Part shown: positions 1 to 64,000 of the stretch, piece by piece | Layout of the letters: each line of letters opens with the position of its first letter | How positions within the stretch are numbered: the stretch's first letter is position 1 | Origin: an uncultured Desulfovibrionaceae bacterium | Lineage (GTDB): Bacteria; Desulfobacterota; Desulfovibrionia; Desulfovibrionales; Desulfomicrobiaceae | Direction of reading: 5' to 3' | NCBI GenBank assembly: GCA_964589645.1 | Contig: CAZPSN010000005.1 | Span: forward strand, 18,865 to 82,864 | Length of the DNA stretch: 64,000 nucleotides | Position numbers and translations under genes: made by a program | The notes under the pieces: model-generated | Told to the model about the DNA's origin: nothing | The model's input: the letters and a program-made list of their open reading frames with translations, nothing else | The model's database searches: none

Positions 1-278
1 TCGGCTGTCAAATCTTTGTATTCAAAATCCCGACTCTGGGCCGCGAGCTGTTTTTGTTTTTTTTCCTTCTGGATCTTGGTCTCTTCCTCATCGACCAGCG
101 CTTTTGCCCATTCATCGGCCAGAGCCTGGTCGGAACCGGACGTCTCCTGTTCCTGAAGCGCGGCACTCCATGCATCGGCCAGGGCCTGCTCGTTCTGCGC
201 GCCACCCGATCCCTCGTCACTCTGCTGTTCAAGGGCCGCGGCCCATTCTGCCGCCAGCTTGTCCTGATCTTCGACCAT
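1..278 (-). CDS. fliN: Flagellar motor switch protein FliN, N-terminal part (runs off the window start)
   Basis: Not in the ORF track. ATG at 278 with a GGGGGA RBS just after the fliM stop. Reads MVEDQDKLAAEWAAALEQ...QALADEWAKAL..., a FliN-type N-terminus, and is open to the window edge. Confidence 0.8.
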   Translation of the reverse strand, partial: MVEDQDKLAAEWAAALEQQSDEGSGGAQNEQALADAWSAALQEQETSGSDQALADEWAKALVDEEETKIQKEKKQKQLAAQSRDFEYKDLTA

Positions 279-287
279 ACCGTCCCC

Positions 288-1265
288 CTAGTAATTAAGT
301 TCCTGTTCCTTGGTGACCTGAAAGGCCTTGTTTCCCTTGACGAAACCCGGCTGGCCCAAAAATTTGAGAATGCCTTGGACGCGGGCCGTAAGCAAGTCGT
401 CCTCGTCCTCGTCCAGAAGCATGATGTCCCCGACCTTGAGATCCAACAGCTGCCGCCCGGTCATTTGCGTGGTCCCGAAAGTAACCGACATGTCCACCGG
501 CGTTTCCATGAGCCGATCCCTGAAACGTGAAATCCAGGCATGGTCGATCTCCAGACGTTCGGTCTGGAACGCGGCGTAGAGCTTCGATCTGATGGGTTCG
601 ATGGTGGCGTAGGGCAGCGCCAGAGTCATGGAGCCCAGGGCGTTCTCCAACTCGACCTCAAAAGAGATGACCACGACCACGTCGCTGGGCGGGACGATGG
701 TGGCGAATTGCGGATTGATCTCGGAGCGGAGCAGTTCGATGCTGACCTCATGCACCGGACGCCACGCGTCTTCCAGATTGGCCAGTATGATCTTGACCAC
801 CTTGACGATGATGGACTGCTCGATGGGAGTGAAATCCCGCCCTTCGATCTTGGGTTGGCTACCCGCGCCCCCGAAGAAATTCTCGACCAGGGAGAAGACC
901 AGACGTGTATCTACCACCAGCAAGGCATTGCCACGCAGGGGATCAATCTTGAAGATGTTGATGCTGGTCGGCACGGGCAGGGAACGCATGAAGTCCCCGA
1001 ACTTGGACATGTCGATGGAGATCGGATTGACATCAACCCGTTTGCGCATGGTGTTGGCCAGGGCGCTGGTGCAGAGCCGGGAGAAGCGATCATTGATGAT
1101 CTCCAGGACCGGCATACGGCCACGGATGATTCGGTCCTGATTGGCCAGATCAAAGGAGACCACTCCCGAGGCGCTCTCGATGACCTCTTCCTCGGTTTCG
1201 ATCTCCCCGCCCGAGATGCCTCTCAACAGGGCATCGACCTCGTCCTGGTTCAGGATCTTGCTCAT
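288..1265 (-). CDS. fliM: Flagellar motor switch protein FliM
   Basis: N-terminal ILNQDEVDALL CheY-binding motif, GRDFTPIE, C-terminal SpoA-like domain; lies between fliL and fliN. Confidence 0.95.
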   Translation of the reverse strand: MSKILNQDEVDALLRGISGGEIETEEEVIESASGVVSFDLANQDRIIRGRMPVLEIINDRFSRLCTSALANTMRKRVDVNPISIDMSKFGDFMRSLPVPTSINIFKIDPLRGNALLVVDTRLVFSLVENFFGGAGSQPKIEGRDFTPIEQSIIVKVVKIILANLEDAWRPVHEVSIELLRSEINPQFATIVPPSDVVVVISFEVELENALGSMTLALPYATIEPIRSKLYAAFQTERLEIDHAWISRFRDRLMETPVDMSVTFGTTQMTGRQLLDLKVGDIMLLDEDEDDLLTARVQGILKFLGQPGFVKGNKAFQVTKEQELNY

Positions 1266-1280
1266 GTATGCACCAACCCT

Positions 1281-1814
1281 CTACTGGACCACGAACTCGG
1301 TGAAATACACATTACGCACTTTGCTCTTGCCGATGATCAGATTCAGACGGTCCACGATCTCGTTCTTCAGCTCGATCTTTTTGTCCAGGCTGCTGATTTC
1401 CGCAAAGGTCTTGCTGGACAAGAGCAGGAGCAAGGTATCCTTGACCTTGGGCAAGGCCGCTCCCAGCTCCGTCGCGGCTGCGCCGTCCGCCACCTCCACA
1501 TCCATGGTGACCTTCAGGTAGCGCCGCCCCATGGGGTCCGAAAGGTTCACGACAAAGGGCTCCAACGTCACCAACTGCGACTGGGCCGCGGACGCGGCCG
1601 GATCCGTCTGGTTCTCCCCCCCCTGCGCGGTTTCGTTGCCAAGGGTGCCCTCGGCCGGGGCAGGGTGAAGCAGAAACTTCCAGGCCGCGAAACCACCCGC
1701 TCCGAGCACGAGCACGGCCACGGCCAAAAGAATGACGAGCTTGAGCTTGCCGCTCAGCTTCTTCTTGGGTTCCTTGTCCGGAGTCTGTGCCTTTTTGTCG
1801 GTTTTATCGGCCAT
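1281..1814 (-). CDS. fliL: Flagellar basal body-associated protein FliL
   Basis: Single N-terminal TM segment, FVVNL..RYLK motif, C-terminal VYFTEFVVQ. Confidence 0.93.
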   Translation of the reverse strand: MADKTDKKAQTPDKEPKKKLSGKLKLVILLAVAVLVLGAGGFAAWKFLLHPAPAEGTLGNETAQGGENQTDPAASAAQSQLVTLEPFVVNLSDPMGRRYLKVTMDVEVADGAAATELGAALPKVKDTLLLLLSSKTFAEISSLDKKIELKNEIVDRLNLIIGKSKVRNVYFTEFVVQ

Positions 1815-1849
1815 TTGTTCCTCCCTGATCGTTCATGCGAAAATTGGGC

Positions 1850-2575
1850 CTAAAGATACGTCCGTCCCGTGGTTTTGAGCAGAATTTCCACTCTCCTGTT
1901 TTTGACCCGGCCCTCTGGGGTGTCATTGTCGCCCAGGGGAAAGGCCTCGCCATAGGCGGACACGGAAAACCGTCCCGGGTCGAAACCGAATTCAAGAAAA
2001 AAACGTAACACCGACATGGCCCGCTCCATGGACAACACGTAGTTGTCCTTGCTCGCACCCTGCACATTGTCCGTGTATCCCGACACGTTGACCGGCATGG
2101 TCGTACTGGCGAGAAAACGAGCGAACTCTGTCAACAGTTTGCGACTTTCCGCCCGCAATTCGCTGCCTCCGGAAGCAAAGAGCAATCCGTCAGAAAGCAC
2201 GAGAGCGAGACCTTCGGGCCTGGCCAGAATCTGCAGGTTTTCGTTCAGAGTGCTGCGGGCCATGCCTTCGGGCAACACGTCGTCAGGAAAGAGAAGATCC
2301 TTCATGCGTTGCGGATTTTCCAGAGCCCGAACCGGGTTGTCGATGGCCTCCTGGATGAAGCTGAAGCGAGTTTCCACGCGTCCCGCCCCTTTCTTGGGAG
2401 CCAGCCCCATCGAGCCCGCGAAATGCGAAACCACATCGCGCAGGATGGACCTGTCCATGGAGGACATGGACAAAATAAGCACAAAAAAAGCGAGCAAAAG
2501 GGTCATCAAATCCGCAAACGTAACCATCCAGGCAACGCTTGGCGGAGTCATCCGGAAAGGCCTTTTGCGGGCCAT
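1850..2575 (-). CDS. motB: Flagellar stator protein MotB-like (OmpA/MotB), copy 2
   Basis: WMVTFADLMTLLLAFF TM motif and OmpA-like domain ending KNRRVEI. Start reassigned to ATG 2575 (MARKRPF), next to the upstream stop. Confidence 0.85.
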   Translation of the reverse strand: MARKRPFRMTPPSVAWMVTFADLMTLLLAFFVLILSMSSMDRSILRDVVSHFAGSMGLAPKKGAGRVETRFSFIQEAIDNPVRALENPQRMKDLLFPDDVLPEGMARSTLNENLQILARPEGLALVLSDGLLFASGGSELRAESRKLLTEFARFLASTTMPVNVSGYTDNVQGASKDNYVLSMERAMSVLRFFLEFGFDPGRFSVSAYGEAFPLGDNDTPEGRVKNRRVEILLKTTGRTYL

Positions 2576-2576
2576 G

Positions 2577-3416
2577 TCAACGGCTCCCCGGAAGATCGAA
2601 GCGGAACAGAAAATCTTTGACGCTGAAACCGTCTCCCGATTTGTTCCCATCGCCCTCACGGCGCGCGTCCTCGACAGCCGCCTCATGGCTCCAACTGCCG
2701 ATGCGCCGGTCCAGGGTTATTTCCACCCGCCGGTTAGATTGCCGACCATCCCGAACCCCTGCGCCGACCCTCGGCCGAAAGCGCCCAAAGGCCTCCACGC
2801 GCAGTTTCTGCGCATCAATCCCTGATTCAAGAAAATAACGATACACCACCATGACCCGGGCCAGAGACAGTTCCCAGGAAAAGTCGACCGCCCCTTGTGG
2901 ACGCTGCAGAAAATCCGGCCCAAACTCATCCAGGCCCTCGCCGGCATGGCCGGTCAGGCCCAGCGGGTAGGAACTCCCGGCCACGACCGGCCGCACTCTG
3001 TCCAGCAGACCGCGGCCTTTGTCCGTCAGTTCGGCCGAGCCAGGGGCGAACAGGGCGTCGGCATCCATGGACAAGCGCTGCACGAAACGGTTGGATTCAA
3101 AACGCAGGTCTGTATCCGGTTCCTGCCAAAGCCTCTCCTTGACCGGGGACAAATCCTTGAACAGATTGATCGGGCCGGGATCAACGCGATCCTGAACGTC
3201 CGCAGTGGTCAGGTCATCCAAGCCCGGTGCGCCGGTCCCGAACGTGCCGGACACGGAACCCAGGGCCACCTTGCGTTTGTAGACATCGGTCAAAGATGCC
3301 ATGGACACGAGTACGATAAAAAACGTCATGAGCAGGGTGACCAGATCCGAGAACGTGATCATCCATGCCGGCACACCCGGCTCCGACGGGGAAATTTTCG
3401 TTTTTCTTCGTATCAT
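2577..3416 (-). CDS. motB: Flagellar stator protein MotB-like (OmpA/MotB), copy 1
   Basis: WMITFSDLVTLLMTFF motif, WELSLAR and SNRRVEI OmpA-like motifs; follows motA. Confidence 0.85.
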   Translation of the reverse strand: MIRRKTKISPSEPGVPAWMITFSDLVTLLMTFFIVLVSMASLTDVYKRKVALGSVSGTFGTGAPGLDDLTTADVQDRVDPGPINLFKDLSPVKERLWQEPDTDLRFESNRFVQRLSMDADALFAPGSAELTDKGRGLLDRVRPVVAGSSYPLGLTGHAGEGLDEFGPDFLQRPQGAVDFSWELSLARVMVVYRYFLESGIDAQKLRVEAFGRFRPRVGAGVRDGRQSNRRVEITLDRRIGSWSHEAAVEDARREGDGNKSGDGFSVKDFLFRFDLPGSR

Positions 3417-3436
3417 CTCCTTGCCTTGCCCCGGAT

Positions 3437-4192
3437 CTAGGGCCGAACCATACGTTCCTTGGGCGGCAGATAGCTGTTCATCTTTTCCTCAAGAATACGG
3501 GGATTCTCGCCGCGGGAAATGGACATGATTCCCTCCACGATCATGGTCCGGACCAGCACCTCTTCCCGGCTGCGCGCCCGCAGCTTCCCCGCCATGGGAA
3601 TGAATACGAGGTTGGCCAGGACCGCGCCGTAGAACGTGGTCAACAACGCCACGGCCATGGCCGGCCCGATGGTGCTTGGATCGTTCATGCGCTTGAGCAT
3701 GAGCACCAGCCCGATGACGGTCCCGATCATGCCCATGGCCGGAGCAATGGAGCCAAAGGTCTGCAGGATTTCGGCACCCTTCAGATGCCGCTCTTCCAGA
3801 CAGTTGACCTCGGTTTCCATGATCTCCTGAATGAGCTGCGGATCAAGACCGTCCACCGTCAGTTGCAAACCCTTGCGCAGAAATGGATCATCAATGTTCT
3901 TGAGATGGGCTTCCAGAGACAGGATGCCCTCGCGGCGGACTCGGGTGGCATAATCGACAAATTGGACAATGATGGCCTGGGGATCGTCGTTCTTGGTCAG
4001 AAAGGTCTTCTTGATGATGCCCACCACGCCCATGACGCTCTGTAACGGATAGGTCACCAGCACGGCGCCGATGGTCCCCCCGATGACGATCAATACGGAG
4101 GGGAAATCCCAAAACAAGAAGGCGTCTCCGCCCAGGGCCGCGATGACCAGCCCGAAGGCGACCAAGATGCCGATGATGGTGGCCAGATCCAT
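3437..4192 (-). CDS. motA: Flagellar stator protein MotA/PomA
   Basis: MDLATIIG start, RREGILSLE, PAMGMIGTVIGLV, ALLTTFYG, GENPR motifs. Confidence 0.95.
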   Translation of the reverse strand: MDLATIIGILVAFGLVIAALGGDAFLFWDFPSVLIVIGGTIGAVLVTYPLQSVMGVVGIIKKTFLTKNDDPQAIIVQFVDYATRVRREGILSLEAHLKNIDDPFLRKGLQLTVDGLDPQLIQEIMETEVNCLEERHLKGAEILQTFGSIAPAMGMIGTVIGLVLMLKRMNDPSTIGPAMAVALLTTFYGAVLANLVFIPMAGKLRARSREEVLVRTMIVEGIMSISRGENPRILEEKMNSYLPPKERMVRP

Positions 4193-4212
4193 AAACCCGT
4201 TCCTTGCGGCCG

Positions 4213-4908
4213 TTAGGTCGTGCTGCGTTCTCCGAATATCCTGGTGCCGATGCGCACCAAGGTGGCCCCTTCCCCGATGGCGGTTTCAAAATCCCCGGTC
4301 ATACCCATGGACAGCTCAGGCAGGGGCAATCCGAAACTGGCGCGCAGGTTTTCGGCCAGAACGCGCAGACGGGCGAAAAAAGGCTTGGATCGCCCCGGAT
4401 CATCAAAAAAAGGAGGCATGAGCATGAGTCCTTGCCATCGCAAATGCGTGCTCGCGGCTAAAAATTCGGCCAACAGCGGCAATTCCGCCTCCGGGATACC
4501 GCCTTTCTGCGCCTCCCCGGCCAGATTGACCTGGACCAGCACATCCTGACGAAGATTCAACGCCCCGGCCTTTTCTTGCAACGAGCGAGCCAGTTTCAGG
4601 GAATCCACGCCATGAAGCAGTTCGAAACGCCCGACAACGGCCTTGACCTTGTTGGTCTGCAGATGGCCGATGAAGTGCCAGGCGATCGACTGCGGCAGCG
4701 CGCCCATCTTGGCCTGAGCCTCCTGTACGTAGTTCTCGCCGAAGATGGTCTGGCCGGCCTCGAACAGAATCCGCACCGCCTCGGCCGGATGCAGCTTGGA
4801 CACCGCCACCAGGCGCACGGAATCTGGCGCCCTGCCTGCCCGAAGGGCCGCCTGGGCCATGCGGTCCAGAACTTCCCGCCAGCGCTCCGTGAGATTCGCG
4901 TTCCCCAT
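4213..4908 (-). CDS. yggS: PLP homeostasis protein YggS/PROSC family
   Basis: LVAVSK, FGENYVQE, WHFIGHLQTNK, LSMGMTGDF, VRIGTRIFG motifs. Start is 4908 or 4929. Confidence 0.93.
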   Translation of the reverse strand: MGNANLTERWREVLDRMAQAALRAGRAPDSVRLVAVSKLHPAEAVRILFEAGQTIFGENYVQEAQAKMGALPQSIAWHFIGHLQTNKVKAVVGRFELLHGVDSLKLARSLQEKAGALNLRQDVLVQVNLAGEAQKGGIPEAELPLLAEFLAASTHLRWQGLMLMPPFFDDPGRSKPFFARLRVLAENLRASFGLPLPELSMGMTGDFETAIGEGATLVRIGTRIFGERSTT

Positions 4909-4925
4909 GCGCCCCGCCCCTGCCG

Positions 4926-5843
4926 TCAACTCCCCAAACCCAAAGAAACCATGAACGGACCGTCCTCGGTCCAGCCTTCGCGCACCTTGACCCAGAGCTC
5001 CAGATGGACTTTCGTGCCCAGCAGGGTCTTCAAATCCTGGCGTGCCTGTTGCCCGACGATCTTCAGATTCTGCCCCTGCCGACCAACAATCATGCCCTTA
5101 TGACTGTTTTTTGACGTGTAGATCGTGGCCCCGATCATGATCATGCTCTGTTCTGGCAGCTCTTCCCATGTCTCGATTTCCACGGCGACATTGTAAGGCA
5201 ATTCCTGGTTCAGAGCCAGGAAAAGCTTCTCGCGCACGATCTCCGCGGCCAGAAAGCGTACCGGAGCCGTGCTGAGCTGGTCCTCTGGAAACAGGGGATC
5301 CCCGACAGGGAGAAAACTCCGGGTCACCGCCAGAAGACGATCAAGGCCTACGCCGGTTCGTGCCGAAATCGGAACCAGTTCGGCGCCTGGCCAACGTTCG
5401 GAGCAGGAAGACAACAGACCCAGCAAGCGCTCCTTGGGCTTGACCTGGTCGACCTTGTTCAAGGCCACGGCCATAGGCACCCCCAGGGTTCCAAGGCGAT
5501 TGGCCAGAGGCCGCAGGTCCCGGTCGAGTGCGCGTTCATTGCCTGCATACACGGACGCGTCGAGGAAAAGAATAACCCCATGGGCCTCGCGTACCGCGCC
5601 CCAGGCCGCATCGACCAGGAAACGGTTCAATTTGCCCCGGGCCGCGTGGATCCCGGGCGTGTCCAGAAAGACGATCTGGGCCTCGCTTGTGGTGAGAATG
5701 CCTGTGATGCTGGTACGTGTGGTCTGGGGCTTGGGCGAGACGATGGCGATCTTCTCGCCCAGTACCGCGTTCAGGAACGTGGACTTCCCGGCATTGGGCG
5801 GTCCGACGAGGGCGATGCTTCCGGCACGATAGGTGGTGGACAT
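4926..5843 (-). CDS. era: GTPase Era
   Basis: GPPNAGKST, PQTTR, DTPG, NKVD motifs and C-terminal KH domain (LELWVKV). Confidence 0.95.
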   Translation of the reverse strand: MSTTYRAGSIALVGPPNAGKSTFLNAVLGEKIAIVSPKPQTTRTSITGILTTSEAQIVFLDTPGIHAARGKLNRFLVDAAWGAVREAHGVILFLDASVYAGNERALDRDLRPLANRLGTLGVPMAVALNKVDQVKPKERLLGLLSSCSERWPGAELVPISARTGVGLDRLLAVTRSFLPVGDPLFPEDQLSTAPVRFLAAEIVREKLFLALNQELPYNVAVEIETWEELPEQSMIMIGATIYTSKNSHKGMIVGRQGQNLKIVGQQARQDLKTLLGTKVHLELWVKVREGWTEDGPFMVSLGLGS

Positions 5844-5969
5844 GGGTTCCAGTTTAATCTTGTAAAAGGATACCGACGGGTTGAAATTGCGCCACGCCGG
5901 GACGCCCGGAATTGTCGGGAATTATCCCTTGCCCTGGGCTTCGGAATCTGGATATAGGCCCCAAACATT

Positions 5970-8210
5970 ATGGGCAAGGACTTAATCATTGTCGAATCAC
6001 CCGCCAAAATCAAAACCATCAAAAAGTTTCTGGGCAGCGGGTACGAGGTGGAAGCGTCCGTGGGACACGTGCGCGATCTGCCCACCAAGACCCTGGGCGT
6101 GGACGAGGACAACGACTTTGCCCCGGACTACCAGGTCATCCCCGGTAAAACCAAGGTCGTCAGCAAGCTGAAATCCGCGGCCAAGGCCGCCGACACCGTC
6201 TATCTGGCCCCTGACCCGGACCGAGAGGGCGAGGCCATCGCCTGGCACGTGGCAGAAATCATCAGCGGCTCCAATAAAAACGTCAAACGCATCCAGTTCA
6301 ACGAGATCACGGCCAAAGCCGTCAAGGAAGCGCTGGCCAACCCCACGGAACTGCGCAAGCCGCTCTTCGACTCGCAACAGGCGAGACGCATCCTTGATCG
6401 GCTGGTGGGTTACAAGATCAGTCCGCTCCTGTGGAAGAAGGTCAAGCGCGGCCTGTCCGCCGGCCGGGTCCAATCCGTGGCCCTGCGCCTCATCGTTGAC
6501 CGGGAACGGGAACGGCAGGCCTTCGTTTCCGAGGAATACTGGCTCTTCACGGCCACCATGCGTGGGGCTGTCCCGCCAAACTTTGATGCGGACCTGTGGA
6601 AGGTCGACGGCCTCAAGCCCGTCCTGAACAACGAGCAGGATGCCCTGACTTTGGAAAGGCGCGTGCTGGAGCAGCCTTTTGTGGTCCAGTCCGTGACCGA
6701 GAAAGAGCGCCTGCGCCATCCGCGCCCGCCCTATATCACCTCCACCCTGCAGCAGGACGCGAGCAACAAGCTCGGATTCAACGCCAAGCGGACCATGTCC
6801 GTGGCCCAGCGCCTTTACGAGGGCGTCGAATTGGGCGAACGAGGCACGACGGCCCTCATCACCTACATGCGTACGGATTCGGTACGGATCTCCGATGAAG
6901 CCCGGGATGGCGCGCGGGAATGGATCCACGGCAACCTGGGTCCGGAATTCTATCCGGCCGCCGCGAGGGTCTACAAAACCAAGGGTAGTGCTCAAGACGC
7001 CCATGAGGCCATCCGCCCCGTCGATCCCGCGCTGACCCCGGACCTGGTCAAACAGGCCCTGCCGCCGGAGCAATACCGCCTCTACCGCCTGGTCTGGGAA
7101 CGTTTCATGGCCTCCCAGATGGCCTCGGCCCGCTTCTGGGACACGGTGGCGACCATCGAAAGCGGCCCGGCACTGTGGCGGGCCAAGGGCGAGCGTCTGG
7201 TCTTCCCCGGATTTCTGCGCATCTGGCCGCAGCAAGCCGACGCTGAAAGCCCGACCCTGCCCAAGCTCGAAGCAGGACAGACACTAAATCTTGAGAAACT
7301 GCTCAAAGAGCAAAAATTCACCCAACCGCCGGCCCGCTTCTCCGAGGCCTCGCTGGTTCACAAACTCGAAGAATTGGGCATCGGGCGCCCATCGACCTAC
7401 GCGGCCATCATTTCCACCCTGACCGATCGCGACTACGTGGGGGTCACGGACAAGCATTTCGAACCCACGGATCTGGGAGTCATCGTCTGCGATCTGCTCG
7501 TGGAGCATTTCGCACAGCTTATGGATGCAGGCTTCACGGCGCGCATGGAAGAAGGGCTCGACCTGGTGGCCGAAGGCGGGATGGACTGGGTGAGTCTGCT
7601 CAAGAACTTCGCGCTGGATTTCTACCCGACGCTGGAAAAAGCCAAGGAGACCATGACCCAGGTCAAGGCCGGCATGGACACCGGGCTGGGTTGCCCGCAA
7701 TGCGGCGATGGCCGGCTGGTGGTCAAATTCGGCAAGAATGGAACGTTTCTGGGCTGCGCCAATTACCCCGAATGCGCCTTCACCAGCAACTACACCCGCG
7801 ACGCCCAGGGACAAATTCTGCTGGCCCGGGAAGAGGCTCCCGAAGACCTCGGCCCCTGCCCGCAATGCGCTGACGGCCGGCTGGTGGTCAAAAAAACCAA
7901 GACCGGCGGACGGTTCGTGGCCTGCTCAAACTACCCGCACTGCCGGCATGCCAAGTCTGTCAGCACGGGCGTGCCATGCCCCCGGGAGGGATGCGTGGGA
8001 GAACTGGTCGAGAAGACCAGCCGTCGGGGCAAACCGTTCTTCTCCTGCAGCAAATACCCGAAATGCGACTTCGCCGTCTGGGACCATCCTGTGTCCAAGC
8101 CCTGCCCCCTGTGCAAATCAGCCATCCTGGTGCGCAAGGAAACAAAGGCCCGCGGCCAGCATCTGTCCTGTCCCTCCAAGGACTGCGGTTTCTGGGAGAA
8201 AGAAGGCTAG
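5970..8210 (+). CDS. topA: DNA topoisomerase I with C-terminal zinc ribbons
   Basis: IVESPAK, DPDREGEAI, SAGRVQS, ITYMRTDS (catalytic Tyr), repeated CPxC...CxxYPxC ribbons. Confidence 0.97.
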   Translation: MGKDLIIVESPAKIKTIKKFLGSGYEVEASVGHVRDLPTKTLGVDEDNDFAPDYQVIPGKTKVVSKLKSAAKAADTVYLAPDPDREGEAIAWHVAEIISGSNKNVKRIQFNEITAKAVKEALANPTELRKPLFDSQQARRILDRLVGYKISPLLWKKVKRGLSAGRVQSVALRLIVDRERERQAFVSEEYWLFTATMRGAVPPNFDADLWKVDGLKPVLNNEQDALTLERRVLEQPFVVQSVTEKERLRHPRPPYITSTLQQDASNKLGFNAKRTMSVAQRLYEGVELGERGTTALITYMRTDSVRISDEARDGAREWIHGNLGPEFYPAAARVYKTKGSAQDAHEAIRPVDPALTPDLVKQALPPEQYRLYRLVWERFMASQMASARFWDTVATIESGPALWRAKGERLVFPGFLRIWPQQADAESPTLPKLEAGQTLNLEKLLKEQKFTQPPARFSEASLVHKLEELGIGRPSTYAAIISTLTDRDYVGVTDKHFEPTDLGVIVCDLLVEHFAQLMDAGFTARMEEGLDLVAEGGMDWVSLLKNFALDFYPTLEKAKETMTQVKAGMDTGLGCPQCGDGRLVVKFGKNGTFLGCANYPECAFTSNYTRDAQGQILLAREEAPEDLGPCPQCADGRLVVKKTKTGGRFVACSNYPHCRHAKSVSTGVPCPREGCVGELVEKTSRRGKPFFSCSKYPKCDFAVWDHPVSKPCPLCKSAILVRKETKARGQHLSCPSKDCGFWEKEG

Positions 8211-9094
8211 AAGGTTTTACTCCGCAGACAAACCCTGTACTTCTTCAGAAAATCCATCGGGTTGTAGCTGAGCTTGGCCTTTCTGAGCCCCTCGTCGCCC
8301 AGATCCTGTTCGCGATTGACGATCCGAAAACCACGACAACAGCGCTCCAGGAACATCTGATTGATGGCTTGGTAAACTCCCTTGAAATTGGGGCACCCCT
8401 TTTCGAAATGGATGACGATACTCGTGTCATCCAGGGCCTCTCCAATGGTATAGGCGATCATCTTGTCATCAACCACAAGCCCGGCTCCAATCAACCCTCC
8501 AAGCTTCGACCAGTCATGCATAACCTTGATGATGGCCCGATTCTCCGCGTCCAGGGTCTGGTCGTTTTCCGTATTGCGCCACAGGAACCAGTCCGTTTGC
8601 AGGGCCAGGGCACATTCCACGGTCTTTTCGTCAAGGAGCACGAAACGGACGTCATGATCGCGCAAAAACTGGTTGAGCAGATTCTTTTTGTTGTGAAATT
8701 TTCTACCTTTAAGTTCCGTCAACTCCGACACGTCGTACAGATAGTCCCAATGCTCCCGACATTCCTGAACCTGCACCCCGGTCAGGGTCGTTTCCCAGAC
8801 GCGCATGAGTTCTTCAGGGATGCGGATGAAACACGTATCGGGAGGGATGGACGCCTGCAAAGCCGACCAGTCGATGGCCTGCCAATTACCGACCGGAGCC
8901 CAGTACATGGTTTGAGGGATGGTTTGGCGGATGAGGACGTACTCTCCGGCAAAAGACCACTCCAGTCCATATTCCCGGCCCCATCCCCACAAATTGACGA
9001 AACTGTAGTCGGACGGTTTCTGGCCGCACTGAGCCAAATACCGGTTGTATTCAGTCTGCCCCTCCAGGGTGATGGGGCCGAAGATGGTGTCCAT
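8207..9094 (-). CDS. DUF2156-like protein (GNAT-fold, aminoacyl-phosphatidylglycerol synthase C-terminal-like)
   Basis: SDYSFVNL, DYLY..L..LKGRKFHNKKN, HFEKG, NREQDLGDEGLRKAKLSYNP motifs, recognised from memory as this family. Confidence 0.75.
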   Translation of the reverse strand: MDTIFGPITLEGQTEYNRYLAQCGQKPSDYSFVNLWGWGREYGLEWSFAGEYVLIRQTIPQTMYWAPVGNWQAIDWSALQASIPPDTCFIRIPEELMRVWETTLTGVQVQECREHWDYLYDVSELTELKGRKFHNKKNLLNQFLRDHDVRFVLLDEKTVECALALQTDWFLWRNTENDQTLDAENRAIIKVMHDWSKLGGLIGAGLVVDDKMIAYTIGEALDDTSIVIHFEKGCPNFKGVYQAINQMFLERCCRGFRIVNREQDLGDEGLRKAKLSYNPMDFLKKYRVCLRSKTF

Positions 9095-9256
9095 GAATCC
9101 TCTTCAGAAAAGATCGGCAACAATTACGGCCGGTTTGGCATGGTTTAAAAACTCAAGAAATCAAAGCTCTTGCAGTCGAGTCAAAAACGAATATACTTTG
9201 GAACCCTGGCCTGTCAAAGCGCCAAACCGCAAAAATCTTAAAGAGCACGAACCGCA

Positions 9257-10981
9257 ATGACGGATACCTGGACCTCCTGGACACTCAAAACTCCTGCCGC
9301 CGAATCGGCCCTCAGCCGGGACCAGCAGATGCGCGTTGCCAACCGGCTGGAGGTCAGCTCTTTTCTGATCCATCTGCTGTCTCTGCGCGGGCTGACCTCG
9401 GAAGCGGACATGGACAGATTCCTGAGCCCGGGTCTGCGTTATCTGCGCCCCTTGGAGCATTGGCCAGGCATTGAAGCCGGAGCCGTTCTGATTGCCGAAG
9501 CGGTCCGGGCCGGCCGCAAAATCGCGGTTTGGGGTGACTACGACGTGGATGGCATCACTGCCACGGCCTTGGTCAAAGGCTTCATGGCCAGCCGCGGCAT
9601 TGAGATCACCCACTTCATTCCGGACCGCCTGGACTTCGGGTACGGTCTGCACGCCGAGGGTATCCGCGGCCTGGCTGACCAGGGCGTAGGCCTGCTGTTG
9701 ACCGTGGATTGCGGCATCGCCAATGTGCAGGAAATCCGGGAAGCAAAGGCCCTGGGCATGAACGTTGTTGTCACGGACCACCATCTGCCCGGACAGGAAT
9801 TGCCTGTTGCGGATGCCATCATCAATCCCAAAATCGGCGACTGGCCGAGTCCCAACCTCGCGGGGGTGGGCATCGCGTTTCTGCTTATGGGCGCCCTGAA
9901 CCGCATCCTGCCCGAACCGCGGGTCGATATCCGTGACTATCTGGATCTCGTTGCTCTCGGCACCGTGGCCGACGTGGTGCCTTTGGACGAACAGAACAGG
10001 ATCATGGTCAAGAACGGATTGCTCCTCATCAAGGAGGGCCGCCGCCCGGGAATCCAGGCCTTGAAAGAGATCAGCGGGCTGTCCTCCGAGGATGACGTGG
10101 GTACCGGCACCATTGGTTTTGCCTTGGCCCCGCGCATCAACGCCGCCGGGCGGATCGGCGATCCAGATCTGGCCGTGAACCTGCTCTTGGAAAACCGTCT
10201 GGAAGAGGCCCGTCTCCTCGCGGCGCAACTGGACCGGCTCAACTCCAAGCGCAAACTGGAAGAGCAACGCATCTTGGAGGAAGCCATCGTTCAGGCTGAA
10301 TCCCAGCTTCATCTTCCCGGTCTGGTGCTCCATTCCGAGCACTGGCATTCGGGCATTATTGGCATCGTAGCCTCACGCATCGTCGAGCGCTTTCATCGCC
10401 CCTGTCTGATCCTGACCAAGGAGAACGGCATCTTCAAAGGCTCTGGCCGATCCACCCCCTCGTTTGACCTGTATCAGGCCCTCTTGTCCTGCAAACAATG
10501 TCTGTACAAATTTGGGGGGCATCGCCAAGCTGCGGGCCTCAAGCTCGAACCCTTCCAGCTCGCTAATCTGAAGAACCTCTTCGCCTGGGCCGTGGAGGAA
10601 CAGCTGGGCACCAACCCGGCCCCGCCTGTCCTGGAACTGGACGCCCAACTTCCCTTCGCGCTGCTGACTGACACCCTTCTCAAGGAGCTGGAGCTGATGC
10701 AGCCCTTTGGCCAGGGCAATCCGCGCCCGATTTTCCTCTCCCCGCCGCTGAAAGTTCTCCGGCACAGATTTTTCGGCCAAAAAAAGCATCTCGAACTGCA
10801 CGTCAGTGATGCCAGCGACGGGACGACCATGCGCGCCGTGGCTTGGCGTCAGGGCGAACGCTGGCGGGACACGGCCTTCAACGGCCGTAATCTGACCATG
10901 GCCTACACTCCGCGCCGATCCAAATTCAACGGCCTCATGCAATTCGAGCTGGCAGTGCAAGACATCCTGTCCCTCGACTGA
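9257..10981 (+). CDS. recJ: Single-stranded-DNA-specific exonuclease RecJ
   Basis: GDYDVDG, TVDCG, TDHH, LGTVADVVPL, PRINAAGR, GSGRS, FGGH motifs. Confidence 0.96.
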   Translation: MTDTWTSWTLKTPAAESALSRDQQMRVANRLEVSSFLIHLLSLRGLTSEADMDRFLSPGLRYLRPLEHWPGIEAGAVLIAEAVRAGRKIAVWGDYDVDGITATALVKGFMASRGIEITHFIPDRLDFGYGLHAEGIRGLADQGVGLLLTVDCGIANVQEIREAKALGMNVVVTDHHLPGQELPVADAIINPKIGDWPSPNLAGVGIAFLLMGALNRILPEPRVDIRDYLDLVALGTVADVVPLDEQNRIMVKNGLLLIKEGRRPGIQALKEISGLSSEDDVGTGTIGFALAPRINAAGRIGDPDLAVNLLLENRLEEARLLAAQLDRLNSKRKLEEQRILEEAIVQAESQLHLPGLVLHSEHWHSGIIGIVASRIVERFHRPCLILTKENGIFKGSGRSTPSFDLYQALLSCKQCLYKFGGHRQAAGLKLEPFQLANLKNLFAWAVEEQLGTNPAPPVLELDAQLPFALLTDTLLKELELMQPFGQGNPRPIFLSPPLKVLRHRFFGQKKHLELHVSDASDGTTMRAVAWRQGERWRDTAFNGRNLTMAYTPRRSKFNGLMQFELAVQDILSLD

Positions 10982-11038
10982 GCGCCCTTTTCTTTGCCGC
11001 AAAAAACACGTAGACAGCGCAAAAAAACGGAGGAAGAC

Positions 11039-11416
11039 ATGAACCGCCTCAAAAATCTACTGCTGGTCGTGGTGCTCTTGAGCACGGGCTGTGCAGCCCT
11101 GGTCATTGGAGGAGCGGCCGCGGTGGGAACATACACCTATGTCGCGGGAGAACTGAAGAAAACCTACAATGCCAACCTCGACGCAACGTACAAGGCCACG
11201 ATCGCCGGATGTGAATCCTTGGGCCTGCCTGTGCTGGACCGTGAGAAACAGCTGAGTCAGGCTTCGATCAAGACCATGGATGGAGAGCGCGACGTGTGGA
11301 TCAGCATCAAGGTCCAGAGTTCGACCACGACCGAAGTCGCCATCCGCATCGGCTATTTGGGGGACGAACAGGGCTCCAGGCGCATCCACGAAGCCATCGG
11401 AAACAAGCTCAAATGA
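11039..11416 (+). CDS. Small lipoprotein, DUF3568-like
   Basis: GGAGGA RBS before ATG 11039; lipobox LSTGC followed by AALVIGGAAAVGTYTY. Confidence 0.75.
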   Translation: MNRLKNLLLVVVLLSTGCAALVIGGAAAVGTYTYVAGELKKTYNANLDATYKATIAGCESLGLPVLDREKQLSQASIKTMDGERDVWISIKVQSSTTTEVAIRIGYLGDEQGSRRIHEAIGNKLK

Positions 11417-11443
11417 CGGCGGCCCTCCTGGGCCGCCTCCTTC

Positions 11444-12946
11444 TCAAACCCATGAAAAGCGCATGGCCCGGACGAATCGGGAATTAAAATCCCGCTGTTC
11501 CAGCAGATTGTGCACAACGACCCGCCCAGGCAAGCACGCAAGCCACGACTGCGCCTCCGCGCTTCGAAGCGCCAGGAGTGTCCCGGCCAGGGACGTATTG
11601 CCGGCGACACGAATTTTTTCCCGCCATCTTTCGGGCAGGAAGCCCAACGTTATCAGATCGTCCGGATCCATATGCTTTCCCAGGGCCCCGGCCAAGTACA
11701 CCTGAGCCACGTCCTCTTCAGCCAGACCCGCCCTTTCGACCAACGTGTTCAGGGCGACATTGACACCGGACTTGGCTTTCAAAAATTCCTCGATGTCTCG
11801 TTCCGCCAAAAAAACACCCTCCGTCAGACCCAGGATCCGCCCCATGGAATGACGCTGGATCCGCGATGAAATCCTGGCCGCCAACGGCATGGCGGGCGAA
11901 GCTTGGAAATGACCGTCCTCGCCAACGAGTCCAATGCGGCGCAAAACGGCCAGGAGAGAAACATATCCGCTTCCGGAAATACCCACGAGGCCTGTTTCAT
12001 TCCAACTAAGCCCCTGCGGACCAATGCTGACGCGGCTCAGCACATCAACCCCGGCCACCTCTCCGCAGCACAGTCCAACCCCTTCGATGGCCGGACCCAT
12101 GGGCACGCTGCAAGCATAGAAATGATTCGGATCACGGGCCAAGACAAATTCCCCGTTGGTGCCCATGTCTGCCAAGACAAAAGGATACTCCGGATCGTTG
12201 GAAACAATGTATGCCAAGCCGGCACTGATGTCCGCCCCGACGAAAGGAGCAATGAGCGGAGGCACGTAGAGGGGGGGGAGGTCCGGATCAAGGCGCACAA
12301 TTTCCCCGCCACCCCAGGGCAATCTGTATGGCGCATACGCCAAGCCTTCCAGAGGGAGTCCCAGAAGCAGGGCGATCATGACGCTGTTTCCGGCCACGGC
12401 CCACTCGGCAGCCCCGCTTTGACGAACAAAGCCGGTTAGGAGTTCCAGCACGGACTGACGCACCTGATCGCGGGCCGCATCGGAGGAAAGGGCGTAACGC
12501 AGTCGGGACATGATCTCACTGCCCACCCCCATCTGGGGGTTGGGCATGCCCTGTTCGGGACTCGACTCATCCCCGGTTTGAACAGCCCATTTGATGCGTG
12601 TCGTGCCGATGTCGACGGCCAGCTTGTCGCCTTTTGGCGTATTCGGGACGGATGGATCAAGGCCAGGGATTTCGATGCGGCACGCCTGCAGAACCACGTG
12701 TTTACAGCCCAGACGCCACCCTTGGGCCAGTTCGTGCGCATCAAAGCGGGCCAAATCTTCGGTGCAGGGTGCGGGAGGATGGTCCGTGAAACGCAGCCTG
12801 CACTTGCCACACAATCCAGCACCAGCGCAAAAAAAACGTCCCCGGCCTAACCGCGCCTCAAACAACAGGTGCAAGAAGGACTGTCCGGGCTCCGCCCAAA
12901 GTATGGCCTCCTTGCCCGAGTCGTGTGCGACATCAATTTTCAGCAC
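11444..12946 (-). CDS. ASKHA-domain (DUF4445) protein with N-terminal 2Fe-2S ferredoxin domain; reductive activator of corrinoid proteins (RACo/RamA)-like
   Basis: CAGAGLCGKC...RLGC 2Fe-2S motif; VDIGTT, FVGADI, DMGTNGE, GPAIEG, GISGSG, LAGALG, AGNTSLAG motifs. GTG start overlaps the selD stop. Confidence 0.85.
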   Translation of the reverse strand: MLKIDVAHDSGKEAILWAEPGQSFLHLLFEARLGRGRFFCAGAGLCGKCRLRFTDHPPAPCTEDLARFDAHELAQGWRLGCKHVVLQACRIEIPGLDPSVPNTPKGDKLAVDIGTTRIKWAVQTGDESSPEQGMPNPQMGVGSEIMSRLRYALSSDAARDQVRQSVLELLTGFVRQSGAAEWAVAGNSVMIALLLGLPLEGLAYAPYRLPWGGGEIVRLDPDLPPLYVPPLIAPFVGADISAGLAYIVSNDPEYPFVLADMGTNGEFVLARDPNHFYACSVPMGPAIEGVGLCCGEVAGVDVLSRVSIGPQGLSWNETGLVGISGSGYVSLLAVLRRIGLVGEDGHFQASPAMPLAARISSRIQRHSMGRILGLTEGVFLAERDIEEFLKAKSGVNVALNTLVERAGLAEEDVAQVYLAGALGKHMDPDDLITLGFLPERWREKIRVAGNTSLAGTLLALRSAEAQSWLACLPGRVVVHNLLEQRDFNSRFVRAMRFSWV

Positions 12947-13986
12947 AGAACTAGATGTTTCCCATCTGCACGTAGTGGCTCCACAAATCCGATCACCGCT
13001 GCCATTTCACCCCTGGCGCGCAGCCAGTTTCCAACTTCCAAAGACTTCTTTTCGGGCACACCGAGAACCATTCCGCCGGAAGTCTGGGCATCGAACATGA
13101 GATCAAGCAAGATGGGGTCAATCGTTGGCGATGCCGAAACCGTCGCGTGGCAGTAGTGCTTGTTCGCGTGGCTGCCAAGGGGCAGCAATCCGACCCTGAC
13201 CATGTCCAGGGCATGCTCCATGAGGGGCACGGCGTTGACATCAAGGTGAATGGTGCAGGAAGAGGCTCGGGCCATCTCCAGTGCGTGGCCGCCAAGACCA
13301 AAGCCCGTCACATCCGTGGCCGCCCGAAGACCGAATGTGGTGACAGCCTCGCCAGGAAACCGATTCAACCTGGAAGCCCAGCGATAAACCTCTTCTTCAT
13401 GCTCACGGTACCCGTCCCATTGCGCCTTGATGGACGTTGCCAGCACCCCGGAGCCGATGGGCTTGGTCAAAATCAGCACGTCACCTGGCCGCAGGCCGGC
13501 ATTAGTCGCAAACTGCTCCGGGGTTACCACGCCTGAGACCGACAGGCCGTACTTGATTTCCTTGTCCTGAACGCTGTGCCCACCAACCAAGAAGGCTCCT
13601 GCCTCGTCGATCTTAGAAAGACCTCCTCGCAAAATCTCGCGCAATATTTCCACGTCCATTTCCCCAATGGGGAAACAGACAATATTCATCGCCACGTAGG
13701 GCTCCCCGCCCATGGCATAGATGTCGGAAAGAGAATTGGCGGCCGCGATCTGGCCGAAACGGAACGGATCATTGACGATGGGCGTGAAGAAATCCACTGT
13801 CTGGACCAGGGCCTTACCCTCTGGAAAACGGACGACAGCGGCGTCCTCGCTATTGCCGAGACCGGCGAGAATCCGACTGTCCGCCGCTACCTTCAGTCCG
13901 GCCAATGCTCGCTCCAGGTCCCCTGGAGCCAGTTTGGCTGCTCAACCTGAAGCGGAGACGCTCTGAACCAGCTCTTTTTTTATCAC
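12940..13986 (-). CDS. selD: Selenide, water dikinase SelD (selenocysteine-containing, Sec15)
   Basis: GTG at 13986 with GAGGAG RBS, overlapping the LysR stop (GTGA). Reads MIKKELVQSVSASG-UGA-AAKLAPGDL in frame into the track ORF (EDAAV, TVDFFTP, AANSLSDIYAMGG, TDVTGFGLGGH, DAQTSGG). Confidence 0.95.
13911..13929 (-). promoter_or_regulatory. Bacterial SECIS hairpin of selD
   Basis: mRNA GCUCCAGG-GGA-CCUGGAGC, a perfect 8-bp stem starting 12 nt downstream of the UGA at 13942-13944. Confidence 0.8.
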
Positions 13987-14900
13987 GCCGTGCTCCTCGT
14001 GGCCCCTTCACCTACGCTTGACTTCAGAAAATCAATGAGCTTCAGTGCCGCCGGAAAAAGAGATCTCTTCTTGTTGAAGACCACATAAAAGAACCGCTCC
14101 ATGCGCAAGCCAGGAAGATTAACCGCGACAAGACTACCGGAAGCGAGTTCGCCGGATACGGTCACCGCGGAAGTGATGGCTGCGCCCATGCCCGAGGCTA
14201 GGCATCTGGCCATGGCTCCAGCGTTGCGAACCATGATCACGGTGTGCAGGGAATGTATGTCTATTTCAAACTTCGCTAGACTCGCAGCCATGGCGATTCG
14301 AGTGCCCGAACCTTCTTCTCGCACGATCCACGGAAGGGCACGCAGAAGCTCCGCGGTCTCAAGGTGGCAATATCGGGCATGAATATCAGGAGACATCACC
14401 ATCACCAGCGTATCCGCGAGAACCGGCTCGAAGTGAAGATCGGGAGCATCAAAATACGCCCCCACAACCCCGAGCATGAGCGTGTTTTCGCGCACCTGAT
14501 TCACGATGTCCTCGGAATCACCAATGCGCAGGTCCATGACCACCTCCGGATAGGCCTGCCAAAACTTGGCCAGGATCTCCGGCATTATATAATTAGCCGG
14601 GATCGTGCTTGCGCCAATATCGAGCCGCCCCGTGATGCGATCCTGCAGCTTGCGCAATTCAGATATGGCTAACTCCGATGCGTCAAAAATCTTCTTTGCG
14701 TGGCGATAGAGCACCTCTCCGGCCTTGGTCGGAACGACAGTCCGGCCGATACGATCGAAAAGTTGCACTCCCAGCTCTTGCTCCAGGGAAGCCACGTGGG
14801 CGCTGATAGTCGGCTGAGAGAGATAAAGCGCTTTTCCTGCTTTTGAAAAACTGCGATGCTCAAAAACCTTCGAAAAAGCCTCGATCTTTCGAATATCCAT
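13983..14900 (-). CDS. LysR-family transcriptional regulator (CysL-like, selenium-metabolism associated)
   Basis: HTH SFSKAGKALYLSQPTIS...LFDR, GASTIP, REEGSGTR. ATG at 14900; translationally coupled to selD. Confidence 0.9.
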   Translation of the reverse strand: MDIRKIEAFSKVFEHRSFSKAGKALYLSQPTISAHVASLEQELGVQLFDRIGRTVVPTKAGEVLYRHAKKIFDASELAISELRKLQDRITGRLDIGASTIPANYIMPEILAKFWQAYPEVVMDLRIGDSEDIVNQVRENTLMLGVVGAYFDAPDLHFEPVLADTLVMVMSPDIHARYCHLETAELLRALPWIVREEGSGTRIAMAASLAKFEIDIHSLHTVIMVRNAGAMARCLASGMGAAITSAVTVSGELASGSLVAVNLPGLRMERFFYVVFNKKRSLFPAALKLIDFLKSSVGEGATRSTA

Positions 14901-14942
14901 AAGCGGTGATTCCTGGCATAGATGAAAGCAATACATGTACCC

Positions 14943-14971
14943 AAAAAAAACAAGGCAGCGAAGCTGCCTTG
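14943..14971 (-). terminator. Intrinsic terminator of the alpha operon
   Basis: CAAGGCAGC-TTC-GCTGCCTTG followed by T8 on the minus strand, just after rplQ. Confidence 0.85.
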
Positions 14972-14979
14972 TGAATGAA

Positions 14980-15393
14980 TTATTCTGTAGCTGAAGCCGT
15001 CGAGCCTGGTGCGGTTTCTCCGGCCAACCGCTCGCTCAACCGCGTAAATTCGATCATGGCCATTGGTGCGCTGTCACCAACGCGAGGAATACCAAACTTG
15101 ACTACCCGGGTATACCCGCCAGGAATCTCCTTGAATCGGGGACCAATCTCATCAAAAAGCTTTTTGACGCTGTGATGACTACCAAGGACAGCGTAAGCCT
15201 GACGACGTGCATGCAAGCTGTCCTGCAAGGCCATGGTGATCAGCTTGTCGGCAAGGATCCTGAGTTCCTTGGCCTTGGCCTCCGTCGTGCGAATGCGCTC
15301 GTGCTCGACCAGGGAACGGGCCATATTTTTCATCAGGGCCTTGCGGTGCTCCCACGTGCGCCCCAGTTTCCGACCGGATTTTCTATGCCTCAT
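14980..15393 (-). CDS. rplQ: 50S ribosomal protein L17
   Basis: [25 protein letters not shown]. Confidence 0.97.
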
Positions 15394-16429
15394 CTTCTTC
15401 GTTCCTCTTTAACCAATCCTGGTACAATTCATCAAAATTATCGACTCTGATCCCGAAATCCAGGCCCATGCTCTCCAGAACTCGACGGATGTCCTCCAGG
15501 GACTTGCGGCCAAAATTCTTGGTCTTGAGCAGATCAGCCTCGGTCTTTTGGACCAGTTCACCAACGATATGAATACCCGCGCTCTTCAAGCAATTGCTCG
15601 CTCTGACGGGTAGTTCGAGATCCTCGATATTCTTGAAGAGGTTCTCATTGATCTTGTCCTGTGGCTTGGACTTTGACTTCTCAATATCTGCTGTGCCCTC
15701 ATCAAAATTGATAAAGACGGTCAACTGCTCTTTCAAGATCTTCGCACTGTATGCAAGGGCGTCATCTGGGGTGATGGAGCCATCGGTCCAGACCTCGATG
15801 ATCAACTTATCATAATTGGTCATCTGTCCGACGCGGGCCTGCTCCACCGCATATGCGACCTTACGTATCGGCGAAAAACTCGAGTCCAAAGTGATCACGC
15901 CGATCTCATTGTCCAACTCTTCATGCATCTCTGCAGGGACGTAACCCTTGCCCATACGGATTTCGAGATCAATGACCAGGTCAATATCTTCGGACAATGT
16001 TGCGATGTGCAGATCTGGATTGAGAATTTTAATGTGCTGGTTCTCAACAACTGCTGAAGCCTTGACCTCACCCTTAGAGTTGGCAATAAGCTGAACCTTC
16101 TGCGGCTCAGGGGTGTTCATGGCCACACGAAGCTGCTTCACGTTCAAAACGATGTCGGTGACATCTTCGTTAACCCCTGGGATGGTCGTGAATTCATGCT
16201 GAATGCCCTGAATTTTGACCGAAACCGGAGCGGCTCCTTGAAGAGAGGAGAGCAGAACCCGGCGCAAAGCATTTCCAATGGTGGTACCGAACCCTCTTTC
16301 CAGGGGTTCACACACAAATCGCCCGTACATCGAATCGTTCTTTGAATCCTTTTCGAGCTGCTCCGGCCTGACTAGCTCTGCCCAATTTCGGACGTAAACC
16401 TTTTTGTCTCCGCTATACGTAGAACTCAT
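15383..16429 (-). CDS. rpoA: RNA polymerase subunit alpha
   Basis: [22 protein letters not shown]; alpha-CTD VRASNCL, NFGRKSL. Confidence 0.98.
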
Positions 16430-16441
16430 GTTTACCGCCTG

Positions 16442-17068
16442 TTATTTGGAGTAGAGTTCAACAATCAACTGCTCTGTCATTGGGAACGTGATGTCTTCTC
16501 GTGTGGGGAGAGCTTTCAGAGAACCTTTCATGGCAGCGGCGTCAACTTCAAGCCAAGCAGGAACGCCACGTCGAGCAACAATCTCCAACGCTTCAGCAAT
16601 GACAAGATTCTTCTTTGTGCGGTCACGCACTTCCAGAACGTCGCCAGCCTTCATCTGAATCGATGGGACACTGACACGACGGCCATTCAAGGTGAACAGT
16701 CCGTGACGGACCATCTGCCGAGCCTGGCTGCGGGAGTTGGCAAAACCAAGCTTATACGTGACATTATCAATGCGCGTTTCGAGCAGCATCAAAAGATTCG
16801 TGCCGGTAATTCCTTTACGACGCTCCGCTTCTTCAAAATATCTGCGGAACTGGCCCTCAAGAATTCCGTACATCTTTCTCACCTTCTGCTTCTCGCGCAG
16901 CTGGAGAGCGTAGTCACTGGGCTTCTTGCGCGCCTTACCATGGTCACCAGGCGCATAGGCCCGGCGCTCAAAGGCACATTTATCCGTATAACATCGATCG
17001 CCCTTTAAAAAGAGCTTACCGCCTTCTCTGCGGCATATTCTACATTTAGCGCCTGTATATCTAGCCAA
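16442..17068 (-). CDS. rpsD: 30S ribosomal protein S4
   Basis: [29 protein letters not shown]. Confidence 0.98.
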
Positions 17069-17080
17069 GGTACATTCCCC

Positions 17081-17470
17081 CTATACTCTACGACGTTTGG
17101 GCGGACGGCATCCGTTATGCGGTATCGGAGTCACGTCGCGGATGAAGGAAACTCGAAGGCCCACGGCGTTGATCGCACGCATCGCGGATTCACGTCCGGA
17201 GCCAGGGCCCTTGACCAGGATACCCACGGAGCGCATACCACAATCCATTGCCTTTCGAGCGGCAGTTTCTGCTGCCTTCTGAGCCGCAAAAGGCGTATTC
17301 TTACGAGAACCCTTGAACCCGGAAGCCCCAGAGCTGGCCCAACTAATCACATTACCTGTCGGGTCGGTAAAGGTGATAATCGTATTATTGAAGGTGCTGT
17401 TCACGTGAGCAATACCCGTGGGGATATTTCTCTTTTCCTTTTTCTTGATCACTCTTTGCGGTCTAGCCAT
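17081..17470 (-). CDS. rpsK: 30S ribosomal protein S11
   Basis: [24 protein letters not shown]. Confidence 0.98.
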
Positions 17471-17488
17471 CTGTCTGTCTCCACCCAG

Positions 17489-17860
17489 TTACTTTTTCTT
17501 CTTGCCAACAATGGCTCTGCGTGGGCCTTTGCGTGTCCGCGCGTTGGTGTGCGTGCGCTGACCACGACAGGGCAAACCGCGTCTGTGCCGCAACCCTCTG
17601 TAGCAACCGATATCCATGAGCCGCTTGATGTTGGCCACGATTTCACGGCGCAGGTCGCCTTCAACCTTGTACTTAGCTTCGAGTTCTTTACGCAGGATGT
17701 TGATATCGTCGCCAGTGAGATCATCACTGTTCTTGGTCCAATCAATACCTGTGTCATCAAGGATCTTGAGTGCTGTAGCCCGGCCAATGCCATAAATATA
17801 TGTCAATGCAATATCGAGCCTTTTGTTTCTCGGCAAATCTACACCAACTAATCTTGCCAC
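17489..17860 (-). CDS. rpsM: 30S ribosomal protein S13
   Basis: [23 protein letters not shown]. Confidence 0.98.
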
Positions 17861-17875
17861 AATATCCCCCTATCC

Positions 17876-17989
17876 TTAACCCTGTCTTTGTTTATGCCGC
17901 GTATTGTCGCAAATAACCCGAAGCACGCCTTTGCGTTTGATCACTTTGCATTTGGGACAAATTTTGCGAACTGAAGGTCTAACTTTCAT
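17876..17989 (-). CDS. rpmJ: 50S ribosomal protein L36 (zinc-binding form)
   Basis: Below the track cutoff; translated by hand as [37 protein letters not shown]. Confidence 0.97.
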
Positions 17990-18027
17990 CGAATCCCTCG
18001 CAGATTTGCAATTGCAACCCAGCCAAA

Positions 18028-18792
18028 TCAGACTTGACTGAGAATGTATGGGCCGTCCTTGGTAATGGCCACCGAATGCTCAAAATGAGCAGACAGGCTT
18101 CTGTCCTTGGTCACTGCGGTCCAACCGTCGGAGAGGATTTCGACGTGTTCGGAACCCATAGCCACCATTGGCTCAATGGCAATCACCATTCCTGGTTTCA
18201 ACGGGACCCGTGAGCAGTTCTTAGGCACAAAATTGGGGACTTCTGGCTTCTCATGAAGCATCCGACCAATACCATGCCCTACAAACCTCCGAATCACGGA
18301 ATACCCATGAACTTCAACGCATTCCTGTACAGCCCGTGAAATATCGTAAAGGTCATTTCCTGAAACAGCCTGAGCGATCCCCTTGCGAAGGGACTCCTCA
18401 GTAACAGCCAGCAAATGGGCCGCGCCCTCACTTATATTTCCTACAGGAAAGGTTTTTGCGGTATCGCCGTAAAAACCTTGAAACTTAACACCGAAATCTA
18501 TGGATAGGATGTCCCCGTCTGCCAGAATTCGAGAAGACGGAAATCCATGCACAATTTCTTCGTTGATGGAACAGCAAAGGGCATGCGGAAAGCCCAGATA
18601 ACCCTTGAATGCCGGTTCAACGCTGTAGCGCATGCACAGATCGTTGGCACATTCCTCCAACTGCATTGTTGTTACCCCCGGGGCAACCTGGCGACCAAGA
18701 TCGACCAGGATCTCGGCCGCAATGCGATTGGCTTCTCTCAAAACGGCAACTTCCTGATCGTTTTTCAGGAAGATGCCACGATATTTCTTCAA
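18028..18792 (-). CDS. map: Methionine aminopeptidase type I
   Basis: [34 protein letters not shown]. Confidence 0.96.
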
Positions 18793-20102
18793 CCTTGTCT
18801 GCCCTTGATCTTGGCCTTGGCCAACAATCCGTCATAGCGCCCCGAAATCAGATGTGACTGAACCTGAGCCATCGTATCCATGGAGACGCCGACGACAATC
18901 AGCAGAGATGTCCCCCCGTAATAAAAGGGGACATTGAACTGCTTCATCAGAACCATGGGCAAAACGCAGACGGTGGAGATATATAAAGCTCCCCACAAAG
19001 TCAAACGCGTTAGAACCTTGTCTATATATTCGTTTGTCTTGAAACCAGGCCGAATTCCCGGAACGAAAGCCCCTTGCTTCTTGAGGTTTTCGGAAATTTC
19101 CTTGGGATCAAAAACAATGGCCGTGTAAAAAAAACAGAAAAAAACGATAAATCCAACAAAAAAGATGTTGTAAATGAGTGAATCTGGCCGGAAGTAATCA
19201 GAAACACGCTGCAAAATTTCAACATTAGAGAAGTTGGCGATGGTTGCCGGGAACATCAGAATCGATGAGGCAAAAATCGGGGGAATCACTCCAGCAGTGT
19301 TGATCCTGAGCGGAAGATGACTCGTTTGCCCGCCATACATCTTCCGACCGACCATACGTTTGGCATAATGAATTGGGATGCGCCGCTGAGCACGCTCCAT
19401 GAAGGTGATGCCTACCAAAACACCAGCCATGACGATGCCAACCAAGAGTATTGTAAAAAGGGATATGTCGCCAGCTGTGAAAAGCCGATAGGACTTACCT
19501 ATCCCGCTGGGCAGACCGGAGATGATCCCGGCGCAGATAATCAAGCTGATCCCGTTGCCGATCCCCTTTTCGGTGATTTTCTCGCCGAGCCACATGATGA
19601 ACACAGTCCCGGCCGTAAGGGTCAAAATCGTAACCAGTCGGAAGCCCCAACCTGGCATATACACAATGGAAGCCCCGGTGGGACTGGTCATGCTTTCTAC
19701 GCCAATGGCAATCCCAAGTCCCTGAATCACGGCAATGAGCACAGTTCCATAGCGGGTATACTGTGTAATCTTCTTGCGACCAGCGGCTCCTTCTTCCTTG
19801 CTCAGGCGCTTGAGGTCGGGACTGACAACCGTCAGCAGTTGAAGGATGATCGACGCGGAGATGTACGGCATGATCCCAAGGGCGAAGATGGACAAATTCA
19901 TAAGTCCGCCGCCGGAGAACATGTCGAACAATCCGAACAGGGTGTTCTGGGCATTGGCAAAAAAGTCAGCCAGCGCGTTACCGTCGACTCCGGGGATCGG
20001 TAAATGCACCCCGACACGAAAGACCGCCAAGAGAAGAAAAGTCCAAATAAACTTGGCCTTCAACTCTGACATGCCAGCGTTTGCGCCTTTGGAGATACTC
20101 AC
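18789..20102 (-). CDS. secY: Preprotein translocase subunit SecY
   Basis: SIFALGIMPYISASII, GIGNGISL, AGVIPPIFASS, PGIRPG. Start reassigned to GTG 20102, just after the rplO stop. Confidence 0.96.
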   Translation of the reverse strand: MSISKGANAGMSELKAKFIWTFLLLAVFRVGVHLPIPGVDGNALADFFANAQNTLFGLFDMFSGGGLMNLSIFALGIMPYISASIILQLLTVVSPDLKRLSKEEGAAGRKKITQYTRYGTVLIAVIQGLGIAIGVESMTSPTGASIVYMPGWGFRLVTILTLTAGTVFIMWLGEKITEKGIGNGISLIICAGIISGLPSGIGKSYRLFTAGDISLFTILLVGIVMAGVLVGITFMERAQRRIPIHYAKRMVGRKMYGGQTSHLPLRINTAGVIPPIFASSILMFPATIANFSNVEILQRVSDYFRPDSLIYNIFFVGFIVFFCFFYTAIVFDPKEISENLKKQGAFVPGIRPGFKTNEYIDKVLTRLTLWGALYISTVCVLPMVLMKQFNVPFYYGGTSLLIVVGVSMDTMAQVQSHLISGRYDGLLAKAKIKGRQG

Positions 20103-20106
20103 AATG

Positions 20107-20553
20107 CTATCCTTCAATGGAAATTGCTTCGCCACCCGCAGCAGTGATCTTTTCAATCGCCTGCTTACTGAACTTATGCGCCGTGATCTTTACTGGCTTG
20201 CCGGCCTCGCCGTCACCAAGGATCTTCACAGGCATATCTCGATTCACAAGGCCGGAAAGATACAGATCCTCGATCTGGATCTCTGTCTTATCCGTGAACG
20301 CAGAGTAGATCGTTGACAAATTCAGAGTCTGATAAACGACCCTGAAAGGATTCTTGAATCCGCGCTTGGGCAAACGGCGATACAGACGCATCTGGCCACC
20401 CTCAAACCAAGCCGGCACTCCGCCGCCACTTCGCGCGTTCTGGCCCTTGTGTCCCTTGCCAGCAGTCCCGCCTTGACCGGATGCAGTGCCACGCCCAAGT
20501 CGTTTCACCTTGGCGCGTTCTTCGGGGTATGGATACAATTCATGCAGGTTCAT
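20107..20553 (-). CDS. rplO: 50S ribosomal protein L15
   Basis: GHKGQNARSG, FEGGQ..RRLPKRGF. Confidence 0.97.
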   Translation of the reverse strand: MNLHELYPYPEERAKVKRLGRGTASGQGGTAGKGHKGQNARSGGGVPAWFEGGQMRLYRRLPKRGFKNPFRVVYQTLNLSTIYSAFTDKTEIQIEDLYLSGLVNRDMPVKILGDGEAGKPVKITAHKFSKQAIEKITAAGGEAISIEG

Positions 20554-20723
20554 TACTCAATAACCTCTACAAGGTGCTTGACCTGGTTGATCATCCCGCG
20601 AACGCATTCATTGTCGGGAAGCGTGCGGATCTGATTGAGCTTGGTAAAACCAAGAGCCTTGACCGTCCCTTTTTGGGTCGGATTTTGCGTGATCAGGCTC
20701 TTCTTTAATTTAATCTTGATCAT
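20553..20723 (-). CDS. rpmD: 50S ribosomal protein L30
   Basis: Hand-translated 56 aa [26 protein letters not shown]...[15 protein letters not shown], between rpsE and rplO (TAATG overlap). Confidence 0.95.
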
Positions 20724-20726
20724 ACT

Positions 20727-21218
20727 CTATTTCCTCTTAACCGAGAGAGTCTTGCCACGCATCAACCCAACCAGTTCCGCACTGCGCAATGAACGCAAGC
20801 CGGCAAAGGTGGCACGCAAAACGTTATGCGGGTTGTTTGTGCCAATGGCCTTGGTCAGGATATCGTGCACGCCTGCCGCCTCCATGACCGCGCGGACAGG
20901 GCCACCGGCAATGATACCAGTACCCGCCGAAGCAGGCTTGAGAAGGACTTTTCCAGCTCCAAAATTCCCAACAATTTCGTAAGGGATAGTGCCATCCAAA
21001 AGTTCAACCTTTTGCATGCTCTTACGAGCCCGGTCCGTGGCCTTCTTGATGGCATCGGGGACTTGATTCGCCTTGCCAAGACCAAAACCAACAGTTCCTT
21101 TACCATCTCCAACAACGACCAAAGCGCTGAAACTAAATCGACGGCCACCCTTGACAACTTTGGCGACGCGATTGAGATAGACAATTTTCTCAATGAGTTC
21201 AAATTCGTTCTGTTGCAT
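20727..21218 (-). CDS. rpsE: 30S ribosomal protein S5
   Basis: [23 protein letters not shown]. Confidence 0.98.
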
Positions 21219-21230
21219 GGATGTCCTCGA

Positions 21231-21584
21231 TTAAAAATTTAAGCCGCCTTCCCTGGCTCCATCAGCTACGGCCTTGATCCGGCCATGGTACACGAAGCCG
21301 TTACGATCAAAGACCACCGAAGTGATACTCTTTTTGATCGCCTCTTCGGCAACCTTCTTCCCGACCAGCTTCGCGTTGTCGATGGTGAGACGAATATTCT
21401 CACCTTCGAGCGCCAACGTGGAAGCTGAAGCCAGGGTCGCGCCGGCCAGATCATCAATGATCTGCGCGTAGATGTGCTTGTTGGAACGGAAAACAACCAA
21501 GCGTGGACGCTCAGCCGTGCCGTTTACCTTTTTGCGGATCCGGGACTTGCGCTTTATACGGGCTTCATCACGTGATAATTTCAT
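21231..21584 (-). CDS. rplR: 50S ribosomal protein L18
   Basis: [25 protein letters not shown]. Confidence 0.98.
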
Positions 21585-21592
21585 AACATATC

Positions 21593-22132
21593 CTATTTCT
21601 TGCCGCCGGATTTGCCGGCCTTGCGACGAATAGTCTCATCGGAATACTTAATGCCCTTGCCCTTGTAAGGCTCAGGGGGACGAACGCGACGAATCTGAGC
21701 CGCCACTTCACCAACGACCTGCTTGTCACATCCAGAAACCGTGATCTTGTTGTTTTCAGCCTTGGCCTGGATGCCGTCAGGCAACACGAAGTTGACGGGA
21801 TGTGAATAGCCAACGTTGAGAACAATTGTATTGCCCTGCACGTTAACCTTGTACCCGACTCCGATCACTTCCAAGGCCTTCTCAAAACCCTTGGTCACTC
21901 CAGTCACGGCATTGGCCAATAACGTGCGACGCAGACCATGCTGCTGTCGGGCAATCCTGCTGTCCTCAACCGGATTCACGAAAAGCGTGTTATTATCCAA
22001 ACTAACGGCAACTGCAGGATGCGTGGCCAGGGTCAAGATGCCCTTGGGGCCCTTCACCTCAATCACACTATCTGCAATTTTCAAATCAACACCACTGGGG
22101 ATGCTGATGGGCATTTTTCCTACTCGTGACAT
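21593..22132 (-). CDS. rplF: 50S ribosomal protein L6
   Basis: [20 protein letters not shown]. Confidence 0.98.
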
Positions 22133-22141
22133 AGCGATCTC

Positions 22142-22525
22142 CTACCAGATCTCACAAAGAAGTTCGCCGCCAACACCAATTTCAGCAGCTTTTTTCCCTT
22201 CCAGAATGCCCTTGGAGGTCGACAGAACGCAAATTCCAAGACCATTTTGCACAGAGGGGATGCTCTTGGCGCCAACGTAGATACGACGGCCGGGCTTGCT
22301 GATTCTCTTCAAGCCGGCGACGACAGCCTTGTTATCGTGATACTTCAGATCCACGAGCAAGGCGTCCGTCTCTACAGAGTATCCGTTTATGTACCCTTCT
22401 TCGTTCAATATTTTGAGCAGCGCCTCACGGGTGCGGCTGGGAGTTATGGATACAGTGGAATGCATCGCCTTGTAGGCGTTGCGAATTCGTGTCAATAAAT
22501 CTGCAATAGGATCAATGACAGACAT
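22142..22525 (-). CDS. rpsH: 30S ribosomal protein S8
   Basis: DPIADLLTRIRN, SKPGRRIY, GGELLCEIW. Confidence 0.98.
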   Translation of the reverse strand: MSVIDPIADLLTRIRNAYKAMHSTVSITPSRTREALLKILNEEGYINGYSVETDALLVDLKYHDNKAVVAGLKRISKPGRRIYVGAKSIPSVQNGLGICVLSTSKGILEGKKAAEIGVGGELLCEIW

Positions 22526-22538
22526 GCGTTTACCTCTA

Positions 22539-22724
22539 TTACCAGCTGGATTTTCTTACGCCTGGCAGTTCACCGGCAAGGGCCATATTCCTGAAGCAGA
22601 TTCTGCAGATGCCAAACTTGCGCATAAAAGCCCGAGGGCGACCGCAAATAGGACATCTGTTGTACTGGCGGGTGGAAAATTTGGGCTTCCGCTGAGCCTT
22701 GACCATCAAAGATGTGCGAGTCAA
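22539..22724 (-). CDS. rpsN: 30S ribosomal protein S14, short zinc-binding (type Z)
   Basis: TTG start at 22724 after AAGGAGGAG; 61 aa with RCPICGR...CRICFR. Confidence 0.96.
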
Positions 22725-22737
22725 GTTACACTCCTCC

Positions 22738-23277
22738 TTACTTCTTGAAGGGCATTCCAAGAAGCTTCAACAGCATCTTGCCTTCTTTGTCAGTCCGAGC
22801 CGTGGTGATCACAGAAATATTCATGCCCACAGCCTTTTCGATCCTGTCGATTTCAATTTCAGGAAAGATCGTATGTTCCTTGATTCCCAGGGTGTAATTG
22901 CCGCGTCCATCGAAACCCCTGTCAGGGACACCACGAAAATCGCGGACCCGGGGAAGCGCTATGGTCAAGAGCTTCTCCAAGAAGGCCCACATCCTGTCTC
23001 CACGAAGCGATACACGGCAGCCTACAGGCATCCCCTCGCGCAGCTTGAAAGCGGCGATGGATTTTTTAGCCCGCGTTACAACAGCCCGCTGACCAGCAAT
23101 CAGAGACAAATCGCGTACAGAATCCTGAATGATCTTGTTATTCTGGCTACCTTCACCCAGTCCCATGTTCAATGAGACAAACTTTATCGAAGGGATCTGC
23201 ATCACACTTGTGTAATTGAATTCCTTCGCGAGCTCAGGAGCGACTTTATCTTTGTAGATCTTATCGAGACTACTCAT
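22738..23277 (-). CDS. rplE: 50S ribosomal protein L5
   Basis: [19 protein letters not shown]. Confidence 0.98.
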
Positions 23278-23286
23278 TGCTGCACC

Positions 23287-23616
23287 TTAACTGATCGTTT
23301 CATTGCATTTTTTGCAATAACGAACTTTCTTGTTATCGTCGGTGAACTTGTAGCCCAACCGTGTCGGCTTCGAGCATGCGTTGCACACCAACTGCACGTT
23401 GGAAATATCCAGCGGCATTTCCTTTTCGACAATACCGCCAGGCTGGTTGTTGTAGGGATTGGGCTTGGTATGTTTTTTCACCATGTTCGCCTTCTCGACC
23501 ACAACCTGGTTTTTGCTGCGAAGCACCTTGACAACCTTGCCTATCTTGCCCTTGTCCTTACCTGCAAGCACAATGACCTTGTCGTCTTTGTGAATTTTCC
23601 AGACCTGAGTTGACAT
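23287..23616 (-). CDS. rplX: 50S ribosomal protein L24
   Basis: GKDKGK, GGIVEKE. Confidence 0.97.
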
Positions 23617-23619
23617 AGT

Positions 23620-23988
23620 TTACAACACCTCGGGGGCTAAAGATACAATCTTCATGAAGTTCTTCGCCCGCAGTTCACGTGCAACAGGCCCAAAAATACG
23701 AGTGCCCATCGGCTCAAGGTTCTTATTCAGCAGTACGGCTGAATTATTGTCGAAACGGATGAAAGTTCCATCTGGGCGACCAATCTCTTTTGTTGTCCTG
23801 ACAACTACTGCCTGGAGAACATCGCCTTTCTTGACCTTTCCATGAGGGATTGCTTCTTTAACGGAGACCATAATAATGTCTCCAACTCGAGCATAACGCC
23901 TCTTGCTCCCGCCCAGCACCTTGATGCAGGCAACCTTCTTGGCTCCGGAATTGTCTGCGACATCCAAAGTCGTCTGCATTTGAATCAT
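23620..23988 (-). CDS. rplN: 50S ribosomal protein L14
   Basis: [26 protein letters not shown]. Confidence 0.98.
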
Positions 23989-23999
23989 TGTACAATCCC

Positions 24000-24269
24000 C
24001 TACAAAGCTCTTTCGATGATTTTCATCAGATGCCAGTTTTTCCGAGCGCTCAGCGGCCGGTGCTCGACAATCTGAACTTTATCCCCAATGTGACATTCAT
24101 TATTGGGGTCATGAGCCATGAATTTCTTTCTGCGGCGGATATATTTTTTAAGAACAGGATGTTTGACCAGTGTTTCGACACGCACGACAATGGTCTTGTC
24201 GTTCTTGTCGCTCACCACGAAGCCAACAAGAGTTCTCTTGTTTGATGTCTTTCCGCTGTTACTCATCAC
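24000..24269 (-). CDS. rpsQ: 30S ribosomal protein S17
   Basis: [20 protein letters not shown]. Confidence 0.97.
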
Positions 24270-24462
24270 CTGTCTCCATGTCCTTCGCTTTCAAAATCGT
24301 CAGAATCCGGGCAATGGACTTCTTGACGAGCGGGATTCTCTGAGTATTTTCAAGCTGCGCAGTTGCATGCTGAAAACGAAGATTCATCAGCTCCTTGCGA
24401 AACTCACCAAGCTTTTCCTGGAGCTTCACAGAATCCAATTCGTGTAACTGTTGAGCATTCAT
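24259..24462 (-). CDS. rpmC: 50S ribosomal protein L29
   Basis: ELMNLRFQ, KKSIARILT. Confidence 0.96.
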   Translation of the reverse strand: MNAQQLHELDSVKLQEKLGEFRKELMNLRFQHATAQLENTQRIPLVKKSIARILTILKAKDMETGDE

Positions 24463-24468
24463 ACTGTC

Positions 24469-24876
24469 TTACTCCTTTTCGACTATGGAAGTCTTTATAG
24501 GCAGCTTGTAGGCAGCTCTTTGCAATGCTTCTTTGGCCAGCTCAACATCAACACCCTTTATCTCGTAAATAATGCGACCTCTCTGAACTGGTGCACACCA
24601 GCCGACTGGCGAGCCCTTGCCCTTGCCCTGACGCACTTCCAAAGGCTTGGCAGTGATCGTCTTGTCGGGAAAAATACGAATAAAGACTTTGCCGCCTCTT
24701 TTGATATGCCGCATCATTGCGATACGGGCAGCTTCAATCTGCTGACTCGTAAGTTTTCCGCATTCCATGGCCTTCAAACCGATATCACCAAAAGCAACCG
24801 TGGTCGCACGCTGTGCAAGACCGCGAATCCGACCCTTTTGCTGCTTCCGAAATTTGACCTTCTTGGGACTCAGCAT
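24469..24876 (-). CDS. rplP: 50S ribosomal protein L16
   Basis: [19 protein letters not shown]. Confidence 0.98.
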
Positions 24877-25514
24877 CAGTTCTCCACCTCGCTCAGGATC
24901 TCGCCCTTGAACACCCAGACCTTGATGCCAATGACACCATACGTGGTCTTTGCAGTGGCAACGCCGTAATCGATGTCAGCACGCAAAGTGTGCAGGGGAA
25001 CACGTCCTTCTCTAGCCCATTCGGTACGGGCAATCTCGGCACCGCCAAGACGTCCACCGCACTGAACCTTGATTCCAAGAGCGCCGAACTTCTGGGCCAT
25101 GCCCAAAGTCTTTTTGATGGCGCGCCGAAAAGCTACACGACGCTCAAGCTGCTGGGCAATGGATTCCGCGACCAACTGGGCATCGGTTTCCGGTCGCCGG
25201 ATTTCGTTGACTTCGATGACGAATTCGCGGGCAAATTTGCCCTTGAGCTCGGCCCGCAACTTTTCAATTTCAACGCCTTTACGTCCGATAACAATACCGG
25301 GGCGCGCAGTGAAAAGGATCAGACGAACCTTGTCGGCAGCTCTCTCGATTTCAATCTTGGAAATACCGGCATGAAACAGCTTTTCCTTCACATATTTTCG
25401 AAGCTTGCTGTCCTCGAAAACATACTCGGCATACTTTTTGTCGCTGAACCAACGGGACTTCCAGTTTTTATTGTATCCCAAACGGAATCCGTAAGGATGA
25501 ACTTTATGACCCAA
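24876..25514 (-). CDS. rpsC: 30S ribosomal protein S3
   Basis: [33 protein letters not shown]. Confidence 0.98.
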
Positions 25515-25526
25515 AGCACTGCCCTC

Positions 25527-25859
25527 CTAGAGTTCATCGACAACCACAGTAATGTGGCTGCTGCGCTTGATAATTCTGTATGCCCGACCCATTGCTCTTG
25601 ACTGAATACGCTTCCAGCTCGGACCACCATCGATGCGAACTTCTTTCACATAGAGGTTGTCCACATTAAGCTTGGAATTGTGTTCAGCATCCGCAATGGC
25701 TGTCGTAAGTACTTTCTCAATCAGACGGGCAGCCTTCTTGGGGGTGAATTTCAGGACATTGAGCGCGTCCTCCACAGGTTTGCCGGTCACGTTGCGTGCG
25801 ACCAACCTGGCTTTCTGCGGGGAAACGCGTATAAACTTGGCAACTGATCTTGCTTCCAT
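25527..25859 (-). CDS. rplV: 50S ribosomal protein L22
   Basis: SPQKARLV, RAMGRA, SHITV. Confidence 0.98.
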   Translation of the reverse strand: MEARSVAKFIRVSPQKARLVARNVTGKPVEDALNVLKFTPKKAARLIEKVLTTAIADAEHNSKLNVDNLYVKEVRIDGGPSWKRIQSRAMGRAYRIIKRSSHITVVVDEL

Positions 25860-25874
25860 AATGAAACTTCCTGC

Positions 25875-26147
25875 TTATTTCTTCTTCTTATCAGCAGCGT
25901 GGCCAAAATATGTCCTGGTGGGGGCGAACTCACCAAGTTTGTGACCGACCATGTTTTCGGAGACAAACACGGGGATAAACTTTTTCCCGTTATGCACCGC
26001 AAAAGTCAGGCCGACCATCTCGGGCACGATCGTCGAGCGGCGCGACCAGGTTTTGATTACCTGCCGGCTCCGCTCAGCGTTGGTTTTCTCCACCTTGCTC
26101 AGCAGGTGGTCGTCCACAAAAGGACCTTTTTTCAAAGACCTTGGCAT
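25875..26147 (-). CDS. rpsS: 30S ribosomal protein S19
   Basis: [23 protein letters not shown]. Confidence 0.98.
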
Positions 26148-26155
26148 AGAAACTC

Positions 26156-26986
26156 CTACTTAGTTCCGCGGCGTTTGACGATTAACTTGGAAGAAGCCTT
26201 CTTGGGTGAACGAGTCTTGTAACCCTTGGTGGGCTTGCCCCACGGAGTAACAGGATGACGCCCACCAGAGCTTCTGCCTTCGCCACCGCCCAACGGATGG
26301 TCGACGGGGTTCATGGCCACGCCTCGGACCTTTGGCCGCTTACCCAGCCAGCGGTTGCGACCTGCCTTGCCGATGGAGACATTTTCGTGCTCAATGTTAC
26401 CAACTTGACCAACGGTCGCAGTATTCAAGGCCAGCACCTTGCGCACTTCGCCGGAAGGGAGCCGCAATGAAACGTACTTCTCCTCCTTGGCGATGACTTG
26501 TGCATATGCACCGGCGGAGCGAACCAACTGCCCACCGCGACCTGGATAGAGCTCCACATTATGGACCAGGGTGCCCAACGGAATGCGTGCCATGGGCAGG
26601 GCGTTGCCGGGCTTAATGTCGGCCTTGTCGCCGGCCAGTATCTGATCCCCGACACCAATCCCCAGAGGACAAATTATGTAGCGCTTATCACCATCGGCGT
26701 AGTGCAGGAGGGCAATACGGGCGCTGCGGTTGGGATCATATTCGATGCTGGCAACTTTGGCCGGAATATCGAGCTTATTACGCTTGAAATCAATCAGGCG
26801 ATACAAGGACTTATTCCCGCCACCGCGACGGCGCATGGTGATGCGGCCGAAATGGTTGCGGCCGCTTTTCTTATTCAACCCCTTGGTCAGGGACTTCTCA
26901 GGCGTGGACTTCGTGATCTCATCAAATGTGAGAACAGTCTGAGCCCGGCGTCCGGCTGACGTGGGTTTGAGTTTCCGGATGGCCAT
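26156..26986 (-). CDS. rplB: 50S ribosomal protein L2
   Basis: [26 protein letters not shown]. Confidence 0.98.
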
Positions 26987-26988
26987 GT

Positions 26989-27279
26989 TTACACCCCTTC
27001 AAAGAAATCAATCTTTTCGCCGGCCTCGAGAGCCACGTAGGCCTTCTTAAACCCGCTGATCTTACCAACCGTGCGACCGAATTTCTTTTTCAAACGCGGA
27101 CGGTACTTGACAATGTTCACAGCGGAGACCTTCACATCGAAGACACTCTCCACCGCGCGCCGCACGTCGATCTTGTTCGCTGCGGAATGAACCAAGAAAA
27201 CTACCTGGTTCCCAATTTCCTTAAGGCCGGTCGATTTCTCTGAAATGAGCGGCCGGAGCAATACTTGCGTGCTTTCCAT
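26989..27279 (-). CDS. rplW: 50S ribosomal protein L23
   Basis: PLISEKS, ANK, KKAYV. Confidence 0.97.
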
Positions 27280-27899
27280 TATTTCAACCTCTCCTGCAGG
27301 GCCTCAACCGCGCCCTGATCCAGGACCATCTGAGGATACTTGAGGATTTCGTAAACATTGATCGACAGCTGGTCCAAAACAAGAAAACCAGGGACATTCC
27401 TGGCCGAAAGAGCAAGGTTGCTATCTTTTTCAGCCACAACAATCAAGGCTTTTTTCAGACCCAGAGTGTTCTTGCAGGCCACGAAGTTCTTAGTTTTGAT
27501 CCCGTCGAACTTCAGCTTGTCGACAACAAGCAGATTCTCGGACGAGAACCTGGAAGAAAGAGCCATCTTCAGGGCCAGCTTCCTGATCTGCTTATTAATC
27601 TTAAAACTATAATCACGGGCGACCGGGCCGTGGATAACAGCACCGCTACGCCATAAGGGAGAGCGTGATGAACCGGCACGGGCACGCCCAGTGCCTTTCT
27701 GGCGCCACGGCTTCTTTCCGCCGCCCCTGACCAGCCCGCGGGTCTTGACTCCGACGGTGCCAGCACGCAGCTTCGCCAAGTGGGAGCGCACCGCAAGGTG
27801 CAGCACCTCGGGCTTGACTTCCACCTGAAAAACATCGTCGGCAAGAGAAATCTCTCCGATTTCCCGTTTGTTCTGATCGTATACTTTCGCGTTCGCCAT
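27279..27899 (-). CDS. rplD: 50S ribosomal protein L4
   Basis: KPWRQKGTGRARAG, LSARNVP. Confidence 0.98.
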   Translation of the reverse strand: MANAKVYDQNKREIGEISLADDVFQVEVKPEVLHLAVRSHLAKLRAGTVGVKTRGLVRGGGKKPWRQKGTGRARAGSSRSPLWRSGAVIHGPVARDYSFKINKQIRKLALKMALSSRFSSENLLVVDKLKFDGIKTKNFVACKNTLGLKKALIVVAEKDSNLALSARNVPGFLVLDQLSINVYEILKYPQMVLDQGAVEALQERLK

Positions 27900-27912
27900 T
27901 ATCTATACCCCT

Positions 27913-28545
27913 TTACTTCAGCTTGCTGAGGACGACGATCCCCTGCTTGGGTCCTGGAACCTGGCCGCGAACAAGCACGACATTGTCTTCAGGGCGCACG
28001 TCGACGATCTCCAGATTGAGGAATGTGGCAGTCTTGTTGCCAAGCTGGCCAGGCATCTTCTTTCCCTTGAAGACCTTGCTCGGCCACGCGCATTGCCCAA
28101 TGGAGCCGGGCTTGCGGTGCACCTGCTCGTGACCGTGCGATGCAGGAGCGCCGGCAAAATTCCAGCGCCGAATAACGCCGGCAAAGCCACGCCCCTTAGA
28201 AGTACCACTGACCCGGATTTTTTCACCAGGAGCGAACATCGCCACTGTCAACTGCTGACCGATCTCGTATTCTTCCACGCTTCCGAGACGAATTTCCTTC
28301 AGCATTTTGTAAAAGCCACAATTTGCTTTTTGCTGATGGCCTTGTTCGGGTTTGGTCAGACGATGAGCAGCAACTGCTTCAAAACCAACCTGCAAAGCGG
28401 TGTATCCGTCACGGTCGCTGACTTTCTTATCAATAACGGGACACGGACCGGCCTGAATGACAGTTACAGGGATAACGTTTCCGTCAGCTCCGTAAATCCT
28501 GGTCATACCGATTTTGCGCCCAACGAGTCCTAAAGTCTGTTTCAT
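27913..28545 (-). CDS. rplC: 50S ribosomal protein L3
   Basis: [24 protein letters not shown]. Confidence 0.98.
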
Positions 28546-28562
28546 GATAGCCCTCGTTATCC

Positions 28563-28871
28563 CTACAGCTTGATTTCAACATCAACGCCAGCGGGAAGAT
28601 TCAGCTTGCCCAGAGCATCAACCGTCTGTTGGGTAGGTTCAAGAATGTCCAAAAGGCGCTTGTGTACGCGCATTTCAAACTGTTCGCGAGATTTTTTATC
28701 CACATGCACGGACTTTTGAATAGTCTGCTTATGGATGCGTGTCGGCAATGGGATCGGACCGGCAATGGAAGCGCCGGTGTTGCGTGCAGAGTCGACAATC
28801 TCGGCTACAGCCTTATCTAAAATGCGGTAGTCGTACGCTCTCAATTTAATGCGAATTTTGTCACTGTTCAT
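28563..28871 (-). CDS. rpsJ: 30S ribosomal protein S10
   Basis: [22 protein letters not shown]. Confidence 0.98.
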
Positions 28872-28885
28872 GATGACCTTGTCCG

Positions 28886-30079
<1,194 letters not shown>

Positions 30080-30094
30080 TGTTCATCTCCATTC

Positions 30095-32164
30095 TCATTT
30101 CTTGGTCAATTCTTCAGCAAGACTGGCGGGAAGGCGGTCATAATGATCGAACAGCATCGTGTATGTTGCTCGACCCTGGGTTTTTGAACGCAAATCCGTT
30201 GCGTACCCGAACATGCTGCTCAGCGGCACATTGGCGCGAATAATCTGCATCCCGTGTCGCATTTCAAGGCTAACTATACGTCCTCGCCGACCGTTCAGAT
30301 CGCCCATGACATCACCCATGTAATCGTCAGGAGTGAGCACTTCCACAAACATGATCGGCTCCAAGAGCACGGCGGCGGCTTTCTGACAGGCCTCTTTTAC
30401 CGCCATGGAGCCAGCGATATAGAACGCCTGCTCGGACGAGTCGACTTCATGGTATGAGCCATGAATCAGCTCGACCTTTATATCAACCATTGGAAAACCG
30501 GCCATGATACCATTGAGAAGTGCTTCTCGGATACCCTTGTCCACCGCAGGAATGTATTCCTTTGGGATGACGCCGCCCACGATCCCGTTGACGAATTCGT
30601 AACCACCACCTGGCTCTTGCGGCTCGACCTTGATGACTACATGGGCGTACTGACCGCGGCCTCCGGACTGTTTGGCGTACTTGAGGTCCTTCTCGGCGGG
30701 TTTAGAGATGGTCTCACGGTAGGCAACCTGAGGCTTGCCCACATTGGCATCAACCTTGAATTCGCGCGTCAGGCGGTCAACGATGATTTCCAGGTGTAGT
30801 TCACCCATTCCGGCGATAAGGGTCTGCCCTGTTTCCTCGTTCGTCTTGACCCTGAAGGAAGGATCTTCCTTGACCAATTTCTGCAATGCCTGACCCAGGG
30901 CGTCGCGGTCCGTCTTGGTCTTGGGCTCAATGGCAACCTCGATGACGGGCTCCGGGAAATCCATGGACTCAAGCAGAATGGGCCGTTTCAGGTCACACAG
31001 CGTTTCACCCGTGCTGGTCTGCTTCAAGCCAACCGCGGCAACGATGTCTCCGGCGTGGGCCTCTTTGATGTCTTCGCGCTTGTTGGCGTGCATCTTCAAC
31101 AAACGGCCAACCCGCTCTTTTTTCCCGGAAGCCGCGTTCAAAACCGTGGTCCCTGTTTCCAGAATTCCGGAATAGACGCGCAAGAAGGTTAGGTGCCCGA
31201 AAAAAGGATCTGCCATGAGCTTAAACGCAAGGGCGCTCAAAGGCAAATCATCGGAGCACTCACAAACGATCTCTTCCTTGGAATCAGGATCGGTCCCAAT
31301 CATGGGAGGAACTTCAATCGGAGATGGCAAATAATCCACCACGCAATCGAGCAAAGCCTGCACGCCCTTGTTCTTGAACGCCGAACCGCAAATCACCGGA
31401 CAGATTTTCATGCCAATGGTTGCGGAGCGGATGCCGGCCATGATTTCTTCGGGCTGCAACTCTTCCCCGCCCAAATATTTTTCGAGCAGAGTTTCGTCTT
31501 CTTCGGCAATGGCCTCCACCAGATTCATGCGCCACTCATCAACAAGGTCCGCCATTTCGGCGGGGATCTCGCGCACGCTGACCGTTTCGCCCTTGGAGTC
31601 TTCGTCGTAGTACAACGCGACCTTGCGCACGAGGTCAATCTGTCCCAAGAATTTTTCCTCTGCGCCGATGGGCAGGTGCAGCGGCACAGGCTTCGCCTTG
31701 AGGCGATCCTTGATCATTTCGACAACTCGGTAAAAGTCAGCTCCCGAGCGGTCCATCTTGTTGACAAAGGCAATCCGGGGAACCCCATACCGGTCCGCTT
31801 GCCTCCAAACGGTCTCAGACTGAGGCTCTACTCCGCCAACAGCGCAAAAAACAGCAACTGCACCGTCAAGCACCCGCAAGGAGCGCTCAACTTCCACTGT
31901 GAAATCCACATGACCGGGGGTATCGATAATGTTGATGCGGCAGTTGCGCCAATGACAGGTGGTAGCCGCAGAAGTAATGGTGATGCCACGCTCCTGCTCC
32001 TGCTCCATCCAATCCATGGTCGCTTGACCGTCATGAACTTCGCCGATCTTGTGGGAAACACCCGTGTAAAACAAAATACGTTCGGTAGTCGTGGTCTTGC
32101 CCGCATCAATGTGGGCCATGATACCGATATTGCGCTGATTTTCTATGGGAACACGTTTAGACAC
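30095..32164 (-). CDS. fusA: Elongation factor G
   Basis: [36 protein letters not shown]. Confidence 0.98.
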
Positions 32165-32178
32165 GAAATAAACCTCAT

Positions 32179-32649
32179 TTACCAGCGGTAATGGGCAAAA
32201 GCCTTGTTGGCTTCGGCCATTCGATGGGTGTCTTCACGTTTCTTGATGGCACCACCGCGATCGTTATATGCATCCAGAAATTCAGCCGCCAAGCGCAACA
32301 CCATGCCTTTCTCTCCACGGGAGCGGGCATAGTTGACCAGCCAGCGGATAGCCAAGGCTTCCTGCCGTGCAGGACGGACTTCCATGGGCACTTGGTAGGT
32401 GGCGCCTCCGACGCGACGGGATTTGACTTCCATCTGCGGCTTCACTTTTTCAATGACCTGTTCAAAAGCTCTGAGCGGTTCACTGTCGGTGCGCTTGCCA
32501 AGTTCTTCGATGGCGTCATAAAATATCTTCTCGGCAACGCTTTTCTTGCCGTCAAACATCATCTGGTTGACAAACTTTGTGGCCACCCGGCTTCCGAATT
32601 TCGGATCTGGCAGCACTTCACGCTTCGGCGTGGGTCCCTTGCGAGGCAT
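32179..32649 (-). CDS. rpsG: 30S ribosomal protein S7
   Basis: [24 protein letters not shown]. Confidence 0.98.
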
Positions 32650-32667
32650 ACGTCAATCTCCTTGTAC

Positions 32668-33039
32668 CTATTTAGGACGTTTGGCTCCGTACTTGGAGCG
32701 GCTCTTCCGGCGATCCTGAACACCGGCCGCATCCAGCGTACCTCTGATAATCGTATAACGGACACCGGGCAAATCCTTGACACGACCGCCGCGGATCATG
32801 ACCACGGAGTGCTCCTGCAGATTGTGCCCTTCGCCGGGGATGTAAGAAGTCACCTCAATTCCATTGGTCAGTCGCACTCTGGCTACTTTCCGAAGAGCGG
32901 AGTTCGGCTTCTTGGGTGTGGTGGTGTACACACGCACGCAGACTCCCCGACGCTGAGGGCATTCCTGCAACGCGGCTCTTTTTTTACCTTTCAACTGGAT
33001 GACCCGCGCCTTGCGGACCAACTGATTAATCGTGGGCAT
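32668..33039 (-). CDS. rpsL: 30S ribosomal protein S12
   Basis: [26 protein letters not shown]; start at ATG 33039. Confidence 0.98.
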
Positions 33040-33074
33040 TTCAAACTCCATGAATAAACATTTTGAGAAGGGGG

Positions 33075-33103
33075 TTCATAATTGAACTCCCCTCCCCTGT
33101 CAA
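33075..33103 (-). promoter_or_regulatory. Putative sigma70 promoter of the str operon
   Basis: TTGACA-N17-TATGAA on the minus strand between rpoC and rpsL. Confidence 0.6.
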
Positions 33104-33127
33104 CTCAACTGCCTGGGCAGCGCATGG

Positions 33128-37330
<4,203 letters not shown>

Positions 37331-37387
37331 CGTGTATTCCTCATGCTTTGGTCGAGTTGCAATACCATGGCCTATCGCGCCGAGGGA

Positions 37388-40300
37388 TTACCTCTTCCTT
37401 GGGCGTTTCTTGTCATCCTCGATAAGGGTGACCTCAAGGCCCAGGGCCATCATTTCCTTGACCAAGACGTTGAATGATTCAGGCATGCCACTTTCGAGGA
37501 AATTGGAACCCTTCACAATCTTTTCATACATTTTGACTCGACCGTTCACGTCGTCGGACTTGACCGTCAGGAATTCCTGCAGCAGGTACGCTGCCCCGTA
37601 GGCTTCCAGAGCCCAGACTTCCATCTCGCCCAGGCGCTGGCCGCCAAACTGGGCCTTGCCGCCCAAGGGTTGCTGGGTGACCAAAGAGTAGGGGCCGGTG
37701 GACCGGGCGTGAATCTTTTCGTCGACCAAATGGTGCAGCTTCAAGTAGTACATGTACCCGACAGTGACGCGGTTGTGAAACGGCACGCCGGTGCGACCAT
37801 CGTACAGCAGCGCCTTGCCATCCTCGGGCAGGCCGGCCTTCTTCAGAAGGCCCCAGATCTCGGACTCATCGGCGCCGTCAAAAACCGGTGTCTTCATGAC
37901 GATACCCTTGTTCAGGGCTTTGGCCGCGTCCTGAACCTCGTCATCGGCCATAGAGTCAATCAAGGTGGACGTCTCCTCATCCGAGAAGACTTCTTTCATT
38001 TCCTTGCGGAGGATCTCCACGGCCTTGTCGGCCATGGCCGCAAACTGCTGTCCCAGGGTCTTGGCAGCCCATCCGAGATGGGTTTCCATGATCTGGCCAA
38101 TGTTCATGCGCGAAGGCACGCCCAGCGGATTCAGCACCACGTCCATCGGAGTGCCGTCGGAGAAAAAGGGCATGTCTTCTTCAGGCAGGATATTGGACAC
38201 GACGCCCTTGTTTCCGTGTCGGCCGGCCATCTTGTCGCCGACATTAAGTTTGCGTTTCACGGCGACGTACACCTTGGCCATCTTGATCACACCAGGAGGC
38301 AGATCATCACCCTCGGTGACCTTTCCGCGCTTGTTCTCATAGACGTCCTTGATGAACTTGAGTTGCAGGTCAAATATCTCGAACTGGGCTTTGACGGCAT
38401 CATTGATATCCTTGCCGGCAAAGGCCCCCGCGAGCTTCTTGAGGGGCATTTCGAGGAAAACCTCTTCCCTGATGGGCTGACCAGCCTCAATGAGCACCTC
38501 ACCCTTGCGCTTGCCCATGACGGTTTTGGCTAGGCTTTTGCCTTTGCATATCTCCCAAATCTTACGCCGAGTGGCTTCGGTCAGGGCCGCGGCATGCTGC
38601 CGCTCGCGCACATCAATGCGCTCAAGTTCGTAGTTTTCGATCTGTCTGGTGCGCTCATCCTTGTCACCCGAACGGCGATTGAAGACTTTGACGTCGATGA
38701 CCGTACCTTCAATCCCCGGCGGGACCTTGAGAGACGTGTTTTTGACATCACGCGCCTTGTCGCCGAAAATGGCCCGCAAAAGGCGCTCTTCGGGAGTGAG
38801 CTGCGTCTCGCCCTTGGGCGTGATCTTACCCACCAAAATGTCGTCGGGTTTGACCTTGGCCCCGATGCGGATGATACCGCTGTCATCAAGATTTCTGAGC
38901 ATTTCCTCGCCAACATTGGGAATGTCTCGAGTGACTTCCTCCGGCCCGAGCTTGGTGTCGCGAGCAAAAACGTCGAACTCTTCAATGTGGATGGAAGTGT
39001 AGACATCCTCTTTGACCACGCGTTCGGAAATGAGGATGGAGTCTTCGTAGTTGTATCCGCACCATGGCATGAAGGCCACGAGCAGGTTTTTGCCCAGGGC
39101 CAGTTCGCCATCACGTATGGCTGGGCCATCGGCCAGGACAACTCCCTTCCTTACCCTGTCTCCGACCTGCACGCGTGGCTTTTGGCCAAAGCAGCTGTTC
39201 TGGTTGGACTTGTGGTACTTCTGGAGTTCGTAAAAGCGAACCCCTCCGGCCTCCAGGTATAGGTCCTCGGAGTAGGCAACGATGACCCGATCAGCGTCAA
39301 CGTACATGATCTCTCCGTCACCCTCTGCCAGGAGGCAGCTGCCGGAGTCCTGAGCCACCTTGCCCTCTATTCCTGTTCCGACCAGGGGTTCCTCGGTCAC
39401 CAACAGCGGCACAGACTGGCGCTGCATGTTCGACCCCATAAGCGCGCGGTTGGCATCGTCATGCTCCAGGAAGGGAATGAGCGCCGAAGAGATGGACACG
39501 ATCTGACCGGGAGAAATGTCCATCAATGATACTTCCTCACGCGGCACAATGGCGAATTCGCCTTCAACCCGTGCCTCGACCTGGACATTCCGAAACTGGC
39601 GGGTTTTCTCGTCAAAAAGCGCATTGGCCTGAGCAATGATATGCCCGCTTTCGGTTGAGGCCTCCATGTAACTGATCTCGTCCGTGACATACCCATCCTT
39701 GACGACGCGGTACGGAGTCTCAATGAATCCGTAATCGTTGACCAGTCCGTGCGTGGTCAAAGAGACAATGAGGCCGATGTTCGGACCTTCAGGAGTCTCA
39801 ATGGGACAAATACGGCCGTAGTGACTCAGATGCACGTCACGGACTTCGAAACCGGCACGCTCACGGGTCAGACCGCCAGGCCCGAGAGCGGACAGGCGGC
39901 GTTTGTGAGTAACTTCTGAAAGTGGATTGGTCTGATCCATGAACTGGGACAGCTGCGAAGTGCCAAAAAACTCCTTGAGCACAGCCGTGACCGGCTTCGG
40001 ATTGACCAGGTCATGGGGCATGAGCGTGGCCACTTCCTGCAGGCTCATGCGTTCCTTAATAGCTCGCTCCATGCGCACCAGACCGATACGGTACTGATTC
40101 TCGACCAACTCACCCACAGGCCGCACCCGACGGTTGCCCAAATGATCGATGTCATCAGCCGGGCCATGGGAGTCCTTGAGCTGGACAAGCTTCTTCACTG
40201 ACCGAAAGATGTCATCATTGGACAACGTGCGGTGATCAATGGGAAGGCTCAACCCCAAGCGGGAATTTAGCTTGTAGCGCCCAACAGGCGAAAGATCATA

Positions 40301-41482
40301 ATAGTCCGGATTACGGAACAAATTATCGAAAAAGCTGGCCGATATCTCGGCCGTGGGTGGCGAACTGGGACGCAGGCGTTTGTAGATGTCGATCTGGGCG
40401 CTCTCCAGGTCTTCACACTTGTCCATGGCCAGAGTGTCGCGCAAACAGGAAGACACCTCGGCGCCGGATGAAAAAATTGCCCCAAGTTCGGTGATACCCG
40501 CGGCGATACACTTTTCCACAGCGGATGCGATAAACGGATCACCGGCTCGCACGATGACTTCACCGGTCTGAGGATCAACGACATCGGCGGCGGCGTACTC
40601 TGTTTCCAGAGTCTCGGGACGCACCTCGTAATACTCAATCCCGGCCTTGAGCATCCGCTTCCACATACCCTTGGTCAAAGCCTTGCCCGCAGACACAATG
40701 GGCGTCCCGTCGGGCGTGACTATATCCGTATGGGCGATTTCCTTGCGGAAATTATACTCTTCCAGACGCCGAAAGACCGAGGATCCCTCTAGGCGGAAGG
40801 TTTCCTTGTCGTAGTAATAGGCCAGGATATCTTCGCTGGTCATGCCCATCGCCTTGAGCAGGATCGTTGCGGGCATCTTCCGACGGCGATCGATGCGCAC
40901 ATAGAGGATATCCTTGTGGTCGAAATCGAAATCGAGCCACGATCCACGCATTGGGATGATGCGACAACTATAAAGAATCTTCCGGCTGGAATGCGTTTTC
41001 CCAGAGTCATGCTCGAAAATGATGCCGGGCGAACGCTGCAGCTGGTTCACGATGACACGCTCGGTCCCATTGATCAAAAACGTCCCTTTCTGAGTGATCA
41101 GAGGGATGGTGCCAAAATAAATGTCCTGCTCCTTGATGTCGTGAATGGTGCGGCTTCCAGAAGCCTCATCTACATCGTACACAGCAAGACGGACCTTGAT
41201 GCGCAAAGGAGCTTCGTATGTCAGTCCCTTAGAAATGCACTCATCAACATCGTACTTAGGCTTACCAATATCATAGCTGACATATTCCAGCGTTGCTGTC
41301 TTATTAAAATCATGGATAGGAAATACAGAACGAAATACGCCTTCAAGACCGATGTCTGTACGCATACTGGAAGAAACATCAGTCTGTAGAAATTTATTGT
41401 ATGAATCGAGTTGAAGGCTTAAAAGATGAGGGATGTCAATGGAATCTTTGATTCGTCCGAATTTCTTGATCAGTTTGTTCAT
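37388..41482 (-). CDS. rpoB: RNA polymerase subunit beta
   Basis: [31 protein letters not shown]. Confidence 0.99.
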
Positions 41483-41597
41483 CGTTTCCCCTCAGGAAAT
41501 GGGATGTTGCTGGGCAGGCAAAGCGTTCTGAGACCAAAGGGAGATGGTGAAGATCACGAAGGTCGCAGCTGCCGACGCTAACGGCATAGTGTTACAT

Positions 41598-41646
41598 AAA
41601 AAGGCGTAAAGAGTGTAAGAGGTTTTTTTCCCCTTACACTCTTTAC
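41598..41646 (-). terminator. Terminator/attenuator between rplL and rpoB
   Basis: 14-bp inverted repeat GTAAAGAGTGTAAG/CTTACACTCTTTAC followed by a T-run on the minus strand. Confidence 0.7.
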
Positions 41647-41672
41647 AAAGAGTCAATCAAGAAGACAAAAGA

Positions 41673-42056
41673 CTACTTGATTTCAACCTTCGCGCCAGCT
41701 TCTTCAAGCTGCTTCTTGGCATCATTGGCGGCATCCTTGGCGGCGGCCTCGAGAATGACGGACGGGGTCTCGTCAACCTTGGCCTTGGCTTCCTTCAGAC
41801 CGAGGCTGGTCAGAGCGCGGACGACCTTGATGACGCCGATCTTGTTGGCACCGGCTTCCTTCAGGACAACGTCGAATTCGGTTTTTTCCTCTTCCTGGGC
41901 TTCCGCAGCAGCTGCGGGGGCGGCTGCAAAAGCGGCCACGGGGGCGGCTGCAGACACACCGAACTTCTCTTCGAGTTCCTTGATGAAGACGGAAAGTTCC
42001 AACACAGACATGTTGGCAATAAATTCGACGACCTGTTCCTTGGTGATATCAGACAT
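41673..42056 (-). CDS. rplL: 50S ribosomal protein L7/L12
   Basis: [25 protein letters not shown]. Confidence 0.98.
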
Positions 42057-42085
42057 GTGATCCTCCTAAATAGATGGCAATTGGC

Positions 42086-42607
42086 TCATTCTTCTTTTTT
42101 GTCTTTGAGTGCGGTCAACACATTGACCATGCCTCGAATAACATTGGCAAAGAGAGAAACAAAATTCTGCGGCACGGCGTTCATGGTGCCAAGAACAGAT
42201 GCGAGCAACTGTTCGCGACCGGGCAGTTCGGACAGGGCCTTGATCGAGGCCGCCTCCAAAAACTTGCCATCCAGACTTGCATAGCGCACGGAAAACTTGT
42301 CATTCTTCTTCGCAAACTCAACCAGGACCTTTGCAGCGACGACAGGATCGTCATAGCCGAAAGCCACGGCACAGTTGTACTTCAAGTGATCGTTGAGCAC
42401 ACTGTGGGGTCCTTCCACGAAAGCCTTGCGAGCCAGAGTGTTCTTGACGACGTGATAGTCGCACCCCGCTTCGTGCAGCTTGACACGCAGTGGAGTTAAC
42501 TCCGCCACTTTGAGCCCGTGAAAGTCCGTGACAATGGCGATGTTCGCCTTGTCAGCCTTCTCCTTCAGGCCATCGATGATTTTTGCTTTTTCTGCCCTAT
42601 TCACCAC
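42086..42607 (-). CDS. rplJ: 50S ribosomal protein L10
   Basis: VVKNTLA, LP.REQLL; GTG start at 42607 or 42604. Confidence 0.97.
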   Translation of the reverse strand: MVNRAEKAKIIDGLKEKADKANIAIVTDFHGLKVAELTPLRVKLHEAGCDYHVVKNTLARKAFVEGPHSVLNDHLKYNCAVAFGYDDPVVAAKVLVEFAKKNDKFSVRYASLDGKFLEAASIKALSELPGREQLLASVLGTMNAVPQNFVSLFANVIRGMVNVLTALKDKKEE

Positions 42608-42624
42608 ACACCTCTCTATAAGCT

Positions 42625-42695
42625 AGGCAGAATGAGCCAAAGCAGTCTCGGCAGGGTATTAAGGAAAATCCACCTGCAGTCTCTGACTCATCTAC
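42625..42695 (-). promoter_or_regulatory. L10 leader (ribosomal protein autoregulatory RNA)
   Basis: Minus strand GAGACTGCAGG...TTAA...CCTGCCGAGAC in the rplA-rplJ gap, resembling the known L10-leader core. Confidence 0.75.
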
Positions 42696-42707
42696 TTGTT
42701 GGAAACC

Positions 42708-43412
42708 TTATTCTCCGGCTTTACGCAGTGACGCAGCATCGACCTTGACGCCGGGGCCCATGGTCGAGGACAATGAAACGGCCTTGACGTAGGTACCCTT
42801 GGCCGTGGACGGCTTGAGTTTGATCAAGGCATCCACCACAGTGCGCAAGTTGCCCAACAGCTTATCGGTGCCGAATGACACCTTGCCTATGGGCGCATGA
42901 ATAACACCGGCCTTATCAACACGGAACTCAACCTTGCCGGCCAGGAGTTCCTGTATGGCTTTTTCGAGGTCCGGAGTGACAGTGCCCGTTTTGGCGTTGG
43001 GCATCAGTCCCCGCGGCCCAAGAATCTTGCCGATTTTACCGACATGACCCATCATGTCAGGCGTAGCCACAGCCTTGTCGAAATCAAGCCAACCACCCTT
43101 GATCTTCTCGACAAGCTCGTCGCCACCGGCATCAATGGCTCCAGCATTGCGGGCTTTCTCTTCGTTTTCGCCCTTACAGAAGGCGACAACGCGTACCGTT
43201 TTGCCAAGACCGTGAGGCAGCGACACTGCGCCGCGAACCATCTGGTCGGAGTATTTCGGGTTAACGCCGAGATTCACCGCGAGATCGACAGTTTCATCAA
43301 ATTTCACATACGAGCTTTTGAGAACCAGCTCGACCGCTTCCGACACATCGTACATCTTGAGACCATCAATGGCCTCGCATGCTTTCTGAAATTTCTTACC
43401 GTGCTTGGGCAT
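42708..43412 (-). CDS. rplA: 50S ribosomal protein L1
   Basis: [28 protein letters not shown]. Confidence 0.98.
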
Positions 43413-43427
43413 AGCTCGCTTACTCCC

Positions 43428-43850
43428 TTATTCCACTTCGATTCCCATGCTGCGCGCAGTGCCCATGATGGTATTGCACGCTGCCTTCAGATCATAAGCC
43501 GACAAGTCTGGCATTTTGATCTTCGCGATCTCCTCGACCTGCGCCATGCTCACTTTGCCCACCTTTTTCTTGTTGGGCTCGCCGGATCCTTTCTGCAATT
43601 TGGCAGCCTTGACCAGAAGCACCGCTGCCGGAGGAGTCTTGGTGACAAAGGTGAACGAACGATCAGAAAAAACCGTGATCTCGACAGGTATTATCATACC
43701 TTTGTCGTTCATCGTCTTGGCGTTGTACGCTTTGCAGAACTCCATGATATTCACGCCATGCTGACCCAAAGCGGGCCCAACGGGAGGCGAAGGGTTCGCG
43801 GCGCCGGCGGGAAGTTGCAACTTAATTATTGCATTTATTTTCTTGGCCAT
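43428..43850 (-). CDS. rplK: 50S ribosomal protein L11
   Basis: [22 protein letters not shown]. Confidence 0.98.
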
Positions 43851-43874
43851 AACACTACCTCATCTCTAAAATTA

Positions 43875-44417
43875 TCAGCCTTTGGTCACCTGGACAAAAT
43901 CCAGTTCGACAGGCGTTTGTCGTCCAAAAATAGAAACCGAGACACGCAACTTGCCCTTGTCGTAGTTGACGTCTTCGACAGTGGCATTGAAATTCGCAAA
44001 AGGACCGTCGATCACTCGCACATCATCGCCACGCTCAAAGTGGAATTTGGGCCTGGGCTGCTCCTTCCTGCTTTCAATGGTCGCCAGGATACGCTGAGCT
44101 TCCTTGTCAGTCAGGGGTACCGGTCGGCTTTTCCCTCCGATGAAGCCAGTCACTTTCGGAATGGACTGGATCATGTGCCAGGAATCGTCGGTAAAAACCA
44201 TCTTGACCATGGCGTAGCCAGGATAGAACTTGCGCGTGGAAGTTCGCTTTTGTCCCTTGATCAATTCGACGATCTTTTCTGTTGGAACGATTACGTCCTC
44301 GACCAGACCCTTGGCCTGTCCGGTACGGATCATCTCACGAATGGTCTGCTCCACCCGCTGTTCGAAACCCGAATACGTGTGAATAATGTACCAGCGCGCC
44401 TTTGGTTCGTCGCTCAT
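43875..44417 (-). CDS. nusG: Transcription termination/antitermination factor NusG
   Basis: WYIIHTYSGFE, KFYPGY, KOW motif DGPF, IFGRQTPVEL; start at ATG 44417. Confidence 0.97.
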   Translation of the reverse strand: MSDEPKARWYIIHTYSGFEQRVEQTIREMIRTGQAKGLVEDVIVPTEKIVELIKGQKRTSTRKFYPGYAMVKMVFTDDSWHMIQSIPKVTGFIGGKSRPVPLTDKEAQRILATIESRKEQPRPKFHFERGDDVRVIDGPFANFNATVEDVNYDKGKLRVSVSIFGRQTPVELDFVQVTKG

Positions 44418-44427
44418 GATCTCCATC

Positions 44428-44670
44428 CTATGACAGAATGGCTGCAATAATTTTGGTCAAAACCAAATCCACAGCGCCAAGGAAAAATGCCATGACGACA
44501 ACCAGCAATAAAACGGCCGAACTGGTACTGATGGTCTCTTGCTTGTCAGGCCAGACAACCTTTTTCAGCTCCACTTTTGACTGCTCAAAGAAACCGCGAA
44601 AATCATCAAATTTCTGCGCGATCCCTTGTTTCTGCAATTCTGCCTCGGCGTTCTTTTTCATTGTGCCCAT
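44428..44670 (-). CDS. secE: Preprotein translocase subunit SecE
   Basis: ELKKVVWP followed by one TM segment; between tRNA-Trp and nusG. Confidence 0.95.
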   Translation of the reverse strand: MGTMKKNAEAELQKQGIAQKFDDFRGFFEQSKVELKKVVWPDKQETISTSSAVLLLVVVMAFFLGAVDLVLTKIIAAILS

Positions 44671-44684
44671 CGCAAGTTATTATA

Positions 44685-44760
44685 TGGCAGGCCAGGAGGG
44701 ATTCGAACCCCCAGCCCTCGGATTTGGAGTCCGATGCTCTACCGTTAGAGCTACTGGCCT
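44685..44760 (-). tRNA. tRNA-Trp (CCA)
   Basis: AGGCCAG...CTCCAAA anticodon loop...GTTCGAATC...CTGGCCTGCCA; 76 nt. Confidence 0.96.
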
Positions 44761-44814
44761 GCGTGACGAAAATATATGGTGCGGATTTAGCGTTGCGGCA
44801 TCCGCACCAACTCA

Positions 44815-44964
44815 CTATTTCGATTCACGGTGCTTTCTGTGCCCACCACAAAAGGGACAGAACTTGCTGATTTCAAGTTTGGCAGTCGTGTTCTTTTTGT
44901 TCTTTTGTGTCGAGTAATTGCGACGCTTGCAATCAACGCACGCCAGAAGAATGTTGATACGCAT
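44815..44964 (-). CDS. rpmG: 50S ribosomal protein L33 (zinc-binding form)
   Basis: Hand-translated 49 aa MRINILLACVDCKRRNYSTQKNKKNT...KFCPFCGGHRKHRESK. Confidence 0.97.
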   Translation of the reverse strand: MRINILLACVDCKRRNYSTQKNKKNTTAKLEISKFCPFCGGHRKHRESK

Positions 44965-44967
44965 CCG

Positions 44968-46161
<1,194 letters not shown>

Positions 46162-46268
46162 ACATTACCCCCTAATGAAATTACGAATTACTCGAATAGG
46201 AAAAAATGGTGTGCGCCGAAGAACAAGACTGGATTTAGTGGAGGCGTTGGACTTGTGAGACGAGGTAA

Positions 46269-46344
46269 TGGAGCGGGAAACGGGACTCGAACCCGCAACC
46301 CTCAGCTTGGAAGGCTGATGCTCTAGCCATTGAGCTACTCCCGC
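46269..46344 (-). tRNA. tRNA-Gly (TCC)
   Basis: GCGGGAG...CTTCCAA loop...GTTCGAGTC...TTCCCGCTCCA. Confidence 0.96.
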
Positions 46345-46410
46345 ATGTCATCTCAGTAGTCGAACGACAGTCTTGTTACTGTCTCCTACTGTTTTTCGCG
46401 ATCATCAACT

Positions 46411-46496
46411 TGGTGGAGGGGGGAGGATTTGAACCTCCGAAGGCGTTCGCCGACAGATTTACAGTCTGTTCCCTTTGGCCACTCGGGAACCCCTCC
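46411..46496 (-). tRNA. tRNA-Tyr (GTA)
   Basis: GGAGGGG...CTGTAAA loop, long variable arm, CCA end; 86 nt. Confidence 0.96.
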
Positions 46497-46503
46497 GTTC
46501 GCC

Positions 46504-46578
46504 TGGAGCTGGCGATGGGACTTGAACCCGCAACCTGCTGATTACAAGTCAGCGGCTCTACCGTTGAGCTACGCCAGC
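46504..46578 (-). tRNA. tRNA-Thr (TGT)
   Basis: GCTGGCG...CTTGTAA loop...CGCCAGCTCCA. Confidence 0.96.
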
Positions 46579-46639
46579 CCGCAAGAACGTCGTCATTATT
46601 GGGATTCAAACCTAATGGCAAGCATTATTTTCTGGAAGC

Positions 46640-46663
46640 AAAAAAAAACGCCTCGCGGCGTTT
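46640..46663 (-). terminator. Intrinsic terminator after lpxC
   Basis: AAACGCC-GCGA-GGCG followed by T9 on the minus strand. Confidence 0.8.
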
Positions 46664-46669
46664 CTCAGA

Positions 46670-47593
46670 TCAGGCCCAAGCCGGGACGCCTGCGGGCAAG
46701 GCCGCGGGCTCGGGCAAACGAACCGGCTGGATTGAAGCGTCCAAGGTCGCAAACTCGAGATATTCTGCCTGGTTTTCGAAAAGATAACGCATAAAACGGT
46801 TATTGAACTCATGACCGGAGCAGACAACCTCAAAATGCCCCCACAAACGGTGACTCCCGACAGCTATGTCGCCCATGAAGTCCAAAATCTTGTGCCGGAC
46901 CATTTCATCGGCAAAACGCAGCCCCTCTGGATTGACCACCCCGTAATCATCGAAAACCACTGCGTTCTCGAGTGTCCCGCCCAAGGCAAGGCCATTCTTC
47001 TGCATCCATTCGACATCCCGCATGAATCCAAATGTTCTGGCGCGCGCGATGCGATATGCGAAGGAAAAGGGACTGGATTCAAAAGAGAACGTCTGCGCAC
47101 CGATCATGGGATGAGCGAAAGAAATTCGGTAATCTATCTTGAGCCCATTGAATGGCTTGGCGGTTACGCGCTTACCGTCTTGCTCGAAGGTCAGGGGACG
47201 TGAAATTTTAGCTACTCGCCGCGGACGATCAAGCACCCTAATCCCGGCGGAGTTGACTAGATAGACATAGACAGAAGCGCTCCCATCCAAGATCGGAAGT
47301 TCTTCCCCATCGACTTCAATCAGGACGTTGTCCACTTCCAACCCGACAAGGGCAGCCAGGAGATGCTCGACAGTGGCAATCTTAACCCTCTCTGTGCCCA
47401 GAGTCGTCGCCAACCCCGTAGCCACGACACGGCTTGGCTCTGGGACCACGACCTGCCGCCCATTCTTGGTCAGCAGCGAAAAAACCACACCCGTATCTGC
47501 GCCGGCTGGCTTGAGCACCATTTCGACTTTCTGGCCACTGTGCAACCCAACGCCTGAGCACCGAATTTCTTTTTTAAGTGTCGTCTGCTTCAT
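46670..47593 (-). CDS. lpxC: UDP-3-O-acyl-N-acetylglucosamine deacetylase
   Basis: GVGLHSG, TVEHLL, PILDGS, ARTFGF, RHKILD, SGH. Confidence 0.97.
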   Translation of the reverse strand: MKQTTLKKEIRCSGVGLHSGQKVEMVLKPAGADTGVVFSLLTKNGRQVVVPEPSRVVATGLATTLGTERVKIATVEHLLAALVGLEVDNVLIEVDGEELPILDGSASVYVYLVNSAGIRVLDRPRRVAKISRPLTFEQDGKRVTAKPFNGLKIDYRISFAHPMIGAQTFSFESSPFSFAYRIARARTFGFMRDVEWMQKNGLALGGTLENAVVFDDYGVVNPEGLRFADEMVRHKILDFMGDIAVGSHRLWGHFEVVCSGHEFNNRFMRYLFENQAEYLEFATLDASIQPVRLPEPAALPAGVPAWA

Positions 47594-47604
47594 AGCTCGA
47601 CATG

Positions 47605-47621
47605 TTCAAACCTCGTGCCAA
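47605..47621 (-). promoter_or_regulatory. Putative sigma54 promoter of lpxC
   Basis: TTGGCACGAGGTTTGAA: a perfect -24 element and a GA variant at -12. Confidence 0.6.
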
Positions 47622-47717
47622 ACAATCAATAATTATAACAATCCAAAATAAAAGACAATCTCAATGCGCACCCACTCCAATCCTCTCAATCGTGGCCTGC
47701 AAGCAACACATTTGGTG

Positions 47718-48560
47718 CTAAAAAACAACAACCGCCAATCGTTGTTTTCCCGCCAAGTCCCTCTCGATCCGAATATCCCGCGCAAGCGGCTGTAACAACT
47801 CGGCCATGGCCTGTCCTTGCGTGTGGTCGATTTCACATAGCAAACGCGTACCAGGTGCAACGCAGCCGGCCAGACCATTGGCCAGTGCACGATAACAGCT
47901 CATCCCGTCCGGACCCGCGAAAAGAGCTCCCCAGGGCTCGTATTTTCGAACCTCCATACTCATAACCTGGAGCATGGAGTCAGGCACGTAGGGTAAATTT
48001 GCCAATATGATATCAAATTGACTGACACGCAATGCCTCCACAAGGTCGACTTGGACGAACGATATGCGACCCTGGACGTCATGAGTATTGGCGTTGACCT
48101 TTGCAACGCGCAAAGCAGCCTCACACACGTCGGTGGCGACCAGACTAAATCGCGGAAACATCCACGCGCAGGTTACGGCCAGAGCGCCGCTTCCCGTGCC
48201 GATATCCAAGACCTTGCGCGACTCATCTCGACCGTATGACGAAAGTAAATGATCGATGATCATCTCCGTTTCAGGGCGAGGAATGAGCACTCCTGGCCCG
48301 ACTTGGAACTCCAGGCCATAAAACTCCTTTTTGCCAACTAGGTAGGCAACAGGCTCACCCTGGATACGACGCCTGGCCAAAGCCCGCATGTATTCCTGGC
48401 TCTCATATGTGACAACAGCCTGCAGATTCAATAGCATCTCAAGCCGAGCTGTCTGCAGAACGTGCGCCAGCAGGACCTGAGCCGAGAGACGTGGAGAATC
48501 GACCCCTGCTTGCTCAAAAGCCTTTTCCCAATGGATGAGGATGTTGCGTCGGGATTGCAT
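47718..48560 (-). CDS. prmC: Release factor glutamine methyltransferase PrmC/HemK
   Basis: GEPVAY, LIPRPETE, DIGTGSG, NLPY; follows prfA. Confidence 0.95.
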   Translation of the reverse strand: MQSRRNILIHWEKAFEQAGVDSPRLSAQVLLAHVLQTARLEMLLNLQAVVTYESQEYMRALARRRIQGEPVAYLVGKKEFYGLEFQVGPGVLIPRPETEMIIDHLLSSYGRDESRKVLDIGTGSGALAVTCAWMFPRFSLVATDVCEAALRVAKVNANTHDVQGRISFVQVDLVEALRVSQFDIILANLPYVPDSMLQVMSMEVRKYEPWGALFAGPDGMSCYRALANGLAGCVAPGTRLLCEIDHTQGQAMAELLQPLARDIRIERDLAGKQRLAVVVF

Positions 48561-48564
48561 GGGC

Positions 48565-48591
48565 AAAAAAAAAAAGCCGAGTTTCCTCAGC
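48565..48591 (-). terminator. Intrinsic terminator overlapping the prfA stop codon
   Basis: GCTGAG-GAAA-CTCGGC followed by T11; the TGA in the 5' arm is the prfA stop. Confidence 0.75.
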
Positions 48592-49648
48592 TTTCTTTCA
48601 TGGCCTCAGCCTGATAGTGTTGGACCAGCCCGTCGATAATGTCGTCGATATGCCCGTCCATGGCTTGATCAAGGCTGTAAAGAGTCAGGTTGATTCGGTG
48701 GTCCGTAATCCGCCCCTGAGGATAATTATAGGTTCGAATCCGTTCAGAGCGGTCACCCGAACCAACTTGGGCCTTGCGGTTGTCGTCATAGGCCTTTTTC
48801 GTCTCGTCCTGGGCCGCCTGGAGCAGACGTGAGCGCAACACCTTAAGAGCCTTCGCCTTGTTCTTGTGTTGCGACTTCTCGTCCTGACAGATGACTACAA
48901 GTCCCGTGGCCAAGTGCGTGATGCGAATAGCCGAATCAGTCGTATTGACGGACTGGCCACCTGGCCCCGAAGAACGGAAAACATCGACGCGTATGTCATT
49001 CGGATCAATCTTCACGTCGACTTCCTCGGCCTCAGGCAGAACCGCAACAGTTACCGCGGAAGTATGGATGCGCCCCTGGCTTTCGGTCGCGGGAACTCGT
49101 TGGACCCGATGCGCGCCGGCCTCGAACTTGAGTTTGCTGTACACATTGGTACCGGAAACAGAGGCAACAATTTCCTTGAAGCCGCCAGTCCCCGTGTCGC
49201 TGCTACTGAGCACCTCAACTCGCCAGCCCCGCAATTCAGCATACCGTGAGTACATGCGAAACACGTCAGCCACAAAAAGAGCCGCCTCCTCCCCGCCGGT
49301 CCCGGCCCGAATCTCGAGAATGATGTTCTTCTCGTCCAATGGGTCCTTGGGCGTTAGCAGCTCTTTGAGCAAAACTTCTTGCACCGCGATCTTGGCCCTG
49401 AGAGACACAATCTCGGCTTGGGCCAGTTCACAAATGTCCGGATCCGAATCCCGGGAGAGCTCCTGATTCTCGGTCATTTCTCGCTGTAGCATCTTATACA
49501 GCTCGAATGCCTTGACAATTTCGTCAAGCTCGGCGTGCTTTTTCGCGATCTTCTTGTAGCGGTCCTGATCCTGAAAAATTCCAGGAGTGCTCAGTTCTCG
49601 CTCCAATTCACGATACTTCGCCGCTAGGCCTTCCAACTTGTCAAGCAT
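48587..49648 (-). CDS. prfA: Peptide chain release factor 1
   Basis: HRVQRVPATE (PAT motif), SSGPGGQSVN, IRTYNYPQ. Confidence 0.98.
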   Translation of the reverse strand: MLDKLEGLAAKYRELERELSTPGIFQDQDRYKKIAKKHAELDEIVKAFELYKMLQREMTENQELSRDSDPDICELAQAEIVSLRAKIAVQEVLLKELLTPKDPLDEKNIILEIRAGTGGEEAALFVADVFRMYSRYAELRGWRVEVLSSSDTGTGGFKEIVASVSGTNVYSKLKFEAGAHRVQRVPATESQGRIHTSAVTVAVLPEAEEVDVKIDPNDIRVDVFRSSGPGGQSVNTTDSAIRITHLATGLVVICQDEKSQHKNKAKALKVLRSRLLQAAQDETKKAYDDNRKAQVGSGDRSERIRTYNYPQGRITDHRINLTLYSLDQAMDGHIDDIIDGLVQHYQAEAMKES

Positions 49649-49684
49649 ACTCAGGGCGCTCAGGGCAATCTGTAACCACTGGAA

Positions 49685-49894
49685 TTACTTGCTCAGATTG
49701 GCGTACTTTTTACGGAACCGGTCGATGCGGCCGGCCGAGTCGATGAAACGCTGTTCGCCTGTGAAAAAGGGATGGCAATGGGAACAGATTTCAACGCCCA
49801 ACTGCGCGCCAACAGTGGATTTGGTTACAAACTCATACCCACAGGCACAGCGAACGGCGGTATCAAAAACTTTAGGATGCAAATCTTTCTTCAT
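49685..49894 (-). CDS. rpmE: 50S ribosomal protein L31 (zinc-binding form)
   Basis: [21 protein letters not shown]. Confidence 0.97.
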
Positions 49895-49992
49895 GGGAAA
49901 CCTCCAGTTTCAAAAGAGAGAGGACAACTAAACCAGTCGTAAACGAATGGCAAGTCGAAAATCGAGTTCGTGGCAGGAGAAAAAAGACGGCG

Positions 49993-50637
49993 CTAGGAAA
50001 GGCCCTTGGCTTGATTGATGGATATATTGAACGCAACTGAAAAAATATGGTGCATGAAATCAACGTATTCAATCGATACATTGTCAGGCGCGGAAATCCG
50101 GGCCGGCGCGAAGTTGACAATACCACGGACCCCGGCCTCGACCAGATAATTCGCAGCTCGTTGAGCCCGCTCGGGAGGAGTGGTGATAATGCCGATTTCG
50201 ATGTTGAGTTCGTGGACCTTCTCCTTGAGTCGCCGCGAGCACACGACTTCAAGACCCGCCACTTCCTCGCCAATCTTGAACGGGTCGCAATCAAAGGCCC
50301 CAACCAGAATGAAGCCCCGGCGACGGAAGATGCCGTGGCGCAAGAGGGCTCGCCCCAGATTCCCGACCCCGACCAGGGCCACGTTCCATGTCCGATCTAT
50401 CCCTAACGACTGCTTGATGGCCGTCAACAGATCCTGGACATAGTACCCCACCCCGCGCACACCAAACTCCCCGAAATATGCAAGATCCTTTCGAATCTGC
50501 GACGGATTAACGCCACAAGCCCGAGCCAGTCCATCTGAGGAAATGACCGTGTCGCCATCCTGGAGGAGCGCCTCCAGGACCTGGACATAAACAGCCAATC
50601 GCTGAATCGTGGCACGGGGTATATGGGCGCTTTTCAA
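49993..50637 (-). CDS. rex: Redox-sensing transcriptional repressor Rex
   Basis: IPRATIQRL, QIRKDLAYFGEFGVRGVGY, GVGNLG, NFAP. Confidence 0.96.
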   Translation of the reverse strand: MKSAHIPRATIQRLAVYVQVLEALLQDGDTVISSDGLARACGVNPSQIRKDLAYFGEFGVRGVGYYVQDLLTAIKQSLGIDRTWNVALVGVGNLGRALLRHGIFRRRGFILVGAFDCDPFKIGEEVAGLEVVCSRRLKEKVHELNIEIGIITTPPERAQRAANYLVEAGVRGIVNFAPARISAPDNVSIEYVDFMHHIFSVAFNISINQAKGLS

Positions 50638-50657
50638 GATATCTCCAAACCGAAACT

Positions 50658-50675
50658 TCGTGATCTATTTCACTT
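50658..50675. promoter_or_regulatory. Rex operator upstream of rex
   Basis: TCGTGATCTATTTCACTT has the GTGA-N6-TCAC core of the Rex consensus TTGTGAA-N4-TTCACAA. Confidence 0.7.
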
Positions 50676-50684
50676 TAGAACTGC

Positions 50685-50714
50685 AAAAAAAAGGGGAGGA
50701 CGCGCCTCCCCTTT
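50685..50714 (-). terminator. Intrinsic terminator after atpE
   Basis: GGGGAGG-CGCGT-CCTCCCC followed by T8. Confidence 0.8.
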
Positions 50715-50728
50715 CCGTGATCAAACAA

Positions 50729-51052
50729 TTAGCCAACAAAGGGGTTGGCGAAGAGCAGGATCAGGTTGACGACCAGAGCGTAGATGGCCAGAGATTCGAT
50801 CATGGCCAAGCCGATCAGCATGGTGACGGTGATCTTGCCAGAAGCCTCGGGGTTGCGGGCCGTGCCTTCGCAAGCGGCCTTCAGGCCCAGGCCCTGAGCG
50901 ATACCACAACCGGCGGCGGCGATAGCCATGCCAAGAGCGGCAGCCCAAGAGATGGTGGAGATGACTTCGGGAGCGGCCTCAGCAGCGAAAGCGCAAGAAG
51001 CGACAGCTACCAGAGCGACAGTGGCCAGTACGGACAGAAAACTCTTACCCAT
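50729..51052 (-). CDS. atpE: ATP synthase F0 subunit c with N-terminal leader
   Basis: GGAGG RBS before ATG 51052; [20 protein letters not shown]. Confidence 0.95.
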
Positions 51053-51110
51053 GATACAAAATCCTCCTACACGTATAATGATTAGTGGTCGGTTGACCAT
51101 TTCCCCCGAA

Positions 51111-51815
51111 TTAATGAGCTTCCTCAAACGCGCCCTTCAGATACAGCATGGACAGCATGAAGAAGACAAAAGCCTGGATAACGTCGGCCAGCATGAACAG
51201 AAAATACATCGGAACCGTGGAAACGATCGGGGCCAACATGAACAGAAGGGCCAAAACGATATCTTCACCGCGGATGTTTCCAAAAAGCCGCAAAGACAAC
51301 GACAGCATGCGCGCAAAATGACCGATGACTTCGATCGGAAACATAAGCGGAGCCATCCACAGCATCGGCCCCGTAAAATGATGGATATAGTGTGCGCCGT
51401 GCAGTTTGATGCCCCAATACTGGTAATACACGAAGACGAACACCGCCATGGAAGCAGTCGTGTTGATGTTCGCCGTGGGAGCGTCGTTGCCCGGGAACAA
51501 GCCGCCCAGGTTACACGTCAGGATGTAGATGAAGAGCGTCGCCAAAACGGGAAACACTTTCCGACCGTCCTCGCCCATGTTCGCAACCACGAAGTCTTCC
51601 AGACCGCCGATCAGTAACTCAAAAAAATTCTGCAATCCTCTCGGGACCAGAGCAATCTTCTTTGTGGCCATGACCGCGACGAAAATCAGGATGATCATGA
51701 ATGTCCAGGAGTAGAGGACATTACCTGGTATCAGACTCCCGCCATGCTCATTGACAAGGCCTACGGCCTTGACCGCTTCCTCAACGAGAAAAATTGGATG
51801 TAAACCCCCTGCCAT
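51111..51815 (-). CDS. atpB: ATP synthase F0 subunit a
   Basis: [27 protein letters not shown]. Confidence 0.96.
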
Positions 51816-51818
51816 GTG

Positions 51819-52235
51819 TTATGCCTCCTTAGAAGTTTTCCCCAAAACTTGTATCATTCCCCAAAGCAAAATATTGATCAAGACGGTGGAGAATCCCATC
51901 AGCAACCACGTTGCCGAGGATCCGTGCATCACAACCAGCGCATAGAACGCAACGGCCGTAAGCGCGAGCCGCCCGTAAAAACTGAACATTTGAACCGCGA
52001 CAGCGCCCTTTTGCACATACACGAGTTCCTGGATCACCCGGCCCAGAGCCAGAAAGTTGAGGGTTCCCAACAACACGCCGGCCGCAAAATCCACTCCGCG
52101 AGGCCCACAGACCAGGGCCAGAAGTGCGCACAAAAGAAAACAGACCTGTTGCGCCGCCATCTTGCGCACCTCGGGGACGTGAAACCCCCGCCCATACAAC
52201 GTCCGTTCAATTCGCTTGGTCATCGTCCGGAGCAT
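51819..52235 (-). CDS. atpI: ATP synthase subunit I
   Basis: Four hydrophobic segments, directly upstream of atpB. Start is 52235 or 52223. Confidence 0.8.
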   Translation of the reverse strand: MLRTMTKRIERTLYGRGFHVPEVRKMAAQQVCFLLCALLALVCGPRGVDFAAGVLLGTLNFLALGRVIQELVYVQKGAVAVQMFSFYGRLALTAVAFYALVVMHGSSATWLLMGFSTVLINILLWGMIQVLGKTSKEA

Positions 52236-52470
52236 CCGCTTCCGCCTCTTTTTTCTGAATGCGCTGCATTTCCCGAAACATGTTTTTATAACCGGCAAGG
52301 ATGCCGAGAATCAGAAAAATCAGCATCAGCCATGGCTTGGTGCCAAAGAACTTGTCCAGGTAAAACCCCATCACCATGCCCACGATCACTCCGGACACGA
52401 GATGGATACCCATCATGGATGCAAGGCCCAATGATTGAAAATGTTTGTTTTTTTTTCTGCTAAAAAACAT
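52207..52470 (-). CDS. AtpZ/AtpI-family small membrane protein
   Basis: GFYLDKFFGTKPW motif between two TM helices; first gene of the F0 operon. Confidence 0.85.
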   Translation of the reverse strand: MFFSRKKNKHFQSLGLASMMGIHLVSGVIVGMVMGFYLDKFFGTKPWLMLIFLILGILAGYKNMFREMQRIQKKEAEADAPDDDQAN

Positions 52471-52505
52471 CGGGCCAACTTGGGTGGGCCAGCTGGCCCA
52501 TTCAT

Positions 52506-52523
52506 TCGTGCAATAAATCACAA
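52506..52523. promoter_or_regulatory. Rex operator upstream of the F0 operon
   Basis: Minus strand TTGTGATTTATTGCACGA, a close match to TTGTGAA-N4-TTCACAA. Confidence 0.72.
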
Positions 52524-52735
52524 ATCGAAGTCGGGGCTACCATACGCCCCAACTTCGCGTCAATCAAAGATTTCACCAAAACAGATTTCTTCGACCAAAA
52601 CCGCCGTGCCTTAACCTTGCAACAGCCCTCCGCATCGGGCGCAATCCCTGGACCGCTTGCCAGCCGCACCCAATCGAACTATGCCCGACTCGGAAATCAA
52701 CAACACGGGCCGCCAAGCTGGCCTCTCGAGCACCC

Positions 52736-55174
52736 ATGAAAAATCATTCCTCCCTCAAGATACGTCATCTCACCATTGAACCGAATCCGCGCAAGGTCCT
52801 GCGCAGTTCGGACATCCGCGATGAATCCAACCCCATTTGCCTGTTCCAGCCCCGGGCACGGAAGGCCCTGGAAATGGGGCTTTCTATCGCTAGCATGGAA
52901 TACCACGTCTATGTCGCAGGCGAGCCCGGACTTGGCCGCACCTATCTCGTCGAAAACTTCCTGCTGCCCCGCGCCAGGAGCGGCATCACGCCACCGGACT
53001 TGGTTTACCTGAACAATTTCGACAACCCGGACAAGCCCGTCCTGGTCAGCCTGCCCGCCGGGCAGGGCCGGATTCTCAAAGACAATCTCCAGCGCGTCGT
53101 GAAGCGCCTGCGCCGCGATCTGCCTCGTCACTTCGAGCAGGCCAGCTACGTGCGACTTCAGAACAAACTGTTCACCAAGCTGGCGGTCACCCGCGACGAC
53201 CTCATGGACAGGATGGAGCAGGTTGCCCAAAAAAAAGGGTTTAGTCTGAACATTGACGATAGCGGCTCCGTGTCTCTGACCCCCTTGGTGGACGGCAAAG
53301 TCCTCACCTCGGAAGAATTTGAACGACTTGAAAATACACATAAAAAAGTGCTCAAGGATCAAAGCAGCGCGGTACTCAACACCATCGCCGATCTTTCACG
53401 ACTGGTCTCCAAAAGTGAGCAGGAATTCCGCACCAAAGAGGTCATGCTCGCACAGGAGCATGCCGCGGGGCTTGTCGACCGCGTACTTGCGCCGATCCGC
53501 AAGAAGTTTGCCGTAAGCAAAGTACTGAAATCCTATTTTGATGCACTCAAAGAGGACATTCTCGAAAACCTCGCACATTACCAGGGACGCCAGGAGCGCG
53601 AGCAACGCAACACGCCCGACAATCAGCCCGAAGGCCTCTCTGACTCTTTTTTCCAGCGCTATGACGTCAACCTTTTTGTAGACAATTCAGACGTGACCGG
53701 CGCGCCAGTGGTCAAGGAAGTCAACCCCGGCTTCTTCAACCTGCTTGGCTGCGTGGAACGCGAGACGGAGTGGGGCACCTATTATACGGATTTTTCCCTG
53801 ATAAAGGCCGGAGCCGTGCACCGCGCAAACGGAGGATTTCTTATCCTGCGCGTGGATGATCTGCTCGGCCATCCAGCTGCCTGGGAAGGGCTGCTGCGCT
53901 GTCTGCGCAGCAGGCATTCGAGCCTGGATGACCCGACTGACCACTATGACATCCTGCGCACCAGAACCATTCGACCAGATCCCATCGCGCTCGACCTCAA
54001 GGTTATCCTCATTGGCGACGACGAGACTTATGAGCTCTTGTATATGCACGACGAGCGATTCCGGAAAATCTTCAAACTCAAGGCCCACATCCAGGATACC
54101 GTCGAACGCACGACCCAGTCCATCACCGGGTACGCCCAGGCTTTGGACCGCGCGGCCCGCGAGAGTGGCCTGCGCAGCCTGACCAAGGACGCCTACGCCG
54201 AACTCGTGGATTACTCCACCCGCATGGCCGAGGATCGTGAACGTCTGTCCCTGCACTTCTCGCACTTGCGAGAAATCATGATCGAATCCAGCGCTATCGC
54301 GACCAGTCAAGACAAGCGGACCATTGACGCCGGCATCGTCAAGACCGCCCTGGCCGAGCGTGAATACAGAACCAACCTGTACCAGGAGGAGTTTTTGCGC
54401 GAGTATGACCGCAGATCCATCAAGGTCCGCACCCAGGGCCAGGGGGTCGGCGTGGCCAACGGCCTGTCCGTTACGCAGGTCGGAGACTACGTCATGGGTC
54501 TGCCCCACCAAATATCCTGCACCGTCGGAGTCGGGCACGGTGGCATCATGGATCTGGAGCGGGAAGCCGAGCTGGGCGGCCCAATCCATACCAAAGGGAT
54601 GATGATCCTGAAGAGCTACTTTGTGAATCTTTTTGCGCGCAACAAGCCGCTGGTGCTGACCGGCAGCCTATGTTTCGAGCAGAGCTACGCCCAGGTCGAC
54701 GGGGATTCGGCCTCCGGCGCAGAGTTGGCGGCCCTCTTGTCCGCCCTTTCCAACGTGCCGATTCGCCTTGACCTGGCCTTCACCGGAGCCATTTCCCAAT
54801 CCGGAGCCATCATGGCTGTTGGTGGCGTCACCCACAAAGTAGAAGGTTTTTTTGAGGTCTGTCGCAGAAGGGGTCTCACCGGCCGCCAGGGCGTGCTTCT
54901 GCCGCGGGATAATATCGTGCACTTGGTACTGCGCGACAATGTGCTGCAGGCGATCAAGGATGGGCAATTCCATATTCATCCCGTGAGCACCATCGAGGAA
55001 GCCATGGAGATTCTGACCGGAATGCGGGCCGGCGAACGACTTAAGGATGGCCGTTTTTCGTCAAAATCCATCTATGCCGCCGTGGATGAACGACTGTCGG
55101 AACTTGCCGTTTTGGCCGACAAGAAATGCACGATGCCCCGACGTAAGAAGGATGCAAAAAAGCCCGGATCCTGA
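52736..55174 (+). CDS. Lon-like protease (LonC/YcbZ-type AAA-like plus S16 domain)
   Basis: Degenerate Walker A GEPGLGRT, GAVHRANGG, FEQSY..VDGDSAS (catalytic Ser), VGGVTHKVEGFF (catalytic Lys). Confidence 0.9.
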   Translation: MKNHSSLKIRHLTIEPNPRKVLRSSDIRDESNPICLFQPRARKALEMGLSIASMEYHVYVAGEPGLGRTYLVENFLLPRARSGITPPDLVYLNNFDNPDKPVLVSLPAGQGRILKDNLQRVVKRLRRDLPRHFEQASYVRLQNKLFTKLAVTRDDLMDRMEQVAQKKGFSLNIDDSGSVSLTPLVDGKVLTSEEFERLENTHKKVLKDQSSAVLNTIADLSRLVSKSEQEFRTKEVMLAQEHAAGLVDRVLAPIRKKFAVSKVLKSYFDALKEDILENLAHYQGRQEREQRNTPDNQPEGLSDSFFQRYDVNLFVDNSDVTGAPVVKEVNPGFFNLLGCVERETEWGTYYTDFSLIKAGAVHRANGGFLILRVDDLLGHPAAWEGLLRCLRSRHSSLDDPTDHYDILRTRTIRPDPIALDLKVILIGDDETYELLYMHDERFRKIFKLKAHIQDTVERTTQSITGYAQALDRAARESGLRSLTKDAYAELVDYSTRMAEDRERLSLHFSHLREIMIESSAIATSQDKRTIDAGIVKTALAEREYRTNLYQEEFLREYDRRSIKVRTQGQGVGVANGLSVTQVGDYVMGLPHQISCTVGVGHGGIMDLEREAELGGPIHTKGMMILKSYFVNLFARNKPLVLTGSLCFEQSYAQVDGDSASGAELAALLSALSNVPIRLDLAFTGAISQSGAIMAVGGVTHKVEGFFEVCRRRGLTGRQGVLLPRDNIVHLVLRDNVLQAIKDGQFHIHPVSTIEEAMEILTGMRAGERLKDGRFSSKSIYAAVDERLSELAVLADKKCTMPRRKKDAKKPGS

Positions 55175-55229
55175 CCGGAACCGGGCTGAAAACATGTCGC
55201 GGACACGACGCTTCCGCCTTCTTGACTGA

Positions 55230-56537
55230 TCAGCGCGGGAGCAATCCAGGATTTTTCTCTCCCATGCTGCCAAACAGACCGGCCGCCGCCCGCTCATAAG
55301 CCGAGAGGGCCCCGTTGAGGCTGGCTTCAGCCTGGGTCTGCGCGGCCTGCGCATTCAGTACGTCCGTATTCGTGCCGACCTGTGCTTCGTACCTAGCCAC
55401 AGCCATGCGATAGCTCTCTTTGGCAGCCACAAGCCCCTGCTTGGCCGCGGCAATCCGTTTTTCAGCCTCTTGAATCTGTAAAAAATTCTTTTTCACTTCG
55501 AACGAGGCCTCGTTCTCCAGATTCTGATATTCTTGAGCCAGACGAGACACATTCTTCCGCGCCCTTTTCTCACCAAAATACGTCTTTCCCCACTCGAAAA
55601 ATGTCCACTTCATGCCAACCTGAGCGCTCCAATCACTGGGGGTGTGATACCGTCCGCCTTGAACAAACGCGTCTTCGCCTTCACGAACATAATTGAAGTC
55701 CGCTCCGACTTGCGGGTAGTACGGCACTGCGGCCAGAACCACATCCTTTTCGGCAACCATCACTGTCTGGCGGGCAATGCGCAGGTCTGGACGATTCTGC
55801 AACGCCCGCTGCAAACAATCCTCCAGGGTCAACGACAACGGAAAATACTCCAGGGCACCCACATATTCAACGTCTGCCCCCACATTCATACCGATGAGAG
55901 TATTGAGTTGCGCGGCAAATGTGTCCACGCTGTTCTTTGCGGCGAGCAGGAACTGCTCGGCCGTGGCCACATCCACTTCAGCTTGAAGCATGTCGAGTTT
56001 GGGACGCAGCCCAACGTCATAAAAAGCGGAATTGACTTTCAACTGAGAACGCAGACGAACCAGCGAGTCTTCCGCGGATCGCACATTCTCGCGGGCTTGC
56101 AACAGCTGCAAAAACACATCCTGAATGGCGATGGTCAATTGCAGTTCAGCGTTGTCAATCTGCGATGCGGCCTGTTCTTTCTCCAGCAGGGCCTTCTCAT
56201 GGCTGGTCAGCAGATTGAACCCGGTGAAAAGCGGCTGATGCACATTGAAACTCAATTCCCAATTGTCCCGAGTGCCTGCGTTCTGTCCAAAAGCCTGCGG
56301 ACGTTCGTCCAGACGGACATAGCCATATTGGGTACTCACAGCCGGACCAAAAGCAGCCTTGGCCGCCTTGACCGCGTAATCCGATGCCACAAGCGCCTCC
56401 CGCGCGGCAAGAATGGACGGATTGGATCGGAGCCCAGCTTCCACCGCATCCTTCATGGTCAGCGTCTCCGCCGCCAAGCCCGAACAGGCCCCAAAAAAGA
56501 AAATGAATCCGGCCACGACAATTCGCGATATGTTCAT
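55230..56537 (-). CDS. TolC-family outer membrane efflux protein
   Basis: Signal peptide and two OEP repeats (QPLFTG, YDVG...DMLQA, RYEAQVGTNTDVL); GGAG RBS before ATG 56537. Confidence 0.9.
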   Translation of the reverse strand: MNISRIVVAGFIFFFGACSGLAAETLTMKDAVEAGLRSNPSILAAREALVASDYAVKAAKAAFGPAVSTQYGYVRLDERPQAFGQNAGTRDNWELSFNVHQPLFTGFNLLTSHEKALLEKEQAASQIDNAELQLTIAIQDVFLQLLQARENVRSAEDSLVRLRSQLKVNSAFYDVGLRPKLDMLQAEVDVATAEQFLLAAKNSVDTFAAQLNTLIGMNVGADVEYVGALEYFPLSLTLEDCLQRALQNRPDLRIARQTVMVAEKDVVLAAVPYYPQVGADFNYVREGEDAFVQGGRYHTPSDWSAQVGMKWTFFEWGKTYFGEKRARKNVSRLAQEYQNLENEASFEVKKNFLQIQEAEKRIAAAKQGLVAAKESYRMAVARYEAQVGTNTDVLNAQAAQTQAEASLNGALSAYERAAAGLFGSMGEKNPGLLPR

Positions 56538-56661
56538 AATGATTTGCTCCATGATCATGGGTATGGGGAAGCGAACGATCAACCAGCCTTGTTTACTCCC
56601 CTCCGAGCCAAAAGGCCACCCCTACGCGGATGTCCAGCCCCGGGGGTGCGTGGAAAAGAGC

Positions 56662-56690
56662 TTGAAGTCAAGACAGTACTACCCTATAGT
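56662..56690 (+). promoter_or_regulatory. Putative sigma70 promoter for the small ORF and tRNA-Arg
   Basis: TTGAAG-N17-TATAGT. Confidence 0.55.
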
Positions 56691-56725
56691 TATTGACAAG
56701 ATCATCAACCACGAGGAGGCATCCC

Positions 56726-56824
56726 ATGTTCTCTGGTCTCATTCTCGGCCTTGGCTTGAGCATTATTGGCCTGATCGTGTTCTTTTTGCATAAAGAACAC
56801 GGCCCCGATAAGCATCATCACTAA
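56726..56824 (+). CDS. Unannotated 32-aa single-TM peptide with His-rich C-terminus
   Basis: GAGGAGG RBS 6 nt before the ATG; reads MFSGLILGLGLSIIGLIVFFLHKEHGPDKHHH then stop. Confidence 0.7.
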   Translation: MFSGLILGLGLSIIGLIVFFLHKEHGPDKHHH

Positions 56825-56833
56825 TCCTCAACT

Positions 56834-56910
56834 CCGCCCTTAGCTCAGCTGGATAGAGTAGCGGACTTCGAATCCGTTGGTCGCATGTTCGAATCATGCA
56901 GGGCGGGCCA
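56834..56910 (+). tRNA. tRNA-Arg (TCG)
   Basis: CCGCCCT/AGGGCGG acceptor stem, D-arm AGCTCAGCTGGATAGAG, anticodon loop CTTCGAA, GTTCGAATC, GCCA end. Confidence 0.93.
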
Positions 56911-57040
56911 GGGAACCCTCGACGGCCTCCCGTGCGTACAGTGCACAGCCATGGGCCGTGAACATGCCTTTCGCATGGCGAAAAAATTCCCTCTTGCGTT
57001 CGTGGGGAGCTTTGCATAAAAACACGGCTCGTTACGAGTT

Positions 57041-57116
57041 GCCGGGGTAGCTCAGTCGGTAGAGCAGGGGACTGAAAATCCCCGTGTCGGCAGTTCAACT
57101 CTGTCCCCCGGCACCA
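57041..57116 (+). tRNA. tRNA-Phe (GAA)
   Basis: GCCGGGG/CCCCGGC acceptor stem, loop CTGAAAA, ACCA end; 76 nt. Confidence 0.96.
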
Positions 57117-57124
57117 GAGAAGCC

Positions 57125-57158
57125 AAGGGCTTACGAATTAATTCGTAAGCCCTTTTTT
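57125..57158 (+). terminator. Terminator after tRNA-Phe (may be bidirectional)
   Basis: Perfect palindrome AAGGGCTTACGAAT-TA-ATTCGTAAGCCCTT followed by a T-run. Confidence 0.85.
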
Positions 57159-57225
57159 CTTTCCGGCTCGGTTTTGTCCCTATCCGACCCATCCTTTTGG
57201 AGATTGGCGGCCGCTCCGCCAACGG

Positions 57226-58614
57226 CTAGGAGCCACCGGCCTGGCCCCCCAGGCGCTTCATGATTTTCTGCAGGCTGACGCGCTCTATGCCGGAGACGCG
57301 CGCGGCCTCGCTCACGTTGCCGCCGGTCCTCTCCAGTACCTGCTCCACATAACGCCTGGTGAACTGATCCAACACATGGGCCTTGGCCTGCTTGTAGGGG
57401 CCCAGCGGTTCCGAGACGAGACTGGTTGAAAGAGCGGGACCGCCCTCGGCCTGGCGCATGTGGGACATTTCCACAAAGGGATTGGGACAGAACACGGCCA
57501 AACGGCGGATGAAGTTTTGCAATTCGCGAACGTTTCCGGGCCACGCACGGCTGGCCAGACAGGCTAAGACCTCGGGAGAAAGGGTCTTGGACGGCAAGCG
57601 CATTTCGGCACAACTCTGTTCCATGAATTGTGCGGCCAGGAGCGGGATGTCTTCAGCGCGTTCGCGCAGAGGCGGGGTGTACACGGTGAGCACGTTAAGG
57701 CGATAGAACAGGTCTTCGCGGAAGTGGCCGGTCGCGACGCGCGCATCAAGGTCCTGATTGGTAGTGGCCAGGATGCGCACGTTGACCTTTGCGGTTTCAC
57801 TGGAGCCCACGGGACGAATTTCATGTTCCTGAAGCACGCGCAGCAGTTTGGTCTGCACTGAGAGCGAGACGTCGCCGATCTCGTCCAGCAGAATAGAACC
57901 CCCGGAGGCAGCTAGAAAAAGACCCTTGCGGCAGCGTTCAGCCCCGGTAAAGGCTCCCTTGACGTGCCCGAAGAGCTCGGATTCAAGAAGGTGCTCAGGG
58001 ATGGCTGGACAATTGACGCGGACAAGCCGCTTGGCGGAACGAGAGGAAAGAAAGTGGATGTTGCCTGCCACGAGTTCCTTGCCAGTGCCAGATTCGCCAC
58101 GCACCAGCACAGTGTAGTCCGAAGCGGCCACGGCCTGTATGGTTTGCTTGAGCCGGCGCATGGGTGGGCTCTGGCCAACCAACGTGCGTTCCAATTCGCA
58201 GGCGTGGGCCAGTTCGCGCAGGGTCGTGTTCTCGCCCAGGAGGCGTGCTCGTTCCAGGCCCTTGGCCACGGCGCGGAACAACTCGCCCTTCTGTATGGGC
58301 TTGGTGAGGAAATCGTATGCCCCGCCCCGCATGGCGTCCACAGCGGCCTCCACGCTGCCGTAGCCCGTGAGCACTATGACCGTCAGCTGCGGGTGCTCCA
58401 TCAGAGCTTGGGCCAGCAGTTCCTGACCGCCCAGGCCAGGCATGCGCAAATCAGTGATCATGAGGGAGATGTGCTCGCGCTCCAGGATATCCAGAGCCTC
58501 CTGTCCGGATTGGGCGGTGCGCAAGCCGGCCTCGGGGAAGCCGCTGGCGATGAGCCGGGCCACGCCCTGGGAGAAGTCGGGCTCATCGTCCACCAGCAGG
58601 ATTATCGGACTCAT
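57226..58614 (-). CDS. Sigma54-dependent response regulator (NtrC family: REC-AAA+-HTH)
   Basis: VDDE/TDLRMP/KP receiver, GESGTGKE, ESELFGH..GAFTGA, LDEIG, FREDLFYRL, WPGNVREL, Fis-type HTH. Confidence 0.96.
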   Translation of the reverse strand: MSPIILLVDDEPDFSQGVARLIASGFPEAGLRTAQSGQEALDILEREHISLMITDLRMPGLGGQELLAQALMEHPQLTVIVLTGYGSVEAAVDAMRGGAYDFLTKPIQKGELFRAVAKGLERARLLGENTTLRELAHACELERTLVGQSPPMRRLKQTIQAVAASDYTVLVRGESGTGKELVAGNIHFLSSRSAKRLVRVNCPAIPEHLLESELFGHVKGAFTGAERCRKGLFLAASGGSILLDEIGDVSLSVQTKLLRVLQEHEIRPVGSSETAKVNVRILATTNQDLDARVATGHFREDLFYRLNVLTVYTPPLRERAEDIPLLAAQFMEQSCAEMRLPSKTLSPEVLACLASRAWPGNVRELQNFIRRLAVFCPNPFVEMSHMRQAEGGPALSTSLVSEPLGPYKQAKAHVLDQFTRRYVEQVLERTGGNVSEAARVSGIERVSLQKIMKRLGGQAGGS

Positions 58615-61085
58615 TGGCTTTCCTCCGTTTCAGGGGCGTTGAGCGGGACAAAGGCTGGGAGGCGCACTGTAAATACCGCGCCCCCGCCCTCGGAGGCGGG
58701 CCTATTCGCGGCCGTCAACTCCCCACCAAGCTCGCGCACCAGCCCGTAGACCAGGGCCAGACCCAGGCCGGTACCCTTGCCCACGCCCTTGGTAGAAAAA
58801 AAAGGATCGAACACTCGGTCGAGGTGCTCCGTGGCGATACCGGACCCGGTATCGGCCACGGAGAGCACCACCATGTCGCCCTCGGCCCGCAGGGATATCT
58901 CAACGCGGCGAGCGGCCTCGCGGCCGTCCTGCACGGCTACCTCGCCCACGGCATCCAGGGCATTCAGCACGATGTTGGACAGGATATGTTCCAGGGCGTC
59001 GGACCCGGCCTGGACCAGGGGCAGATCCGGAGGTGCTGCGACGGCGAGTTCGGCGCGCACGGCGCGAGCCCTGGGGGCCAACACCTCCACCAGCGTGGCA
59101 GCGTGGGCGGCCATGTCCGCGGGACCGGGGGTGGCCGGACGCGGCCGGGCAAAGTTCAGCAAGTCGCGCACCACTTTGCGGGCCTGCTCGGTGTGGCGCA
59201 TGATGATATCCAGGTCGGCCTGCGCCTGGGGTGCGCCTTCGGCCGCGCGCAGAAGCTCGGCGTAACACTGGATGACGCCCAGAGGGTTGTTGATCTCGTG
59301 AGCAAGGCCCGCAGCCAGTTGGCCAACGGCAGCCAAACGCTCGCTTTGCCGCAGCTGGACCTCCATACGGCGCTGGGCAGTGACTTCGCGCAAGTAGGCC
59401 ACGAAACGACGCGAGATGGAAGCGCGCTCCTGGTTGGACAGGGGATACAGGCTGGCCTCGAAGATGCGACCGCCGGAGAGAACCAGCTCGCCATGGCCGC
59501 CATGCTCCGTGGCGGCCTGAAGCAGAGGAGCCAGGGCCAGTGCGGCCTCTTCGGCCAGAGGCCCGGCGCTGGCGTTGGCCAGAAGCAGCGAGCCGCGCTC
59601 GTCCATCAGCATGAGCGGGTCGGCGATGCCCTCAAAAATTGAGGAAAGCAACGCGTTCTGCCGCATGAGATTGTCCAGAGCGTCCAGGTTGTCCATGGCG
59701 ATGCCCATCTGCTGGCCGATGGCCCGGGCCAGCTCGGCCAAGCGGCCACTGCCCTCCTGGGGCTGGTCCCAGTAGAGGCACAAAAGACCCCGACTGGTGC
59801 CGCTGGTCTGCACAGGGATAAACCAGGATTGAGCCTCGAGCCTGGGGGCGGGCGCGCTGTTTCCGTCGCCGCTGAGCAAATCGTGCCAGTCGCCGGGCAA
59901 CTCCGGCTTGGCCTCGGGATCGGGCCAAGCGGCGTAGTCCGAAGCTGAGAGCACACACGCGTAGGCCGCACGCGCGGCTCCGAAGCGTGTGGCAATGAGT
60001 GCGAGGGAGGTGGTGAGCAGCCTGCGCTTGTTCTGACTCTGGTTCAAGCCGTTCAAAAGCGATACGAACAGGGCCACGTCGGCGCGGCGCTCGTCAGCCA
60101 GACGGGTCAAATCCTTGGTGCGCAGGGCGACCTTATCCTCCAGAGTGGCGGCGTAGTTCTTCAGATCCTGGCGGGCTTGGCGCAGGTGCTCAGCAAAGGC
60201 TTCGAAGCCGTGCAGCAAGCCTTCAATCTCGTCGTCGCGGCCACGCGAAGTGGCGGGCACCGGAGCGAATTCCCCTCCGGGGACGTCCGGGGACACCGTC
60301 TGGGCCTCCTCGGGGAATAGCCGCTGCATCACGCTCGTGACACGCCGCAGGCTCACAACCACCAGCCGGTGGAAGAAGCCCTGGATACCTAACAGCATGA
60401 CGATGATCCCCCCTGCCAACAAGAGGGCAAAAGACAGCGTGGCGTCGCGAATACCGCCTACTTCGCGCTGGACTTTAAGACTCACGAGATCGATGCCCGC
60501 CAGTTGGCCCACCTCCCGACCGAAGCCGCGCTCGGAGCCGTAGCGCTCGATGAGTTCGCGCGGGGCTTGGTCCGGGTCGCCGTGGCAGTTCATGCAGCTC
60601 GCCTCGAAACGTTGCGGCCGGACGGTAACGAAATAGCGCTCCTTGTCCTGCTCCACGAATTCTTCCACGCGGACAAGGGCAGAATCGGCCTCGAAGCGGC
60701 GGACAAAACCTTGCTCCAGGGCATTCGCCTCGTAGTCCGGATTGCGTGCGCCAATGCCCACTCGGCGGTAGCTGAAGGCCTCCTTCGCCAAATTCAAGTC
60801 ACTCATGACCAAACGGGTAACAAAGGAGGTGCTCATGGCCTCCAGCACAAACTGTCCCTCGGGCAGGGTGCGATACATGGCGGGCCTGAGCGTGCTCCGC
60901 ACGTAGCCCTGCACCGCACCCACCTGTGCGAGGATGAGCGAAGCCTTTTCTTGGGCCTCGCTCTCCATGAGCTGACCCAGGTGCCTGTTGAGCGTGAAGG
61001 CGAAGAAGCTTACCAGTCCGGCCATGGCCAACAAGAGGCCCGCCAGGAACTTGGCCTGCAGTGTCTGGGGAAGGATGCTGCGCAT
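58611..61085 (-). CDS. Sensor histidine kinase with periplasmic c-type heme (DUF3365-like) domain
   Basis: Two TM helices flank a domain containing CMNCH; AHEINNPL H-box; NALDA, DTGSG, FDPFFSTK, GTGLGL. Start at ATG 61085; ATGA overlap with the regulator. Confidence 0.92.
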   Translation of the reverse strand: MRSILPQTLQAKFLAGLLLAMAGLVSFFAFTLNRHLGQLMESEAQEKASLILAQVGAVQGYVRSTLRPAMYRTLPEGQFVLEAMSTSFVTRLVMSDLNLAKEAFSYRRVGIGARNPDYEANALEQGFVRRFEADSALVRVEEFVEQDKERYFVTVRPQRFEASCMNCHGDPDQAPRELIERYGSERGFGREVGQLAGIDLVSLKVQREVGGIRDATLSFALLLAGGIIVMLLGIQGFFHRLVVVSLRRVTSVMQRLFPEEAQTVSPDVPGGEFAPVPATSRGRDDEIEGLLHGFEAFAEHLRQARQDLKNYAATLEDKVALRTKDLTRLADERRADVALFVSLLNGLNQSQNKRRLLTTSLALIATRFGAARAAYACVLSASDYAAWPDPEAKPELPGDWHDLLSGDGNSAPAPRLEAQSWFIPVQTSGTSRGLLCLYWDQPQEGSGRLAELARAIGQQMGIAMDNLDALDNLMRQNALLSSIFEGIADPLMLMDERGSLLLANASAGPLAEEAALALAPLLQAATEHGGHGELVLSGGRIFEASLYPLSNQERASISRRFVAYLREVTAQRRMEVQLRQSERLAAVGQLAAGLAHEINNPLGVIQCYAELLRAAEGAPQAQADLDIIMRHTEQARKVVRDLLNFARPRPATPGPADMAAHAATLVEVLAPRARAVRAELAVAAPPDLPLVQAGSDALEHILSNIVLNALDAVGEVAVQDGREAARRVEISLRAEGDMVVLSVADTGSGIATEHLDRVFDPFFSTKGVGKGTGLGLALVYGLVRELGGELTAANRPASEGGGAVFTVRLPAFVPLNAPETEESQ

Positions 61086-61171
61086 GGAGCCCCCGTTTTT
61101 TGCCAGCCCATACTCGCTCTCGTGGCGACTGACAACTCTTGGCCGCACCCTGCCTTCACAAGAACGCCGCC

Positions 61172-61189
61172 TGCTAACCAAAGTTAGCA
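61172..61189. promoter_or_regulatory. Candidate enhancer (UAS) palindrome for the sigma54 activator
   Basis: TGCTAAC-CAAA-GTTAGCA, a perfect 7-bp inverted repeat 65 bp upstream of the -24 box. Confidence 0.55.
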
Positions 61190-61254
61190 CATGGGTGGCC
61201 ATGCGCCTCTTACTTAATCAATAAAAAACAGAATCTTAATAAAACATTCGCATG

Positions 61255-61270
61255 TGGCACCGGCCTTGCT
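61255..61270 (+). promoter_or_regulatory. Sigma54 promoter of the YeiH operon
   Basis: TGGCAC-CGGCC-TTGCT, an exact match to TGGCAC-N5-TTGCW. Confidence 0.85.
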
Positions 61271-61398
61271 CTAGCGCCGCCGACACCTGCGCCTCCGGCG
61301 CGTGAGACGCATGCACCGGTCCGCCCCCCCGAGGTGGCATTGCCGGACGCGATCACACGACGCGGCGTACATTTCGACACACTCCAAGGAGAAGAATC

Positions 61399-62523
61399 AT
61401 GGAAGAAAAAACCGGTGTAGCGAAGTATCTGGGCATCATGCCTGGCCTGGCCATCATGATCGGCACCCTGTTTCTGCTGCGCACCTATGTGGAACCCTGG
61501 ATGAAGGACGCTGTTGTCTTCGGGCAGAAAGGCTGGCTGGTCCAGGTGTTAAGCCTGAACTACATCCTGTTGTCCATCATCGCGGGCATCATCTACCGCA
61601 ACGTATTCTTCGGCGGGCGCATCCCCGACTGGGCTGAGGCGGGCTTCCGCACCACGCGACTGTTCATCAAGTCCGGCGTCATCATGCTGGGCTGCCTCTA
61701 CACCCTGCAAAAGCTGGCCAAGGTGGGCGGCATCGCCATCGCCCTCATCTCGCTCTTTGTGTTCGGCACCGTTCTCTTTGTCATCTGGTACGGCAAGCGC
61801 ATCGGCATGGACCGCTCCATGATCGGCGTAATGGCCGCGGCCACCGGCGTGTGCGGCGTGTCAGCCGCCGTGGCCACCAGCCCCGGCGTCAAGGCCAAGC
61901 CTTCTGAGGTTGCGCTGGCCATTGCCACCATCCTGGGATTTGGCATCATGACCATGTTCATCAGCCCCTTCATCGGCAAGGCGCTATCCATGAGCGACTA
62001 CCAGTTCGGCGCATGGGTGGGCACCGGCATCCTGAATTCCGGCCAGGTGCTGGCCACCTGCCTGGCCTTCAACCCCACCTTTGCTCCGGGCACCGCCGTG
62101 GCTTATGGCGAGATATGGAACGTGGTGCGCGTCATCTCCATTCCCTTCGTTGTGTTCATCATCACCACGTGGGCATGCAAGTCCGAGGCCGCAGAGAGCT
62201 GCGCCACAGGGACCCAGATGAGCCTGGCCAAAGTGTTCAAGGACCGCTTCCCGGTCTTCGTCCTGGGCTTTTTCGGCATGACGGCATTGTCGTCGCTGGG
62301 CTGGCTGGGCGCGGAGGGCTCCAACACTCTGCACCTGCTGCGCGACGTCATGAGCTGGATCTTCGGCATCGGCCTGGTGGGCCAGGGTGCCTACATCGAC
62401 TTCCGCGAACTCAAGACCGCAGGTGGCAAGCCGCTCAAGGTTGGCCTGGTCGCGGGCACGCTCAAGTACGTCGTGGCCCTCATCGTTGTCATGTCATTCG
62501 TGTCCAAGGACGCGAGCTTCTAA
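61399..62523 (+). CDS. YeiH-family (putative sulfate exporter, PSE) membrane transporter
   Basis: About 10 TM helices; TGVCGVSAAVA, FGAWVGTGI..SGQV, FPVFVLGF, GGKPL motifs; AAGGAG RBS. Confidence 0.85.
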   Translation: MEEKTGVAKYLGIMPGLAIMIGTLFLLRTYVEPWMKDAVVFGQKGWLVQVLSLNYILLSIIAGIIYRNVFFGGRIPDWAEAGFRTTRLFIKSGVIMLGCLYTLQKLAKVGGIAIALISLFVFGTVLFVIWYGKRIGMDRSMIGVMAAATGVCGVSAAVATSPGVKAKPSEVALAIATILGFGIMTMFISPFIGKALSMSDYQFGAWVGTGILNSGQVLATCLAFNPTFAPGTAVAYGEIWNVVRVISIPFVVFIITTWACKSEAAESCATGTQMSLAKVFKDRFPVFVLGFFGMTALSSLGWLGAEGSNTLHLLRDVMSWIFGIGLVGQGAYIDFRELKTAGGKPLKVGLVAGTLKYVVALIVVMSFVSKDASF

Positions 62524-62535
62524 CCGGAGGACCCC

Positions 62536-62928
62536 ATGTCTACAAAAGGAAAGATGACTGTCTTTAAGACTGACCGCCACGAAGATGCGGCGGCCATGAT
62601 ATTCGTCGCCCTCGTCACGGCGGCCGTGTTGCTGTACATGGCCTTCATCGTGCCCACCATCACCATCACCCCGGCCCAGGATGGCAAGCTTGTGGCACTG
62701 AAGGTGTTGCCCGACCAGGAGATCAAGAAGGGCGACCTGATGTACACCTTTGAGTACAAGGACAAAAAGTTCGTGGACGGCAAGCTTGAGGAAAAGCTGG
62801 CCACCAAGGACGTGAAGGCCTCCACCAATGGCAAGGTGCTGTCCGTCGGGGTCAAGGAGGGCGACGCGTTGAAGAAGGGCAAGACTGCGATTCTGGTCAT
62901 GGATCACGAAAAGGGAACTTTGCCGTAA
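62536..62928 (+). CDS. Membrane-anchored protein with biotinyl/lipoyl-like (barrel-sandwich hybrid) domain
   Basis: GGAGG RBS; one TM helix; two lipoyl half-motifs (PAQDGKLVALKVLPDQEIKKGDLM and ASTNGKVLSVGVKEGDALKKG). Confidence 0.8.
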   Translation: MSTKGKMTVFKTDRHEDAAAMIFVALVTAAVLLYMAFIVPTITITPAQDGKLVALKVLPDQEIKKGDLMYTFEYKDKKFVDGKLEEKLATKDVKASTNGKVLSVGVKEGDALKKGKTAILVMDHEKGTLP

Positions 62929-63371
62929 TGAAGATCCTGCTTGCCTTGGATGATTCGGTCCGGACTATGGACGAGGCCGTCAGGCTCGCCTCCGAGAGGG
63001 GCGCGGGCCTGACGGCTCTATTTGTCCTCGACGCCGGCTGGAGCGTGTTCATCGGCTCGGACTTTCTGCTGGGCAGCCACGCCAGGGGAGACTTCCTTGA
63101 ATACACGCGCGACGACGAACTGACCCAGGAGCGTGCTACGGTGGCCGCCTTCGAGGAGCGCGCCCGCGCCGCGAACCTGCCCGTCGAGGTCAGGAGCGTG
63201 GCCAGCGGCCGAGTTACCGAGGCCATCCTGAATGAACTGAAGGAAGGCGCCTACGACACGCTTGTCATGAGCCTACCCTTCCGCCGGGGCCTGGAGGTGG
63301 TGCGCGACGCACCATCTGCAATCCTCAAGGCCGCAGCCTGCGATATACTTTTCGTACGGCGCGAGGCCTAA
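62928..63371 (+). CDS. Universal stress protein (USP)
   Basis: MKILLALDDS start, G....AIL, DTLVM, ILKAAACDILFVR end; TAATG overlap with the previous gene. Confidence 0.88.
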   Translation: MKILLALDDSVRTMDEAVRLASERGAGLTALFVLDAGWSVFIGSDFLLGSHARGDFLEYTRDDELTQERATVAAFEERARAANLPVEVRSVASGRVTEAILNELKEGAYDTLVMSLPFRRGLEVVRDAPSAILKAAACDILFVRREA

Positions 63372-63421
63372 GGGCGCTCACAGCCGCCTCCGAGAGAATC
63401 GCTGCGCGCCAGACCTAATTG

Positions 63422-63456
63422 CCCGTGTCGAAAGTTCCTCGCTGTCCCCCGCACCA
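63422..63456 (+). repeat. Degenerate direct repeat of the tRNA-Phe 3' end (attR-like)
   Basis: CCCGTGTCGAAAGTTCCTCGCTGTCCCCC-GCACCA versus tRNA CCCGTGTCGGCAGTTCAACTCTGTCCCCCGGCACCA. Confidence 0.75.
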
Positions 63457-63487
63457 AAGAAGGCCGCTCCCGCGGCCTTCTTGTTTT
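63457..63487 (+). terminator. Intrinsic terminator directly after the attR-like repeat
   Basis: AAGAAGGCCGC-TCCC-GCGGCCTTCTT followed by GTTTT. Confidence 0.8.
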
Positions 63488-63647
63488 CCCAGTCTTGGAT
63501 TCAACAAATTATGCTCCGACCATACCCCGCCTTCTCGCAGTCGCTGACGAACGGGGGCCATGCCCCCACAGCCCTTCCACCAGCCGGCGCAATGCCAACC
63601 GACTCACGGCATTGCCACGACTATCCGAACGCCAGTACCACCCGAAA

Positions 63648-64000
63648 TTATGGCGATCCGATGGCTGATTCCACCACCTCGAGCAATTCTTCGCGGCTGA
63701 ATGGTTTGCTCAGCGTGGCCACGGCCTTGCTGATCGCTCGATGAATGCCTGGCAATCCGCTGATGACCACGACCGGAATGTCCTTGTACTGAGGCATGCG
63801 GGTGTAACGCTGATGAAATTTCGGCCCCCACTCTTCAGGCATTTCCAAGTCCAGGGTAATCAGATCGGGCCGCTGCTGTTTGAGCCGGTCCATGGCCTCC
63901 TCACCGCTGGACGCCCCCAGGGCAAGGTAACCCCGCTCTTGGAACACCGTGACGATATATTCAACGATGTCGGGATCGTCATCGACGACCAGAATGGTCT
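63648..64000 (-). CDS. Single-domain response regulator (DVU0259/DivK-like), 5' end outside the window
   Basis: TILVVDDDPD...PDLITLDLEMPEEWGP...KPF; the frame is open to the window end. Confidence 0.85.
   Translation of the reverse strand, partial: TILVVDDDPDIVEYIVTVFQERGYLALGASSGEEAMDRLKQQRPDLITLDLEMPEEWGPKFHQRYTRMPQYKDIPVVVISGLPGIHRAISKAVATLSKPFSREELLEVVESAIGSP

What the first reader, a model, noticed from the sequence alone, without database searches (positions are those of the whole stretch)
56712..56824. Hidden 32-aa membrane micro-protein with a His-rich tail, 9 nt upstream of tRNA-Arg and divergent from tolC
Seen: a strong RBS (GAGGAGG), ATG, a 21-residue hydrophobic Gly-rich helix and the tail HKEHGPDKHHH (5 His in 11 residues), preceded by TTGAAG-N17-TATAGT. 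It is below the ORF-track cutoff. Inference: a real small protein, possibly metal-binding (Ni/Co/Zn/Cu) or an accessory subunit of a membrane complex in the manner of AcrZ or CydX, probably co-transcribed with the tRNA.
Basis: partly seen in the sequence, partly recalled or inferred. Interest (0 to 1): 0.7.

Follow-up and report, generated by a model that had tools for sequence, protein, structure and literature searches.

The report
Tiny conserved membrane protein of Desulfomicrobium
This 32-amino-acid gene is conserved under selection across five families of sulfate-reducing bacteria; it encodes a predicted single membrane helix that likely clamps onto a larger, still unidentified membrane protein, and its histidine tail is a local variation, not the conserved part.

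Summary
The gene is real. The ORF (56726-56824, +), RBS, promoter and 9-nt gap to tRNA-Arg(UCG) are as described. Same-genus copies show strong purifying selection (pN/pS 0.18). Copies were found in 67 of 401 genomes of the order, in five families. None was found in 294 genomes of the largest family or elsewhere in a 301-genome phylum sample. It matches no Pfam, NCBIfam or PDB family; one ortholog is already called 'uncharacterized' in UniProt.

The metal-binding reading is weak. The His-rich tail occurs in 21 of 31 loci of the window's family but in 0 of 22 loci of three other families. What is conserved is G4, G26, an E-H-G-(P) cap and one face of the helix.

The neighbours are not fixed either: tolC and tRNA-Arg in two families, mgtE and pcm in two others. 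It is not CydX, AcrZ, MgtS or KdpF, and it does not co-occur with cytochrome bd, heme-copper oxidase, this TolC or PiT.

Best reading: a stand-alone, dispensable accessory helix of a common inner-membrane protein, partner unknown. It is a new small-protein family of a known kind.

The parts
56662..56690 (+). sigma-70-type promoter, TTGAAG-17-TATAGT
   Evidence: CTTGAAGTC and TAT invariant in 11 of 11 aligned same-genus upstream regions while the spacer varies (11 of 22 genus loci aligned)
56713..56719 (+). ribosome binding site GAGGAGG, 6 nt before ATG
   Evidence: a purine-rich SD and an ATG start in 67 of 67 family loci
56726..56824 (+). 32-aa single-helix membrane protein gene: helix 3-25, conserved G4, G15, E24-H25-G26-P27, variable tail 28-32
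56834..56910 (+). tRNA-Arg(UCG), the only one of this anticodon in the assembly; likely second cistron of the same transcript
   Evidence: follows the gene in 20 of 31 f1 and 8 of 14 f3 loci, 0 of 22 others
57041..57116 (+). tRNA-Phe(GAA)
57125..57160 (+). intrinsic terminator (13-bp stem, T run)
55230..56537 (-). divergent TolC-family outer-membrane protein gene (neighbour, not an obligate partner)
   Evidence: adjacency; co-occurrence

Best explanation
This is a gene under purifying selection for a 29-35-residue protein, predicted to form one inner-membrane helix that likely works as an accessory subunit, packing one conserved face against a larger, common membrane protein that is not yet identified. 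Shown: frame, RBS, promoter and length are conserved; invariant positions (G4, G15, L7/L11/L18, H/N/Q22, H25, G26) cluster on one helix face; the gene moves between loci on its own and has been lost several times. Inferred: it is made from its own sigma-70 promoter (here ahead of tRNA-Arg); the small glycines let it pack closely on a partner helix; the E-H-G-P cap ends the helix at the membrane surface and makes a polar contact; it stabilises or tunes the partner rather than being essential. The His-rich tail is a lineage-specific end with no family-wide role. Topology and partner are untested.
For: Selection: pN 0.133 vs pS 0.740 (ratio 0.18) over 21 same-genus copies, with no stop in 22 of 22; the other five frames give 0.33-6.8 and stops in 5-22 of 22. 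Spread: 67 of 401 order genomes after removing 5 chance hits and adding G098. ATG plus SD in 67 of 67 loci; 64 of 67 are 29-34 aa. AlphaFold2 gives one helix, residues 3-25, pLDDT 88.5. Column entropy has 100-degree periodicity, permutation p 0.008 for positions 4-26 and 0.005 for 4-22. G4 and G26 are 53/53, E24 and H25 49/53. Neighbours change by lineage. It is kept in a 1.6-Mb genome (G029) and where the tRNA has decayed (L035, L036, L038). Clean syntenic losses: G116, G073, G077 and three g17 genomes. Single-helix small proteins that stabilise or tune transporters and oxidases are the established class (PMC12648545 and PMC10710835, passages read).
Against: No partner was identified. Five candidates fail co-occurrence or are absent: CydA, heme-copper oxidase, this TolC and PiT and KdpA. 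RND pumps are too universal to inform (69 of 70). One-face conservation would also fit self-association. E-H-G-P may be only a helix cap. Three g18 genomes keep the gene with EHG replaced, so the motif is not indispensable. The sequences are related, so the periodicity p-value is overstated. There is no expression evidence.
Confidence: 0.55

Rival explanations
1. MgtS-like regulator of the Mg2+ channel MgtE (a specific form of the accessory-helix idea): it binds the MgtE membrane domain and protects or tunes it.
For: mgtE lies directly upstream on the same strand in 6 of 19 f2 and 2 of 2 f7 loci. One of 53 members hits Pfam MgtS-like at E 0.077. E. coli MgtS scores 6.0 bits on the family profile, reached by 2 of 300 shuffles, the best of five small proteins tried.
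Against: Profile comparison with MgtS gives probability 2.8%; the MgtS model scores a member 11 bits against a cut-off of 27. G028 (one contig, 100% complete) and G088 have the gene but no MgtE match. Seven of 14 genomes with the close MgtE clade have no copy found. pcm (18 of 19 f2 loci) is a steadier neighbour than mgtE. The window genome keeps mgtE near pcm without the small gene, and it has no close MgtA (28-30% identity).
Confidence: 0.1
2. AcrZ-like subunit of an RND efflux pump that uses the divergent TolC.
For: tolC is divergent within 700 nt in 25 of 31 f1 and 9 of 14 f3 loci. In some f3 loci tolC is followed by adaptor and AcrB-family genes. RND pumps are present in 37 of 38 carriers.
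Against: The TolC ortholog (E below 1e-85) is in only 19 of 38 carriers but in 18 of 29 non-carriers. Adjacency is 0 of 22 in f2, f7 and f8. AcrZ scores at shuffle level (78 of 300). RND pumps are in 29 of 29 non-carriers too.
Confidence: 0.1
3. Membrane-anchored metal binder (Ni/Co/Zn/Cu) working through its His-rich tail.
For: 5 His in the last 11 residues, against 0 of 2369 longer RBS-led ORFs of this genome. Two or more His after EHG in 21 of 31 f1 loci. H25 is nearly invariant and changes only to D or E. A cation-efflux gene lies next to two relocated copies.
Against: Two or more His after EHG in only 3 of 14 f3 loci and 0 of 22 f2/f7/f8 loci; tails there are acidic or basic, and one same-genus copy ends in basic residues. 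Position 22 is His in 23 of 53. Another small membrane ORF of this genome also ends in HHH.
Confidence: 0.08
4. Self-associating helix that forms a small homo-oligomer (channel, proton leak or scaffold) without a large partner.
For: Gly-rich conserved face; stand-alone gene with no partner gene that tracks it.
Against: There is no polar residue in the helix core that would line a pore, and the G-x3-G spacing of the window copy is in only 5 of 53 members.
Confidence: 0.1
5. The ORF is a leader whose translation controls tRNA-Arg(UCG), or the stretch is a structured RNA.
For: It lies 9 nt before the tRNA, with that spacing kept across the genus.
Against: No Arg codon in the window copy; any Arg codon in 6 of 67 and CGA/CGG in 3 of 67. 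The gene persists without the tRNA (0 of 22 f2/f7/f8 loci have it) and the tRNA persists without the gene. The consensus RNA fold is only -3.4 kcal/mol, and Rfam finds only the tRNAs. Amino acids, not bases, are conserved.
Confidence: 0.03
6. CydX/CcoQ-like oxidase subunit, or a type I toxin.
For: Right size; the window copy has G8-x15-E24 spacing like the second half of the CydX motif. Scattered weak FixQ, FixS and Fst hits, E 0.02-0.11, in 1-3 of 53 members.
Against: The CydX Tyr and Trp are absent and it is not behind cydB. CydA is not found in 11 of 38 carriers; heme-copper oxidase is in only 6 of 38. It is single copy in all but 2 fragmented assemblies, with no phage or plasmid match.
Confidence: 0.04

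Closest known systems
MgtS (YneM), E. coli, 31 aa; Pfam PF22865
   Same: Same size, one helix, stand-alone gene; MgtS binds and stabilises or tunes transporters (MgtA, PitA; PMC10710835 passages). Faint sequence likeness.
   Different: No significant homology; no EHG cap in the MgtS model match; no close MgtA in this genome; no co-occurrence with PiT.
AcrZ, E. coli, 49 aa
   Same: Single helix, encoded apart from its pump; the window gene faces a tolC.
   Different: Longer, no sequence likeness; the TolC ortholog does not track the gene.
CydX (motif YxxWxxGx15E/D, PMC4325964 passages), CydH, CioY
   Same: About 30-37 aa, hydrophobic helix ending in an acidic residue.
   Different: No Tyr/Trp, Gly at that position in only 5 of 53, not in the cydAB operon, and kept where cydA is not found.
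KdpF, 29 aa
   Same: Size and N-terminal Gly; one member hits TIGR02115 at E 0.22.
   Different: No KdpA in this genome and shuffle-level score; not in a kdp operon.
UniProt C7LU78_DESBD / ACU90876.1 (Desulfomicrobium baculatum, uncharacterized)
   Same: Ortholog, 78% identical, same locus layout.
   Different: Only a gene call; the accessions occur in 0 papers of the library.

Membership tests
Bacterial small single-pass membrane proteins (class) | 50 aa or fewer, own RBS and start, frame under purifying selection | tested here: met
Bacterial small single-pass membrane proteins (class) | one hydrophobic helix long enough to span the membrane | tested here: met
   (prediction)
Bacterial small single-pass membrane proteins (class) | translated and membrane-located in vivo; binds a larger membrane protein | not testable with these tools
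   needs Ribo-seq, tagging and pull-down
CydX | YxxWxxGx15E/D motif | tested here: not met
   motif; Tyr and Trp positions are F and L here, Gly in 5 of 53
CydX | encoded behind cydB and co-occurring with cydA | tested here: not met
   cydAB is on contig C8; CydA not found in 11 of 38 carriers
MgtS | match to PF22865 over the cut-off, or profile homology | tested here: not met
MgtS | MgtA or PitA target present | tested here: not met
   no close MgtA; PiT in 22 of 38 carriers and 22 of 29 non-carriers, only a partial match in the window genome
AcrZ | sequence match to AcrZ | tested here: not met
   no AcrZ family among Pfam/NCBIfam hits; 78 of 300 shuffles score as well
AcrZ | binds the RND transmembrane domain | not tested
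   RND present in 69 of 70 genomes, uninformative
KdpF | first gene of kdpFABC; KdpA present | tested here: not met
   no KdpA or KdpC hit in the window genome
CcoQ/FixS (cbb3 oxidase) | heme-copper oxidase present, family match | tested here: not met
   COX1 in 6 of 38 carriers; hits only at E 0.02-0.04
His-rich metal-binding peptide | His cluster conserved across the family | tested here: not met
   21/31 f1, 3/14 f3, 0/19 f2, 0/2 f7, 0/1 f8
Type I toxin | antisense RNA, multicopy or mobile location | tested here: not met
   an undescribed antisense RNA is not excluded

The most novel reading that the evidence does not exclude
The family is a small-protein regulator of the MgtE magnesium channel, an MgtS analogue that arose independently. 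Its older home was directly behind mgtE (still so in 8 loci of two families), and it later moved in front of tRNA-Arg. Its E-H-G cap would sit at the channel's membrane surface. The review passages read list only a rhomboid protease as a protein regulator of MgtE (PMC10710835).
Probability: 0.1. Interest if true: 0.7.

Novelty: new member of a known kind. Interest (0 to 1): 0.38.

Why it matters
It defines a small-protein family with no Pfam or NCBIfam model, in sulfate reducers whose small proteins are barely studied (searches list 3 and 2 papers, none on this topic by title or abstract start). The family has a clear signature and natural knock-outs (G116, G073, G077, G011, most of g17) as well as natural motif variants (g18). 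These make the partner findable by co-loss analysis or one pull-down. If the partner is MgtE or a core energy-conserving complex, it would add a new regulator or subunit to a well-studied machine. As it stands it is an uncharacterised accessory helix of a familiar kind.

Tried and rejected
Family scans: Pfam and NCBIfam on 22 and then 53 members gave no hit over any cut-off; the weak hits are generic membrane helices.

Structure and remote homology: PDB by sequence gave 0 matches at E 10 for the profile and for two single members. Foldseek gave 2 meaningless hits at E 9.5. ESM Atlas best scores were 0.79 and 0.76, chance level. The profile search of 1.84 billion representatives gave 25 hits: 24 family-like and 1 chance repeat protein. 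A 995-aa cluster-mate looked like a possible fusion but is a GlnE with no alignment to the small protein.

Weak genome hits: five f6 hits (G123, G193, G243, G299, G392), G104 and four phylum hits were read and are chance. Seven other weak f6 hits and two in f2/f3 were not read; they vanish with the broader profile.

Co-occurrence with CydA, COX1, TolC, PiT, RND and MgtE gave no tracking partner.

Not obtained: no RNA holder was listed. [quoted passage not shown] The named-organism genome scan could not take so short a query, so family names other than the genus stay inferred.

Earlier findings of this scan: nothing relevant. Papers: searches found no description of this gene; the library lacks most subscription papers, and no supplements were read.

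Full report
1. Observation. The window carries GAGGAGG at 56713-56719, ATG at 56726 and a 32-codon frame ending at 56824. ARAGORN places tRNA-Arg(TCG) at 56834-56910 and tRNA-Phe at 57041-57116. A sigma-70-type site TTGAAG-17-TATAGT is at 56662-56690 and a terminator at 57125-57154. The divergent gene is an OEP/TolC-family protein. Markov resamples of the intergenic region gave an RBS-led membrane-grade ORF in 3 of 5000 trials.

2. Organism. The copy in a same-genus genome (G024) is identical to records from Desulfomicrobium, including ACU90876.1 / UniProt C7LU78_DESBD, 'uncharacterized protein'. So the window is from Desulfomicrobium, and the gene has been called before but never described in the papers searched. 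Family and order names are recalled taxonomy, not tool output: f1 is taken as Desulfomicrobiaceae, the order as Desulfovibrionales, and f6 presumably as Desulfovibrionaceae.

3. It is a protein-coding gene under selection. Against 21 same-genus copies (codons 2-28), pS is 0.740 and pN 0.133, ratio 0.18. None of 22 sequences has a stop in this frame, whereas the other five frames have stops in 5 to 22 of 22 and ratios of 0.33 to 6.8. Differences by codon position are 191/85/418 over 27 family copies. These copies are related and not independent, but the contrast is large. All 67 loci examined have ATG and an SD-like stretch. The -35 and -10 boxes are invariant in 11 of 11 aligned upstream regions (11 of 22 genus loci). 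One unaligned copy has a one-base change in the -35 box and four relocated copies have other upstream sequence. There is no conserved RNA fold (-3.4 kcal/mol).

4. Range. A 53-sequence profile matched 71 of 401 genomes of the order at E 0.02. Five of these are chance on reading (G104, G123, G193, G299, G392), and G098 was added by synteny, giving 67. By family: f1 30 of 34 plus the window genome, f2 18 of 31, f3 15 of 27, f7 2 of 2, f8 1 of 1, f4 0 of 2, f5 0 of 9, f6 0 of 294. In a 301-genome phylum sample only the two f1 genomes were real; four weak hits were chance. One f4 contig ends 182 nt after mgtE, so absence there is open. No phage or plasmid match was found. The 1.84-billion-protein search gave 25 hits, 24 of them family-like.

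5. Anatomy. AlphaFold2 predicts a single helix, residues 3-25 (pLDDT 88.5). In the 53-sequence alignment G4 and G26 are invariant, E24 and H25 are 49 of 53, position 15 is G or A, and position 22 is H, N, Q or Y. That alignment left out near-duplicates and the EHG-less variant. Column entropy is periodic at 100 degrees, p 0.008: one face is conserved and the other is free, as expected for a helix that packs on a partner and faces lipid on the other side (inference). EHG is present in 61 of 67 loci. Two or more His after it occur in 21 of 31 f1, 3 of 14 f3, 0 of 19 f2, 0 of 2 f7 and 0 of 1 f8 loci; most other tails are acidic. The His tail is unusual within this genome (0 of 2369 longer ORFs match it), so a genus-level role is possible, but it is not the family's function. 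All three g18 genomes keep a 27-29-aa version before tRNA-Arg in which EHG is replaced. Charges do not settle the topology.

6. Neighbourhood. There are two layouts. In f1 and f3, tolC is divergent (25 of 31; 9 of 14) and tRNA-Arg(UCG) follows (20 of 31; 8 of 14). In f2 and f7, pcm follows (18 of 19 within 700 nt; about 850 nt in both f7 loci), then uvrC, cheX and cheY in f2, and mgtE precedes (6 of 19; 2 of 2). The common element is a stand-alone gene at the head of a transcript. The gene survives decay of the tRNA (L035, L036, L038). The tRNA survives loss of the gene (G116, G073, G077, G011). In three g17 genomes an unrelated gene pair fills the mgtE-pcm gap. The gene is therefore selected for itself but dispensable.

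7. Partner tests. The panel had 70 genomes: 38 carriers, 3 variant carriers and 29 with no copy found. CydA was in 27 of 38 and 17 of 29. Heme-copper oxidase was in 6 of 38 and 5 of 29. The TolC ortholog was in 19 of 38 and 18 of 29. PiT was in 22 of 38 and 22 of 29. RND pumps were in 37 of 38 and 29 of 29. MgtE was found in 75 of 80 genomes but not in carriers G028 (closed) and G088. The window genome has no KdpA and no close MgtA. Many panel genomes are drafts and kin are not independent, so these counts exclude obligate partners only. A complex prediction with MgtE could not be run, so binding is untested.

8. Comparison with known families. No Pfam, NCBIfam or PDB family matches. CydX needs YxxWxxGx15E/D and sits behind cydB (PMC4325964, passages): not met. 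MgtS is the nearest look-alike, but it has hhalign probability 2.8% and 11 bits against a cut-off of 27. It scores 6.0 bits on the family profile, reached by 2 of 300 shuffles, one of five proteins tried. AcrZ, KdpF and CydX score at shuffle level (78, 57 and 24 of 300). The class it works like, single-helix small proteins that stabilise or tune transporters and oxidases, is described in PMC12648545 and PMC10710835 (passages read). That review also notes that such helices can be structural equivalents without sequence likeness, so failing membership does not exclude a like function. Other papers were seen only as search listings.

9. Verdict. This is a real, previously called but undescribed small membrane protein family, confined to one branch of the order. 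It is most likely a dispensable accessory helix of a common inner-membrane protein (0.55). MgtE (0.1) and an RND pump (0.1) are the named candidates not excluded; self-association gets 0.1 and metal binding by the His tail 0.08. Novelty: new member of a known kind. Interest 0.38.

Noticed in passing
L117:3993-4073 (-), L167 near G069:C82:20638-20694 (-), L195:1379-1465 (+): All three g18 genomes carry a 27-29-aa variant of the gene before tRNA-Arg(UCG) in which the EHG cap is replaced by a Leu-Lys-Leu stretch; a natural motif-swap subfamily.
   Followed up: partly
L035, L036, L038 just after the stop codon: tRNA-Arg(UCG) has decayed to a short remnant in three same-genus genomes while the small gene, its promoter and tRNA-Phe stay intact.
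   Followed up: partly
L082:2691-3782: A phage integrase gene follows tRNA-Arg(UCG) in G043, so this tRNA is likely an integration site.
   Followed up: no
window 56606-56617 and 56646-56661: Two further conserved non-coding motifs between tolC and the small gene (AAAAGGCCACCC-like, and TTGTGAnGAAAAG just upstream of the -35 box) in 11 aligned genomes; possible tolC promoter or regulator site, not identified.
   Followed up: no
G000:C22:7498-7641 (+) and 13 other sites: The genome has 15 RBS-led 24-50-aa ORFs with a membrane-grade helix; one other (47 aa) also ends in HHH and has no NCBIfam match.
   Followed up: partly
window 49993-55174: Rex-like regulator and ATP synthase F0 genes (labels recalled from sequence) on the minus strand, then a LonC-type AAA protein; the Lon-tolC-small gene order recurs in several f3 loci.
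   Followed up: no
window 61399-63371: YeiH-family membrane protein, a 130-aa membrane-anchored biotin/lipoyl-like protein and a Usp protein in a row, divergent from a Tll0287-domain sensor kinase and sigma-54 regulator.
   Followed up: no
L172 (G048:C7:14196-17612) and L149, L150: In three g17 genomes a nucleotidyltransferase/HEPN-like gene pair (label by eye) sits between mgtE and pcm where relatives have the small gene.
   Followed up: partly
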